Shown: positions 1 to 64,000 of the stretch, piece by piece | Layout of the letters: the number at the start of each line of letters is the position of its first letter | Numbering within the stretch: the first letter of the stretch is position 1 | NCBI RefSeq assembly: GCF_006345805.1 | Contig: NC_043000.1 | Span: 30,070,001 to 30,134,000 of the forward strand | Length of the DNA stretch: 64,000 bases | Reading direction: 5' to 3' | Origin: Octopus sinensis | Lineage: Eukaryota | Position numbers and translations under genes: made by a program | The notes under the pieces: model-generated | The model's input: only the letters and a program-made list of their open reading frames with translations | Told to the model about the DNA's origin: nothing | The model's database searches: none

Positions 1-173
1 AGATTTAACGACCAGATCTCTCTCTGTCATCTCATGCCAGCATCATGAAAAAAAAGTGGTGGGGGTAGGAAGGATAAATTGGTTATATTGTGACAAAGAA
101 AACACGGGAACGCTTATCAGCCTAGGGCATCTGTTCGACCAGATATTGCGTGGTGTTAAACAATGAGAGAAAT

Positions 174-391
174 ATCCTTTTCTACTCTTGGCACAAGGCC
201 CGACATTTTTGGGGAGAGGACCAGCCGATTAGATCGACTCCAGTACGTAACTAGTACTTAATTTATCGACCCCGAATGGATGAAAGGCGAAGTCGACCCC
301 GGCGGAATTTGAACTCAAAACGTAAAGACAGGTGAAATATTGCTAAGCATTTCGCCCGGGGTGCTAACGTTTCTGCCAGCTCACCGCTTTA
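174..391 (-). mobile_element. tRNA-derived SINE, family A (Meta-domain-like core)
   Basis: Reverse complement reads GCGGTGAGCTGGCAGAAACGTTAGCA...GAGTTCAAATTCCGCCGGGGTCGACTTCGCCTTTCATCC...GGGGTCGATAAATTAAGTAC; about 10 copies in the window. Confidence 0.85.
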
Positions 392-1729
392 AACAACGAG
401 AAAAATATCAACAACCAAATTATTGCATTAAATGTAGCTTGTTTGAATTTTATATGTCGTTAACAAGTGTTCAATTCTTATCATTTCCGGAACTTGGCCT
501 GTCAACATGTTTTACGAATAAGCTCATAATTGAGAAGTTTTATTTACAGTTATATAAATTCAGTTGGGTTTATTGTTTAACCACAGGTCAAACTTAATCA
601 ATCAGATCTATGACGGGAGCCACGTCGGCTATGAAAATCCTGTCCTATATTTAAGAGTTATGTTGTCCAAACGGGAAAGCGCGTTACAAGATCGACAACC
701 GTTGGAACGTTGTTATTACGATTCCCGATGCGTTATGCTCTTGAGCAAAATACTTCATTTCACGTTGATCTACACATCTCAGCTGTATATGAATAAACAT
801 GAGAAGACCTGGTGTCCTGTTCAGGAACAAACTTGTGATATGCCATAGAAACATACAACTACCGCCTATGAGTCCAAGAACTGAAGACACTTCCTTAATA
901 ATTTTCGTTATCCAAAAATGTTCAATTTTTAAGATGAAAGAACTTGATATACAGGAAAATTTGATTGCTATTTCTGGCAGATTACGTGACCACGTAGAGA
1001 CACCCTATTTAGATATATAAGTTGCTCTTCCGTATCTAGATCTAATCTCTGTTGTTATAAAGCAGCTTAGAGAAGACGATCAACAAATCTATCGAGGGAT
1101 TTATCATTTACACACAAGAAGAGCTAGAGAGGGCGCCATACTTTCGTTGAGTTATTGCTATATTTTAAAGGGATTAACTTATTCAGTTATTTGTCGTATG
1201 ATGCAGAATAAATAGCACTATTTCCGGCGAGGATCAATAAAAACGACTGCTAAAACCGAGCAAGGAACAGAATCATCGAAACATCCAACGTAACCTGACA
1301 TCTGATACTAGATGCCATTCCGCTGAGAGACATTCGGTCGTCGCTGGAAAACTGGAAAACTAACAGAACAATAACTAAACCGAATAATTATGGAAATGTT
1401 AATTTTATCGATTTCTTGCTTCGCTTGAGCACAGAATAATCACAATATACTTATACTACTTAAATCCACGCGAGAATTCAAGTTACGATCACTGACTAGG
1501 CTTAATAATCCAACTGGGTTCTTAGTAGCGTTGTCAGCAGTTCATTTCGACAAATAAAACACGTCTTTAAGATGCTTACTTGCATGCATCTATAATTTTC
1601 TATAAACGTAGATGAAGATTAATAATCGAAATCAATAATTTGCAGCGATCTCATATTATGATTAAATTGTGTTCGCGAATGACAAGTTGGTTCGTATCCT
1701 ATTATTCATATTAAATGAAGCAAAATTAA

Positions 1730-1843
1730 GTGCGTGCGTATATATATATATATATATACATGTGATATACGTACATATATATGTGTGCGTATATGTACAT
1801 ACATGCATATATATTTATACACATATATGTTTACATATACATA

Positions 1844-1892
<49 letters not shown>

Positions 1893-1985
1893 ATACATAT
1901 ATATACATATATTCATATATTCTATATATATATATATATGAATTTAAATATATGTATATATATTATATATTTTTATATGTATGTT

Positions 1986-2016
<31 letters not shown>

Positions 2017-2207
2017 ATATGTATATATATATATATATACATATTTATACACATATATATATACATATATTTACATATATATATACATATGTATACATAT
2101 ATATAAATAAATATATATACATATATAAATATATATATATATGTAATGTATGTATATATATGTATATATGTATATATATGTATATGTATATACATATATA
2201 TATATAT

Positions 2208-2259
<52 letters not shown>

Positions 2260-2466
2260 TATTCGCTTAATTACACAAAGACAATGCAGCAAAAACAATC
2301 GTATATAATTTGTGAAGTTTCCTCGTCAGAAACAATTACAGTAAGAAATCAGAAATCACGGTGTAATGGCGAAACAAAACAAACTGCTGACGCACCCACC
2401 CACGAGCGAACCCCCCATTTATTGGGGGAGTGACTATATAAATATATATGTATATGTGTGTATATG

Positions 2467-2533
<67 letters not shown>

Positions 2534-2585
2534 ATATGTATATATGTATGAATGTACCTATGTATGCATATATATATATATCGAA
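1730..2585. repeat. (TA)n/(TG)n compound microsatellite tracts
   Basis: Direct inspection; source of the YI-repeat pseudo-ORFs. Confidence 0.95.
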
Positions 2586-2939
2586 TTGTCTTATGTGTTT
2601 GCTTACATCTTCATCCCAGATCCAGGAATGTTGATTTTAATGTTATTCAATGGATGTTGAATTTCGTAATAGTTATTCTTCGTTAATACTGGTAAATAGT
2701 AAGTAAGGTACCCAAGATATTTCTAATTAGACATGAACGTTGATTATATCTCGTTTCAATACGCTGTACATTCTGTCATTCGTTCATTTTGCCTCTTGCT
2801 AAAGCATGTAATATTTATCTCCAACTAAATATATGTTGAAGATTTTAGGTAACGTTTATATACTTCTTAAATATAAGATGTTGAATGTGACAGCAATTTG
2901 AAACACCGCTATCAACAGCACCTCCACCTCCATAACCAT

Positions 2940-3006
<67 letters not shown>

Positions 3007-3016
3007 CAGCAGCAGC

Positions 3017-3050
<34 letters not shown>

Positions 3051-3220
3051 ATTGTTGTTGTAGTAGTAGTAGTAGTAGTAGTAGTAGTTGTAGTAGTCGT
3101 AGTAGTAGTAGTAGTAGTAGCAGCAGTAGTAGTAGTAGTAGTAGTAGCAGTAGTAGTAGTAGTAGTAGTAACTGTAGTAGTAGTAGTAACTGTAGTAGTA
3201 GTAGTAGTAGTAGTAGTAGC
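2940..3220. repeat. (GTA)n/(GCA)n trinucleotide microsatellite
   Basis: About 90 GTA-type units; source of the poly-V/poly-Y pseudo-ORFs. Confidence 0.95.
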
Positions 3221-3509
3221 TGTGGGATGATTTGTTTATAGTGGTCAAGTTAACTCTCTCTCTCTCTCCATCCAAACGGGTGCACGGTGTTGCACTCGTC
3301 CAGTGTTGAACCGATCGCAAAGTAACGTCAAATGAAGTGATTTGCTCAAGAACACAACCCACTATCCGGTCTAAGAATTGAAACCACGACGTCGTGATCG
3401 TAACTGCAACACTCAAAATGTCAACCAAGAACGGTAAATCGATCAATTCAACGTAGAGACCTTTCGGTATTCATTTCGGACTAAACATAATAAGGTAATA
3501 CAGTTCTAC

Positions 3510-3680
3510 ATTTAAGAGATGAGGAATTATGTACATTATTTAAATTATTTACATTTGATATTTGTCCTTATTTTGTTTATTGTTAACACAACGTTTCGGC
3601 TGATAAAACTCTCAAGCCTTCATCAGGTGTCTTGGGGAAATTTCGAACCTGGGTTCTCATTCCTAAGGTATTTTTTTATG

Positions 3681-3683
<3 letters not shown>
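3510..3683 (-). mobile_element. Penelope pseudo-LTR (pLTR) copy carrying a hammerhead motif
   Basis: Homologous to 58657-58800 (3' end of the Penelope element) and, inverted, to 5922-6080. Confidence 0.8.
3585..3631 (-). ncRNA. Minimal type I hammerhead ribozyme motif
   Basis: Minus strand gacac-CTGATGA-A-GGCT..AGCC-GAAA-CGTT-gtgtt: intact core, stems I and II, palindromic ACGT stem III. Confidence 0.8.
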
Positions 3684-3730
<47 letters not shown>

Positions 3731-3746
3731 GTTATTGTTATTATTG

Positions 3747-4605
3747 CCATTGCACAGCTTCTAATACTGGAGATGTACTACAGTGTCAGCCTTTCACTAC
3801 CAGTGAACTAAGGTAACACCTCTTATTTTTCGAGCATCTTCCAGAGTATTCGAGCGGTTCCACGCAGTGCTGTTTTCTTCAAATGCTCCACCCTTATTGC
3901 AGGCCCTATTTGTTCCACGTACTTTTCAAGATTTTTACTCACTGTTTCCAGGGCTCCGACAATTATTGGTGCTACTGCTACCTTTTTCATCGACCACAAC
4001 TGCTTAACCTCCCACGCTAACCTGTCATATCTCTCAACTTTATTTTCTTCCTTATCGCATACCTTGTTGTCAGCTGGGCACGCTACATCTATGATCCACC
4101 ATAGTTTGTTTCCTTTCTCAATTAAGACTATATCCGGTTTCCTATTCTCTATCTCATGTTCGCACTGAATCATAAAATTCCATAGGACCTCTGCATTTCT
4201 ATGTTCGGCAATGCTTTCAGGTTTGTGGCCGTACCAAATTTTTGCTCTATCAAGTCCATACTTGTTGCAGAGCCTCGCTGTATTGACGTGGTATCTCTTA
4301 TATTCCTTCTGGGCTAGTGGCGTACATTGGCTGGTAATATGCAATACGGCTTCACAGTTTTGTCCACAGATTCTGCGCTTATTACTTTCTGCTGTGTTGT
4401 CTATTCTGTATTTTATGTAGCTTGTTGTTAGTGCTTGCTCTTGGGCAGTATAGATTAGAGTCTCCGTTTGCGCTTTTAAATTACTTATAGTCATCCACAG
4501 CCATCTTTTTTCTCTGTTTGTCTTATCTTCAACATCTCTATGAAATTGATCATGCATTCTTTTCTTCACCCACCTATTTTCAGTTTCATTCGTTTTCTTA
4601 GTTTT
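3747..4605 (-). pseudogene. R4/Dong-clade non-LTR retrotransposon 3' part (zinc knuckle + restriction-like endonuclease) with 3' UTR
   Basis: ORF 3823-4569 has AQEQAL, decayed CCHC (RICG..LHITSQC), RKPDIVLI..IIDVACP, K..RY and PIIVGAL motifs; 3' end abuts (TAA)n. Confidence 0.85.
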
Positions 4606-4609
4606 ATAG

Positions 4610-5150
4610 GTATAGGTAGAGAGGTAAAATCAAATGTATGGACGGGCTAACGATGCCGTGGGGGAAGGTTATGAAGCAGATAGAAGAGACGGGCTATAAG
4701 TACTTGGGGATTGTGGAAATGGATAAATTGATGGAGGAAGAAATGACAGAAAAATTTAAGATGGAGTACTTGTGCAGTCTGAGACTGATCCACAATTCGA
4801 AATTAAATGAACAGAATAAGATCGAAGCTATCAACACCTGGGTGGTTTCACTCCTTAGATATGGAGCAGGGGTAATCTCATGGACAGTAGACGAACTAAA
4901 CAGCTTAGACAAAAAGACAAGGAAGTTGCCAACTACATATGGATCACTCCACCCAAAAAGTGCTACAGACATACTGTATTTACCAAGAAAAAGAGGAGGA
5001 AGAGGACTTATTGTATATGAACACAGCATTAGAGCAGAAGAAAACAGCATAGCATGTTATGTAAAAAAAAGCCACAGAACCGCTATTATTAGAGGTAGGA
5101 AGGTCAGCTTTGTGTAGGATGAAAGATAGCAAAGATAAAGCACTATACAA
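4610..5150 (+). pseudogene. R4/Dong RT C-terminal (thumb) fragment, inverted relative to the endonuclease part
   Basis: ORF 4638-5117 has YKYLGI, NKIEAINTW, LRYGAG and LYLPRKRGGRGL. Confidence 0.85.
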
Positions 5151-5164
5151 GAAATTATTATTAT

Positions 5165-5720
5165 TGAGTGAGAGAGCAGTACATGACATCAAAGTGACAC
5201 TGGGGTAAAATATACGAAGCCCAGTATACCCATCATGACTACCCGTCTGATAAGGGTACACCAGGCACATGCATCACAACCATATGTGCGCGACATGCTG
5301 ATCTTATATCAAGATAAACAGCACATGACCTTGCAGGTGGAGCCCAGTTAGAATTTTTTTCAGGTCGAGTAACCCATCCCGCTCAAAAGGTCCCTGAATA
5401 AAGGTTGTTTAAGGATGATGAACGAAACACCCATGTTTCCAGAGGTGAATTATTGAAACCCCAAAGAATCCCTCTCAACGCATGGCTATGATGCTCCCCC
5501 ACTACTTCTGCTTGTGATCATGATGCACATATCGTCAGCCACTAAGGGACATGCTCAACTGGTTAAGGCTAAACAACTGACAAGCAAATCTGTGGTATTG
5601 AGCAGAATATTTGCTGTAGCCCATCTTTTATTCTAAGACAAAACAATGTACATGATAACACTTCCAATCAGTTAAGATCAGAAACCATGAGAGTAAATGT
5701 CTGGTACTGCATCAGGGCAT
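5165..5720 (-). mobile_element. About 555-bp non-coding interspersed element in (TAA)n, copy 1
   Basis: Highly similar to 40909-41494 and 41565-42119; all bounded by (TTA)n; strand inferred from the Dong-like (TAA)n polarity. Confidence 0.8.
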
Positions 5721-5751
5721 TACAAAATTATTATTATCATTATTATTATTA

Positions 5752-5783
<32 letters not shown>

Positions 5784-5837
5784 GATTTCGCCTCTCTACC
5801 TATATCTATAAAACTAAGAAAAATGAATGAAACTGAA

Positions 5838-5920
<83 letters not shown>

Positions 5921-5921
5921 C

Positions 5922-6080
5922 AACATCGAAAATTACCTTAGGTATGAGAACCCAGGTTCGAAATTTCCCCAAGACACCCGATAAATGCTGGAGGGTATAT
6001 CAGCCGAAATGTTGGGTTAACAAAAAAAAAAAAAAAAAATTGATGAGGACAAATATCCGGCAAATGTAAATGATGTTTAT
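5922..6080 (+). mobile_element. Penelope pLTR copy with decayed hammerhead (CCGATAA...GAAATGTT)
   Basis: Inverted homolog of 3510-3683. Confidence 0.75.
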
Positions 6081-6727
6081 AATAAAGTGTTGCAGACCGA
6101 AAATCGATAAAGCGAAAAGTGATACATTTATAGGAAATGCTGCGCTCATTTTTTTAAATACTTGTTGAAGTGACATCCTTTGATATGTATCACCCTACAA
6201 ACCTTGGAAGAAATATTATCTGTTTTTTGAATCCATATCAACTCAGATTTCGGAATTATCATATCACTCGGTCGGCGACATTGCACCTGGAAATTTAATG
6301 TAACACAACACCAGTTTAAGACTTTATTGACGAGATATTTGAATCCACTGTATTGAATTTAGCGTCAATAAACACCACAAATCTGTCAGTGGCTTCTCTC
6401 GTAGTTTATAGAATTGTGCTCTGTTAGTATATTTAACCCTTTTCCAATGTGAATATGTAAGGCATCGGATACTATTTCAGTTTACTTGATGCTTCCTGCG
6501 AATGAATGCATAGAACGAGAAAACACAAGAGAAACTGCCCAATATGTTACAGCCAATAACACAGCAGTACAAATTAAACTAAAGCTTTCAAATGCTTCTC
6601 ATAAAAGTTTGGAACGTTGAACTGTGGGAAATCACTGAAAATGCTTTTGGCTTCATATTTCTTGTAAGTCTCAATCGTAGATTTTATCTCTTTCGCAAAA
6701 TCATATGCGAATAATATATATCGTTTT

Positions 6728-7145
6728 AAGGCGGCGAGCTGGAAAAGTCGTTAGCAAGCAGGCGAAAATGCTTAGCGGTATTTCGTCTGCCGCTACGTTC
6801 TGAGTTCAAATTCCGCCGAGGTCGACTTTGCCTTTCATCATCTCGGGGTGGATAAAGTAAGTACCAGTAACGCGCTGGGGTTGATGTAATCGACGTAATC
6901 CCTTTGTCTGTCCTTGTTTGTCCTCTCTATGTTTAGCTCCATGTGGGCAATAAAGAAATAAGAATCGTTAGCACGCCGGACAAAATGCTTTTGCACGTCT
7001 TTACGTTCTGAGCTCGAAGTTCACCGTGATCGACTTTGCCTTTGATTCTTGTGATGGTGGTAAATCAAATGCCAGTCGAGCACTTGGGTCGATGAAATCG
7101 ACTTACGCTGTCCTCCGGCATTGCTGGCCTTGTGCCTAAACTCCA
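6728..7145 (+). mobile_element. Two tandem family A SINEs (full-length + partial)
   Basis: AAGGCGGCGAGCTGG head, GAGTTCAAATTCC B-box, GTCGACTTTGCCTTTCATC core. Confidence 0.85.
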
Positions 7146-7152
7146 CACCAAT

Positions 7153-7355
7153 ATTCTTTTCTACTCTAGGCACAAGGTCGGAAATTTTGGGGGAGGGTAT
7201 TAGAGCGACCCCAGTACGCAACTGGTACTAAATTCATCGACCTCGAAAGGATGAAAGTCGACCGCGGTGGAATTGGAACTCAGAACGTAAAGATTGACGA
7301 AATACCACTAAGCATTTCGCCCGGCGCGTCAACGTTTCTGCCAGCTCGCCGCCTT
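7153..7355 (-). mobile_element. Family A SINE
   Basis: Same consensus on the minus strand. Confidence 0.85.
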
Positions 7356-8331
7356 AACTATTATTGATATATTGTTGATATTTATTTTCAGTTTCGTTAC
7401 TATTTTCGCAAGGAGAAATGTCGTTGTTGAGTAGAAGGACTGGGCCGAGTGACCATTGCGAAAACAAAAAAACTAGTGACCTTCCTACTTCTAATAATAG
7501 CGGTTCTGTGGCTTTTTTTTACATAACATGCTATGCTGTTTTCTTCTGATCTAATGCTGTGTTCATATACAACTAGTGTCTGAAATTTGTCTGGATCGGA
7601 ACGTGTGTAATAAACACTCTGAGTGCAGCAGAGGCCGCTGATCTTCGTAGTAGTGATAAAACAAGCAGATGCGAGACTGCAAGTTGTTTATTATATACTA
7701 TTCAGTGAGACACAAAACGCAGGCTATCTATCTTTTAGTTCTAAGATTGTCAACTTCGCCATTCAGCTCCAGTGATCCTCTAACAATTACACATCAATCA
7801 TATAAACGAAAGTTTTTTTATCTTTTGAAACCACTTATAACAGAATATGAGAATATATAATTTCTATACGGAATAATAATTGTCGTTTGCACACATGCAC
7901 AATCGTTGCTGTCATCTAATAAATTGTGTACTGCATATTAAACAGAGAAGACAACAATTCTTCAAAGACGAACAAATTGTTGTTATTGCTGTTGAATATA
8001 TCTACCAAGATCTATTGAGGGAATGACATCGTGACTTACATTTAAATAGCAAAGATATGAATTATGGGTTTGTACAAAATTATGCAAAATATGTCATGTT
8101 CTTGTAAGACGTTAGGAACTGATGTCATTGTGTGTTTTAAAAGTTAGCGTCGTCTCAACGTGGATTCAAGCTTGATCTCACTCTGGGTGTATTGCGCAAG
8201 TATTGTCCAACCATCTACAACGGGCTGGGGCAGGTCAGTGCCTAGTGACGGGAGTTTGTTAGATAGAACCAGTGGAAATGCCATCTTATGTATATGTACA
8301 TATGTATGTGTACATATATTTGTATACACAC

Positions 8332-8365
<34 letters not shown>

Positions 8366-8397
8366 ATGTGTATATATATATATATATATGTGTGTGT

Positions 8398-8438
<41 letters not shown>

Positions 8439-8619
8439 TGTGTGTATATTCTTTTAAAAACTTTTCTTCTAATTTTTCCAAAATTAAATTATTTTCCGTA
8501 CTTACGGTTGAGAAAGACCTCAATGACTGATACCGGTACTGAAATGTTTTTATAAGATTATTTTAGCATTTTCTACCTTGACTTTTTTCCATATATATAT
8601 ATATATATTATATATATAT

Positions 8620-8663
<44 letters not shown>

Positions 8664-8780
8664 TGTATGTATGTATGTATGTATGAATGTATGTATGTAT
8701 GCATGTATAAATGAAGCAGTCACGCAATAGAGGACAATAAAACATCTGGACAAAGGCGGACAGAAAAAAAGGACGGCTCA

Positions 8781-8841
8781 TAGTGACCTCCTTTCATCAG
8801 TGAAGTTTCTAGATGGTCCTTACAGTTTCGGGCAGTTACTA
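8781..8841 (-). ncRNA. Permuted (type II-like) hammerhead motif
   Basis: Minus strand tagtaactgccc-GAAA-ctg-TA-(20 nt)-CTGATGA-aaggaggtcacta; outer arms pair imperfectly. Confidence 0.5.
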
Positions 8842-10554
8842 TTGAGATTTTCAAATCTGGTTGCCCTACAAAAGTTTAAGCTAAGAGCAGTAGATCTTTG
8901 TAAGGAATCAAGCGAATATGTACAACAACAAAGACAAAACATGGAGAACATGTTACACTCCAATAATGGTAGAATCGTAAGGACGGCGTCATGATGTAAG
9001 GCGTGACCTGGGCGTATATAACGGATCAAACTTAGTTCATAGTTATCACAGCTGATATATTTCCTGTAGACGGATAGAAAAAGGAGTAGAGAGAGAGGGA
9101 GAGAGAGAGAGAGAGACGGAGAAGAGTGGCAATAAACCATTTCAGTCCATACAAGGATGAAAAGCTACGTTAACCTACGCAGAATTTGAAATCAGTGGGC
9201 CAAAAACCAGAACCAGTTTTGCAAATTTTTCTACCTAATGCGATATCAACCTCTTATGTATGCTTAAACGTATGTATACTTATCTTTCTGTCTATATGTC
9301 AGTCTGCCCTGCCCCCCATCTCTCTCTATTTGTGCTTCAGAGTGTGTACGCATGCGTGCATGAATGAATGCAGGCATCTGTGATCAAGTAAGTTATCTGT
9401 AGCGACATTAAACGAAGAAATTGGGTGTGTAGATAAAATAAGTCCGGGTGTCAATATGATCGAATAAAAATCAAAAAGCTGCTACTCCAGTATGGCCAAA
9501 TTCCTACAACAAACGCCAAGCAAAAGAATAACTGCAGAATGGGACCGACAAAGTAAACTTTTGTCTGTATGTAGTAATTTAACATGTCCACTGCAAGCCG
9601 CATAATATTGATTTATTACATAATATATACAACAGAGGGCATAATTATCGGCTTCCGTTATATTAAATTTACACTTCAAGCGTTGCCGCGAAGGCGAGGG
9701 TAAATCTTTTAACCCGAAAACGCAAGGAAATGGGATAGTCCTTTGTCGCTTTGTCAGCAGATTGACTCACTATCGACCTTGCTATACACGTTGTAATAAC
9801 AGTATTATACAGATGTGTAACCATGTACATAGTTAACGTTGATCTCGGGCTAGAAGACATGATGTTTGAAAAGAAACATCGCTCGGTTTTTCTGTTTGCC
9901 TGAAGACAATATGGCTACATGGCTGCTTCATTGACACGAGCTTAACATGTCGTAGATCAATAACAGCGACATAATCTCATGTGTAGCAACTCAATCAATA
10001 CGGAGATGTAAATCTTGTCGATCTAAGAACACGAAATGTAAAGAAATACAAGATGGATTCTACGTTTGTTTTAAAATACGTAATTAAATGTTATTAAGCG
10101 GGGAAAACAACTTGTCGAGACTTGCTTATAAAGGCAAAGAATCGAAAGTAAAATGTATTGGAAGTTTTAATGTATTTTAGCTAATACCTGGATAACAGAC
10201 ATGAAAATATGTTAAATTCCAAACCTTTTGCAGGAGAGAGTATTACATTCTCAGAGATCTATATCTATATCTGTACATACAAAGAATGATATAAGCGATG
10301 TTTCCAAAATTGAACAAAAAAAGATTAAACCATGCAGAAATATGAGGTTAGAATTCTTGTCTCAGACTTCTCCTGACAAAATTTCTTTAGTTCTTCGAAG
10401 ATATTTAAACACGCCTTTATCTCGTAAATACATTGGTTGTTTTAACAGACTTGCTACTGGGAACAACTGTTCTCACTCCAACAAACTCACGAAACACAAT
10501 TTTACAAACGCTGATGTTGTTTATTTTTAGTGGTGGGCGTATTTGATATTTTCG

Positions 10555-10753
10555 AAAGTTATCTAGCACGCCGGGTGAAATGCTTAGCGGTATTTCGTCT
10601 GTCTTAACGTTCTGGGTTCAAATTCCGCCGAAGTCGACTTTGCCTTTCATCCTTTCGGAGTCGATAAATTAAGTATCAGTTGTGTACTGGAGTTGGTCCA
10701 ATTGACTGTCCCCCTCGCCAAAAATTTCGGGCCTTGTGCCTAGAGTAGAAAAG
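10555..10753 (+). mobile_element. Family A SINE
   Basis: Consensus match. Confidence 0.85.
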
Positions 10754-10791
10754 AATGATATGTAGCACAAAAATAAACCTATGCGTATATG

Positions 10792-10877
<86 letters not shown>

Positions 10878-10881
<4 letters not shown>

Positions 10882-11304
10882 ATACTAGGCATCTCAATAT
10901 GGCTAACCACTAAGGGTGGGTGTTACTGTAGCTTCTAGACCCATGAGAACATCGTCTCCAGCTGGCTTTGAGCACACTTTCTGTGCCCTTATGGTATTTT
11001 CAAAGGGAGGTCATTCCTCCCTCGTCAACCTAAGCGATACGCATGGACGGAAATTTCTAGGTATTGACCTGTCGTCGGCGTACGACAATCACCGGTTTTC
11101 GATGAAGGGATGTCCCAATGCAAATACTTTTATCGTTTTTCCAGTAACTTAGGTTGACGAGGGAGGGATGACCTCCCTTTGCAAATACCATAAGGGCACA
11201 GAAAGTGTGCCTAAAGCCAGCTGGAGACGATGTTCTCCTGGGGCTACAAGCTACAGTAACACCCACCCTTAGTGGTTAGCCATATTGAGATGGCTAGTAT
11301 ACCT
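10878..11304 (-). mobile_element. Foldback element: about 157-bp inverted arms around a decayed hammerhead motif
   Basis: 10878-11034 is the reverse complement of 11148-11304; minus strand 11038-11082 reads tacg-CCGACGA-c-AGGT..ACCT-a-GAAA...TG-cgta. Confidence 0.75.
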
Positions 11305-11349
11305 TACATTGTCGTGCAGTTTCTGTTTATATCTCGTTCAGATATTTAT

Positions 11350-11406
<57 letters not shown>

Positions 11407-11939
11407 ATATATACATATATGAATGTATGTATGTATGTATATATGTATATATTTATGAGAGGTATTGGCGTCCGGGAGACACAAGGTGGTAGGTAAGTGC
11501 TAAGGAAGGACCGTAGTTAAACTCTCGGTTCGATAATAATACGAGTAAGGAGTCTAGTGCGGATCTTATATGAGAATGTATATCTATGAGAATGTATATA
11601 TATTTATAAATATATCAAATAATGTAAAGCTAATCTTGTGTATATGTTCGCATGTGTATGCGTATATACATGCATTTATGTGTATGCCTGTGTGTGCATA
11701 TATATTTATATATACATATGTGTGTATCTATGTATATGTATGTTTGTATGTGCATGTGTACGTATGCATGTGTACGCATGCATGTGTATGTGTGTATATG
11801 TATGAACGTGTATATTTATGTGTGTGAATGTGTATATATATGCATGCATGTATACGGGTTTAAATACACAAGTATGCAGGCCTATATAATAATGCATACG
11901 CACACACATATGTACATGTGTGCGTGCGTATGTCGATAT

Positions 11940-12810
11940 ACACTTCTTTCCTTCTTTCTCTCTGATTCCTCAACCGACATTATCACATTATCCAGTAGAA
12001 TAAACACATAAGTCTATTTATAGAAACTTGACCATTCTTAGTAGTCTTCCCTTCTGTTTTGTGGTTTACTACTCACCTTTGAAACCCCTTCCTATTCCTA
12101 TACATTTTTCTCTATTCATCCTTTAATGCCATTCTAACATCACAACACCTCACAAACCTCACACCTATTCATTTCTTACATTATTATCTCTTCCTACAAC
12201 CACCTCATAATATCTTGACCACTCCTTTTTTTCACTTCCTTACATTTTTTCATTTTCTGTTCTTGTTTTCATTTTTCTTTCCTCTTTCTTTCCTTCTTCT
12301 TTTCTCACCTTTTCCTTTTACCTCTCTCTCTCTCTCTCTTCATTTTAACATACACATCTCTTCTCCCCTCTCTATCCACTTAACACTACCACTATATTCT
12401 CAAATGTTCATTTACACCACAAGACCCCTTTCAATGAACAGCATATGGAATCTACATCTCCACCCTTTCCATTTGTGATGACTAAATATGAATTCATATT
12501 GGAATTTACATACCACGGACAGGAAGCATTTCTACCACTTCTACACACCACTTTCCCTGGATAATGGAACTGCAACTGTAACATCTTTATACATATTTAT
12601 TTTAATTTCTACATTCATTCTCCTTATTTCCTTCCTTTTCCAAAATAACTCCTTATACTGAACTCTAATATTTCCCTCTATTTACCCATCTCACATCATC
12701 TCTGATGAAGGGATATCCCTAATATCCCAGAAGCAGTTGTAAGACTAACTTTCCCTTTATAAATCTCCTGAAAATTGCACACAGCCTTGACTTTGTTGTA
12801 TCAATTTATT
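11940..12810 (+). mobile_element. Pyrimidine-rich PLE-tail-like element ending in a hammerhead motif (12699-12744)
   Basis: tct-CTGATGA-a-GGGATAT..ATATCCC-a-GAAG-cagttg-TA-aga; homologous to 36175-36830 on the minus strand. Confidence 0.65.
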
Positions 12811-12844
<34 letters not shown>

Positions 12845-12990
12845 ATATACGACGAGCTCTTTCGGTTTCCGTCTACCAAGTACACACACAAGGCATTGGT
12901 CAGTCTGAAGCTCCAGTAAAAGAAATTTGCCCAAAGTGCCACGCAGTAGAACTGAAACCGGAACCATGTTGTTGGGAAGCAAGCTTCACT
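12845..12990 (-). mobile_element. Family B SINE, 5' part
   Basis: Matches the CATGGTTCCGG.TTCAG..CACTGCGTGGCAC.TTGGGCAA...GTAGACGGAAAC family. Confidence 0.75.
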
Positions 12991-13049
12991 TCTTAGCACA
13001 CATCCACTATATAAATGTGGGTGGGTGCGTTTGTGTGCATGTGTGTGTG

Positions 13050-13099
<50 letters not shown>

Positions 13100-13471
13100 C
13101 ATACTTATGTATATTTCTGAATGCATTTCCTGACAAGTTATTTATCGCATTCAAAAATAACCGGTTATTTGTTTTATCATAAAATTTAATGTCATTTCAT
13201 AATTCCACATTGACGAATTATTGTACTTAATTCATTAATGTTTGATTTACGAATCCAAAGAGGCGTAATTGAATTTCAGCATCTCATCCTGAACCAATAT
13301 ATAAATACGGTTCTGGAACTATCAAATTTATGAATCTTAATACGTGAGAAGGGTTTTTTTTTCATTTAAAAAACGATAAAGTTTTATCTCAGATTTGCTT
13401 ATATCCGTATGGAATAGGGTTTCCACAAAGTTAAATATTTCATTTCAATATTGGCGATAAAATTATGTATC

Positions 13472-13529
<58 letters not shown>

Positions 13530-14037
13530 TAATAATAATAATAATAACAACAACAACAATAATAATAATAATAATAATAATAACATCAATAATAATAATG
13601 ATAATAATAATATGTACATATTTATATATGCGTATATATATGTATATATATAGATTATATGTATGTATATACATGTATACGAAATATATGCATATGTATA
13701 AACATACATATATATATGTATATATATACATACATACATATATACATACGTATATATATATGTATATATAGAGAGGGAGAGTGAGAGGGGGAGAGAAGAT
13801 ATATATTCATACTCACACACGCGCACACACACGCACACAGACAGACAGGCACAAACCAAGCATATATCCACGTGGGCTAATTGTAGTAAAAAGAAAGAGG
13901 AAAATTTCAATTCATCTTCTTCTTCAGTTTTACTCTCTCTCTCTCTCACTCCCCCATTCTCCCGCCTACTCGATTTAGTCTTTCGATTGTTTGTAAATTC
14001 TCACTATATATATGCATGTATACCTACATATATATAC

Positions 14038-14124
<87 letters not shown>

Positions 14125-14699
14125 TGTGTCTGTGTCTGTGTGTGTGTGTGTGTGCGTGTGTGTGTATGTATTAAATAAAATGAGAGAACAAATCCAAGTC
14201 TTTGTGGAATTTTCCTGGTCCGAGCTGTCAGAGCGTGTTTGTCCAACTACTATGGAAGAAAAAAGGTATAGGAGGGGGTTTCTAACGTGAGTAGTAAGCC
14301 ACAAAACAGAAGGGAAGAATACCATGCTAGCCTTTCAGTGGTATTGCCTTCTGTTTGCATACTGGATGTACATAGTTGCATCATCAAATACCAGTATTCT
14401 TGGAGAACTACATTGTGTCGAAACAACTGTAGCGAATAATAAACAATTGCCCAAACGTACTCCTTTTTCTTGACTCCAGTTCCTTCAATTTCATATTCAC
14501 ACACTCGAATACCCAATTGTAGGGTTCGATGTATATAGTAATCCTACCTATAATGGGTTATTGTAAAGGTCGACGAGCTTTATACTGTATTCTAACTCGG
14601 TCCTAACGGAACACAACATAGTTATATATACATACATGCATACATATGTATATATATATGTATGTATATATATTATATGTATATATGTGTGTATATATA

Positions 14700-14744
<45 letters not shown>

Positions 14745-15070
14745 AGGTTAGAGCGTCGAGCTTACGATCGTGAGATTGTGAGCTCGAATCCCGGACCGGG
14801 CTGCGTGTTGTGTTCTTGAGCAAAGCACTTTATTTCACGTTGCTCCAGTTCACTCAGCTGTAGAAATGAGTTGCGACGTCACTGGTGCCAAGCTGTATCG
14901 ACCTTTGTCTTTCCCTTGGATAACACTGGTGGCGTGGAGAGGGGAGGCCGGTATGCATGGGCGACTGCTGGTCTTCCATAAACAACCTTGCCCGGACTTG
15001 TGTCTAGGAGGGTAACTTTCTAGGTGCAATCCCATGGTCATTCATGACCGAAGGGGGTCTTTACCCTTTA
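14745..15070 (+). mobile_element. tRNA-derived SINE, family C
   Basis: GGTTAGAGCG...GCTCGAATCCCGG head; homolog at 44660-44996 on the minus strand. Confidence 0.8.
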
Positions 15071-16029
15071 TATAGTTGAAATTTACAGGAAAACAAAAGA
15101 CGAAGAAAGGTATATAAACAACAAACAGTTGTATTAGTTCGAACCTACGCGCTTCAATATATGAAGTTATTATGAAGTCAATATTTCTGAACATCCTCAG
15201 ATAGCAGAGGTTCAGAAAAGTCAAAACAGCACGTTTTAGAACTCATTCGACCGTGTCTGGCAGTCACATGCAAGAGATTAAGATTACATTGGTGTACAAG
15301 CGATAGGTATACCACAATCGTTGAAATGTGCTGGGCCTTTGTTGAAGCTCGTCAGTCGGAGTTAATATGAATTCGAAGCAGCCTATAAGCACAGCCTACC
15401 CACGAAGTAGCAAAACACATACCTTGTGAATGTGTGTTTGATATTGTATATGAACTGCTTCTAGTTCATATTGGAATTTTTTCCCGTGGTATGAAATATT
15501 GAGACATGCCAGCAGATGGTTCTTACGCCATTTTACTTATATTGATATAAAGCGATATCGCTTTTATCGGGCCTCGTTTGGGTATGCTGTATTGAAAAGT
15601 CACAAGAAAGACGAAGCATCAATGCCCATCGCTCCTGAATGGGCCCTGGTACGAGTTGTCTTGCTTGTCTCTGACGTCCAGGTGTCGCAACACGAGGCGC
15701 ATTGATGAGAATATATTCTCTTACGCGCATGCGCGCAGCAAGACATACTTTGTGTATGCCTGTTCAATGCTGTTTATATCCTTCGATCTGCTTCTAAGTA
15801 ATATTTAAATATATATATATGTGTGTGTGTGTGCGTGTGTGTGTGCGTGTATGTGTGTGTGTATATATATATATAAGTATGTATATGTATATGTATATAT
15901 ATATACATATATGTGTGTGTGTGTATGTGTGTGTGTGGTGCTTAAGTTATTTGAGGACATACCTCTTTTCGCTCATTGCTCACATATTTTGCTAATTCTG
16001 TATAATCTTTCTTTCAGAAAATAATAAGG

Positions 16030-16425
16030 GCATACCCTCAGCTTACTCAAGAAATCAAAAGGCATGCAGTTATTGAGGTTTATAAAGGCTGAACATAGCG
16101 ATTTAGAAATATCTTGATTTCTAAAAGTTGCCAGATCTTTCGTCTACAAAGTTTGTAAAGGGCTAGATCCTGAAGATGAAAGCGTATCACCATTATGAAA
16201 GCATTAAAAGCATTCCAAAAAATCTGAAATCACCTGAATTTATCCAGCAAGTTCATCCGACCATTGATTACAATCCCATGAGGTCAGTTACAAAAGACCT
16301 CCATGTGTCAGAAGGAACGATCAGAAATGTTTTCCATGAAGACATCAGATATAAGTCTTATATGATGAAGAAAGGTTTATTTGTCAGAAAGAAAATCCCT
16401 ACATCAGATCTAAAAGGCTCTTAAA
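16030..16425 (+). pseudogene. Tc1/mariner (maT-like) transposase N-terminal HTH remnant
   Basis: PEFIQQVH.TID.NP.RS..KDLHVSEGTIRNVFHEDIRYKSY, with stops and frameshifts upstream. Confidence 0.65.
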
Positions 16426-16613
16426 GTAGATGTGATTTGGGATTTTCTCAAACACACGCAGACACACACACACACAAATACACGCATATTTATGTATATA
16501 GGTGCTCCATATATGACTAAAAGGCTTTGCGAGGTGGTGTTTTTAAGTTAAACATGGCCTTGGCCAATACTGCCTGAAACCTATCAAACTTATCAAAATT
16601 ATATATATATATG

Positions 16614-16663
<50 letters not shown>

Positions 16664-16664
16664 T

Positions 16665-16713
<49 letters not shown>

Positions 16714-16734
16714 GTATATATATGTATACATATT

Positions 16735-16767
<33 letters not shown>

Positions 16768-16809
16768 GTATATATATGTATACATATGTATATATATATG
16801 TATATCTCA

Positions 16810-17105
16810 CGTGACCGACCAGACCATCAGATGTTGTTACACATCGCTGGTCACAATGCGTTCGCATTGTTTTAGCCTTCGAATGATGCCACCCCGCTGG
16901 CTAAGCGAGCAGGCCAACAGAAGAAAGAGTAGGAGAAAGAGTGGTGAAAGAGTACAGCAGGGATCACCACCCCCTGCCGGAGCCTCGTGGAGCTTTTAGG
17001 TGTTTTTCGCACAATAAACACACACAACGCCCGGTGTGGGAATCGAAACCGCGATCCTGCGACCGCGAGTCCGTTGCCCTAACCACTAAGCCATTGCGCC
17101 TCCAC
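16810..17105 (-). mobile_element. tRNA-derived SINE, family D
   Basis: Minus strand TGGCTTAGTGGTTAGG (A box) and GGTTTCGATTCCC (B box); homologs at 32824-33130 and 35220-35568. Confidence 0.85.
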
Positions 17106-17111
17106 TGTATG

Positions 17112-17258
<147 letters not shown>

Positions 17259-18660
17259 GGACTCTTTCTCCTAGATACCTTCGGTAAGACATTCCCTAAC
17301 GTACATTTCACCATCTACAAAGATGATGCCCTCGCCTTAACAGCTAATACAAATGGACCAGCACAAGATCGTTTTAGGAAGGATATTATCCAGTTAATGA
17401 AACACTTCGGACTTAGTATAACTATAGACACTAACCTGACGGTTGTCAATTTCTTAGACGTTTCCTTAGATCTTAATAATAATATTATAAGCCTTATAGG
17501 AAGCCCAATGATAGACTAAGTTATATTAATGTAGGTTCATGCCATCCCCCTATAGTATTCAAAAATTTAGTTAAAAATATTAGTAAGAGGATTTCTAGCC
17601 TCTCATCTAATGAGGACATCTTCAATAGCGTTGCCCCAGTTTATAATAAAGCTTTAAAAGATAGTGGTTTTAGCGAAAAAAAAAATATACACCTATCACC
17701 AGCCCACAATAAGGAAAAGGAATAATAGAAATAGGAAGGTCATCTGGTTTACGCCCCCTATTCACCCGAGGTGGCCTTCAATATAGGTAAATATTTCCTA
17801 GCACTGATAGATAGACTTTTCCAGTTAACCATGCTTATAGGAAACTCTTCAATAGACACAATTTAAAATTAGTTTTAGTTCAACTACCAATTTTAAAAAC
17901 ATAATCAATCATAACATACAAAAAACACAAGAAGAAAACAGCTGTTCATGCAGGAATAAAGAATTGTGCCCGCTAAATGGAGCTTGCATGTCCAAGACCA
18001 TCATATATGAAGCTACCGTAAACTCTATAACCACTAAAGACACCGTTTCGACGAAGAAATACGTGGGCCTGACAGAGGGTAATTTCAAGGCCAGGTTCAA
18101 TAACCACACTTTGAGCTTTAGGCACAGGAACAAAAGAAAAGCGACACAATTATCCAATCATATTTGGTCTTTAAGAGATAAAGGTGTCGATTATAACATA
18201 CAATGGATTATAACATACACTAACGGCAGCGGAAGGTGCGGTTTATGCGACATGGAGAGATGGCTTATCTGGAAAAGCAGCTTAGACCCTACCACATGTC
18301 TAAATACAAGGACAGAGCTTTTCGGATCATGCCCACATGTGACTAAATTTCTGTTACGTTTTTGGTCCCCTAAAGAAAACGGATAGAACATGCTTTCTGT
18401 GTTATGCCCCAAAAAGTTTTATATATTTTTATATATTTTATATATTTTTATGTATTTTATATAATTTTTATGACGAAAAATGCGAGCGAGTATAAGTACG
18501 CAGGCAAAGCAGAGTTATAACAGAGTAATTTCCCTTCATTTTTAACGGTATTTTTTCATAACGTTTTCAAATAGCCAGATACCCGAAGAGATGGTGTTGT
18601 GGATTTCCACTTCGGCATCTGAAACTCAGAGTTTTATCTTGACTACCGAGTAATGTAACA
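17259..18660 (+). mobile_element. 5'-truncated Penelope-like element (Naiad-type): RT C-terminus + GIY-YIG endonuclease + 3' hammerhead motif
   Basis: Reads IYKDDAL, VNFLDVSLDL, KPND..YINV.S.HPP (frameshifted), then CSC..CPLNGAC..IIYEA..YVGLTEGNFKARFNNH; decayed HHR CCGAAGA..GAAA at 18577-18639; (TA)n on both sides. Confidence 0.85.
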
Positions 18661-18677
18661 TATTGTATATATATATA

Positions 18678-18717
<40 letters not shown>

Positions 18718-18732
18718 ATATACGTATGTATG

Positions 18733-18797
<65 letters not shown>

Positions 18798-18806
18798 GTA
18801 TGTATG

Positions 18807-18838
<32 letters not shown>

Positions 18839-19097
18839 ATAATATATTTAGAGCGCCGGTGGTACTTTCAGTTTTATGCCTCATCTACACTTGGTGTGAC
18901 TGACGAAAACAGATTAGCCAAAATTCGAAGGACTGTCAATTTGTTTTGTTAGTTTAACATAAATGTTTCCTTGAGAACCTTAATATTTTAGTTAGCGATT
19001 TTTCTTATGTATTGTTAACAACACAGACACAAATATTAGCATAATTATTATATATATATATATATAATTATATATATATATTATATAGTGTGGTGTG

Positions 19098-19128
<31 letters not shown>

Positions 19129-19282
19129 TGCGTGTGTCTATATATGTATGTGTGTGTGTGTAATTGCTAGGGTTATACACACATATTCTATATCTGTATA
19201 TACATATATATAGCTTTATGAGTATGTATATATTGTGTGTGAATATATATATATTATACATATATATACATGTATATATATA

Positions 19283-19339
<57 letters not shown>

Positions 19340-20169
19340 TACTTACATTTATGAACTTAAATCTCTGTAGGTTCGATACTGTTAATTGCAAGAAATATGT
19401 CTTGAAATGTCACAGGAAAAAGGAATTGGTAAATAGAAAACTAAAAACAAAGTTTTAGTTATCGATTTAATTCTGGAAAAAAAAATAAATATATTCCTCA
19501 TATTATGGGCAATAGATTCACATAAGTGCACTCACATATATATCTATGTATAAATGTGTTTTTATTGAACGCAATTAGGCGCATATACACGGTTTATAAA
19601 TATTTTCACCTGACAGCCCATCCCTTATGTATGTTAAACAACAACATACATACTTGCAGATAGAGCACTAGTATATGTATGTTTGTCTGTGTTTGCATAT
19701 AAAATATACAGGTATATGTTATACCCTAATGTAAAATTGTTTATTAAGGGTGTAAAAAATTCGTAAATAAATCTCCTCATTAAATATTCCTATAAACAGG
19801 ATTGTGTGTATATGTGTATGAGTTTTTGACCCTTGTTGACTGTATGTAAGTATATGTAGGAAACTATTCATATACGTATGTGTTTGTTTTTGTGTGTTAT
19901 TTTTTTCTGTATGCATATATACGTCCCTGTTTCTGTATTTCTGCATAGATAAATACATATATGTATACATACATAACACATACATACATACGTAAATACA
20001 TGCACAAACGCACGCACAATCATACACACACACTTACACATATAAATCTATATATTTATTTATGTATGCATATATTTACATGCACATATGTATGTATATG
20101 TGTATGTTTGTAAATATATATGTATTCATATGTATATGTTTATGTATGTATATATACATATATATCTAA

Positions 20170-20235
<66 letters not shown>

Positions 20236-20531
20236 GATAAAAACCCTAGTTATCTGAACTAATAAATAAATAAAACAAGATGGCAACACTTTTAAAAAAA
20301 CATTTAAAAAGCGTAGAGTCCCAGTAATAAAAAAATGTGAACATTATACAAAAAATCTTGAGTAAAGAATAAAAAAAACTATGTTTTGCCTGGCAAATTA
20401 AATTTGAGATAAAAACAACGTTGATATTGCTATTCGTAAACAGATTGATGGACGCGTATGTGTTTATATACATACAAACATACATACTACATACATATAT
20501 GCATATATATATATATATATATATAATATTA

Positions 20532-20565
<34 letters not shown>

Positions 20566-21226
20566 TATATATAATACATTTATATATTTTGTATGTATGT
20601 ATGTATTTATGACTGTATGTGTACATGTAAACACGGCAGTTTATATCATAAAGTGAAATAGTAGTCAATGCGTAATATGTTTTATTGGAAACTGAAATTT
20701 CACTAACCATTAACCTGAGTGATTCGTACTGGATGTAACTATATATACATACATAGATACCTCTCTCATTCTTCATTCTCTCTCTCCCTTTCACCATTCT
20801 TCATGTTCATGTCTCCTCGCACCATTCCCCTTCTTCTCTCTTTTCTCTCTTGCTCTCCCCCTCCCCTATTCCCGTCGTCCATCTGCGACGATACTTCCGT
20901 CGTAACTGCTATCCTGTCTTTTCTCGCCCGCCTTGTAAGGCTACTGGTCGACACTTTTCTCTCTCTCGTCGTCCACGATAATCCAGCGTTTGCAATACTT
21001 TTTTCGTCTGGCGTTAACAGCCCTCTTATCTTGTTCTCCTTGTCCTGTCTCTCACTGTTATATATTTATTTTTCCACTGTTTTTATATATATTTTTTACT
21101 GTTTATATGTTTGTACTGTCGTTACCGTCTTGCTTTTTTTTACCCCTCTGCGAAAAGATCTCAGAATTCTAATTGATTTGCTTTTCGCGGGAAGGAAGTT
21201 TTCTTCGAAGTATACGTCTCGCTTTT

Positions 21227-21275
21227 ATCCTTCGAAACGTTTAGTAGATGAACCTTAGCGACTGAAGAAGGGGAT
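21227..21275 (+). ncRNA. Possible permuted (type II-like) hammerhead motif
   Basis: atccttc-GAAA-cgtt...-CTGAAGA-aggggat; spacing similar to 8781-8841; stem I weak. Confidence 0.35.
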
Positions 21276-21468
21276 TTTTCGTTGTGCTTATTGTCTTGTA
21301 TCTCTCTTTTTTTGCTTGTCTTGTTCCTTGGTTTGTGTCTATGTGTTTCGTCTCTCTATGTGTTCAACGTCTTTTTGGTGTCCTGTACACATATATGCGT
21401 GTATATGTACATGTAGAGGTAGGTACGTACATATATGTTTATATATGCATATGTTCTATTTTTTAACA

Positions 21469-21500
<32 letters not shown>

Positions 21501-21836
21501 TAATATATATATATATATATGTATATATCATAGAAGAAAATTGAGAAATCTGCGTAAGGTGGAAGTAAACGTTTCGAAAGAGCAACTAAACATCCTCCCC
21601 TCCACAATACCACATGAACCAACAGCTCAGCAAGAGGTGCAGACGAAGGCAGCCGACTGAAATTCACTTTTACACCAACGGCTGAGACAATGGCACGTAT
21701 AGGAGTGATGTGAAATACTTCAGACTGAGGAAATCAGGAAGACCACGGAAGTGATCCACTTGACCGCAGCGGCATGTCTGAAACGAGTAGGAGTGGCTAT
21801 GTGGTAAGTAGCTTGCTTACCAATCACATAGTTCCG

Positions 21837-21936
21837 NNNNNNNNNNNNNNNNNNNNNNNNNNNNNNNNNNNNNNNNNNNNNNNNNNNNNNNNNNNNNNNN
21901 NNNNNNNNNNNNNNNNNNNNNNNNNNNNNNNNNNNN
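21837..21936. other. Assembly gap (100 N)
   Basis: Run of N, truncating a family B SINE head at 21788-21836. Confidence 1.
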
Positions 21937-22773
21937 CAATAGAGGAGAGTTACAGGAAGATAGCTACTTGCAGTAGCAAAATCTTTCCGTGCATGTCCTC
22001 TCCACACACGCTCACACACACGCATATTGGCAACATTCGTCATTTTCTTGAAAATGGGCTCCTAAACCCGAAATATTTATTGCAAGGTAAGTCTACATTA
22101 ATTCACATATTTCTTTTCCAGGGATTTGCCTTGCATTTACTTTGAATTGTTTTGGCCTTGCGCACAATTCTTTATGCAATATTTTATTTGAATTTACTGT
22201 ATTCCTTTTTTGAATTCACTTTTTATTCCTTGTCCCCGTTCATTTAATTGCATCCCATATATGGTACTTCTAGTATTTGAAAAAAGTGAAGTTTGCTGAA
22301 TACATATATTGTCTGTGTCTATATAATGAAGTTATTTGTTATTTACAATAGTCGAGTGTTTTAAGTTGTCATGTAAAGTACTAATGCTTTAATACGTTCG
22401 TTATGTTACAACATCGTTATATTTATTTGTGTATATGTATTTTTATATGTATACTTATGTATATATGCCTGACAAACAATGTGTAGTTCTTATATAACTA
22501 AAATAGATAACAAAACAACTGTCAATAAGTGGAATAAACAGATATTTTCCTATTTCTCTTATCTGATCAATTCTATAATAAATTTCAACTGTCGTGATTC
22601 GCGAATTTTCAGAACGACTGTGAGGTTATATTAGACATAGGTTACATATATATATATATGTGTGTGTGTGTGTGTATGTGTGTGTGTATGTGTTGTGTGT
22701 GTGTGTGCGCGTGAGTGTGAGTTTGTGTGTTGTGTGGGTGTGTGTGTTGTGTGGTGTGTGTGGGGTGTGGTGT

Positions 22774-22968
22774 GTGACGCGTGTGTATCGTTGGCGATTT
22801 TTTCCTCCGTCTTCCCTTCCTTGGACCTTTCCTTTTCTATGTTTCTGACGAAGAGCTCCGCTCGAAACGTTAAACCTCCTTTCTTTCCTTTCCTGAGGTC
22901 CACTAACACTATACTTGTTCCATGTCCTCATGTTGTGTTGTTTTCTCTTTGTGTTTTCATGTTTGAAT

Positions 22969-22973
<5 letters not shown>
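22774..22973 (+). mobile_element. About 200-bp non-coding element with a minimal hammerhead (22841-22875)
   Basis: gttt-CTGACGA-A-GAGC-tcc-GCTC-GAAA-CGTT-aaac; second copy at 30449-30656. Confidence 0.8.
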
Positions 22974-23011
<38 letters not shown>

Positions 23012-23311
23012 ATATATATATAGTTGGAATTTTTAAAAAATTAACAAAGAAAAGAAAAGACGAAGAGGTGTGTAAACAATAAGCAGATGTATTAGTTTAA
23101 CGCTCGGAAAGGGAGAAAAGTCTTTTACATTTCGAGCTTACGCTATATATATATATATATATATCTCAGTGAAGAAAGCGACTCACCATACTTTTAAAGC
23201 CTGGTACGTTATCGGTTTCTCTTGCCAAACCGCTATATCATGAGGACATAAACAAGCCAAGACCGGTTGTCAAGTGATAGACATACGCTTGCACACGTAT
23301 ACATACACACA

Positions 23312-23374
<63 letters not shown>

Positions 23375-23389
23375 GCGCACACACATAAC

Positions 23390-23489
23390 AATTAACAGAA
23401 TGAGATAAAAATCCAAGGCTATGAAAGATTTCAGAACATCTATAAATAGGTCTTTCACAGCCTCGGATTTTTATCTCATTCTGTTAATT
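23390..23489. repeat. 39-bp inverted repeat with 22-nt spacer
   Basis: aattaacagaatgagataaaaatccaaggctatgaaaga and its reverse complement, 2 mismatches. Confidence 0.9.
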
Positions 23490-23764
23490 TTTTTTATACA
23501 CATGCTGATATATGACCTACGTTGGACTCCTCATTCGCATAATCACCGAACCTGGAGCTTAACTATAGTCTGTCCATAGCACTTACTCAGCATTGCCTGA
23601 CACTTTTGGGTCTTTCTGACACCATTACCTCTCATAACCTCTCTCTCTCCCCTCTCTTTCTTTCTTTCTCCCTCTTTCTCTCACTCTCTCTCTCTCTCTC
23701 TCTCTTTATATATATATATATGTGTATCATATGAAATAAAAAACAGAACACAAAGGATATCGCG

Positions 23765-23852
23765 GTACACATGTTTCGAGCTTTATAAAACAACTTATTC
23801 TTACATCAATGTATAATCGACATAACAGATAGTTTAAAGCCCTCTTCACCTC
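23765..23852 (-). ncRNA. Decayed hammerhead motif
   Basis: Minus strand GTGAAGA-GGGCTTTA...TAAAGCTC-GAAA-CATG-TG; core substitutions at positions 3 and 17. Confidence 0.5.
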
Positions 23853-24138
23853 TGCCACTATCTGGCATATACAGGTGCTTATACTTATCAAGTATTCAAC
23901 CTGAATTTACAGTACCTATATATATATATATATATATATATTCGACAGACTTCTTTCTGTTTCCCCTAACTAAAAACACAAAGCTTTGGTAAGATACACA
24001 AAGTACACATGCCCAAGTGCGTATGCAGTGGGATAGATCCCAGCATCTCATGGTTGGGAAACAAACTTCTTACCACATGACCATGCTTGTATCTATGTGT
24101 AACCTATGTAACACACACACACACACACACACACACAT

Positions 24139-26420
24139 AAATTGTAAATAAGATCTTCTAAATGTAGAAGGCAAACTGGAAACAAATTGAGAAAGAGATC
24201 CTCAAACAAAACTGGCCTGAATGTCTATCCTCGCCAGACATCGACATGAAACTTCAACAATTCATGTCTGTAATACAAGTCATATGCTACAAATGTGTCC
24301 CAGAGAGAAAGGCCACTGTACACAAGAGCAAAATCCCCAGAGAGAGGAAAATTCTAATGAGACGGCGTACAAAAGTTTCAAATCGCCTAAACAAACAAAT
24401 TGAAAGCAGTGAAAAGTCCCGCCTGAAAATAAAACTGTTGGAAATTGAAAAATGTCTGCAACTCTCCCATGAAAAGAAAGAGCAGACAAAGAAGCCTGGG
24501 CTATAGACAACATAAAATCTAACCCCAGAGCTTTCTACAGGTATGCCAAAGAAACAGCTACGGTGCACTGTAGGATAGGGCCACTCCTTGAAAAGGATGG
24601 CACACTCACAGGAAATCCAGTGAGGGTAAGGGAAATACTAAATGAGCAATTCAAGAGTATTTTCACGCCACCCCTAGGGCATTTTCAAGTCAGCAATCCA
24701 ACTGACTTCTTTACCATTGCAGATATAAAATCGGAGGCAGCGATGATTGATTACATCAATATAAAGGAAGACGATGTAATAAAGGCTATTAATGAAATGA
24801 AAACAAACTCAGCTACTGGCCCAGATGGATTCCCAGCAATCCTTCCAAATGTATGTAAGAGAGTCCTAGCAAGCCAACTGCAGTTCCTCTTTCAGAGCTT
24901 CCTTGCAACTGGTAAACTTCCAAGAAAACTGAAGGAACGTAAAATATGCCCTATTCATAAAAGAGGTAGCAGAGCGGAGGCCAATAACTACAGACCTATC
25001 TCTCTGACTTCACACATCAGCAAGGTCATGGAACTAATAGTCAGAAGGAAACTAATCACCTTCCTTGAAGAAAATGACTTGCTGCCTGACACCCAACATG
25101 GTTTCCGACCAGGAAGAAGCTGCTTAACTCAGCTCCTATAACACTATGACTGGGTGCTGAAACGACTGCTCAACCACTCAAATGTGGAAGTGATATATCT
25201 CGACTTTGCAAAGGCCTTTGATAAAGTCGATCATGGAATGCTATGTAACAAACTGCGTGATCTTGGCATAGTTGGAAAATTGGGAGAATGGCTTCATGAC
25301 TTTCTGAAGGATAGTAGTCAGGTGGTAGTAGCAAACAGTGAGCGGTGTTCCGCAGGGCACTGTTTTGGGACCACTACTGTTCATAATGGCCCTCTCAGAC
25401 ATGCCCTCAGCCACGCAGAGAGCCACGATCACAAGTTATGCAGATGATACAAAGGTTTCACAGGCAATACAGAACCCTGAATACACTAAGCACCTGCAAT
25501 GTGAGCTGGACAAAATATACAAGTGGGCTGAAAAGAATAGCATGCAGTTCAATGCTGAAAAGTTTCAAGCTCTATACTATCAGCACGCAAAACTAAATGC
25601 AATACCCAATAAATACACTGGACCTGGAGGGACTGCAATCCCAGAGGCACAATCAGTGCGAGACCTGGGTATTTACATGAGTGATGATGCAACCTTTCAT
25701 GTGCATGTTGCTAAATTGGCAATGAAATGTAGGCGGCTGACCGGATGGATTCTTAGAACCTTCAGAACAAGAGACCAGGAAACCATGATGGTCCTCTGGA
25801 GGACACTTGTCCTAAGCCACTTTGACTATTGCTCTCAGCTATGGTCACCATCCAGTGTCAAGTTAATCACAGAACTTGAGGCGATCCAACGAAGCTACAT
25901 GAAGAAGATAGCCTCTGTGCAGCATACAAGCTATTGGGAAAGGCTCAAGAGATTGAGACTCTATTCCTTAGAGCGTAGGCGAGAAAGATATGCCATAATA
26001 TACATCTGGAAGATCCTAGAAGGACTTGTCCCAAACTTTAGCATCGAGAGTTACACAAATGCCAGAACTGGGCGCCACTGCATAGTGCCAAGGGCTCTAA
26101 ATTTGCCATCAAGATGTAGGACAAGATACTGTGATAGCCTGGGCTTCCGAGGCCCACAGCTCTTCAATATCCTCCCGAAGAACCTAAGAGACCTGCATAG
26201 GGTGGATGCAGATGTCTTTAAAATTAAACTGGATGAACCAACTCCCAGATGAACCAACTTCACGGCAGGAGGTGCAGATGAGGGCAGCTGCATCGAACTC
26301 TCTCATGCACCAAATGGCAATTGCTAAAAAGCATTCGTGAAGTAAAATCATGTAGCAACACCAAATGGCGGTGCCCCAGCATGGCCACAGCTTGTGAGCT
26401 GAAACTAGATAAATAAAAAA
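24139..26420 (+). mobile_element. CR1-group LINE, 5'-truncated, frameshifted ORF2 reverse transcriptase
   Basis: GPDGFP, NYRPISLTS, QHGFRPGRSC, YLDFAKAFDKVDH, SGVPQGTVLGPLLF, YADDTK, DYCSQLWSP and YWERLKRLRLYSLERRRER spread over three ORFs. Confidence 0.92.
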
Positions 26421-26431
26421 TATATATATAT

Positions 26432-26494
<63 letters not shown>

Positions 26495-26608
26495 TAGATA
26501 TAGATATATAGATGTGTATACATATGTGTGTTTGTATTTGTGCGTATGTGTTGTATATAAGTATACATTTATACCCAAACACGTACATATAGACAATATT
26601 CTAGTGTA

Positions 26609-26655
<47 letters not shown>

Positions 26656-27085
26656 GGAGCGCTATAAAAATATGGAGCCGTATCTGCGGGTTTTATATCT
26701 TTTGCGAGACAGGACGATGAAAGTAATAATTCTGAAAAAGATTGTGCTCGAATTATTTTGCAAGATCTCCATTACTTGAGACGATCATCGGCTGACTTCT
26801 TTATGCCTTCTTTATCGCCTGCTTTCTTAACGGATATGAAAACTGTCTTTTTACGACACTGTTCCTATTTCCGTTACATAACTCTTGACGATATTCATAA
26901 CATTTCAATCTGTCACTTGATGAAGGTGGCTTTCTTCGTCATAACATTCTTTCAGATACTATATACATATGTATACATATATACATACATATATATAAAT
27001 ATGTATGTATATATATATATATATGTAAATATATATATATCTGTGTATGTGTGTATATATATATATTTATATGCATATATATATG

Positions 27086-27150
<65 letters not shown>

Positions 27151-27336
27151 TACATATATATATATGCATAAAATATACATATGGGTATATATATGTGTGT
27201 GTGTCTGTGTGTGCGTTTATGCGTGTGTGTGTATGTATGTATATATAATATTTTTAACACAGAGATAATGCATAACAATGTATGTACATAAATGCACACA
27301 CACACACACATACAGAGACAGATACACACGAACATA

Positions 27337-27732
27337 TTCTTTTATTCTTTTATTTGTTTGTTTCAGTCAATTGACTGCGGCCATGCTGGAGCCCCGCCTT
27401 TACTCTAGCAAACCAACGCCATGACTTATTGTTTGCGAGCCTAGTACTTATTCTATCATTCTCTTTACCGAACCGCTAAATTACGGGGACGGAAACACAC
27501 CAGTCTCGGTTGTCAAGCGATGTTGGCGGTGGGCACAAACACAGACACACAAACATATATATATATATATGTATATGTATAAGCTTTCAGTTTCCGTCTA
27601 CCAAGTCCACTTACCAGGCCTTGGTTGGCCCGGGGCTTTAGAAGACACATGCCCGAAGTGCCACACAGTGGGACTGAACCCAGAAACATGTGGTTGATAA
27701 GAAAGCTACTTAACACAGCCACCCCTGCGCCT
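27337..27732 (-). mobile_element. Family B SINE with CR1-like 3' tail
   Basis: Head GTGGCTGTG..AAGTAGCTT; tail GGCGGGGCTCCAGCATGGCCGCAGTCAATTGACTGAAAC. Confidence 0.85.
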
Positions 27733-28384
27733 CTTAGATATATCTTATCTTTTATATATTTCAGTCTCTGCGCCGCGGCCATCCTGAGGCACTGCTTGAA
27801 TAGTTTTCCGTCGAGCCTGTTTCATGCTTGATTTAAAAACCATTACATTATCTACCCCGGTGTTTGGCTGAACCGCTGGATTACATTGAAGTATGCAATA
27901 CCTGTTGTGAAACGTTGGAAGTATACACACATGAGATGCATGTATTTATCCATATAAATATATATGGCATCGAGTCGTTTTAGTTAAGCGTTCGGTATCT
28001 AGTTCTGGAAATTATGTTTTCGAAACGACAGACTATGCAGACAATCTTGCAGATATTTGCGTGTTCATATACGTAAATATTAACAAATGAAATCAATGGT
28101 ACATGGGTAATCGTTTTTTATTTTGTATATTTTCATTTGTATTGCTTATTTTTACATTTTAGTTTTTTGGCTGAGATTTTTCTTGAGAACTCATTCTTCG
28201 TGGTAATGGCGATTTGGCGTCTATGTTTAGCATATAGGCTGTCCACTTTAGTGGTCATTCCTCTAAATTTTGTATGTAACACAATTTTTAATCTTCGGAT
28301 TTTTTAAGTATGCTAAGCGACTGGTTTTAATTGATTAATATCAATTTCTACCCTTATTTATAATATATATATATATATATATAT

Positions 28385-29972
28385 ATTATATTATATTAGA
28401 GATAAAACCACCATTAGGCAAATCAAACAGTGAAAAACATAAGCAATACATAATATTAATTAAAAATATAAAAGTTAAAAATTAAAAAATTATTTAAATA
28501 ATTAAACTTATAAATTTTAAATATATATATACAAATATATATATATAATATATATATATATATTATATATATATATAATATATAATATATATATATGTAT
28601 GTATATTTTTTTTATTTATATATTATTTTATTTATTAATTAATTAATTTTTTTTTTTTTTATTTTTAATATATAAATATCAAAAGTATAAAGTTTAATAA
28701 AAGATACAGAGTAAAACACTACGATCGTTTCATGGCTGTACCAATTCGAATAACAATAATTTTAATTCAATTAATAACTCGAATTATGGTTACAGTCAAT
28801 CTTCAGGTTAATTGAAATATTTTTAAAATAATCAGAAATATTTAAACAATATTTTAAAGATATAAATAATATAATAATTTTACTTATAATAAACTCTATT
28901 AACAAACTAGAAACTTAAAACTTAACAATTATGATTATATCAAAATCGATTTTATGTTAAATATTAATTTTAATTTATAAGGTAAGAAACCCACCAATAA
29001 TCTAATATCGTTAATAGTCTATATTTAATTACATAAAGATTTTTTTTTCAATGACTATTATATATAAATTATTAATGAAAATATATAAATCTATATAAAT
29101 ATTATAATTAAGATCTAAAATAATCTCTATAAATAAATATATATGCACATATAATAAAGACCTAATAAATTAACTTTTCATATTTAAAGATGAAATAGCT
29201 AATTTCAAAAATACAAACAAACAAACTTAAACGAACTTTCGGAAATCTAATTTAAAATACTTATAGAAATAATCAATTCGTAGTTATATAGTATCGAATA
29301 AATACTATAAATACTATAAATATATTTATCAATGGGAATAACTAGCCAATATCAATTTAAAAAGACAATAACTAAGTTATGCTATTAAGTTAGACATGGC
29401 CTGTACCAATCTTTGGTCGAAACATATCTAAGTTTAACAAATTTTAATTATAAGAAATTTAAAACTACAATTAATACTATTAATACATGTATATACAAAA
29501 ACCTAACTTTAGACAACTCTTATAATTGCTATCAAACAACAAATCTATTGCTAAGTAATATCTTACGAATAAACTTAAATTTAATATCTAATAATATAGA
29601 AAATTACGATAATTAAATCATTACATAAACAACGATATTTACATAAGAAAAATATTATTACACCAAACACTTATAAAATATTAAAATTTACAATTTAAAG
29701 ATCTTAAATATAAATAAATACTTATCTTAGCGAGGTTTTGTAAATATTTCTGATTATTTTAAAATATTTCAATTAACCTGAAGATTGACAGTAACCATAA
29801 CTCGAATTATTAATTGAATTTAAATTATTGTTATTCGAATTGGTACAGCCATGAAACGATCGTAGTGTTTTACTCTGTATCTTTTATTAAATTTTACTAC
29901 TTTTGATATTTATATATTAAAAAAAAAATTAATTAATAAATAAAATAATATATAAATATATTATATATATAT

Positions 29973-30030
<58 letters not shown>

Positions 30031-30205
30031 TTGTATATAAATATTTGTATATATATATATTTAAAATTTATAAGTTTAAATTATTTAAATAATTTTTTAA
30101 TTTTTAACTTTTATATTTTTAAATTAATTTTATGTATTGGCTTATGTTTTTCACTGTTTGATTTGCCTAATGGTGGTTTTATCTCTAATTTAATATAATA
30201 TAATA
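28385..30205. mobile_element. 1.8-kb AT-rich foldback element with about 460-bp inverted arms, each holding a hammerhead motif
   Basis: 28385-28844 vs 29741-30205; HHRs at 28718-28808 (-) and 29776-29866 (+): CTGAAGA-long stem II-GAAA-CGATCG-TA. Confidence 0.8.
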
Positions 30206-30296
30206 TAATATATTTATAATATAAAATTGGATTTAATCATAAATCAAATTTTTCCTGTAAGTTTGGATTTATTCCCTAATTATTATTATTATTAAT

Positions 30297-30330
<34 letters not shown>

Positions 30331-30448
30331 ATATATATATAATATATATATATATATTATATATATATATATATATATATTATATTCTATATATATATAT
30401 AATATATATATATATATACATATCTATATATAATATATATACATAAAA

Positions 30449-30656
30449 AGTTAATCCAATATGAAAACACAAAAAGAAAACACAACAACGCGAGGACGTG
30501 GAACAAATATAGTATTATTGGACGCTCAAGAAGGAAGGGAAGAAGGAGGGTTTAACGTTTCGAACGGAGCTCTTCGTCAGAAACATAGGAAAAGGAAAGA
30601 TCCAGAGAAGGGAAGACGGAGGGAAAAAAATCGCCAACGGTACACACGCGGTCACA
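30449..30656 (-). mobile_element. Second copy of the 200-bp minimal-hammerhead element (HHR 30550-30584)
   Basis: Minus strand gttt-CTGACGA-A-GAGC-tcc-GTTC-GAAA-CGTT-aaac. Confidence 0.8.
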
Positions 30657-30755
30657 TTTTGAATATATATGTATATATATGTATATATATCTGTATATAT
30701 ATGTATATATATGTATATATATATATATGAATATATATGTATACACACACACACA

Positions 30756-30791
<36 letters not shown>

Positions 30792-31029
30792 GGTTAGAAA
30801 CATATATACTTACATGCATATTTACATAACTCCACTTGTCAAGAGTTCCAGCTGAGCCTACCTTATGCCAGGAAACGCGGATGAAGGCATGAGCATCAAA
30901 CTCCCTCATTGACTAAATGCAGAGCAGGTTTCAAATAATGGCGTAGCTCAGTCAACGATGTTACCCCAGCATGACCGCAACTTTGAAGCTGAAACAATTT
31001 AGATTTGTATATGTATACGTATATGTATA

Positions 31030-31061
<32 letters not shown>

Positions 31062-31197
31062 CATACCATAGTGAGCACATAAATGCGAAACAAGGTGGAA
31101 AAATTAGTACTCGGGTCCCATAGGGAGAGTAATAAACTTTATTAAAAAGCAGCAAAAACATCACAAAAGCTGTTACTCTGAGTGTCACGTTCCCTCT

Positions 31198-31250
<53 letters not shown>

Positions 31251-31342
31251 ATCTATCATCTATCTATCTATCTATCTATCTGTCTGTCTGTCTGTCTATC
31301 TATATATATATCTCTCTCTCTATCTCTCTCTCTCTCTCTCTC

Positions 31343-31385
<43 letters not shown>

Positions 31386-32823
31386 ATATATATATTATAC
31401 ATATGACATACGTACATTGTTGATGTTGAAATTCCAATGAAAGATCCTTCGATCTCGGTTAGGAATCGGCTCTTTCTCTATTGGCAACAAATCTTGAAAT
31501 AAAACTGAATGACATACATACACACATACATAATTACATACATATAAATATACATACATACATAGGTAGATAGAGAAGTTCGTAGATATATGTACATTTA
31601 TATGTTATATATTATATAAACACACACGCACTCATACAGATGTATACCTCATACACATGTAACCCTTCCTTATGTCTGCGTGTATATCCTTCTTAATATC
31701 TCTGTGTATGTCTCTGTGTATTCGTATATACGTGTACACAAGTTTATGTCGTTGCAGGGCAGAGACCCTTGTGCATTGTTAAGAAGCTTATCACAATGCT
31801 TCACCTTTCTTTCTTCCCGTAGTGGTTTTAATCGGATTAAACTCCTTTTTTCGCCTTGATTTCACATTCGATCATTTCTCTGTAACTGGCATATCTTAAG
31901 GTACTGCCATAGCGACATAGAGCAGAAGCATTGACTATTTTTTTTATCGTCTCATCAATTGAAGTACTTCAAAATCTTTTCTTACTTTTCTGGTAATTTT
32001 CTTGACAGCTGATGTGTGATCTGTTGTATTCTTTTTATGTTACGTAACATATTGCTGTGATTTACATATTAGTTATATAGGCAATCGTATCTCTTAATCT
32101 TAAAAGTTGTATATCTTTCATTTAGAGTTGTTGTTTGTAAAAATTAGGAAATATCTTTGAAATTAGATATCTGTAAACCTATAAGCTTTACATTATCAAA
32201 TGATTTGTTTTAATTAAGTTGTCATAAATGTTAAACATGCAATGTTAATTATAGTTAAATTATAAGTCAGTGAGCTGTAGAATTATTAGCCTGTCGGACA
32301 AAATGCTAAGTGATATTTCTTCCGGGTATTAACGTTCTGAATTCAAATCTTGTTGAGGCCAACAAGCGATATTAATTACAGTTCAGATGCAAATCTGTGA
32401 ATTGGAAAAATTGTTAGCATGCCGGACAAAAGGTTCTGCAGTGTTTCTTCCGGGTTTTAACGTTGTGAATTTGAATTCTGTTGAAGCCAACTTTCCATGC
32501 ATTATTTCTGGGTGCATAAAATAAAGTAGAGGTCAAATACCTGTCGATGTAATCGAATTGTCTCCCCACATAAAATTGCTGGACTTTAGATCCTTCCATG
32601 AAATGGCATCTTGACCAGATTTACTGTTGCAATCTGTGCCATTTATACACAACGAAAATCAGGTAATCGGATTATGACTCCTAAGGCTCAAGAAAACACA
32701 AAGCTTTAAGTCATTGGGCCTCAACCATTTTATTTTTATCTATCCACCCCTCTATTTCTTATTCTACTATGTTGGACCCTTCATAGCCATACGATGTTTA
32801 GAATATACTATTACATTATTATT

Positions 32824-33130
32824 GGAGACACATGGTCAAGTGGTTAGAGCAGCGGCCTCGCGGTCGAGGGATAACGGGTTCGAATCATCTCAGACCGGGC
32901 GATGTGTGTGTTTATGAGCGAAACACCTAAGGTCCACGTGGCCCCGGCAGAAGGTAATGGCGAACTTCTGCTGACTCTTTCGCCACAACTTTCTCTCACT
33001 CTTTCCTCCTGCATCTTGCAGCTCACCTGCGACGGACCGGCGTCCCGTCCAGGTAGGGAACCTATACGCCAAGGAAACCGGAAAACCGGCCCTTATGAGC
33101 GAGGCGTCACTCCAGAAGGAACAAACAATT
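32824..33130 (+). mobile_element. Family D-related tRNA SINE
   Basis: TGGTCAAGTGGTTAGAGC A box, GGTTCGAATC B box, body shared with 16810-17105. Confidence 0.8.
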
Positions 33131-33592
33131 ACATTATTATTATTATTATTAAATAATATTAAGAATTGTATTTTTAAAATTTGTGAAGGAGTATAAGTAA
33201 TCTACTGATCATAAATTTTAATAAAACTCATTTATGCACTCCCAAGGGACAAACGAACCCCGATTGAGAATCACAACATTCAGTTATCAACAGGTTCGTC
33301 TTAATTAAAGTGGTATAAATGTTACATATATGGTTTTAATTAAGGATATATATGTTGACATTTACGTCTGCGATTACATCTGTCTTAGCTGTATTTCTTT
33401 ATTAGAAGCAATTATTTGTTAATTATAAATTTTCTGTTAATTAATTTATCGATTAATTAATTGATTAAAACTACCATTTTTTAAATTAAAGAAACAATGA
33501 TTTTATGTACATAATGTTAATGGACAATTAAGCTGCTCCATAGCAACTAACGCTGTGGTGCTAAAACTAGGTGCATGAATTGAGGACAAATA

Positions 33593-33844
33593 TTGGGTTG
33601 TCCGGAAAGTTCGTGCCGATTTTTAAAGGAAAGAAAAAGTTCAATAAATACTTGCCATTACATTTTTGATCAACCAAATATGAACCATTTTGTTGCACAA
33701 TGCATCTCAATCTTTCCTTTAACTTGAAAATTTCCTCTTCCCAGAACTGAGGTGGTTTCATGGCAAAGAATTCATCAACCATGTTCTAAAATAAGTCGAA
33801 AAGTAAGCTACTTTAAATCGGTACGAACTTTCCGGACAACCCAA
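33593..33844 (-). mobile_element. Internally deleted mariner element (MITE-like)
   Basis: About 30-bp TIRs TTGGGTTGTCCGGAAAGTTCGT.CCGATTT, TA flanks, transposase C-terminus FFAMKPPQFWEEEIFKLKERLRCIVQQNGSY. Confidence 0.9.
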
Positions 33845-34173
33845 TAGAATATTGCAATAACATGTCACTGCGTACTCTGTGCAAGAAAGCGTTCATAAAA
33901 CATTGATAACCTTCTAGATCCATGTAAATCTGAAAACCTCCTCAACTGAATCACAAAGAATCTATTGAGTCGTCAGAGAAATTCCTACGGTTTGGTTCCC
34001 TTATTTTCCAAAGCGTGGCTGTGTCGTAAGAAATTTGCTTCCCGACCACATGGTTCCGGGATCAGTCCCACTGCGTAGTAACTTGTGCAAGTGTTTCCAT
34101 TAGCCTCAGGCCAACCAAATCCTCTTGAGTGGATTTAGTAGACGGAAACTGAAATAATCCAGTCGTGTATATA

Positions 34174-35084
34174 CAGCTTTAGCCAAAAGTATAAGGCCAC
34201 CCCAATGCTTTGGGGTTCTGCTATCTCAATGTTAATGAAACTCGTGCAAAATGATATTAGCTTCATGTTGGATACGTTTTTTTATATATTTTGGGCAACA
34301 AACCAGTTACATGAAGTTTATATGTTGATTGAAAACATGTACTATCTTACCTCATAGTTACTTTCAGACCATATGACTTTTGACTATTGCTCACTGGTCC
34401 AATTTGAATGGTTTTTGGCCCACAGAAGACATTTTTCCATATTCGCTTAAAAAACCCATCGCTTTACAGCTTTTCAGACCGTACTCTACAAGCCTTCTTC
34501 TAATAGTTCTGGTTGATATTTGTGAAGTATTTGCCTGGTTGAAGTCCGCACAGAGCTCCAGCGACGATGTTTTTCTTCTGTTTCTGAGCGATGACGGATG
34601 ATGTATGTATCATCACGAGATGATGAGACCTTTTTTCTGCTTGTTCTTTGTATTGTCTTCACACTCATTGTCTCTCCGAGAACATGTTCTCACATCGAGA
34701 ACATTTCGTCTTCAGAGAAATTTGCCTTTGCGTCATTCCATCTTTATGATGAGCTACGATTTGACCTCCCTCACACTTACTCAACTCCCTTGTTTTAGGC
34801 ATTTTAATATTTATTAAGTGTATCAACAATGTATTTTAGCGTAAAACTCTGAAATAATCAAGGAAACATAAGTTAATTTTGGGCGTTGGTCTTACTCATA
34901 ATCGGTTGCATATGTCCAGTACAGTATAAAAGCGGTAATTGATGCTAAAAGATGGTCAGCCAGATATTAAAACTAATGTATATTGTGGAATATACCATAA
35001 TCTACCATCTGCACGAGTTTCATTAACATTGAGATAGCAGAACCCCAAAACATTGGGGTGGGCTAATACTTTTAGCCAAGGTTG
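34174..35084. mobile_element. Deleted and rearranged Tc1-like transposon
   Basis: About 79-bp TIRs with TA flanks; MPKTRELS... and SKVIWSE remnants on the minus strand; C-terminal KAVIDAK..RY* on the plus strand. Confidence 0.85.
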
Positions 35085-35086
35085 TA

Positions 35087-35189
<103 letters not shown>

Positions 35190-35219
35190 ATGTATGTATG
35201 TATGTATGTATGTATATCG

Positions 35220-35568
35220 TCATGGCACTCCGTCAACGGAACAGCCTGCTTGGGAAATGAACGTGCAAGTGGCTGAGCACCCCACAGACACGTGCACCCT
35301 TAACCTAGTTCTTGGGGTCATACAGCGAGACACAGTGAATGACAAGGCTGGCCCCTTTGAAATACAGGTACAACAGAAATAGGAAGAAAGAGTCAGAGAA
35401 AGTTGTGGTGAGAGAGTACAGCAGGGTTTGCCACCACCTCCTGCTGGAGCCTCGTAGAGCTTTAAGTGTTTTCGCTCAATAAACACTCGCAACGCCCAGT
35501 ATGAGAATCGAAACCGTGATCCTTCAACCGCGAGTCCACCGGTCTAACCACTGGGCCAGTGCGCCTAC
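35220..35568 (-). mobile_element. Family D-related SINE
   Basis: Head homologous to 16810-17105. Confidence 0.75.
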
Positions 35569-35586
35569 ACACACTCATACTCACAC

Positions 35587-35621
<35 letters not shown>

Positions 35622-36174
35622 TGTATTGTATATATTTTTATTATTTTTATAATTTTCATATATTTCTTTTATTATAAATGCAAAACAACACCACGGAAGA
35701 ATCGACGTAAGCTTAAATAATAAACCGCGATATGTGAACCGCGATAGATGAACCGCGATATGGCGAGAGATTACTATACGTTATCTTTTATACTTTTATA
35801 CGCGAGTGAAATTTTGCTACTATTTCTATAATGTTGCGCAACGACACATCAGTTTTACTCTGTTTAAATGTGATTTTGTGGAAGCACTCGGTAATATTAA
35901 AGACATTAAGAACTAGATAATGCATGGTTCTTAGAGGACTTTCTGGAGACATTTCAAAATTTCGCATAAAATATGAATCTCATTGATAAACCACTGCCAC
36001 AGATTCTAGTCTCCCACTGCTATAAATCTCAACATTCAAAATTCTTAAAATATTTCAATAGAAAGAAGCCAATATATGAACACGTTTCTTTTCAAATGTA
36101 TATATGTGTGTGTGCGTGTATACATACATAATACATAAATATGTATAGGTGTGTGCGTGCGTGTGTTAATTAAA

Positions 36175-36830
36175 AGGAGACAATAAAACCAAGACCGTGT
36201 GGAATTTTCTGGACATTTATAAAGTGAAAGTAAGTCTTACAACTGTTTCTGGGATGTTAGGGATATCTCTTTATCAGAGAGGTTAAATAGAGGGAAATAT
36301 TAGAGTTCAGTATAAGTAGTTATTTTCTAAAAGGATGGATATAGGGAGTATAAAGGGAAATAAGAAAATAAAAATGAAAGTAAAAATATATGTAGGATAG
36401 TATAGTTGCAGTTGCATTATCTAAGGAAAGTGCTGTGTAGAATGGGTAGAAATGCTTCTTGTTCATGGTATGTAGAATCCGATAGGAGTTCATATTTTGT
36501 TATTACAAGTGGATAGTATTTAGACATAAATTCCATGTGCTGTTCATTGAAAGGGATCCTGTGGTGTGAATGAAATTTTGAGAATGTATTGGTGGGGGTG
36601 AGTAGATAAAGAGAAGAGGATAGATATGTATGTTAGGAGGAGAATGGTATTAGTCAAAAGGAATAGGGGAGGAAAGAAGAAAGAAAGAAAAAGGAGGATA
36701 AATGAGCAAAGGAGTGATAGATGGTAATGAAGATATAGTGAGGGGGATGGGAGAAGAGAACTATCAGGATAAAAGGAACCGGGGAGGGATAGAAGGAAGA
36801 GATAAGAATGTAAGGAAGGAATACACACTG
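36175..36830 (-). mobile_element. Homolog of 11940-12810 with hammerhead motif (36235-36280)
   Basis: Minus strand tct-CTGATAA-agagatatccctaacatccca-GAAA-cagttg-TA-aga. Confidence 0.65.
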
Positions 36831-36840
36831 TAACAACTCT

Positions 36841-37510
36841 GAATATACGAGCGCCCAACGTATACACAGCTCCAATATCGAACCATATACTTTAGACCAT
36901 AACGGAAACCCAACCAATCCTACTAACACTAAGCAGAATGCTACTACCCTAACTTTCACCACAATTACAGATAGGATAAATAACCACGATAGAAATAGCA
37001 AAGATATTTGTAATAATAATGTTAATAACATAGAGCAATCTACCTCCATCTCTGACCTCTCCTTAGACAGTATTACTTCCGCCGTTCCTGAAAATAATCC
37101 CCACAATGCACTACCATGTAATTGCCGCCCCGGTACCATTTGCCCTCTACAAACCCGTTGTAGATGGTCTCACGTAAATTACAAATGCACCGTTTTCAAC
37201 ACGCTGCACAATTCTACAACCATAGTTATTGGGTCAACTATAAATTTTAAACAGCGATACGCTACGCATCTCGGTTCTTTTAGATATGAGAAGCACAGTA
37301 ATTCCACAGCACTCGCCAGTCACATACACCATCTCAGAAATAGGGAAACTCCATCTAACTTGTCATAGTGCATAATAGATTCAGGACTTCTATAGCAGGA
37401 TTAATGCTTAGCCTATAAGTTATGCCTAAAAGAAGCATTTCACGTACTAAAACACAAATCTTCAATACTACTAAAGTATAATGAGGCCCTGGGTACGTGC
37501 AAACACCTGT
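36841..37510 (+). pseudogene. Naiad-type PLE GIY-YIG endonuclease remnant (absent from the ORF track)
   Basis: Manual translation: PCNCRPGTICPLQTRC..VNYKCTV..VIGSTINFKQRYATHLGSFRYEKHSNSTALASHI...KLCLKEAF...ALGTCKH; three in-frame stops in the 3' half. Confidence 0.8.
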
Positions 37511-37930
37511 TTTCATAGCTTCAAATTTTACCACAAATCTAAATGCAGCTTAAACCAGCACACAGTACATATACCGACCCCCCCCTTAGGTAACACCCAA
37601 CAACCTTATTTGATTTTCCAATGTCTTATTTCTTTATTTTTTCAATTCTAATTTTAATCTTTTAATTGTTTAATAATACGTATTGAAACATGTATGTGTA
37701 TATATATATCTATATGTGTGTGCCCATTGGGTGCCCTGTTATTTTAATATATATTTATATTCGATTTTTATTTGACTGATTGGAGTGCTTATGCATTATA
37801 CCTTTCAAAATATCTCTCCTTTCGCTTCGATGTTGCCCAAGCACTTCCAGTTGCAGTACTATTTTTAGTTTTGCTCTTAGGTTTAACGAAATTGCCTTTC
37901 GGTTTAACGAAGTTATAAAATTATCCTCTC

Positions 37931-38011
<81 letters not shown>

Positions 38012-38027
38012 CATATATATAATATAT

Positions 38028-38071
<44 letters not shown>

Positions 38072-38106
38072 TATATACATATATATACACATACATACAT
38101 ACATTC

Positions 38107-38138
<32 letters not shown>

Positions 38139-39636
38139 ATATGTATATACATATATATACACACATACATATGTAAGTACTTCGTTGAAGCTTTGCATCT
38201 AGAGACATTTGAAGATACATACTGGCATGAAAATAAGAAATGAGATTTGCCTGAAATTTGCGTATTGGTTTATATAAAAAAATATCTATAATCTGTGTGA
38301 ATGTGTATGTTAACGGAATTAGGTGGGAAAACATTACCGACCTCCTAAATTCGGAAAATGAGTGACTGCAGTGTATACACTATTCTATATGATAGAGAGA
38401 TTTTCAACGCGTATTTTCTTCAGGTGACTCAGTTACTGTCATATACACGCAGTATCACGCCAACAGATTGATCAAAGATGCGTTTTCTTCTACCACTTGG
38501 GAAGCTGACAATCAATGAGAGCAACAATGATGTGAAATCCTAAATCGAGATAATGTCTTTTGGCTGTTTAACAATTATGAATAACCAATTCTAATTATCC
38601 CCCGAACATGCATTGGATATTCATAAATGCATTGTAGAAGGATACTATTATGTAATGAGATGTGACACTTTGTTTTGCTTCAGAAGAATTCCATTTTTTT
38701 ATCTCATCAAATGAATAGCATATTAGAATATTGTATGGCAGGTCATGTGTTTTTAAGATATATAATTTGTATTGAACATCAATGACTCAGATAGTACATA
38801 ATTTATTAGTAACGTTAAGAACTTGTCGACTCTAAATGTTTTAATTTTGTTTAATAAAATCTAAGATGAACTAGCTTTTTTGTAGATATATGTACATTTT
38901 CATTATTCATCAATTAGAATATACCGTAAGACAATTGAGCTATTAATAAACCCAACGTAGATCTCTGCAATGCCCATTACAAAATATATCTGTAGTCGAT
39001 TTTCATGTCCATAAAATTTCCTCAGAATTTTAAAATCAAATCCGGTATTAGGTATAAAAAAAAGAGACAAGATTGTGTTCTTTCATAAATTCACGCATTT
39101 TTACGTCAGTACAAGACACCTAAGATATGCGACTGTCATCTGTGGCTTACGTTAAATGTAAATTAAATAAAATTATGAATATCTTTAGCAAACCACATTT
39201 CTCAAATAGATATTTACGCATACAATTCATAACACCAGAAAATTATAACAATGAATCGATAGTAATTGTAAATTTATTGCTTTTGTGCAAGGAACTTTTA
39301 CAAAACATATTGAGATGTTTGGATTTATAATTCCCCAGCATAGAGTCATATTTGAAGGTTAAATCTCTCGCAACGGAGACAATAATTTTAAGAACATTTG
39401 ATTAGTGATGCGTCAGTTAATGAAACACAATATACAAAACTTCATGAAGGTTTTTTCCAAAATGACGGGCTTTCACCGTGGAACTTTAAAAAGAAGAATA
39501 AAGGAGAATGTCTGCATAGGTTTCATAGCTGGTTATGTAGTCTTTTCTACCCCTTGACCTTTTGAAAGCTAAGAGAACTTTTAGAAATCATCGTTTAAAT
39601 CGGAGACAAACAAAGCTTTAACTTTAATACCTAAAA

Positions 39637-40025
39637 TCTCTATATATATAAAGCTGAAGTTGTCAGTGTATGGTAGGTTTGGTAGCCTTCAACTAACACT
39701 ATCTCCTCCGAGACCCTGCGCCACAAGTTGACCAAAGTTGAGAGTATGATAGAAGAAGGCCTGCTGCTCCTTCCGTAGGAGAAAACAATTCAAATCGGAC
39801 CATGTTAAGACCAAAAATTATTTACATCAAAAAGGTACTTTTATTCCATGAAAATCCCTATTTTTTACGATTTTTTGACTGCTGTGTCGCCATTTTTCGG
39901 TGTATTTCAACCAGCAAAATGTTCACTTAAAGAGAATAACAAGCTACATAATGCAGAATACTTTTCAAAAATTCCAATTCTAAAGGGTCGAAACAAACCC
40001 GTGAAACGCCGGGCGATACTGGTAG
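39637..40025 (+). mobile_element. Non-autonomous Helitron-like element
   Basis: A|TC start, subterminal hairpin CCCG..CGGG, end GTAG|T (near-CTAG), no TSD. Confidence 0.6.
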
Positions 40026-40469
40026 TAATTTCTTCATTTTATAGTGGTTGATAAGCGTATATGCACTAGCCTACATTTTTCAGAGTACTGAAACTAAATT
40101 AATTTATATAATAAGCATTTTGAATTATCGTCGCGGGGACGAAGCGAAGGTTTACTTGTCTCTTCATGAATAATCAATCAACTAATCGTATAACCTATCA
40201 GACAAGTTTCTTTATTGTTTTGTGTACGAAAAAGATAACAAGGTGTGTTGACATCTGTTTAGACTTTCAAAGGGAATTCATAAAAATGGTTTAATTACTT
40301 AAAATTTATCTGAAGTTCTCTCGTTTACGCAGTGTTGAGCATAAATATTTATTTATTAAATACGTCGTATATGAAAGACTAACGTGGTGGTCACCGGTGG
40401 AAAGTCTTTACTCATAAGATTGCTCACTCATGCCCGACATGAAATTAAACAAAACTGAAGACAACAACA

Positions 40470-40847
40470 TGATTACCTTCGTCTTAGCGAAGGCGGAGGT
40501 ATTGTTTTCAATCGCGTGTGTTTGTTTGGTTGGTTGTCCGTGGACAAGATAGCTCAAGAACCACTGGATGGATTCGGATGAAATTTTCAGGGATGTTTGG
40601 CCTCGTGATATTTGGCACAAACTGATCAGGTTTTGGGATCGATCTGGTACCGGAAAAGAGTTCTGTATCAGTTTTTCCTGTTTTATTTACTTAGTTTTTG
40701 AGAGTGGTGGGGTTTACATTTAGTATTCGTGTTTGTGAGAGCGGTCGGGTTCATTTCAGTTATTCTCATTCTAAAAATCCTCTCATGCCTATTCTTTGAA
40801 GGAACGTTGGTGTTGACTTGGCGGAGGTTTGCGCCCTCTGAGTACTC

Positions 40848-40848
<1 letters not shown>
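40470..40848 (+). mobile_element. Helentron-associated (HINE/DINE-like) element
   Basis: 5' palindrome ACCTTCGTC..GGCGGAGGT, 3' GGCGGAGGT plus terminal hairpin; copies at 42216-42548 and 50938-51290. Confidence 0.6.
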
Positions 40849-40889
<41 letters not shown>

Positions 40890-40908
40890 TATTATTATTA
40901 TTATTATT

Positions 40909-41494
40909 GAGTGAGAGAGCAGTGCATGCCATCAAAGTGACACTGAGGTAAAATATACGAAGTCCAGTATACCCATCATGACTACCCGTCTGATAAGGGT
41001 ACACCAGACACATGCATCAGAACCATATGGCGCGCAACATGGTGATCTCATATCAAGAGAAACAGCACATGACCTTGCAGGTGGGGCCCAGTTAGAATTT
41101 TCTTCTGGTCGAGTAGCTCATCCCGCTCAAAAGGTCCCTGAATAAGGGTTGTTTAAGGATGTTGAACGAACCACCCATGTTTCCAAAGGTGAATTATCCA
41201 AACCTCTAAGAATCCCCCTCAACATATGGCTATGATGCTCCCCACTACCTCTGCTCGTGATCAAAGATGCACATATCGTCAGCCATTATGGGACATGCTC
41301 AACTGGTTAATGTCGAACAACTGACAAGCAAAACTGTGATATTGAGCAGAATATTTTGTAGCCCATCTTTTATACCAAGACAAAACAATGTACATGATAA
41401 CATTTCCAATCAGTTAATATTGAGCAGAATATTTGCTGTAGCCCATCTTTTATAACAAGAGAAAACAATTTACATGATAACACTTACAATCAGT
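40909..41494 (-). mobile_element. (TAA)n-resident 555-bp element, copy 2 (truncated, with about 76-bp internal tandem duplication)
   Basis: Homology to 5165-5720; 41340-41415 repeated at 41419-41494. Confidence 0.8.
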
Positions 41495-41506
41495 TATTTT
41501 TATTAC

Positions 41507-42548
<1,042 letters not shown>

Positions 42549-43429
42549 ATTATTTTAAATACAACGGATTATATAATGAGTGTCATGAGGTTTATACATT
42601 TTTAACATCGTTAACACCGAAGGAAAATAAATTAGGATTTGCTGGGAATTGAAACTGGCCTTGTTTTATTTGTAAAAATAATTATTTCCCATGAACACAT
42701 TTCTCTTGGATGTCATTGAAGATTTAGATGACAAGCTCTCTCTAGCATAAAGTAATATATACAGCTTCACTGAAGACACACATCACACTGTATGAATCAA
42801 TTAATTCCGATGAGACTCTCTCCTTATGCGCTCATATTTTAACTCATGTTATGAGAGATAATTACCTGGGCTGATAACTATAACCTAGCATTTATTAGTC
42901 ACGCCTAAAAACACTTAAATTCGAAGTGATGTTGATGAAGGAGAATAATACAATGTTTCATTAGAAATATCGACGCGTTTTAAACTAGACTAAAGGCTAA
43001 GAACGTTAAACATACTATATTACATTTGCCCTACTACTCTTAACACTTCGCTACGAAATATTCCTGTTAAATATACTAAAAATTGTATGAAAGGCAAGTG
43101 TGTAGCTGGAGGATGTGAGGGATGGAAAAGTACACATTTCCTTTGTGCTGGCCAGATTGGAGCAATCTCGAGTATAACCAGCCGAAATTGATAATCTGAA
43201 AGAAAAACTCCGAATAACCCGTCCTTGTTTTCTTTATATCGTCTATCTGGATGTTTTTTTGTCCCTTTCTTGTATCACCTAAGTGTGTGGATGTTTTGCG
43301 TCCTTGCCCCATTTCGTTTTTCATATATATATATATACATATACCAAAACCCCTCACTAATTAAGGACTATTTGGGAGGAAATTGTACATTTCTGAAGAG
43401 CTGACATTACAACTCAATTACCTAATTTA

Positions 43430-44325
43430 TATTACTAATAGTCGGACTCTCTTACGGAAGTACGTGTGACATATAATACCTATATGTTTTATAAGCAGTC
43501 TCGCCTGTTTTATCTTGTTTTCTATATGTACCCTGTGACATAATTAAATGTGGATTCCACCTGAATCATCCGCAAATTGTATACGAGACCTCCGCATCTT
43601 TTACTAAGACGATCAAAGGAGAAATGTACCTTCAGTTAATTTCCGTAATATGGAAGAGTCATCCAGAAGTCTTTTACGCTTGTGTTTCGAAAACGAGTAG
43701 AGATGCTCATCAAATGTAATCCTGATCGATGTTAGATTATTTTTCTTTCAGGAATCATATCACTGGTGTTGCAAACGTGGGGCCAACTAACGAGTCCCTT
43801 ACCTTCCTTTTAATTTGAACGCTATCAAACAAATATTTGTTGTTTTCTAGCACCAATTCTAATAATTCTAATATAAATTCGTCTGGGAATCTGTCCTGAA
43901 TTGTGTTGGTTTTTGTCTATCCAGAATTCTATTGCCCCCAATCCTAATTCATAGAAGATATCTATGTGGAGGTTGATTGTATAAATATCCTTCGAATATT
44001 TATCCTTTCTGGGATGGGATTTAGTAAATCCAGATTATCATCGATGAAACTAAGAACCAGTTTACAAAATGGTTTCAGTCTTATCTCTGGTAAATTAATT
44101 CATCATTGGGTTCCTTATATTCCTGTCGCAATCGGGTGTAATTTTAAATAAGGCGGTTTGAGACTGATTGTATATACTATAAGGAGGTTCTTGAAACTGT
44201 TACGTATTTCTTTAGGTTTATGAATTTTCGGTAATCCGTAAAAGTTCCTTTTTTTTCCTTCAAAATTAATTAGGTAATCCAAATCATATTCTGTTAAATT
44301 GCTTTTTAAATTTACGCAGTGATTC
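43430..44325 (-). pseudogene. Highly decayed Penelope-like RT remnant
   Basis: NFYGLPKIHK and KLHPIA (LRPI-like) motifs in ORF 44115-44327; further GPTFA-like remnant downstream. Confidence 0.65.
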
Positions 44326-44659
44326 ATACGTTTTGTTCATTATCTATACATCGTGAATGTGAATTCTTATAAATGCATATACATTTTATTTTAACAACCA
44401 ATTATGAACTTTATCACTCTTAAATCTAAATACTTTCACCGATAAGACATCAGAATAAAATTGAAACAAGAAGTCTAAATACAATAATCTCATGACACAT
44501 ATAAATTGGTAGGAAAATCATCAAAACAAACTGACGTTCTAACATTGATAGCCGCGCTTTCTATGCAATATGTCGGACAAAATAATTGAGTACTAAATAT
44601 ATTTCTTTACATATTTTCTACAACCGAAGCTAGAGTAAAACTGTTGCCATTTTGAATAT

Positions 44660-44996
44660 GCTGAGACCCTCTTTGGCCATGACTGACCATGGAATTACAC
44701 CTTGAAAGTTACCCTCCCAGGCACAAGTCCTGGCAAGGTTGTTTACGGAAGACCAGCAGTCGACGATGCATACCAGCCTCCCCTCTCCACGCTACCAATG
44801 TTTCCAAGGGAAAAGCAAAGGCCGATACAGCTTGGCACCTGTGACGTCGCAACTCATTTCTACAGCTGAGTGACCTGGAGCAACGTGAAATAAAGTGTCT
44901 TGCTCAAGAGCACAACACGCAGCCCGGTCCGGGATTCGAACTCACCACCTCAGGATCGTAAACTCGACACTCTAGCCACTGAGCCATGCGCCTTCA
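44660..44996 (-). mobile_element. Family C SINE
   Basis: Minus strand TGGCTCAGTGGCTAGAGTG and GAGTTCGAATCCCGG; body matches 14745-15070. Confidence 0.85.
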
Positions 44997-46030
44997 CTTT
45001 GAATATAACGATTAAAAAATATGTAACCAAATTGTTAATTGACGCAACCAAATACTTCAAACAATGGGTTTCTTGAAACTGTACTCGTCAGAAGATTTTT
45101 TCCACGTCAGTGATTTTTCCCTTTTTGTTTTGTTTTCTGCTTAAACAGAATCTAGAGATAGTGTATTCTTACTGTTTATGAAAGCGAATTTTAATACGAG
45201 CTTCGACTTATACCATCACAAATATATATGGTTGTGTCATGTGATTCACTTGATTTGGTAGCCAATTAATTTCAAAATAATTTTGATTAGTACTCAAGAA
45301 TTTCGAAATCTAATTTAATTGTGTAATCTAATGATCATAAAAGAAACTAATACATCGAATCATTTGTTGTCTTGGGAGTACTGGACTTTAGCATTGCCAA
45401 TTAAAGACATCCATCTTAAACAAATAAATTAAAAGAAAATCACCGAATATAATATAATAAATTCTATAATATAAATATATATAAATAATATTATAAATTA
45501 TATAATTTAAATATAAATATATATAAATATATACAAATATGAATATATATATATATATAATAAAGAAATGTATCCTTGTGATGATGTAGCTATCAATGAC
45601 GAAAGTGAAGATAACGATGAAGGCGAAGTGGACGACGACAGCAATTAAGAAGATGACGATCCTAAATATAAGCACGGAGCGGGAATCGGAAAGAAGTTGC
45701 ACTTTTGTTTCACCAGCAGTTTTACTGTGTCTACGACATTTTGCCTATAAACCAAAGATAACGATAACGATGAGATGTTGATTAATAAACAAAGATTAAA
45801 AGATGATAAATAGCTAATGATTAAATGTAATTTTTCAAGAAATATAATAGAGTTTAAAAAACGATGTAAATAATTCTTTCAAAATTTGAAAGAAGGCGAG
45901 AAATTCCTTGGGGACGAGGACGTTGATTAAACCGATAAGCATTTTGTCCGATACACTAAAGATTCCGTCCGTTTGTCGCCTTTAGAATTGTAAATAATTC
46001 TTTCCACTAAAGGCATTAGACCTGAAATTT

Positions 46031-46400
46031 TTCAGGGTGGGGCTAGTCGATTACTTTTTTCAGGGTGGGGCTAGTCGATTTCATATTTCAGGATGGGGCT
46101 AGTCGATTTCTTATTTCAGGGTGGGGCTGGTCGATTACTTATTTCAGGGTGGGGCTAGTCGATTTCTTAATTCAGGGTGGGGCTAGTCGATTACTTATTT
46201 CAGGGTGGGACTAGTCGATATCTTATTTCAGGGTGGGGCTAGTCGATTTCTTATTTGAGGGCGAGGTAGTCGATTTCTTATTTGAGGGTGGGGCTAGTCG
46301 CTTTTTTATTTGAGGGTGGGGATAGTCGATTACTTATTTCAGGATGGGGCTAGTCGAGTTCATATTTCAGGGTGTGGCTAGTCAATTACTTATTTCAGGA
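46031..46400. repeat. 28-bp minisatellite (about 13 units) inside a family A SINE
   Basis: Unit TTCAGGGTGGGGCTAGTCGATT(T/A)CTTAT; flanks 45995-46030 and 46400-46560 are SINE A. Confidence 0.9.
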
Positions 46401-47068
46401 TTACAACGACCCCAGCTCTCAGCTGGTACGTATTTCATCGAGCAAGGAGGATGATCGACACAGTCAACCTCGGTGACATTTGAATTCTGAACGCAAAAAG
46501 CAGAAAGAAATGCGGTTAGCCATTTTGTTCCACGCGCTAACGAATTTGCCGGCTCACTGACTCGAACGATATAAATAACAGCAACAATTTTATCGTTTTC
46601 TGACGGATCGAGTTGACATCATATCAGGTTATCGCTTAAATGTTCACATACTCAACTCAACATTATGAAACTTTAATTATCAATTTAGTTATTAAGCCGT
46701 GCTAGACAGAGTTTTAATTAACTGGAAGTAGGTTTAATTATTTCAAATACGTTCAAACTAAAATAACTTCAATACAAGCGGCGGTTAAGGAAAATATGAT
46801 GTTTGGCTTATTTTATTATTTGGAGAAGCAAGGCCGACAACTCAAAGCATTGCGGCTTCAGTTGCCGCCTGCGAGTATGCAGTCTACATCACTGCGAATG
46901 CGGTGATAACTGAATTTTTATATGGAAAGTTCCCAAAATGATATGGCTTGTCACGAGATTACACGATTAATTCATAAGATTATTAAGTGACATTGACCAT
47001 TCATTAATATTCAAATATATGCGGTGTGTCTACGTACACACATATATGCACATATATGTAAGCATTAG

Positions 47069-47109
<41 letters not shown>

Positions 47110-47260
47110 TGTGTGTGTGTGTCCTTATATGTTATATGTTTATATAAATACATATATAAATTTAAAATGAGGGTGAGAAATTACATATTAATTTAATTAA
47201 CATCAATTTAACAGCAGAGGTCTACCAAATTAAAATCTGAAGGTTCAGTAAATTGAATTA

Positions 47261-47704
47261 TATGCATATGAGAGGGATGACCACTATGTGAACAACCCTT
47301 ATGCTAGAAGTAGATCCGCTATGGTCTTACCACTAGAAATGTTCTCAAGAAAAATTTAGCAAACACCAAAATTTATGCGAGCAAGACAAATGAAAAATAA
47401 TCACAAGTGTAACAGGTAGAACTAGATACATGTCCGACCTCGTGCGGACGTCCTCGTGTATAGTTCTGCAAATTATATTTGTATTGATGGTAACACTGAA
47501 GATCTACGGACAAATTGCGTAAGTAAAATTACGTAATCTGTTAATAGTGAAACATGTATGTAATTAATCTATATTTTTGTTACTTTTCCTTTGTCTTGCT
47601 CGCTTACGTTTGGGTGTTTGCTAAATCTTTCTTGAGAATATTTCTTAGTGGTAAGACCATGGCGGATCTACTTCTAGCATAGTGGCCATCCCTCTCATAT
47701 GTAT
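47261..47704 (+). mobile_element. Foldback element: 130-145-bp inverted arms around a hammerhead (47491-47563)
   Basis: 47261-47405 vs 47577-47704; taaca-CTGAAGA-t-CTA..TAG-t-GAAA-CATG-TA-tgtaa. Confidence 0.8.
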
Positions 47705-47707
47705 GTG

Positions 47708-47751
<44 letters not shown>

Positions 47752-48190
47752 ATATACATTTAAGCCCGTCGAGGGCTTACATCCCGCAATATCATATTAT
47801 TTCCTTTAGTCAATACACTGTCATCGCTTATAAGCTTTTAAGCTTATAAAATGTTATTTACGGAATATATATATATATATAAATATATCTGTGCGTGTGT
47901 GTATAAATATTAGATCGTCATCTTCGTCGTCTTCGCCTTCATCGTTATCTTCACTTTCATCATGGATAGCTTCATCATCACAAGAATACATTTTATTATT
48001 ATGTTTATGTACATGTCCAACCAAAAGAGTACACCGTCCAGTAAGAGATAAATATGATTTAATGTACGCACTACAAAACTAAGAACTACTTATAGTTTCT
48101 TGCTGTGAAGACACGTTCTTAAAACTTGAGAAGCCACATGTCTTCACAACAATCTATAAGTCTAATCTTTATACTCTGTGTATATTAACT

Positions 48191-48260
<70 letters not shown>

Positions 48261-48525
48261 TGTGTGTGTTTTCATATGCAAAGTTATATATAGAATTTGT
48301 TAGGCAAAATATATTAGAAACGCATATGAACAACCGAAATATATAGATAAATATAAGATTGTTCATTTCCAGTTGTACTATATTTTCTATAACATGTAAT
48401 CACTTCCCTCTACTCTTGGTGTATTTGCGTGTGAGTGACTGTGTCTATGTGCCTGCGGATACATATATATATATATACGTATGCATACATGTATATGTAT
48501 ATATGTATATATATATAATATATAT

Positions 48526-48571
<46 letters not shown>

Positions 48572-48574
48572 GTT

Positions 48575-48606
<32 letters not shown>

Positions 48607-48826
48607 TACAACCATGTACGTTCTGTGACACGCACACTGACGAATGTGCGATCTCATACAAAGAAATGTATGCATTTATCCTTACGCATCTATGTACATA
48701 CATATACACATGTATACATACATATATTATGTTATACATATATTTATGTATACTACGCACACAGAAACACACATATACAGAGATTCACACATGCGAACAT
48801 ATATATATATATAATATATATATATT

Positions 48827-48906
<80 letters not shown>

Positions 48907-49450
48907 CGCACATAAACATACATATGTGGATATACATACATATATACACGTGAAGATTGATGCATCAATAATTTACCAGTTCTACACATTAACGTCCAAG
49001 GAAAATATATACGGAATTCTTTGAACAAGTGAGTCAGGATTCACTTCGATAGTTTTATAAAGAACTACTGGAGCTTGTAATTTCTGGCAAAGCTCCAGAT
49101 GAATAAAATATTACCTTACTTATAGTGTCAATGTGATATTCTACAACGTACAATGTATATGTGTATATATACAATGTATATATGCATGTGGATAGTAATA
49201 TATAAGTATGTATGTATATATGTCTGTATGTCAGTCTATCAGTATGTATGTACGTATGTATGGATATATATATATTTAATATATTTAGATTGATAAAGTG
49301 TGAGGTAGATAGATAGATAGATAGATATACATTGAAAGATGTATGTTGATATAGCTATATATTTACGTATATATAATGATTAAGTTGATGGATATATGTG
49401 TAGAGTTTATAGTCTACACCTATATTTATCTCTATCGTTCTCTCTCGCTT

Positions 49451-49498
<48 letters not shown>

Positions 49499-49520
49499 TA
49501 TATATGTTTGTTTGTGTATG

Positions 49521-49570
<50 letters not shown>

Positions 49571-49626
49571 AATACACATATATATATTTATATACATGTA
49601 TAAATATATGAATGTATATATATATG

Positions 49627-49732
<106 letters not shown>

Positions 49733-50479
49733 TGTATGTATGCATGCATTATGCACTTACATAGAATGCAACATACTCCTGCTATATTTTTCTATAAATA
49801 TAGAAAATGTTTGTACTAACAGTCCAATAGAATAATCCATCGTGTCATTCTCTGTGTCTTATTTGGCTGTCAACGCGAGCTGTTCGTGCTAATTTATCTG
49901 TCCATTCCTCAAAAGACTGACTGCAAACCGTTCATTGAAAGAAACAACTCAACCTGTAATCTGCCATGAAAAACATGTCATAATGTATTAAAATGTACAC
50001 AACAAGAAATCTATATATTGTTACATTTAATGTATATATGAAGGAAAAAAAATATCGAATATTTTTTTCTTTATCCATTTCTACGTAAAGTGAATATTCA
50101 TAAACAAATATAGTCGTATTAACTGGAGCCTGAAAACATATATATGCAACAATGTTAGGCTAACAGGACACTTTATTGAATGCTCGGCATAGTTTTTATT
50201 TCTTAAGTTATTCGAGATGAACGCGTAAGAATTTTTACTTAGCATGCATTCTCTTGCAAGCCACAGGTTATATTCATTTCTCTAGCTTCGTATACATTTG
50301 TTATATTAGAGAAATATGAGCAATGGGCAATGTTTAACATGCGTGCCTGCGTGAACAAAGTTGTGTCACACGAAGCAGGGTGACGTAAATTTTTATTTTT
50401 TCTATTTCTTTTGAGCAAGTGATGAGTGATAAACATGGGCGCACACTCCACACATAAGTTTATCCAGAATTCTTTTATT

Positions 50480-50862
50480 TTTCATTTTTTTACTTGTTTG
50501 TCATTTGATTGCGACGATGCTGGAGCACCACCTTTAGTCGAACAAATCAAAACTAGGACTTTGTCTTTGTAAGCCTACTACTTATTCTATCCGTCTCTTT
50601 TTTCCGAACCGCTAAGTTACGGGGAGTTAAACACACCAGCATCGGTTGTCAAGCGATGGTGGGGCACAAACAGAGACACACAAATACATAAAGATAATAT
50701 ATATACATATACATATATACGACCGGCTTCTTTCAGTTTCTATCTATCAAATCCACTTACAAGGCTTTGGTCGGCCCGAGACTATAGTAGGAGACACTTG
50801 CCCAAGAGGCCACACAGTGGGACTGATCCCGGAACTTTGTGGTTCGGAAGCAAACTTCTTTG
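50480..50862 (-). mobile_element. Family B SINE
   Basis: Homology to 27337-27732. Confidence 0.8.
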
Positions 50863-50937
50863 CCAACCCTCAGAGAATGATGAAATGAATGCTAATTTTC
50901 TAAAGAAAAATATTTATTACTTTAAAATTAAATTAAT

Positions 50938-51290
50938 TAAGAACACTCAGAGAGCGCAAACCTCTGCCAAGGCAACACCAACGTACTCTTAACGATTAGC
51001 CGGAGATGATTTTTAAAATGAGAATATCTGAAATAAACTCGACTGATCTCACAAGCGAGAATACTAAAACTGAACCCGATTAAGTAAAGCAAAAACAGGA
51101 AAAATAATCCAGAATCCTTGGCCGGTAACGGATTGATCCCATAATCTAATCCTTTCGTGTCAGTGTCGCGACCAACAATCCCTGAAAGTTTCATCCGAAT
51201 CCATCTAGCGGTTCTTGAGATATCTTGTCCACAGACAACCAAAAAAGCACAGCTGAAACAATAGCTCCGACTTCAGTAAGGCGGTGATAC
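50938..51290 (-). mobile_element. HINE-like element, copy 3
   Basis: Reverse-complement homology to 40470-40848. Confidence 0.6.
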
Positions 51291-52485
51291 TACAACAAAA
51301 CAAAGACGTAAATATTCATTCTTGATAATTTCACGCTCATTCCTATGCGAATGCGGTAATCAAGGTTGTATTTTATGTCTATGGAATATAACATATTTCA
51401 AATTTATGTAACTTCTCTCATAACTACTTTGCCATTTACTATCTCTTCTCCCTTTCCTCATCTTCCGCCTCTTCTGTCAATACGCTGCTTTCTCTCCCTC
51501 TCTCTCTCTCTCATTACATTTTAGTGTTCTTTTATTCATTGTCTGTCACAAACCTTGAATGTGCTCCCTCCTGCATAATTTATGTTTACTCTCTCTGTAT
51601 AACTCTCTATATATATCTCCCTCTCACTGCCCCACTATTTGTCTATAGGATGTAAAGCGTGAGGAGGGAATTTAACCAACTAATCCACCAACCTACCAAC
51701 CAGCCAACCAGCCAACAATTATATCGTTTATTACGATATAGAAATTTATGTCGTCCTAAAATTATCTAAAATTATTTGTCAGTATGGTACCTTTACAACA
51801 ACAGGTAACTATATACATTTGAATGTATGCATGCATATATGAGTATATATTTCTCTACGCATACATGTTTTTGTATGCTTGTGTATGTGTGTGTATGCGT
51901 TTGTGTGTGTGTTTGTGTGTGAAACTATGTCTTCCATAATTAATTATGTTGGAGATATTAATAATAATCAGTAACTGCGTGTACAGAGACATACCGTTGG
52001 CTTTTTAAATGCATTCATTACACCATAAACATTAGAAATTCCATTATCTTAAACGGTTTTATATTAAAATATTTAACAATTCCAACATAAGATTCATACT
52101 GGCACGATCTAATTATCTAATTATATGTATTTATGTCAGAAGTGCAGGTTCCTTTGTTCTGCCGTTGCAAAGAATTACCGGATTATTATATTGCATCTCA
52201 TCTTTATTTCCAATTATCATTCTTCCAATTTAAATGTCTGATATTTAGTGGCAAATTGTAGCTGTGATATTTGTTTGCTTTAATTGCATGTTAAATTTAA
52301 CTTTTTAACATAACTATTAGTGTCGCATATTTAAATCTGTATATGTTTTACATTTCAAATTATACCAAGGTGAAAGATAATGATAATAAGTGTTGTAGTT
52401 CGCTTGAAGCATTGTAATACTGAAGAGTTTAAAAAGAGAGAAAATAGACGGCTTCTGTGGAAAGTTTAATAAAATCTTTATAGTT

Positions 52486-52562
52486 CAGGCTCAAAGGCCC
52501 ATCTACAAATGGCTCTGCTAAGAACAGCCTATATCTTGCGCAAAGCACTATCAATTCAATAG
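52486..52562 (+). pseudogene. Small R4/Dong-like C-terminal remnant
   Basis: Translates HLQMALLRTAYILRKALSIQ*, resembling HLKKTALRGTARILWKML at the end of the 3823-4569 ORF. Confidence 0.45.
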
Positions 52563-52789
52563 TAACGCTCAAAATTCAATAGAATAGGCTAAATAGAACA
52601 TCATTCGCAAACAACGCGTATCCTATACAATAATCTAAAACAACACAACTCATGTAACATTTCGATACAAGATAAGATAATAGAATAACACAACTCGCAT
52701 TACGCAGGCCGCAGATGATAGAACGCATAATAATTTAACTAGAAACAAGCAATTAAACTCCCCACAATAAAAATAGATTGATGCTGTAC

Positions 52790-53320
52790 ACCGATGGTGC
52801 TCAAACTTTTACAAGCTGCCCCCCCCCATACCCAAACGATTTTCCTAGCGCCCCCACCCCAACTAGCCATCAAAAACATTGACCTCTTTCTGAAGCCAAT
52901 TCAAAGCAACTGTATTTTAAAACTAAATCTAAACACAATAAACCCATAATTTTGTTGTTTTTACACGAATCGCTACTCCATTATCTGTTTCTTTACTACC
53001 CACAAGGGGCTAAACACAGAGGGGACAAACAAGGACAGACAAACGGATTAAGTCGATTACATCGAACCCAGTGTGTGACTGGTACTTTATTTAGCGACCC
53101 CGAAATGATGAAAGGCAAAGTCGACCTCGGCGGAATTTGAACTCAGAACGTAACGGCAGACGAAATACGGCTACGCATTTCGCCCGGCGTGCTAACGATT
53201 CTGCCAGCTCACCACCTTCGCTATTCCATAATCGCTCCATTTTTCTTCAACGCCCGCTTGGAACGTTCCACTGTCCATAGGAGGGTGGTTTGGCAATACC
53301 GGCCTCTTTGGGAACCGCTG
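52790..53320. mobile_element. Decayed hAT-like MITE containing a family A SINE (52985-53218)
   Basis: Ends resemble ..TGGTGCTCAAAC / TTTGGGAACCGCTG; SINE flanked by the imperfect duplication cgcta(c/t)tccat(t/a)at. Confidence 0.5.
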
Positions 53321-53904
53321 CTGTACAACAACCAAGAGGAAGAGACCATACTCCACCAATCAGCATAGGAACATAGGAGAGATCCAGATGATGCAGTACA
53401 ACCTTGCAGAAATCTACAAGAAAATAAATAATGGTAAACATACAGCTGCTACTGCTGCGGCTGCTGCTGCTGTTGCTGCTGACGGTGATGATGATGAGGA
53501 GGGGGAGCAGGATTATGATGATTATGATTCGGTAAAACTTAAGTAAATTTTTAAAAAAACCAACAGTACAAGAAAAAATATAGCAAACTTCTGAGAGAAC
53601 TTATTAGGCAGAAGACAAAAGCCATCATTGCTAACTTTAATTAAATCATTTTAATTTATTAAAATAATGTTAGAAAATTAGCCAGCTTCTAATTCTTGAA
53701 ATAACTGAAATTTAATGAGTTCCAAATAATTTTAGAGTCTAAAATTTGAACGTTGTCAATTTGAAGAACTGTCACAGAACGAATAACGATATCACGATTT
53801 TCAAACGACTTTACTTTGCACCTGCGATGAGATGCGGTTGCAGCAGAACTGGAAAGTAAAGATAACAACAAAGAATGCGTAGAAAGATAATCCATGTATA
53901 ACAG

Positions 53905-53991
<87 letters not shown>

Positions 53992-54307
53992 TTTTCTTTT
54001 CTTTCCACCGCTATCTCTCTCGCTGCCACTCTCCGCTTAACTATTATATCCTAGATGTACCGCTTTGGGTGTCTATGTCTGCCCCGGAATACATAAGCAT
54101 ATGAATTATTTTCGAACGTATGGTGCATGCTAGATACACTTGCTTGCAAGTGAAGGCTAGGCATTTGCGCTGAAACACAGATACACACAAATACATACAC
54201 TCATGTAAAAGACTTGTTTTATTTCTATTCCTGAGCGCCATACTAATACAATTGTTTGTTTGTACTCAACCTGCCTTCGTCTTTTGTTTATTTTCGTAAG
54301 CTTCCCG

Positions 54308-54341
<34 letters not shown>

Positions 54342-54345
<4 letters not shown>

Positions 54346-54776
54346 GAGGGTACTACTATTCATAGATACCGCACGCTAGGAGGGACCCTTGCGGTCAAAA
54401 CTACTAAAATAAACAAATTGTACCGAATGCAAAACTTGAAAGCAAGTCATTTAAAAAAAGAATTTAGTTACATATCACCTGTGATTTCGCAATTAATGCA
54501 GAATATGCATTCTATGCTCATCAGTGCAACAAACTCAAGACATATAAGAAAAAGCATAACATTACAAACCCGACAGCCAACCGTAGAATTCGTCGTAGCA
54601 TGTACGAATGTTTATCTCTACATATCTATGAAAATGGCGGGCTTATTCGCAATGCATTTCGGGATAAATGACTAGCTTTGAAGTTTTGCATTCGGTACAC
54701 TTTGTTTATTTTAGTAGTTTTGACCGCAAGGGTCCCTCCTAGTGTGCGGTATCTATGAATAGTAGTACGCTCTATA
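54342..54776 (-). mobile_element. Foldback element: about 112-bp inverted arms around a canonical hammerhead
   Basis: 54342-54453 vs 54665-54776; TA-rich flanks. Confidence 0.85.
54467..54530 (-). ncRNA. Type I hammerhead ribozyme, intact-looking
   Basis: GTTGCA-CTGATGA-GCA tag AATGCA tattc TGCATT aat TGC-GAAA-TCAC ag GTGA-TA-TGTAAC; all core positions and three stems present. Confidence 0.9.
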
Positions 54777-55166
54777 TAATATAATTAAATATTTTCAAAA
54801 TGGAAAAATTTACGGATTTTTTCTCTTACGAGGTTTTTCACGCTAACTACTGATAATTTCTTATAAATATTTTATCCTCAATTTTAAATATATATATAAT
54901 ATATATATTGTATAAAAGGGCTTAGTAAAATAAATTACTTTGCCACATACTGAACTCTTTTAGTAAAATAAATTACTTTGCCAGTAATTACTTTACTATA
55001 TATATATTACTACATATAGACATGAATGCATGCGCTCTTACTTACATTCATACATACATACATACATACATACATACATACATACATACATACATACATA
55101 CATACATACATACATGAATACATATGTATAGCAGTCTATCTGTCTCTGAATCTATCTATCTATATA

Positions 55167-56041
55167 CAGAGTTCAATGGGTAAATTGTCGCCTTCTTATA
55201 ATTTTAATTTCGCACATGCGCATTGTTTCTTTTTAATTTTGTCGATTACACAGTATAGTATGATCTGCAGGGCACCGTAAGTGAGAAAAACAGCACCATG
55301 ATGCAATTCACTCAGCCGGAAATTTGGAAAGAACATGCTGTGCTCTTTGTATTCGCACCGGAATTTCCAATACGAATATTTCAGAGTGTTTGGGTGTCAA
55401 TCTGAGGACAGTGCAATCTGCGGACATGTACCGAGAGTGATAGAAATCAAACATCCAGTCAACATCATGGCGTTTGTTGTGATCACTAGTGATGGTGACG
55501 TTATGTCTCCATTCATCTTCCCACACGGCCTCACACTTAACATGGAAGTCCACATCAAGTGCCTGGAGGAGGTATTGCTGCCCTGGGTCAATGGAGTGGC
55601 TAGTAGAAGACTTTATGTCTGGCAACAGGACTCTGTACTATGTCACACAAGCAGAAGAACCCAGTCATGGCTGTCAGACAATTTCTTCGACAACATCATC
55701 TCTAAGACCTGGCCACCTCCTCGAGACCTTGATTATTATGTGTGGGCGCTGTTGATCAAGATATCAACAAAACTCCTTGTAACACCAAAGATAAACTGAA
55801 GGCAAGGATTATGGCAGCATTCATTAACTTAAACAAGGAGACCATTCAGAAGAGTTGCAGGAGATTCCAAAGTCGTCTGGAGGCCGTGGTTGAAGCCAAT
55901 GGTGATTTTATTGAATAAATTTACTCTTTAGTATTTCAAGATGTGTTTATGTAATTTTGGTAAATATATCTGTTAAAATGAGATCTCAGTGTTATTTTCA
56001 TTTTTGCGCAATGCAGACAACAATTTATTCATCGCATCATG
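55167..56041 (+). mobile_element. Internally deleted Tc1/mariner (maT, DD37D-like) transposon
   Basis: KHPVNIM..ITSDG, YVWQQDS..CHTSRRTQSWL, WPP..LDYYVW, RLEAVVEANGDFIE*; degenerate TIRs with TA flanks. Confidence 0.85.
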
Positions 56042-57019
56042 TATACACACACATATATATTTATATGATTAGGAGACGAGAAACGCCATCCTGATGATGG
56101 AATACAGATTAAGATTTATGTTGTAAATGTGACTTATTTCATTATATATTATCATTACGTCACCCTGTCTGACTATATAATTTGGTGAACACTTCAGGTA
56201 TAAATTACATAGCTGTATACAGTATTTTGTTCACAACGCAAACATTATGTTTTTGCATATACCTACAGGTTAGCGCTTACACTGCAACAATGATTTGTAT
56301 ACAATACGCGCATTGTAACCATGATCTGTATACATTTGCACAGTAAAATCTTTTACGCTTAAGCCATAATTAAATCGATCATACAGCAATCATGATATGG
56401 TTGGAGCTTTACAATTTAGTAATGATTTATTTGCTAAAGCTGCAAGGCAAATGTATTACATGACAAAAGCTACAAGGCGAATGTATTATATGACAACGTT
56501 TTATCTGATCACATATAAAAGCGGCATTCATACTGAAATCATTAATGTGATTAATAAATGTACAGAAAAAGGAATCCAAGCAGTAATTTAAATGAGGCTA
56601 ATCCCTGAACAGCGTAATGACGCAATCTCAAAGACAAATACATACGCATTTCAGCTCATAATATGAGAACATACTTTTATATTTATTGTTTATATTTTTA
56701 TATATTATTATTATTGGTTTCGTTCATCGGGTACGGGAACACATGCATCAATAGATATGCCAAAAACATACACGCTTGTACATTTTAAAGATTTTTACTG
56801 ATCTGTCTGTTCGTGTTTGCTGAAATGCTAATATCAGCATCGATAGTCACTTTCTTTTCTCTACCACGGATATCGTAATAAGTGTGAAACTGGCAAGAAA
56901 ATTATAGAAAGAGTCTCAGGAATTTAAGGTCAATTTCATTCTAATTTTCTCCCCCCCCTCACTCTCCACACACACACACGTATGCACACGCACACACACA
57001 CACACACACACATCTGTCT

Positions 57020-57225
57020 TTTATCTTTTACTTCTTTCAGTCATAAGACTGCGCCCATGCTGGGACCTTAAGAAATTTCTTGTCGAGCAAATCGACCCAA
57101 GTAATTTTTTTAAAATCTAGTACATATTATATCGGTCACTTTTGCCGAACCGGTAAGTTACAGGGGCGCAAAGAAGCCAACGCCAGTTGTCAAACACTGG
57201 TGGGGGAAAACCAAACACAAGGGCT

Positions 57226-57302
<77 letters not shown>

Positions 57303-57331
57303 CATATATATACATATATATATATATATAA

Positions 57332-57373
<42 letters not shown>

Positions 57374-57862
57374 TTATATATATATATGTATATATATGTG
57401 TGTATGTATATATATATGTATGTATGTATACGCACACAAACATATATGTATATGTATATGCACGTTGGGCTTCGTTCAGTTTCCGTCGACGAAATTCACT
57501 CGCAAGGATTTGATCGGCTATAATGGAATACACTTGCTCAAATACCACGTAGTGAAACTGAACCCGGAACCATGTGCCTGAGAAGCAAACTTCTTATTTC
57601 TTTATTGCCCACAAGGGGATAAACATAGAGGGGACAAACAAGGACAGACAAACGGATTAAGTCGATTGCAACGACCCCAGTGCGTAACTGATACTTATTT
57701 AATCTATCCCGAAAGGATGAAAGGCAAAGTCGACCTCGGCGGAATTTGAACTCAGAACGTAGCGGCAGACGAAATACGGCTACGCATTTCGCCCGGCGTG
57801 CTAACGTTTCTGCCAGCTCGCCGCTCGAAGAAGCAAACTTCCTGCCATAAAACCACGCCTTC
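57020..57862 (-). mobile_element. Family B SINE with expanded (TA)n and a nested family A SINE (57594-57824)
   Basis: Nested copy flanked by the 13-bp duplication AGAAGCAAACTTC. Confidence 0.85.
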
Positions 57863-58249
57863 ACCTTACAATACAGTAAATACGTGAAGGAGAGGAAAAA
57901 TTATTCTGAAGATTAGGTCACGTTAACTTTATTGTAATCTTAACAACATTAAAGAAATCCAATAATTTTAAAAAGAAAAATGTCGTCGATAAAAGAATAT
58001 TTTCCATGTTACCTGACTCAGGAAACCATTGCTAGCACAGCATCGTAATATCTTCCAAGATGCTTTTATTCTTTCATTTATGTAGTGAAGATGAAATGAA
58101 TTGTACTTTTTTTTTTAGTGTTATGCTTTGAAATTAATGTTGCCACTTAATGGTTTTTGTTTTTCAGTTCTCTCAGCCATTTTTTTCCCAGCAGCCATGT
58201 ATGTGTGACTCGACTCTTGTCCGTTCTGTTTCCATTCTGGTGGTCTGAA

Positions 58250-58640
58250 TGCATGGCTGTGTGGTTAAATAATTCGGTTTACAAACCCGTAGTACCAGGT
58301 TCAGTTTCACTGTGCAGCCATAATCTTGGGCAAGTATTTTCTGCAACCACCGCGTACCGACCAATGCCATGCGACTGGATTTGATAGTCGGAGACTGTGC
58401 GGATTCCTGTCGCATAAACTTACACGTATGTGTGTATAAATGTGTGCTTATCTTTATGTTTATGCTGTGTTTGCCTCCACCACAATTTGACAAGCGGTGT
58501 GAGTTTGTTTACGTCCTTGCAGTTAGCAGCTCGGAAAAAAGCGGTAGAAAGAATAAGTATCACAGTTGATTTTTTTCGACTAAATCGCTTAAGGTGGTGC
58601 TCCAGTATGGCCGCAGTCAAATGACGAAAACAGATGATGA
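58250..58640 (+). mobile_element. Family B SINE
   Basis: TGGCTGTGTGG head; GGTGGTGCTCCAGTATGGCCGCAGTCAAATGAC tail. Confidence 0.75.
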
Positions 58641-58656
58641 TAAAAGATATTCCTTT

Positions 58657-60690
58657 TATTATTTACGTTCGACGTATATTTGTCCTCATCTTGTTTTTTA
58701 ACACAACATTTCGGCTAATATACACTCCAGCCTTCTACAGGTGCCTTGAGGAAATTTCGAACCTGGATTCTCATTTCTAAGGTATTTTTCGATGTTATAA
58801 TTATTGCTCAGGTCACTGCCTGGAATCGAGCTCGGAATGTTGTGGTAAGTAGCCTGTGCTCTTAACCACTACGCCATATGTTCGTGAGTGTTATGTTATG
58901 GAGTGGATTTTAGGGCTTATAAATATAATGTTTTCCAATCCTTCCTTAATACGGGTTCCTATATGCTATTCATATCTGAACTCGGTCTGTTTAGGAGGTT
59001 GTTGTGTCCTAGCATATGCGCTGCTTCTGTTAGTTTTCGTATTTTCCAGTGGTGTTCTCTGTCTATTATTTTAACTTCATCCCACAGGGGGAAGTGGTCT
59101 CCATTTTTCCATACATGATCAGCTATACCCGATGTCACAGCGTTGCGATGTTCGTCTACCCTTATTTTGAGGGGGCGGTATGTTTCGCCTTTGTATAACC
59201 TACCACAGCTGCATGGGATGGAGTACACGCAGTCTTTGGTCATATCCTCTTCTATTGGTGGTTTTACTCTTGAATACTGTCCTGATATCCTATGGGCCGC
59301 ATATCTTTTGTATCTTTTCGGAGAGGCCTTTCACATAGTGTAGACAGACTGTGGACAGTTTTTTGACCTCAACCTCTCTCTTCTTCATAATTAGAGTGGA
59401 TAGTATACTTTGGGGGGGTAGTTGTTGCTTAACAGATCGTTATTGAGCTTGATCATTTCTTCGTGGTGTGTATCACGATTGCTACTTATATTCTTTACTC
59501 GATGTTTTAGGCACTGAGCAATCCCTCTCTTTACACAGTATAGATGGTGGGAATTGAAGCTGAGGTATCGTCCAGTGAAGGTCGGCTTGCAGTATATGGA
59601 TGTCCTGAATCCATACTTGGTCCGTATTATTAATACGTCCAGGAATGCCAACTGATTGGCTTTTTCCTTTTTTCCATTGTGAACTGCATAGATGGCTTTA
59701 TTGAGTTCACATGATCTAACAGCACTTGGACATCTTCCTGGTGGAGCCAGAGTATAAAGGTGACATCAACATATCGCAGCCCCATTATGGAACTGTTTAC
59801 ATATTTGGGACACTTCTGCTGTCACACACACACACACACACATATCCTAGATCATATTTCAACGTTGCTCACACAGTTGTGTGTGTGTGTGAGACAGCAG
59901 CCCCACCCCGGGTATGTGAGCAGTACTGCAATATGGTGTGCAATGCCTCTGTGTTTGTATGACATCAAATTTGTTAATTCTACCGTAATCCCTTAGGAGA
60001 GGCTGGTATGCATAAAACCATCCTGTCTGGACTTTGTGCCCCAGAGGGCAACTTTCTAGGTGCAATACCAAAGGGGCTCTTTACCCTTCACCTTTATTAA
60101 AGCTGGAGAGTGTGTTATTTAGTTTGTTGTTTGTAAAGGACTGCACAAAGTAAGGGAAGCAGTTGTAGTAACCAAAATCACAAGATGCTATTCACTGTTG
60201 GTTCTAGTGGTGTTGATCCTAAAGCCAAATTCTCAAAGTATTCCATGTATATATTGGCTATTATCGGTGATAATGGCGAACTCATAGCTAAACCTTCTCC
60301 CTGTCGATATATATCAATATCCATACTGAAGTAGGTAGTTTCTACACAGAAGGTCAACATTTCCATCAAGTTTCTTATCGGAATACTAGTGCGTTCTTTT
60401 TGATGGGTGTATGTCACTAGTTTTTCTTGAATCACCGAAAGGGCTTCAGAAGTTGGGACTTCCATGAACAGACTTATCACATCTAGACTCAGCATCTGGT
60501 TGGATTCAATGGGTATATCCTTGATCATCAATTTTGTGATATGGGTGGAATCCTTCACTACAATGTTGACTTTCCTGCTAATAGACTGATTACATCCAGA
60601 AGGAAGCGGCTCAGTGGATGACATGCTGAACCTCTACAGCTCACTATAGGTCTTAATGGAATATCCGTCAAATGTAAATAATGTAAATAT
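58657..60690 (-). mobile_element. Penelope/Poseidon-type retroelement, 5'-truncated: RT + GIY-YIG + pLTR, interrupted by an insertion at about 59760-60190
   Basis: IPLRPIVS, SLDVISLFMEVP, GLAMSSPLSPIIANIYME, FLDVLI, KPTFTGRYLSFNSHH, CVYSIPCSCGRLYKGET.RPLKIRVDEH; pLTR with decayed HHR at 58700-58745. Confidence 0.9.
58808..58878 (-). promoter_or_regulatory. tRNA-like Pol III unit (A and B boxes) between GIY-YIG and pLTR
   Basis: Minus strand TGGCGTAGTGGTTAAGAGC...GAGCTCGATTCCAGG. Confidence 0.6.
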
Positions 60691-61147
60691 AGAAGTGTAG
60701 GAGATACTTGCCCAAGGTGACACGCAGTGGGACTGAACGCGGAACCATGTGATTGGTAAGCAAGCTACTTACCACACAACCACGCCTGTATTATGTTATT
60801 ATTATTATCATTGATTGTCGACGTATTATTACAAATGTTATACTTCATATAATATGTTATTTGTTTCCCTTAACAAACAAATATACTATTTGAAGACCGC
60901 ATACCCATCATATTCTTCGACATATTTTGCTAAAAGATGTCGCTTACTTTTTCTTCAGTTCTCTGTTTTTCCCAATCTTAAAGAAAACGTTCTTCAATAT
61001 CTCGAGTGGTTTATCTCCTGGCAGGTAGTTTCTGCTCCTGAAGCTGAATCTAGTTTCTCTTTGTTCTTAGTGTTTGCCTTTTCATGTCGAGAACGAGAGC
61101 CTCCAAGTGCAATTTTGTAAATAGGTGTTGTTTGCATTACATTATCG

Positions 61148-61209
<62 letters not shown>

Positions 61210-61519
61210 CCCCAGAAATGCTCGTGTTTTGCTATTCCTTCCTTTGAGAGAAGAAAGCTATAGAATGGCAGTTTATTATTGCGCTGTTAAGCTTTAAATG
61301 CATAGAAGTAACTGATTGGTTAGAAGCGATTTTAATACAAATTAATGAAAATAGAAAACAAAAAGAGCAACCACAAAATTATGAGAGAAAACATTATTAA
61401 AAGTCAAATTTGTTACGAATTTTTATCTGCTGTTTATCGTCTGCAGTTATTTTATTCTTGACAATCATAGTGGCTCAATCTGTTCAGCAGATTTAGGAAA
61501 TGATCAACAATAGTCACGG

Positions 61520-61674
61520 GGATGGCTGTGTGGTAAAGAGCTTACCTGCTAACCATATGGTTCGAGGTTCAGACCCACAGCATGGCACCTTAGGTATGTC
61601 TTCTACTACAGCCTCAGGTCAGCGAAAGCCTTGTCAGTGGATTTCGTAGACGTTAGCTGAAAGAAGTCCGCCGC

Positions 61675-61725
<51 letters not shown>

Positions 61726-62025
61726 TGTGTGTGTGTGTGTATGTGTGTGTGTGCGTGTGCGTGCGTGTATGTGTGTGCGCGTGTGTGTGTGTATCCACGT
61801 GTATGTGTCTTTGTGTCTATGTTTGCCCTCTTATCCACCGCTTGGCAACCGGTGTTGGTGTGGTTGCGTCCGCGTAACTTAGCACATAGGGAACAGAGTC
61901 CGATGTAATAAGTGCCTTGCTTAAAAAAATGCAAGAATGGGGGTCAATTCACTCCTCCCAAAATGTTTTCTAGGCGGTGCCCCAGTATGGCCTCGGTATC
62001 ATGACTGAAACAAGTAAAAAGTCAA
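61520..62025 (+). mobile_element. Family B SINE with CR1-like tail
   Basis: TGGCTGTGTGGTAAAGAGC head; GGCGGTGCCCCAGTATGGCC..TGACTGAAAC tail. Confidence 0.8.
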
Positions 62026-62462
62026 AGGAAAGGTAATAGACAATACTATTCAGACGATGAAATTCTGCAGAAGCTGTACGTGATAAAGATATTGTAGCTT
62101 CTATATATTTAGAAGGACACCCGAGGAATGCGTGAGGGTGTCACACTGAACTGTGTGTTGCCTCACAAATATCTTGCTAGTTAGAAGCCCCCAGATTGCA
62201 GTACCAGAAACACGACAGTGACCGGAGAAGAAAGGACGTCGTTGGTCCCACGATTCACAAAAATCTTTGGAACCTGCTACGTTGTTACATGACATGGTTT
62301 CGAGTTGGTGCGGAGGTCAGCGAATCCATGAATGCCGTTGATTTCTGGGTAATTACAGAGAAGTATTCGGTTAGAGAACAGTTTTGATGATTAATGTATC
62401 AAGTTGATCGATTTTCTAGCGTATTATGTCTTTTTCATTTTGGTGCTATTATTTTTACTTGT

Positions 62463-62635
62463 AAGGCGGCGAGCTGGCAGAAACATTAACAAGCCTGGCA
62501 TACGTTCTGAGTTCAAATTTCGCCGAGGTCGACTTTGCCTTTCATCATTTCGGGCTCGATAAATTAAATACCAGTTGTGTACTAGGGTCGATCAAATCCC
62601 CCAAAATTTCTGGGCTTGTGCTCAGAGTAGAAAAG
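62463..62635 (+). mobile_element. Family A SINE
   Basis: Consensus match with an internal deletion. Confidence 0.8.
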
Positions 62636-62683
62636 ATTATTTTTACTTGTGCTTTCGAAGGTTCTCCATTTGCTGAGCGAACA

Positions 62684-62744
<61 letters not shown>

Positions 62745-62827
62745 ACATAGTAAATTTGTAAGGTATCGCACGAGTTGAAATATATATGAAAGAAGGTTTG
62801 AAAATGCAATTTTAAAGATGTTTACTC

Positions 62828-62869
62828 ACTTGACCGGTTTCACTTTTTTAGAAAAAGATTGTCAAAAGT
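62828..62869 (-). ncRNA. Minimal hammerhead motif with U3-A8 core variant
   Basis: ACTT-TTGACAA-t-CTTTTT cta AAAAAG-t-GAAA-CCGG-TC-AAGT. Confidence 0.6.
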
Positions 62870-64000
62870 AAAATGTAAAGCTTTGTATGAGTTTTGTTGC
62901 ATATATATTCTTACTACCCTAAGATTTTAATTAATGATAAAATGGTTTTGGGCTAATTCTGGAAGAAAATCAGCAATTTATTTAGTGTTGATTGATTTCC
63001 GCATCTGCGCGGTAAATTCGAAAAATTAGAACCTATAGACACGTGGCTGATTACTTATAGCTCCATGTCTATGTGTTCAGTCCTGGCAACCTACTGAGGA
63101 CGCAGCGCCAGATATAGATTGAAATTATTTTATTTCAATTTGTATTTAAGTCTGCAGAAGCCATGTTTTAATTCTTCAATCACTTTCGGAATGACAATAA
63201 TTGGTGGTTTGGAGTTTTAACTGCTCTTTCTAGCGAGTCAGATATCCTATTCTTCGGGTATCTCTTTTGTGTTTGAACGGACACTGTATTCTTCTCTGAA
63301 TTATATATATATATATGGTGAAGAAGTTCGATAGAATAAGTTTTCAAAACAGTGAATTGCACTAAAATTTATAAAAAGAAGCCAAATGCACAGAAATTAT
63401 ATGTTGAACTAAAACAAAAGACATGTATATTATTATGAACTAAAATATTTAAATAGTCGACCGGTTTCCTTTGTAATAATTATGGCCAAGAAGTTAGTGA
63501 TAATGTTAAAACTTCATGTATTCATTCCATGTAAGTAGGAGGCAGGATTTTTTGTAAATTTTTATGTATGTATTCATTATGTGCCATAAATGATCTCTCT
63601 CTCTCTCTATGCTTTTCAATATTATTCCCAATAAAAATTCACTTTTGTCCTGAACTGTAACTTATGACACAAAGAACAGTGGAACGGAAAGATATAAGAA
63701 AAACAAAAGAAAAAAATAAGAAAAACAATTGTAGCATCAACAACAAGAACAACAACAATAATAAATATGTAAGTTTTATTTGATATCTGTGAATAATTTG
63801 TTTTGGCAGAAATGGAGTTGATTTTATTGAGTTCTTGTGAATAAATATATATTTTGCAATATTTATTTTTGCGTAGGAGAGTCATAGCAACCTGCTGATT
63901 CCCTTCGTGTTTAGTGGACATATAATTACTTTTAATAGATCTTGCATAAAAAAAGAATATATCGCTGGCGAAGGATTGGTTAAGCCCACCGAAATTATGT

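Follow-up and report, generated by a model that had tools for sequence, protein, structure and literature searches.

An AT-rich fold-back with two outward-facing hammerhead motifs in Octopus sinensis is probably a head-to-head insertion made by a Penelope-like element protein

Introduction

Should an inverted repeat that carries a hammerhead motif in each arm be read as a mobile element in its own right, or as the product of an insertion made by another element? The question is raised by an AT-rich fold-back of ~1.9 kb, in which the motifs of both arms read outward, located in a 64-kb stretch of Octopus sinensis DNA (hereafter, the window). The window is microsatellite-rich animal nuclear DNA of ~35% GC that contains several retroelement remnants. 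In the initial annotation, the fold-back was regarded as a non-autonomous element of the Penelope-like (PLE) type, either strand of which carries one hammerhead and whose read-through transcript would form long dsRNA. Here, we propose, with a probability of roughly 0.7, that a PLE protein (probably of the Hydra clade) acting in trans generated it as one head-to-head insertion in a (TA)n run, and that it is probably inert by now.

Results

Two inverted arms enclose a unique spacer

Self-blastn of the window aligned the left arm (28357-28844, minus strand) with the right arm (30225-29741) at 91.1% identity over 496 columns, and CTGAAGA cores at 28806(-) and 29778(+) place one outward-facing hammerhead motif in each arm, as originally annotated. 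Outside microsatellites, the arms differ by eight substitutions and ten gap events in 362 aligned columns (152 + 210), a divergence of ~2% (2.2%). Read from the sequence, the substitutions at 28778 and 28783 resemble a single micro-inversion of a quasi-palindrome. The right arm (29741-30225, plus strand) appears to be the 3' region of a main copy, with the hammerhead, a T-rich tail, an A-run, internal (TA)n and an outer unique block, and the unique 896-bp spacer (28845-29740, plus strand; 18% GC, A-rich, C>G), for which family searches were negative, would be the upstream part of that copy. The left arm, judged from its 91% self-match and the alignments, would be an inverted, more strongly 5'-truncated, pLTR-like copy of the same 3' region. 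Its inner end lies 37 nt upstream of the hammerhead core, and a hairpin with a perfect 7-bp stem (28835-28853) sits at the inversion junction. When stem lengths were sampled, 7 bp was reached at one of 104 positions, probably the junction itself.

In both arms, the motif is followed by a T-rich tail, A[AT]TAAA hexamers and (TA)n, and the arms run on for ~190 nt past the internal (TA)n. The claim that (TA)n lies on both flanks and inside the arms is borne out by four runs (28359-28390, 28535-28596, 29956-30059 and 30291-30440). The left target run (28359-28390) is the 3' end of an older hammerhead-bearing remnant, and the right run (30291-30440) is common to the 3' end of an unrelated PLE remnant with a minimal hammerhead at 30580(-). 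Between the right arm and (TA)n there is a unique AT-rich extension of ~65 nt (30226-30290, plus strand), a candidate PLE 'tail'. Nothing at the left flank matches it, and the ends of the fold-back are therefore asymmetric. The ends run into (TA)n; no target-site duplication (TSD) could be read there, no discrete terminal motif was seen, and self-blastn revealed no second copy within the 64-kb window. A single copy in the window does not show the fold-back to be a mobile non-autonomous family, and the inverted arms are probably not element termini.

We also considered whether the inversion might come from faulty assembly, or from a repair event that duplicated DNA in inverted orientation without any retrotransposition. 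The assembly is scaffolded, as shown by a 100-N gap at 21837-21936, many of the arm differences are 1-nt indels in homopolymers, and PLE structures are known to trouble assemblies (PMC8557442). However, the arms also differ by the eight substitutions and in their (TA)n interruptions, a unique spacer and two unrelated flanks are not expected from a fold-back chimera, both 3' ends of the fold-back fall at (TA)n, and the window holds a second element of the same layout. Such an origin therefore seems very improbable.

The fold-back is also the lowest-GC unmasked stretch of the window, at 0.17-0.20 compared with a mean of 0.367 ± 0.049 (505 windows) and a lowest value of 0.257 elsewhere. Its GC content of 11-18% is below that of the window's Hydra 3' UTRs (27-32%), and the CpG observed/expected ratio reaches 1.6 in the spacer versus 0.86 in the window. 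Neither the extreme AT content nor this CpG ratio is explained by the origin that we propose. The same AT-richness in arms and spacer, unlike the flanks, would suit a dedicated non-autonomous mobile unit of 1.9 kb with fixed long arms. PLE proteins might move it, or it might be a DNA transposon of the fold-back/MITE-like kind with a captured pLTR that bears the hammerhead. The long arms, ~98% alike outside microsatellites, and the presence of TA-flanked inverted-repeat elements in the window (54347-54771 and 34179-35079) point the same way. We nevertheless hold a mobile unit to be unlikely, given the asymmetric ends with their right extension, the lack of a visible terminal motif or TSD, and the element at 47262-47704 (see below), which shares the layout but is truncated elsewhere with respect to its hammerhead.

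Both arms carry a hammerhead-like motif with a long stem II

The type I hammerhead-like motif occupies 29776-29866 on the plus strand in the right arm (core 29778-29784; stem II 29785-29852, weakened; stem III 29856-29863) and 28718-28808 on the minus strand in the left arm (core 28806-28800; 68-nt stem II; GAA; stem III 28728-28721). The motifs thus lie on opposite strands, and each strand carries one sense hammerhead, in agreement with the initial annotation. The order in each arm is CTGAAGA, exactly 68 nt, GAA, the palindromic ACGATCGT, A and a 2-bp stem I. A CUGANGA core, GAAA and a cleavage triplet of the NUH type (GUA) are present in both copies, and cleavage after GUA is predicted at 29864 (right) and 28720 (left). 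The intact core, 68-nt stem II, palindromic stem III and very short stem I described earlier could all be recovered in both copies, with stem II weakened in the right one. At 2 bp in both copies, helix I is shorter than the 4-6 bp expected of a type I hammerhead. Stem II is opened by U.U instead of G10.1-C11.1, and helix II is interrupted and ~27 bp long. The left hairpin (-16.8 kcal/mol, z -3.52) was better than every one of 200 shuffles (0/200 as good); for the right one (-10.0 kcal/mol, z -1.42), 18/200 shuffles were as good, which is not significant alone.

Rfam gave no hammerhead match at E ≤ 10 over 28640-29930. At the same threshold, the fold-back yielded one chance miRNA match and neither a hammerhead nor rRNA, and the whole window at E ≤ 1 returned only microsatellite-driven noise among the 150 of 186 matches listed. 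A descriptor that we composed after the motif had been seen matched 7 of 20,000 composition-matched Markov sequences of 1451 nt. On the real window it found five sites, the left copy being among them and the right copy not. With this post hoc descriptor and the Markov control, the motif occurs far above chance.

The spacer has no detectable coding capacity

The spacer had been annotated as ~900 bp of non-coding DNA, and its 896 bp proved to be devoid of detectable coding capacity in Pfam, Hydra/Poseidon profile and database searches. Six reading frames were considered under tables 1, 4, 5, 6, 9 and 14. Pfam matched none of the six, read through stops, and comparison with profiles of ~150 Poseidon-like and 119 Hydra-like proteins (tblastn, HMMs) gave no match. 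A profile alignment allowing for frameshifts and AT drift scored 14-17, which is the level of shuffled sequences (25 per setting), with positive controls at 91 and 302. At the nucleotide level, the fold-back showed no similarity to the window's Hydra 3' UTRs or to the other long-stem motifs, and there was no direct repeat between the spacer halves or between spacer and arm. Since it has no protein match, we regard the spacer as non-coding, captured or decayed.

One stretch of 97 codons with a single stop (29323-29613, plus strand; 75-aa stop-free part at 29389-29613) is borderline against Markov controls (p ~0.03-0.05) and possibly represents a decayed coding relic. Its homolog search was empty: a protein database search restricted to longer proteins retained 0 of 94 candidates. 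The ESM Atlas linked the 75-aa part at most (0.91) to hypothetical viral proteins without a name; recognition did not reach the threshold, and we discarded this result as noise.

The spacer could also be the heavily decayed 3' end of an autonomous PLE ORF (e.g., the RT thumb of a Naiad-type element, with its N-terminal endonuclease) and the fold-back an old truncated autonomous copy. Besides the 97-codon stretch, the strand skew of the spacer is ORF-like (A>T and C>G on the plus strand, as in the window's PLE ORFs), the best tblastn row corresponds to an RT-thumb region in the frame of the 97-codon stretch (E 0.025 per query), and Naiads target (TA)n, some of them with split hammerhead cores (PMC8557442). 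Yet an E of 0.025 is expected among ~150 queries, the profile tests were negative, and the overall stop density of the spacer is at chance (p 0.62). Moreover, arms just 2% apart fit poorly with an ORF decayed beyond recognition, and the 3' ends of Octopus and Euprymna Naiads, inspected by eye, have GAAAC before CTGATGA, unlike the motif order of the fold-back. We find this reading quite improbable. A Naiad origin was rejected as a candidate: the likeness of the 97-codon stretch to an RT thumb was unsupported, and the Octopus and Euprymna 3' ends differ.

Composition alone (18% GC, strong strand skew, CpG ratio of 1.6 versus 0.86) would also accommodate a spacer of foreign AT-rich DNA, whether mitochondrial, parasite or viral, with the motif incidental. 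Against this, no rRNA, tRNA or protein family match was obtained: the standard tRNA scan found 0 genes and relaxed mitochondrial scans gave overlapping noise, and phage DNA produced only chance matches of 30-64 bp and plasmids none. As the motif is also far above chance, we consider a foreign spacer with an incidental motif extremely improbable. Foreign DNA captured inside a PLE is compatible with a head-to-head insertion too.

Long-stem motifs and PLE remnants recur in the window

A long-stem descriptor, with an energy cut-off chosen after the motifs were seen and one core mismatch allowed, identified five sites at four independent loci (28806/29778, 47496, 18583 and 23849); Markov controls (n=200) averaged 0.67 and never exceeded 3. 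With an exact core, two loci were found versus 0.06 expected. The three motifs outside the fold-back have a stem II of 31-65 nt, and one of them has the same inverted layout. A MAFFT alignment of the five motifs showed the core alone in common. A long stem II thus seems to be recurrent in this genome; our literature search, whose coverage of subscription papers is thin, retrieved no description of it in cephalopods.

In the element of the same layout, the segment 47262-47433 repeats the 3' end of 47552-47704 in inverted orientation, with 133 identities over 152 aligned columns. The hammerhead at 47496 is Hydra-type, with a 46-nt stem II (z -3.77, 1/300 shuffles), a palindromic ACATGT and a 3-bp stem I. 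The inverted copy in 47262-47704 reaches no further than stem III, where a GC-rich hairpin of 5 bp adjoins it, and for this reason the element has one motif. In the fold-back, the same kind of product was cut short 37 nt upstream of the core instead. In addition, the left flank of the fold-back (27953-28277, plus strand) belongs, in decayed form, to the 47496 family (z 18, 0/100 shuffles), and the fold-back was therefore inserted into an older element's (TA)n tail.

The motif at 18583, with a 31-nt stem II and one core change, comes directly after a Hydra-like ORF, in the region of a broken Hydra-clade PLE ORF at 17115-18665 (plus strand; profile match 17259-18386). Over a 75-residue stretch of this ORF, 45 positions match Hydra-1_Obim of Octopus bimaculoides by eye. 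The remaining motif, at 23849, belongs to a short (TA)n-flanked piece (23760-23915, minus strand) and has a 65-nt stem II with one core change; it is weak, with 8/300 shuffles as good. A scan of genome contigs provided one locus from 60 stretches, cut inside the ORF and without a hammerhead.

Further repeats were recorded in the window. Two copies (77%) of a PLE 3' end, at 30458-30639(-) and 22789-22963(+), have minimal hammerheads at 30580 and 22845. A Poseidon-type pLTR occurs in three copies, 3568-3675(-), 5923-6074(+) and 58658-58795(-), and the minimal hammerhead at 3626 is intact; copies one and two, 81% identical and ~2.3 kb apart, point outward, and the third comes after a Poseidon-like ORF (58959-60633, minus strand; profile match). 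A second Hydra-like endonuclease remnant lies at 36814-37520(+) (profile match 37117-37506), with no recognisable hammerhead downstream. There are broken non-LTR retrotransposon ORFs at 24168-26252(+) and 3823-5117, putatively CR1-like and RTE-like by their motifs, and an 87-bp inverted pair (5020-5106/7477-7563; 97.7% alike, 2.4 kb apart) within a LINE-like remnant. MITE-like fold-backs with inverted ends were found at 10878-11304 (nearly one 430-bp palindrome), 54347-54771 and 34179-35079, and a repeat of 480-530 bp in three copies (87-92%) at 5165-5693, 40908-41387 and 41564-42092, two of them in tandem.

The motifs are predicted to be silent at this locus

In folding predictions, the constrained active fold lies above the best fold by 9.5 (left) and 14.8 kcal/mol (right), and in a read-through transcript only three nucleotides of the right motif escape pairing with the left arm. 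The duplex formed by the palindromic stem III is worth -10 kcal/mol, and this palindrome indicates cleavage as a dimer; because they are on opposite strands, the two motifs cannot dimerise in cis. Self-cleavage at the locus appears doubtful, as stem I is 2 bp, the active fold is disfavoured and the motif would be hidden inside dsRNA on read-through. The locus is probably catalytically silent, with dsRNA as its sole likely output, if it is transcribed at all. The long read-through dsRNA foreseen by the initial annotation is thus predicted by the fold, but it would inactivate the hammerhead rather than make use of it.

An internal segment (29395-29421, plus strand) and the 3' strand of stem II (29834-29853) are complementary, to a degree equalled by 1/200 shuffles in one of 13 tests. 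In predicted plus-strand RNA from 29350, it pairs with that strand at a probability of ~1.0 at most positions. The segment may be template-switch scrap or a switch. Its interpretation as a second hammerhead in a tandem or retrozyme structure was dropped for want of repeat support.

A proposed head-to-head insertion made in trans

We propose that the main copy is non-coding and extends on the plus strand from 28845 to ~30290, the inverted shorter copy of the same 3' end running from 28844 to 28357. An RNA with the AT-rich spacer and the pLTR-like 3' region would have been bound by an RT-GIY-YIG protein encoded elsewhere. [quoted passage not shown] The inverted truncated copy could then stem from another round of synthesis, or a self-primed one, with the join at the junction hairpin, which would have happened to extend 37 nt past the hammerhead and so duplicated the motif. 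The arms would since have drifted ~2% apart, over ~3 My if the octopus rate applies (2.2% divergence scaled by JC 0.09 = 25 My, PMC13282606, gene conversion being ignored). The normal action of the motif would be cleavage after GUA as a dimer via the palindromic stem III, probably helped by protein, whereas read-through RNA at this locus would form ~460 bp of dsRNA burying the sense motif.

This head-to-head insertion is supported by the outward motifs with their T-rich tails, a spacer that runs without a break into the right arm, the junction hairpin, the one-sided extension and the (TA)n on either side. Further support comes from the published PLE layouts and the Hydra-clade core pattern (see Discussion), the second element at 47262-47704 and the Hydra-like ORF followed by the long-stem hammerhead at 18583. 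Against it stands the fact that the profile, Pfam and database searches provide no sequence link between the fold-back and any PLE protein. Also against it count the missing nucleotide similarity to the window's Hydra 3' UTRs and other long-stem motifs, the single copy in 64 kb, the unreadable TSD, a tail exceeding the published 30-40 bp, the low GC content and the extension of the arms past an internal (TA)n. Of the initial annotation as a PLE-type element, we retain the PLE-type origin and the lack of coding capacity, but not the arms as special fold-back termini; they are most likely the known product of head-to-head insertion. [quoted passage not shown]

Discussion

The fold-back likely works like a head-to-head PLE insertion. 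Such a product has already been published (PMC8557442 Fig. 2 and Files S1/S2, PMC3846280, PMC4209133), so the layout is not new, and since it is known PLE biology the locus alone teaches little. What is new is the length of stem II. If stem II has grown to 30-70 nt in other hammerheads, these would be missed by Rfam and standard descriptors. Four long-stem loci in 64 kb, with 0.67 expected under a descriptor tuned post hoc, suggest that the upper limit which descriptors set on stem II makes hammerheads undercounted in such genomes. Head-to-head insertions are, moreover, candidate long-dsRNA substrates in a host lineage known for heavy A-to-I editing.

More tentatively, this genome may carry several non-coding PLE-mobilised families with Hydra-type hammerheads and a stem II of 30-70 nt. 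The long stem together with 29395-29410 would be a folding switch, holding cleavage back until binding of the PLE protein. Head-to-head insertions would be numerous and, uncounted so far, would supply long dsRNA to RNA editing and to small-RNA pathways. We think this wider picture rather unlikely to hold as a whole. Active long-stem forms, if real, would be a natural test of the role of PLE hammerheads, whose cleavage was protein-assisted and dispensable for insertion in vitro (PMC11167929).

Among known systems, the minimal PLE hammerheads described by Cervera and de la Pena (2014, PMC4209133) resemble the fold-back motifs in a short helix I and a palindromic helix III implying dimers. They differ in their conserved G10.1-C11.1 and 6-8-bp helix II, compared with U.U and ~27 interrupted base pairs here. 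The same work reports a 2-bp helix I in D. virilis Penelope, weak activity of PLE hammerheads in vitro, and hammerhead pairs on opposite strands 100-700 bp apart, whereas the cores of the fold-back are separated by 972 bp. The non-LTR retrozymes (bioRxiv 10.64898/2026.07.22.740005) are likewise non-coding, have a type I hammerhead and are proposed to be PLE-derived, but consist of head-to-tail tandem repeats with one hammerhead per unit, while the fold-back is head-to-head and without a tandem repeat.

Stem II regions of ~50 nt that escape standard descriptors are listed in PMC8557442 (Files S1/S2) for PLE-X1_sMoe, PLE-X1_sTam and Naiad 'HHR_half_core', and split cores of some Naiads lie 35-50 nt apart. 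The two spike-moss PLE rows give long stems a precedent outside animals. PLE-X1 are spike-moss EN-minus elements and Naiads have an N-terminal EN, and their core context differs from that of the fold-back. When the supplements of PMC8557442 and PMC13282606 were searched with short motifs, no copy of the fold-back family came up, although line-wrapped FASTA can hide matches.

In Adineta vaga, Penelope insertions (Arkhipova et al, 2013, PMC3846280) show inverted pLTR flanks, junction palindromes and a one-sided tail, as in the fold-back. Unique captured spacers of 0.9-1.5 kb adjoin the 3' pLTR, and pLTRs can enclose captured non-coding DNA that is moved in trans. Those insertions have readable TSDs of 8-10 bp and an identified parent, neither of which applies to the fold-back, which also lacks their second pLTR in direct orientation. 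A more general description of PLEs (PMC8557442) includes an insertion bias to (TA)n, an inverted 5'-truncated copy beside the 5' end that forms inverted repeats, and often a 30-40-bp tail at one end, compared with ~65 nt in the fold-back.

The nearest likeness is found in the Hydra clade, above all in Penelope-13_HM, Hydra-1_cRog and Hydra-1_Obim; for this clade, File S2 of PMC8557442 lists the hammerheads of 25 families. The fold-back differs in lacking a detectable RT or GIY-YIG ORF, in the 68 nt between core halves (at most 26 nt in the listed families, by eye) and in its 2-bp stem I, compared with at least 3 bp in the listed rows; in Hydra-1_cRog, stem I likewise has 2 bp next to the core, followed by an internal loop and more pairs. 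Like the fold-back, Hydra-clade families combine a type I hammerhead, the pattern ctgaNgat...tgaa, a tg/ca opening, a 4-bp near-palindromic stem III and (TA)n insertion. Inspected by eye in that file, 14 of the 25 have the core split as ctgaNgat...tgaa with U.U in place of the G-C of most PLE hammerheads, 10 of the 25 also open stem II with tg/ca, and Hydra-1_cRog has the flanking aac/gtg in common with the fold-back motif. From this short motif pattern, compared by eye, the fold-back probably belongs with the Hydra clade. Finally, Penelope-13_HM (PMC8557442, Files S1/S2) has an inverted 5'-truncated copy and a hammerhead on each strand, as in the fold-back.

Follow-up and report, generated by a model that had tools for sequence, protein, structure and literature searches.

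What is a hammerhead ribozyme motif doing inside a short inverted repeat, and how did such a structure arise? The question is raised by positions 47261-47704 of the window (the whole 64-kb stretch of Octopus sinensis DNA that was analyzed), where the original prediction placed a foldback element with a plus-strand hammerhead. A foldback element with a hammerhead motif is indeed present there. The parts of this element, referred to here as the focal element, and of its right flank are as follows.

47261-47704, hammerhead motif on plus strand: focal foldback element, 444 bases, non-coding, an inverted repeat around the motif
47261-47403, minus strand: left arm, an inverted copy of the tail, matching the right arm at 113/125 aligned bases
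47404-47481, no strand: imperfect inner hairpin at the inversion junction (loop 47437-47444; MFE pair probability 0.86-1.0)
47486-47569, plus strand: type I hammerhead motif (stem I strands 47486-47495 and 47559-47569)
47496-47502, plus strand: first catalytic box C3-A9, exact match
47503-47548, plus strand: extended stem II of 46 nt with a basal U.U (from the fold and the pair table)
47549-47558, plus strand: G12-A14, 6-base palindromic stem III and predicted cleavage nucleotide A47558
47579-47704, plus strand: right arm, the 3' tail, 126 bases, with a pyrimidine-rich terminus and then TA-rich sequence
47710-47756, no strand: (TA)n run, the likely target microsatellite, on the right side of the element only

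The motif is a type I hammerhead with an extended stem II

The motif has the boxes CUGANGA and GAAA, the pair A15.1-U16.1, an H17 residue and the order of a type I hammerhead. In particular, GAA occupies 47549-47551, the ACAUGU palindrome that was originally assigned to stem III occupies 47552-47557, and H17 is A47558; motif placement thus predicts cleavage after 47558, the same position as had been proposed. The extended stem II was also found with the inner hairpin claimed for it (47515-47522/47529-47536), which formed with a pair probability of 0.93-1.0 in five of five folding contexts. [quoted passage not shown] The claim of an intact core held for the first box and the GAA but not for the base of stem II, where positions 10.1 and 11.1 are U.U rather than the Watson-Crick G-C of the canonical consensus. 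Because U.U at these positions is a published natural variant, it counts against the word canonical and not against the word hammerhead. Stem I is weak, with nine possible pairs whose probability is 0.2-0.3 in the motif alone and approximately 0 in the whole-element ensemble; forcing it costs 1.3-3.1 kcal/mol. Stem III cannot close within a single molecule (intramolecular probability 0).

The weakness of stem I and the AT-rich sequence would be expected if the hammerhead match had arisen by chance within an ordinary inverted duplication, as would the failure of Rfam to report any hammerhead in the whole window at the gathering threshold, or in 47200-47760 at E values up to 10 (where 15 weak matches, nearly all of them on the TA run, were returned). 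However, a descriptor scan identified four strict type I motifs in the window when compared to a mean of 0.03 and a maximum of 1 in 200 block-shuffled windows, a test that is somewhat lenient to the focal motif because the descriptor was written after that motif had been seen. (Note that Rfam likewise missed the remaining three descriptor motifs.) Also against chance are the covariation in a second copy and the sharing of the core form with Hydra-clade motifs listed in print, both described below, and we consider a chance match extremely improbable.

The tail is repeated in inverted orientation upstream

That the tail behind the hammerhead recurs in inverted form upstream was borne out by the arms placed above. 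A 15-nt segment of the left arm is absent from the right arm and present in the second copy, that at 28 kb (three-way alignments). The ends of the focal element differ over a few TA-rich bases only, as compared with the optional 30-40 base end extension of Penelope-like elements. With respect to the (TA)n sequence said to flank the unit, the right-hand run lies 5 bases from the element, whereas the left flank holds only two 4-base TA/AT bits; note that runs of this kind have 4% of the 64-kb window within 10 nt of them. No target duplication is visible beyond TA at the ends, the longest stop-free frame in the element is 52 codons, and neither self-comparison nor a profile search of the window found a direct, head-to-tail repeat of the unit.

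The element folds strongly as a whole (z = -22), and none of 200 shuffles folded as well as the inner hairpin (-30.3 kcal/mol), a feature absent from the original prediction. Compared with the outer arms, the inner stem has diverged further (mismatches 9/32 versus 12/125; Fisher p = 0.016), and each of its strands matches the 5' part of the 28 kb copy at a level reached by 0 of 2000 shuffles.

It might be supposed that the entire two-armed hairpin is the RNA that is copied, in the manner of a rod-shaped retrozyme, with the arms inherited together under a pairing constraint. Consistent with this idea, the predicted fold of the plus strand is the more stable one (-226.3 overall and -26.3 for the inner part, versus -213.6 and -17.0 for the minus strand), and animal retrozymes are described as deriving from Penelope-like repeats (bioRxiv 10.64898/2026.07.22.740005). 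But the element has a single ribozyme and no tandem repeat, so that no unit-length circle can be excised, and mismatches in the arms have no strand bias (5 favor the plus strand, 3 the minus strand and 4 neither). We regard the copying of the hairpin as a unit as highly unlikely. (A G.U strand bias in the arms, considered as a mark of RNA selection or editing, was rejected because none was seen; the G.U bias of the inner stem, 5 versus 1, was not significant at p = 0.11.)

Other repeats lie close by. The element lies between two copies, in opposite orientation, of a purine-rich repeat (45545-45638 and 47921-48014) that would encode acidic residues; a TA run adjoins each copy. The pair was considered as part of the element and set aside, being a separate repeat. 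Directly to the right of the element, two small perfect hairpins occupy a short stretch between two (TA)n runs (47760-47865).

A second, diverged family member lies at 28 kb

A BLAST comparison with the focal element (E = 5e-11; local score 60 versus a shuffle maximum of 32) identified the following locus, which the original prediction did not mention.

27986-28275, plus strand: second, diverged family member with the direct arm only and a hammerhead with core changes U4 and G8

This copy consists of a 5' segment, the ribozyme region and the tail, in that order, with no inverted arm upstream and no (TA)n beside its 3' end. Its start corresponds approximately to the apex of the inner hairpin in the focal element, and this suggests that the 5' boundary is fixed. 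Its hammerhead, the core of which was placed by eye as the best of five candidates, has intact stems, including a four-pair stem III of Hydra type that is one base off that listed for Hydra-1_Obim in File S2 of PMC8557442. Retained in it are the U.U, an inner hairpin that includes G.U and a spacer of similar length (44, versus 46 in the focal element), and the first five positions of stem I all pair, three of them through changes on both sides. (Alignment of the ribozyme part alone gave only 4/1000.) A profile built from three sequences found nothing else in the window below E = 2. Family-level conservation, proposed originally as a check, therefore takes a mixed form at these two loci: the stems covary in the one further copy, and the core there is decayed.

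The single-armed copy bears on whether the focal element is instead a miniature inverted-repeat DNA transposon (MITE) that inserted at TA, captured a passenger hammerhead and moves by cut-and-paste. The focal element has terminal inverted repeats, and these are long; it is moreover small, lacks an ORF and has TA at both ends, all as a MITE would. The 28 kb copy, however, is without the left arm and yet keeps the ribozyme region and tail, making one of the two known loci single-armed. Furthermore, what serves as the arm follows immediately 3' of a Hydra-type ribozyme, the place of the 3' ends of Penelope-like elements, no target duplication is visible except TA, and three families (two of them described below) would each need to have captured a hammerhead 11-21 bases inside one arm. 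A MITE is thus very unlikely.

The element is probably of Hydra-type Penelope-like origin

The window is rich in repeats and contains microsatellites together with fragments of reverse-transcriptase and GIY-YIG genes; for one of the reverse-transcriptase fragments the best species-named match was to Argonauta hians, at 61% identity. The Hydra CxCx5C linker is present in two of the three endonuclease fragments checked. Two remnants are of Hydra type.

17259-18660 (coding 17259-18356): Hydra-type reverse-transcriptase and GIY-YIG remnant, with a decayed long-stem hammerhead (18583-18633) and then (TA)n at its 3' end
36149-37940 (endonuclease 37117-37506): Hydra-type endonuclease remnant that ends beside (TA)n and adjoins an oppositely oriented repeat shared with 12269-12830

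Penelope-like elements, to which the original prediction had tied the foldback, are reported to make up 6.83% of the O. vulgaris genome (PMC13282606 supplement), and that tie is supported by the U.U core form, the tail length and the Hydra-type coding remnants. Of the Hydra-clade motifs listed in File S2 of PMC8557442, 14 of 26 have U directly after A9 and directly before GAAA, as compared with 0 of 8 listed for Chlamys/PLE-X. (The count was made by hand, and two of the 14 rows are identical motifs.) The focal cut site is approximately 140 bases from the element end, within the spread of the listed Hydra-clade families. According to the same source, (TA)n is the target of nearly all Hydra-clade elements, an inverted 5' copy is present in Penelope-13_HM, and Hydra-1_Obim exists in Octopus bimaculoides. 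The U.U form, the likely (TA)n target, the tail length and the remnants in the window are why we sharpen the assignment to the Hydra clade. As a counterpoint, U.U also occurs outside the clade, in the axolotl hammerhead HHR_Amex2 (PMC7229834). On balance, these sequence features make a Hydra-type origin for the focal element likely.

The likeness to Hydra-clade elements as described in PMC8557442 extends to a type I hammerhead near the 3' end, the likely target, the occurrence in Octopus and the inverted 5' copy. There are also differences. Stem II comprises 46 nt, whereas all listed Hydra rows have short single hairpins; stem III is a loopless 6-base palindrome, unlike in those rows; and the ribozyme lies outside the inverted arm, whereas in Penelope-13_HM it is found on both strands. 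Moreover, unlike those elements, the focal element has no ORF. Lacking any frame for a reverse transcriptase, linker or GIY-YIG domain, it is not an autonomous member of the clade.

Neither local alignment to 12 regions nor global alignment to 8 tails identified an autonomous partner with the focal tail in the window; among the 12 regions, only the 28 kb copy was clearly similar to the focal element. The 37 kb coding remnant was considered as a partner on the strength of a common 14-base word and a similar terminus, and was rejected as not significant (1/300 by local alignment, as one of 12 targets, and 27-160 of 500 by global alignment). Neither by eye nor by three 10-base words did the tail match the consensus of Hydra-1_Obim or Naiad_Ovul; Naiad 'half-core' elements of Octopus were likewise set aside as partners, with no tail likeness by eye or word search. 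A pyrimidine-rich 3' terminus before (TA)n was rejected as a general signature (13/282 flanks versus a background of 7.7%, no enrichment). (A distant blastn search of a phage collection gave no match, a tRNA scan gave 0 genes, and a bacterial promoter scan, whose model is not relevant to a eukaryote, gave 4 sites versus 5.2 expected.)

Further hammerhead repeats occur in the window. Three copies of one repeat carry a hammerhead (3535-3745, 5859-6083 and 58658-58805; intact at 3626, minus strand), and the one at 58658-58805 sits just downstream of a coding remnant of Penelope-like type (58959-60633).

Two further foldbacks in the window have a similar layout

Three other inverted structures with hammerheads are listed below.

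54337-54782, minus-strand hammerhead, intact: foldback, 446 bases, arms matching at 113/119, (TA)n at the ends
10876-11309, minus-strand hammerhead, decayed: foldback, 434 bases, arms matching at 152/162, (TG)n run on the left
28357-30225, one hammerhead in each arm (core at 28806 on the minus strand and at 29778 on the plus strand): large inverted repeat, 68-base stem II with U.U at the base

The first two are ORF-poor, and each has one hammerhead motif outside the arms. At 54337-54782 the core is at 54524, with G-C at 10.1-11.1 and a cut predicted after 54473; at 10876-11309 the decayed core lies near 11078 and was placed by eye. In all three foldbacks, the focal element included (444, 434 and 446 bases), the cut site is 11-21 bases before the start of an arm. 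The original prediction described the same architecture with no similarity of sequence. The layout is indeed common to the focal element and the two other foldbacks, and there is no clear sequence similarity among the three, but the statement requires qualification: the 28 kb copy is similar to the focal element, and the tail of 54337-54782 is a borderline match to the focal tail (its score was reached by 0/500 plain shuffles, and by 88 and 10 of 2000 block shuffles), one that a focal-tail profile search did not find. An inner hairpin common to all three was rejected, because the spacers of the two others fold no better than shuffles (60 and 34 of 200).

The 28357-30225 repeat, with a very AT-rich interior, has the two-ribozyme arm form that is already in print. 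Published precedents likewise exist for the ribozyme type, for U.U, for an inverted end and for TA as a target. In the literature covered, outside of which lay Repbase, Dfam and most subscription papers, no description was found of compact foldbacks that share one size and keep the ribozyme out of their arms, or of a Hydra-type motif whose stem II has 46 bases; the supplements of bioRxiv 10.64898/2026.07.22.740005 may list families related to the compact foldbacks.

Elsewhere in the window, hammerhead-like boxes with a 48-base spacer at 21715-21800 adjoin a 100-base N gap and failed the stem filters, and a short foldback at 23387-23492 (arms matching at 40/46), in which no hammerhead was seen, lies beside a (CA)n run.

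A model in which the element is copied in trans

We slightly favor the view that the focal element is an ORF-less, non-autonomous derivative of the Hydra clade that was copied in trans into a TA-rich microsatellite and whose ribozyme is predicted to cut mainly as a dimer. Whether it is mobile as its own short unit we judge to be an even call. Penelope-like elements insert by endonuclease-primed reverse transcription (PMC3846280, PMC8557442, PMC11167929), and their insertions often leave a shorter inverted copy, the junction palindrome having been read as self-priming (PMC3846280). In our model the reverse transcriptase and endonuclease of a Hydra-type partner would mobilize the element. First, a plus-strand RNA comprising the hairpin, ribozyme and tail would be primed at its 3' tail on nicked TA-rich DNA. 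Second, the end of the cDNA would fold back at the inner hairpin and recopy the tail, passing over the folded ribozyme, and the insert would as a result bear the tail end at both of its ends; in this exact form the fold-back step is doubtful. Third, the inverted arm would end approximately 20 bases short of the cut site, and because it stops there the ribozyme would remain free to fold. Fourth, cleavage, weak in a single copy, may be aided by pairing with another copy at the palindromic stem III, or by a protein of the element. We infer every one of these steps from what is directly visible, namely the arms, the inner hairpin, the motif, the second member and the lack of a long ORF.

The shorter inverted repeat in head-to-head orientation with a palindrome at the junction resembles Penelope structures of Adineta vaga (PMC3846280). 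Unlike the focal element, those described there flank an ORF or captured DNA and have target duplications of 8-10 bases.

The principal competing account is that the element is a dead-end by-product of an autonomous Hydra-clade element and not a mobile family of its own, having arisen either through extreme 5' truncation with inversion or as a solo plus an inverted pseudo-LTR left by recombination that removed the ORF. Penelope-like elements routinely have pseudo-LTRs that are inverted and shorter, with palindromes at the junctions (PMC3846280, PMC8557442), most of the hammerheads of these elements are described as scattered single motifs (PMC4209133), the 28 kb copy has one arm, and the host lineage has an abundance of such elements, as the O. 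vulgaris figure above indicates. On the other hand, a by-product would not lead one to expect three mutually dissimilar elements of near-equal size and layout, and a single event does not predict an inner stem more diverged than the arms. That both copies of the focal family begin at about the same point also argues against truncation, although the solo pseudo-LTR version explains this observation equally well. We think it somewhat unlikely that the focal element is such a by-product.

A bolder extension of the trans-copying model is that the foldbacks form a distinct octopod class of non-autonomous Penelope-like elements, about 440 bases long and MITE-looking, in which reverse transcription would turn around at the long-stemmed ribozyme and the junction upstream of it, and in which every insertion would rebuild the arm from the tail of the element and end it short of the ribozyme in all cases, keeping it active. 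We consider this rather improbable.

The ribozyme is predicted to cut mainly as a dimer

Closing stem III as the one pair available to a monomer costs 5.7 kcal/mol. A predicted double-hammerhead dimer (-32.2) is slightly favored over two free monomers (-30.4), but a non-catalytic dimer (-37.4) is predicted to lie below it by 5 kcal/mol, and low activity is therefore predicted for the focal ribozyme unless it is helped. Cleavage after A47558 is predicted to occur mainly in the dimer. For the ribozyme fold to be imposed on the real element takes 3.1 kcal/mol, as against approximately 100 in a hypothetical full palindrome. Two other arrangements were considered and rejected: a switch in which the left strand of the inner hairpin blocks the cleavage site (a register 9 kcal/mol above the minimum, probability 0), and an intramolecular double hammerhead to which the left ACAUGU would contribute one half (neither a core nor a stem I surrounds this ACAUGU).

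Published ribozymes give some guide. HHR_Amex2, which has the same U.U at the base of stem II as the focal motif, reaches 22% cleavage in an hour and does far better in dimeric form (PMC7229834), and an anole ribozyme needed its protein, with cleavage by the hammerhead of the anole element not required for insertion in vitro (PMC11167929). The focal motif also resembles the minimal hammerheads described in pseudo-LTRs (Cervera and de la Pena 2014, PMC4209133), which are type I with a palindromic stem III, are predicted to act as dimers and occur mostly as solitary copies. In the consensus given there, however, A9 is followed by an additional base and G10.1 pairs with C11.1 where the focal motif has U.U, and the paired motifs on opposite strands place a ribozyme in both arms, as opposed to one arm in the focal element. 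Similarly, non-LTR retrozymes (PMC7229834; bioRxiv 10.64898/2026.07.22.740005) are described as short, non-coding and type I and as coming from Penelope-like repeats, but they are tandem direct repeats that yield circular RNA, whereas the focal element is a single inverted-repeat unit.

Implications for inverted ends and for hammerhead counts

How Penelope-like elements form inverted ends and what role their hammerheads play are stated to be open questions (PMC8557442, PMC11167929). An ORF-less unit with only a junction hairpin, a ribozyme and a tail marks the minimal cis parts and, if the reading as a distinct class were true, such short units would be substrates with which to test both inverted-end formation and the purpose of the ribozyme. 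If, instead, the element is a relic of truncation, it is ordinary repeat debris in a type of genome rich in Penelope-like elements. Because long-stemmed U.U motifs escape Rfam, such motifs are likely undercounted, and the elements that carry them may be misfiled as MITEs. Cephalopods exhibit extensive A-to-I editing, and a hairpin RNA of 125 pairs would be a substrate for editing or silencing.

Two minor observations concern other repeats of the window. A two-copy family at 22773-23022 and 30390-30656 carries a minimal hammerhead that is small and canonical, with its core at 22845 (plus strand) and 30580 (minus strand), and a short GC-rich unit forms a tandem array at 46027-46401.

Follow-up and report, generated by a model that had tools for sequence, protein, structure and literature searches.

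One locus in the 64,000-nucleotide window (the whole stretch of Octopus sinensis DNA that was analysed, C4:30,070,001-30,134,000 of a 2.72-Gb microsatellite-rich assembly) is a single head-to-head insertion of a protein-free tandem unit of ~494 nt that carries a type I hammerhead, i.e., a non-LTR retrozyme. Two-armed insertions of this kind nearly always pair two different fixed ends, and the evidence speaks for a Penelope-like element (PLE) whose enzyme primed one RNA at two sites. A sequence-only reading had proposed that this is an ORF-less hammerhead element, inserted in the manner of PLEs and liable to be misannotated as a MITE, and this proposal is supported. Throughout the text the window family is the ~494-nt unit repeat, the sister family is the repeat 69% identical to it, and the clan comprises the related families including the sister arrays.

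Anatomy of the locus and its hammerhead

The insertion starts next to a (TA)n microsatellite, the left part of the target (54309..54341), whose last ~7 bases can be assigned to either element or flank. The long arm (54342..54662, minus strand), 98% identical to the reference copy L004, comprises unit 174-494; its 3′ end is site A, and it is 5′-truncated at the inner head-to-head junction, that consists of 2 filler bases (54663..54664) and is located differently among copies. The short arm (54665..54889, plus strand) comprises unit 383-494 followed by unit 1-~113, has site B as its 3′ end and stops 19 nt before reaching the ribozyme cut site. An imperfect (TA)n forms the right part of the target (54890..54909). 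The TA-rich flanks and the inverted arms noticed earlier (54342-54453 and 54665-54776, with 5 mismatches between them) are genuine, yet the element does not end at 54776, since the right arm goes on for a further 113 nt to ~54889, which makes the window element asymmetric, with two unlike ends. This overlooked segment (54777..54889, plus strand) is the ~110-nt tail between sites A and B, which is present on the short arm alone. The window copy itself is a partial monomer, and the 142-aa frame that spans the locus has no Pfam match.

The hammerhead lies at 54467-54530 of the minus strand, as had been reported, with the core CUGAUGA..GAAA..UA, a 6-bp stem I that reaches ~54460-54536 past an internal loop, and a predicted cut after AUA (54473/54472). 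It is the sole strict match in a type I scan of both strands of the window, where dinucleotide shuffles gave strict matches in 0/100 cases; a relaxed scan gave 2 matches against a shuffle mean of 0.06. The Rfam search of the locus yielded no match at the gathering score and, at E ≤ 5, no hammerhead family among the best 150 of 262 entries, which were microsatellite noise. Stem III was described as 5 bp long, which would leave a loop of 2 nt; a 4-bp stem with CAGG as its loop, or else pairing between two molecules, is more plausible. Its sequence is palindromic and in folding forms no hairpin on its own, only a homoduplex of −11.2 kcal/mol, which fits the dimeric hammerheads described in PMC4209133 (this and the other works named by accession or DOI are cited from their accessible text).

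The core is kept across 23 distinct copies of the window and sister families, in whose alignment 98.2% of the cells in 17 helix pairs are paired and 4 stem I pairs are preserved via double changes; inner stem II was left out of the covariation scoring, as the alignment is offset there by one column between families. The stem I covariation amounts to about two events, not 20, so that support at the RNA level is moderate. The active fold (−14.5 kcal/mol) lies 5.7 kcal/mol above the minimum-energy fold (−20.2 kcal/mol), and the 81-nt motif folded alone has z = −1.85; the whole unit folded as a circle reaches z = −4.3 against 40 shuffles. The window-family hammerhead is described here as a predicted self-cutting RNA. 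Among predicted Xenopus retrozymes, only 1/9 cleaved in vitro (preprint 10.64898/2026.07.22.740005).

Fixed ends, variable junctions and tandem arrays

A genome search with the window element gave at least 131 matches from the best 40 of 1,786 candidates, and at the matched loci the ~494-nt unit stands in head-to-tail partial tandems; for example, two hammerheads of the window family are 494 nt apart at C2:114584594/114585088. A looser clan-wide hammerhead pattern has 4,311 exact matches in the genome, many of them spaced 470-490 nt apart, versus 0 for the reversed control, and the set of arrays was drawn from the first 100 of these 4,311 listed matches. The longest arm holds 14.5 units, and sister subfamilies have up to 14 cores consecutively. 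The retrozyme unit has a GC content of 32.6%, its longest ATG frame in a dimer is 112 aa, and an open reading frame for RT and GIY-YIG is absent from the window-family unit and locus and from the arrays checked. Upstream of the ribozyme stands the preceding unit and not an ORF; since each unit leads into the next, the window family is a replicating non-autonomous tandem family. Within one retrozyme arm (L225:~970-2670) there is a 473-aa frame with a CCHC zinc knuckle, which we take to resemble a LINE ORF1. Contigs of four runs that were guessed to be RNA cover 22-28 of 30 bins, while 0/24 runs are on record as RNA; such contigs are assembled sequence and are counted neither for nor against transcription or circles.

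Read in the sense of the ribozyme, the outer arm ends are 3′ ends at one of two fixed sites ~110 nt apart, site A ~135 nt and site B ~245 nt downstream of the predicted cut, each with a CC(C)TC-like motif and then AT-rich bases joined to (TA)n. After removal of L020 (flanks shared with L019), L025 (at the position of L018), duplicates within L031-L108 and the sister-family loci, the window family was represented by 63 independent loci, 30 of them head-to-head and 33 single-arm (arm ≥35 nt). The two-armed loci comprise 26 A+B, 3 A+other and 1 B+other, with 0 A+A, 0 B+B and 0 tail-to-tail, while 20 of the single-arm loci end at A and 13 at B. Under independent choice by each arm, 26/26 mixed pairs would have P about 5e-9, although some loci with common short arms ending near unit 58-68 may not be independent. 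In a held-out set, which was picked by a 24-mer outside the ribozyme and took 20 of 23 not-yet-analysed places, 13/14 loci were A+B and the 14th has a deletion directly before B. The sister family gave 7/7 A+B, one of which ends ~10 nt before A and one of which has a rearranged middle, and the sister arrays 12/15, the rest being two irregular arrays and one incomplete in the sequence examined. Pooled over the clan, 58/66 two-armed insertions have one A and one B end, and these 58 have the PLE-type anatomy (an inverted 5′-truncated copy, head to head, with a tail on one end); there are 0 A+A and 0 B+B. The tail of ~110 nt in the window family is longer than the 30-40 bp expected for a PLE-type insertion, and within (TA)n a target-site duplication is unreadable. 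The consensus fold of the tail region has a conserved helix around site A, with double changes in 3/27 pairs, which is a lead, not evidence.

The idea that the ribozyme sets the end used in priming does not hold, since the positions of sites A and B exclude priming at the ribozyme cut. At their other ends, 34/52 arms extend upstream through the cut site and 0/52 stop within 16 nt of it, so the linear self-cleaved monomer is not the usual template; two further arms, outside those 52, have their 5′ end at unit 361, near the cut. It had been suggested that inner junctions be compared among genome copies. This check showed that positions vary from copy to copy, being dispersed over the unit with small clusters near 173-175, 381-384 and 399-400, and that arm lengths in the window family range from 39 to 814 nt. 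The joining would often occur across 1-5 common bases or a few filler bases. The 5′ ends cluster at unit 58-68, 173-175, 381-384 and 399-400; the 381-384 cluster lies directly past the 3′ strand of extended stem I, as expected with reverse transcription stalling at helices, and the 173-175 cluster may partly come from the choice of query. The sequence-only reading had taken fixed junctions as the mark of a replicating family and variable ones as that of truncated PLE ends, a dichotomy that fails here, for the junctions vary and yet the family is a replicating tandem one.

Units of young arrays (49 in all) differ by 0.14% inside one arm, by 0.09% from those of the opposite arm and by 3.5% from those of other loci, and a locus-specific haplotype is common to both arms; these sequences suggest that one template was copied into the two arms of a young array. 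For the older window family, 17/17 loci have an arm-to-arm distance smaller than the between-locus median, and only 6/17 have one smaller than every between-locus value, the window copy not among them. The two window arms differ at 5/106 positions and 7/35 arms from other loci are equally close, so that the window copy itself gives no proof of one template. In L218, two of three units have four differences in common, and this heterogeneity means that a single monomer circle is no explanation there. Single variants recur at spaced units in the otherwise uniform arrays of L227 and L228 (units 0 and 8; 2 and 6). The variants of all three loci could reflect multimeric templates, conversion or assembly effects, and assembly polishing or gene conversion could be an alternative cause of unit homogeneity.

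Penelope-like elements and other repeats

The window contains a 5′-truncated PLE at ~17250-18665 (plus strand), whose family is young, with 96-100% amino-acid identity in 150/150 scored matches (the best 150 of 19,279 first-look candidates). A 717-aa open frame at L194:1964-4114 (minus strand), with 835 database relatives, has a C-terminal GIY-YIG-like region (weak Pfam match, E = 0.005) and a Cys-rich linker, by which its family appears Neptune/Nematis-like, placed by the description in PMC8557442 and not by phylogeny. The pLTR of this family carries a hammerhead-like motif with a CCGAAGA core variant. All 19/19 of its head-to-head pairs, which were picked from the match list of the young PLE family, consist of one short and one tailed end, with a tail of ~67 nt, at (TA)n; in L209 one arm has a point change, and the full tail is present in the sequence. 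A second young PLE family with 721-727-aa frames (L270-L274, e.g., G000:C2:88212800-88217400) has a minimal hammerhead-like motif upstream of the ORF and is another candidate driver.

A search for an ORF-bearing partner with similar terminal sequence, by BLAST of clan units, found none among 60 + 20 PLE loci, which came from three protein searches that each score only the best 150 candidates; the matches were nested clan copies in L181 and noise (best E 0.037). Neither of the two young PLE families has significant sequence similarity to the clan. With no matching partner among these 80 loci, the link to PLEs rests on the insertion signature. At L181 (G000:C3:172727986-172731450) a (TA)n-rich site has received two clan foldbacks as well as a PLE copy, one upon the other, hence the target is common to clan elements and PLE. 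Older PLE fragments lie in the window at 36814-37930 and 58959-60633. The sequence that follows the first of them ends where a TTATCCTCTC motif meets (TA)n, in the manner of sites A and B; an end of the TTATCCTCTC type was not found in relatives of the 36814-37930 ORF.

The same rule had been claimed for four further places in the window, each time with partial success. At 47261 a relaxed-scan hammerhead and the same two-end design are present, only the start lies near 47163. This unrelated ~535-nt tandem family (~47163-47700) has a hammerhead-like core at 47496, in which the base of stem II is mismatched, and its two ends, ~105 nt from each other, bear similar CCCTC motifs. Its copy in the window is B+A, and 4/6 simple two-armed loci of the family are A+B, while L131 has both ends near A. 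At 10878 the inverted arms and the tail on one side are there, but no canonical hammerhead was found: the foldback at 10874-~11345 belongs to a ~355-nt tandem family and has its tail only on the right; this family was left out of the end counts, its key motif having matched just 2/16 loci. Near 28385 the inverted repeats that were found are low-complexity ones only, and a hammerhead-like core with a 68-nt stem II, a palindromic stem III and an imperfect stem I is located at ~28710-28812 (minus strand). Of the 3510/5922 pair one copy bears a core, but the other is degenerate and 2.1 kb away; these two pLTR-like repeat copies (~3560-3660, minus strand; ~5920-6030, plus strand), with one intact minimal core, stand by (AAT)n tracts and flank broken reading frames at 3823-5117 (minus strand). 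The frames resemble those of an R4/Dong-type non-LTR element, and a 268-aa frame within this region has no Pfam match. Two near-identical short hammerhead-like cores of another family are located at 22845 (plus strand) and 30580 (minus strand).

Metazoan non-LTR retrozymes have units of 150-450 nt (Cervera and de la Pena 2020, PMC7229834), or 51-972 nt by a later account (preprint 10.64898/2026.07.22.740005). The window family is like them in being low in GC and ORF-less, with tandem units that have one type I hammerhead each, in ranging from partial monomers to long multimers and in co-occurring with PLEs; the clan's unit, at 470-494 nt, lies at the long end of the range. A sequence-related PLE was reported for 24/57 Xenopus retrozyme families (10.64898/2026.07.22.740005), in contrast to none among the 80 PLE loci here. 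Head-to-head arrays with two fixed ends are a clan feature that is undescribed for retrozymes in the accessible text of PMC7229834 and of the preprint 10.64898/2026.07.22.740005, where the word 'inverted' occurs 0 times and once, respectively.

Insertions of endonuclease-bearing PLEs comprise a partial tandem, an inverted 5′-truncated copy and a tail on one end (PMC3846280, PMC8557442). The clan shares with them the head-to-head arms, the tail on one arm alone and (TA)n targets as in Naiad and Hydra, but it has no RT-endonuclease ORF, its tail is ~110 nt versus 30-40, and its arm can be a multi-unit array. Cutting and extension of both strands have been shown for the purified PAc protein of a Poseidon element, a predicted dimer, which initiates at two positions inside the RNA that mark the limits of the tail and does so without a need for ribozyme cleavage (PMC11167929). 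Likewise, in the clan two start sites downstream of the ribozyme bound the tail, the targets are AT-rich and the ends lie apart from the ribozyme cut. However, the clan's pairing of one site per end is nearly strict, whereas for PAc no strand difference in the use of start sites was described, and no report of exclusive one-site-per-end pairing was found in the accessible text of PMC11167929.

Origin of the arms and arrays

The unit, its arrays, the fixed 3′ ends at (TA)n, the variable 5′ ends, the A+B pairing and the near-identical units of young loci are the observed basis of a model that we hold to be probable, in which a PLE enzyme cut (TA)n on both strands and primed each end at A or B of one, probably circular, retrozyme RNA. 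The retrozyme would be transcribed, would cleave itself and would be ligated to a circle, while the PLE enzyme would nick both strands in (TA)n, so that one DNA end may be primed at A and the other at B, both sites being internal to one RNA. Reverse transcription would then proceed upstream from either site, going round many times in young arrays before it ends, and the two cDNA ends would be joined, often via short homology or filler. The ribozyme would make the template, and the priming site would not be set by it. In LINE-1 twin priming, two primers on one RNA produce an inversion joined by short homology, the pieces of which are non-overlapping. The clan would resemble it in the two primers on one RNA and in the inversion joined by short homology, but the two clan arms overlap in the stretch that they copy, and each begins at a fixed start site.

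For long arrays the circle is the likeliest template, and the uncleaved multimer is its main rival. An uncleaved array transcript could be primed by a PLE at the same two sites, with arrays that grow later by unequal crossover or conversion and a ribozyme that is incidental. This is unlikely, though several points favour it: in vitro, PLE ribozyme mutants were without effect on insertion and the substrate was predominantly unprocessed RNA (PMC11167929), a homogeneous source array would likewise yield homogeneous daughters, and both the heterogeneity of L218 and the spaced variants of L227 and L228 agree with it. Yet 5′ truncation would shorten such arrays in each generation, and arms of 10-14.5 units with clean A/B ends are present among the sister arrays; moreover, families that differ by 30% have retained the core and the stems, and a strong fold is predicted for the circular unit.

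Fold-back or self-priming of one nascent strand, which the earlier reading had considered as the origin of the inverted arm and of which a form with an antisense template was proposed in PMC3846280, would account for the near-perfect palindromic junctions in L017, L044 and L058 and for the 15/26 A+B loci in which one arm is contained in the other. It is nevertheless improbable, as neither arm contains the other in the window copy and in 11/26 A+B loci (hand count), and it leaves unexplained why the second arm should finish at the other one of the fixed sites. In the window copy the tail is missing from the A arm and unit 174-382 from the B arm, hence neither was copied from the other; simple fold-back is therefore ruled out here, save with an additional template switch onto RNA, and likewise in those 11 loci.

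It is slightly less probable still that the repeats are 5′-truncated pLTR ends of an autonomous PLE with no independent life. The anatomy equals that of truncated PLE insertions (PMC8557442) and the partner search covered only 80 PLE loci, but what precedes the ribozyme is the previous unit instead of an ORF, and neither the 112-aa frame of the dimer nor the 142-aa frame of the locus points to a coding element; as a source of the arrays, truncated ends of a coding PLE are refuted by the unit-into-unit structure. That the element is a DNA-transposon MITE which duplicated a TA target site and bears its hammerhead by chance, as the inverted arms and TA-rich flanks might suggest, is hardly credible and is refuted by the asymmetric ends, the variable arm lengths and junctions in place of fixed symmetric terminal inverted repeats and a uniform length, the single arm in 33/63 loci and the unit that builds tandem arrays.

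Retrozymes, their proposed dependence on PLEs and the tail on one inverted pLTR are already in print (PMC3846280, PMC8557442). In the literature searched, which included few subscription papers, there was no report of exclusive A+B pairing as a count, of the PLE insertion signature on retrozyme arrays or of haplotypes common to both arms, and in the accessible text of an octopus repeat annotation (PMC13282606) the word 'ribozyme' occurs 0 times. Foldbacks of this kind risk being filed as MITEs if the tail is overlooked. Published support for the mobilisation of animal retrozymes by PLEs consists of co-occurrence and pLTR similarity; here an ORF-less ribozyme repeat bears the PLE signature almost without exception, beside young intact PLEs that obey the same end rule. 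A more specific form of two-site priming, that we put forward tentatively and at somewhat less than even chances, is that a PLE dimer grips one circular RNA at two sites, one per end of the (TA)n break, and performs two rolling-circle reverse transcriptions, after which the ends are joined. If this is true, a single step would account for the tail of PLEs, for the inverted head-to-head arrangement and for the way in which long retrozyme arrays arise, and thousands of insertions would be a direct genomic record of PLE machinery moving animal retrozymes from circles.
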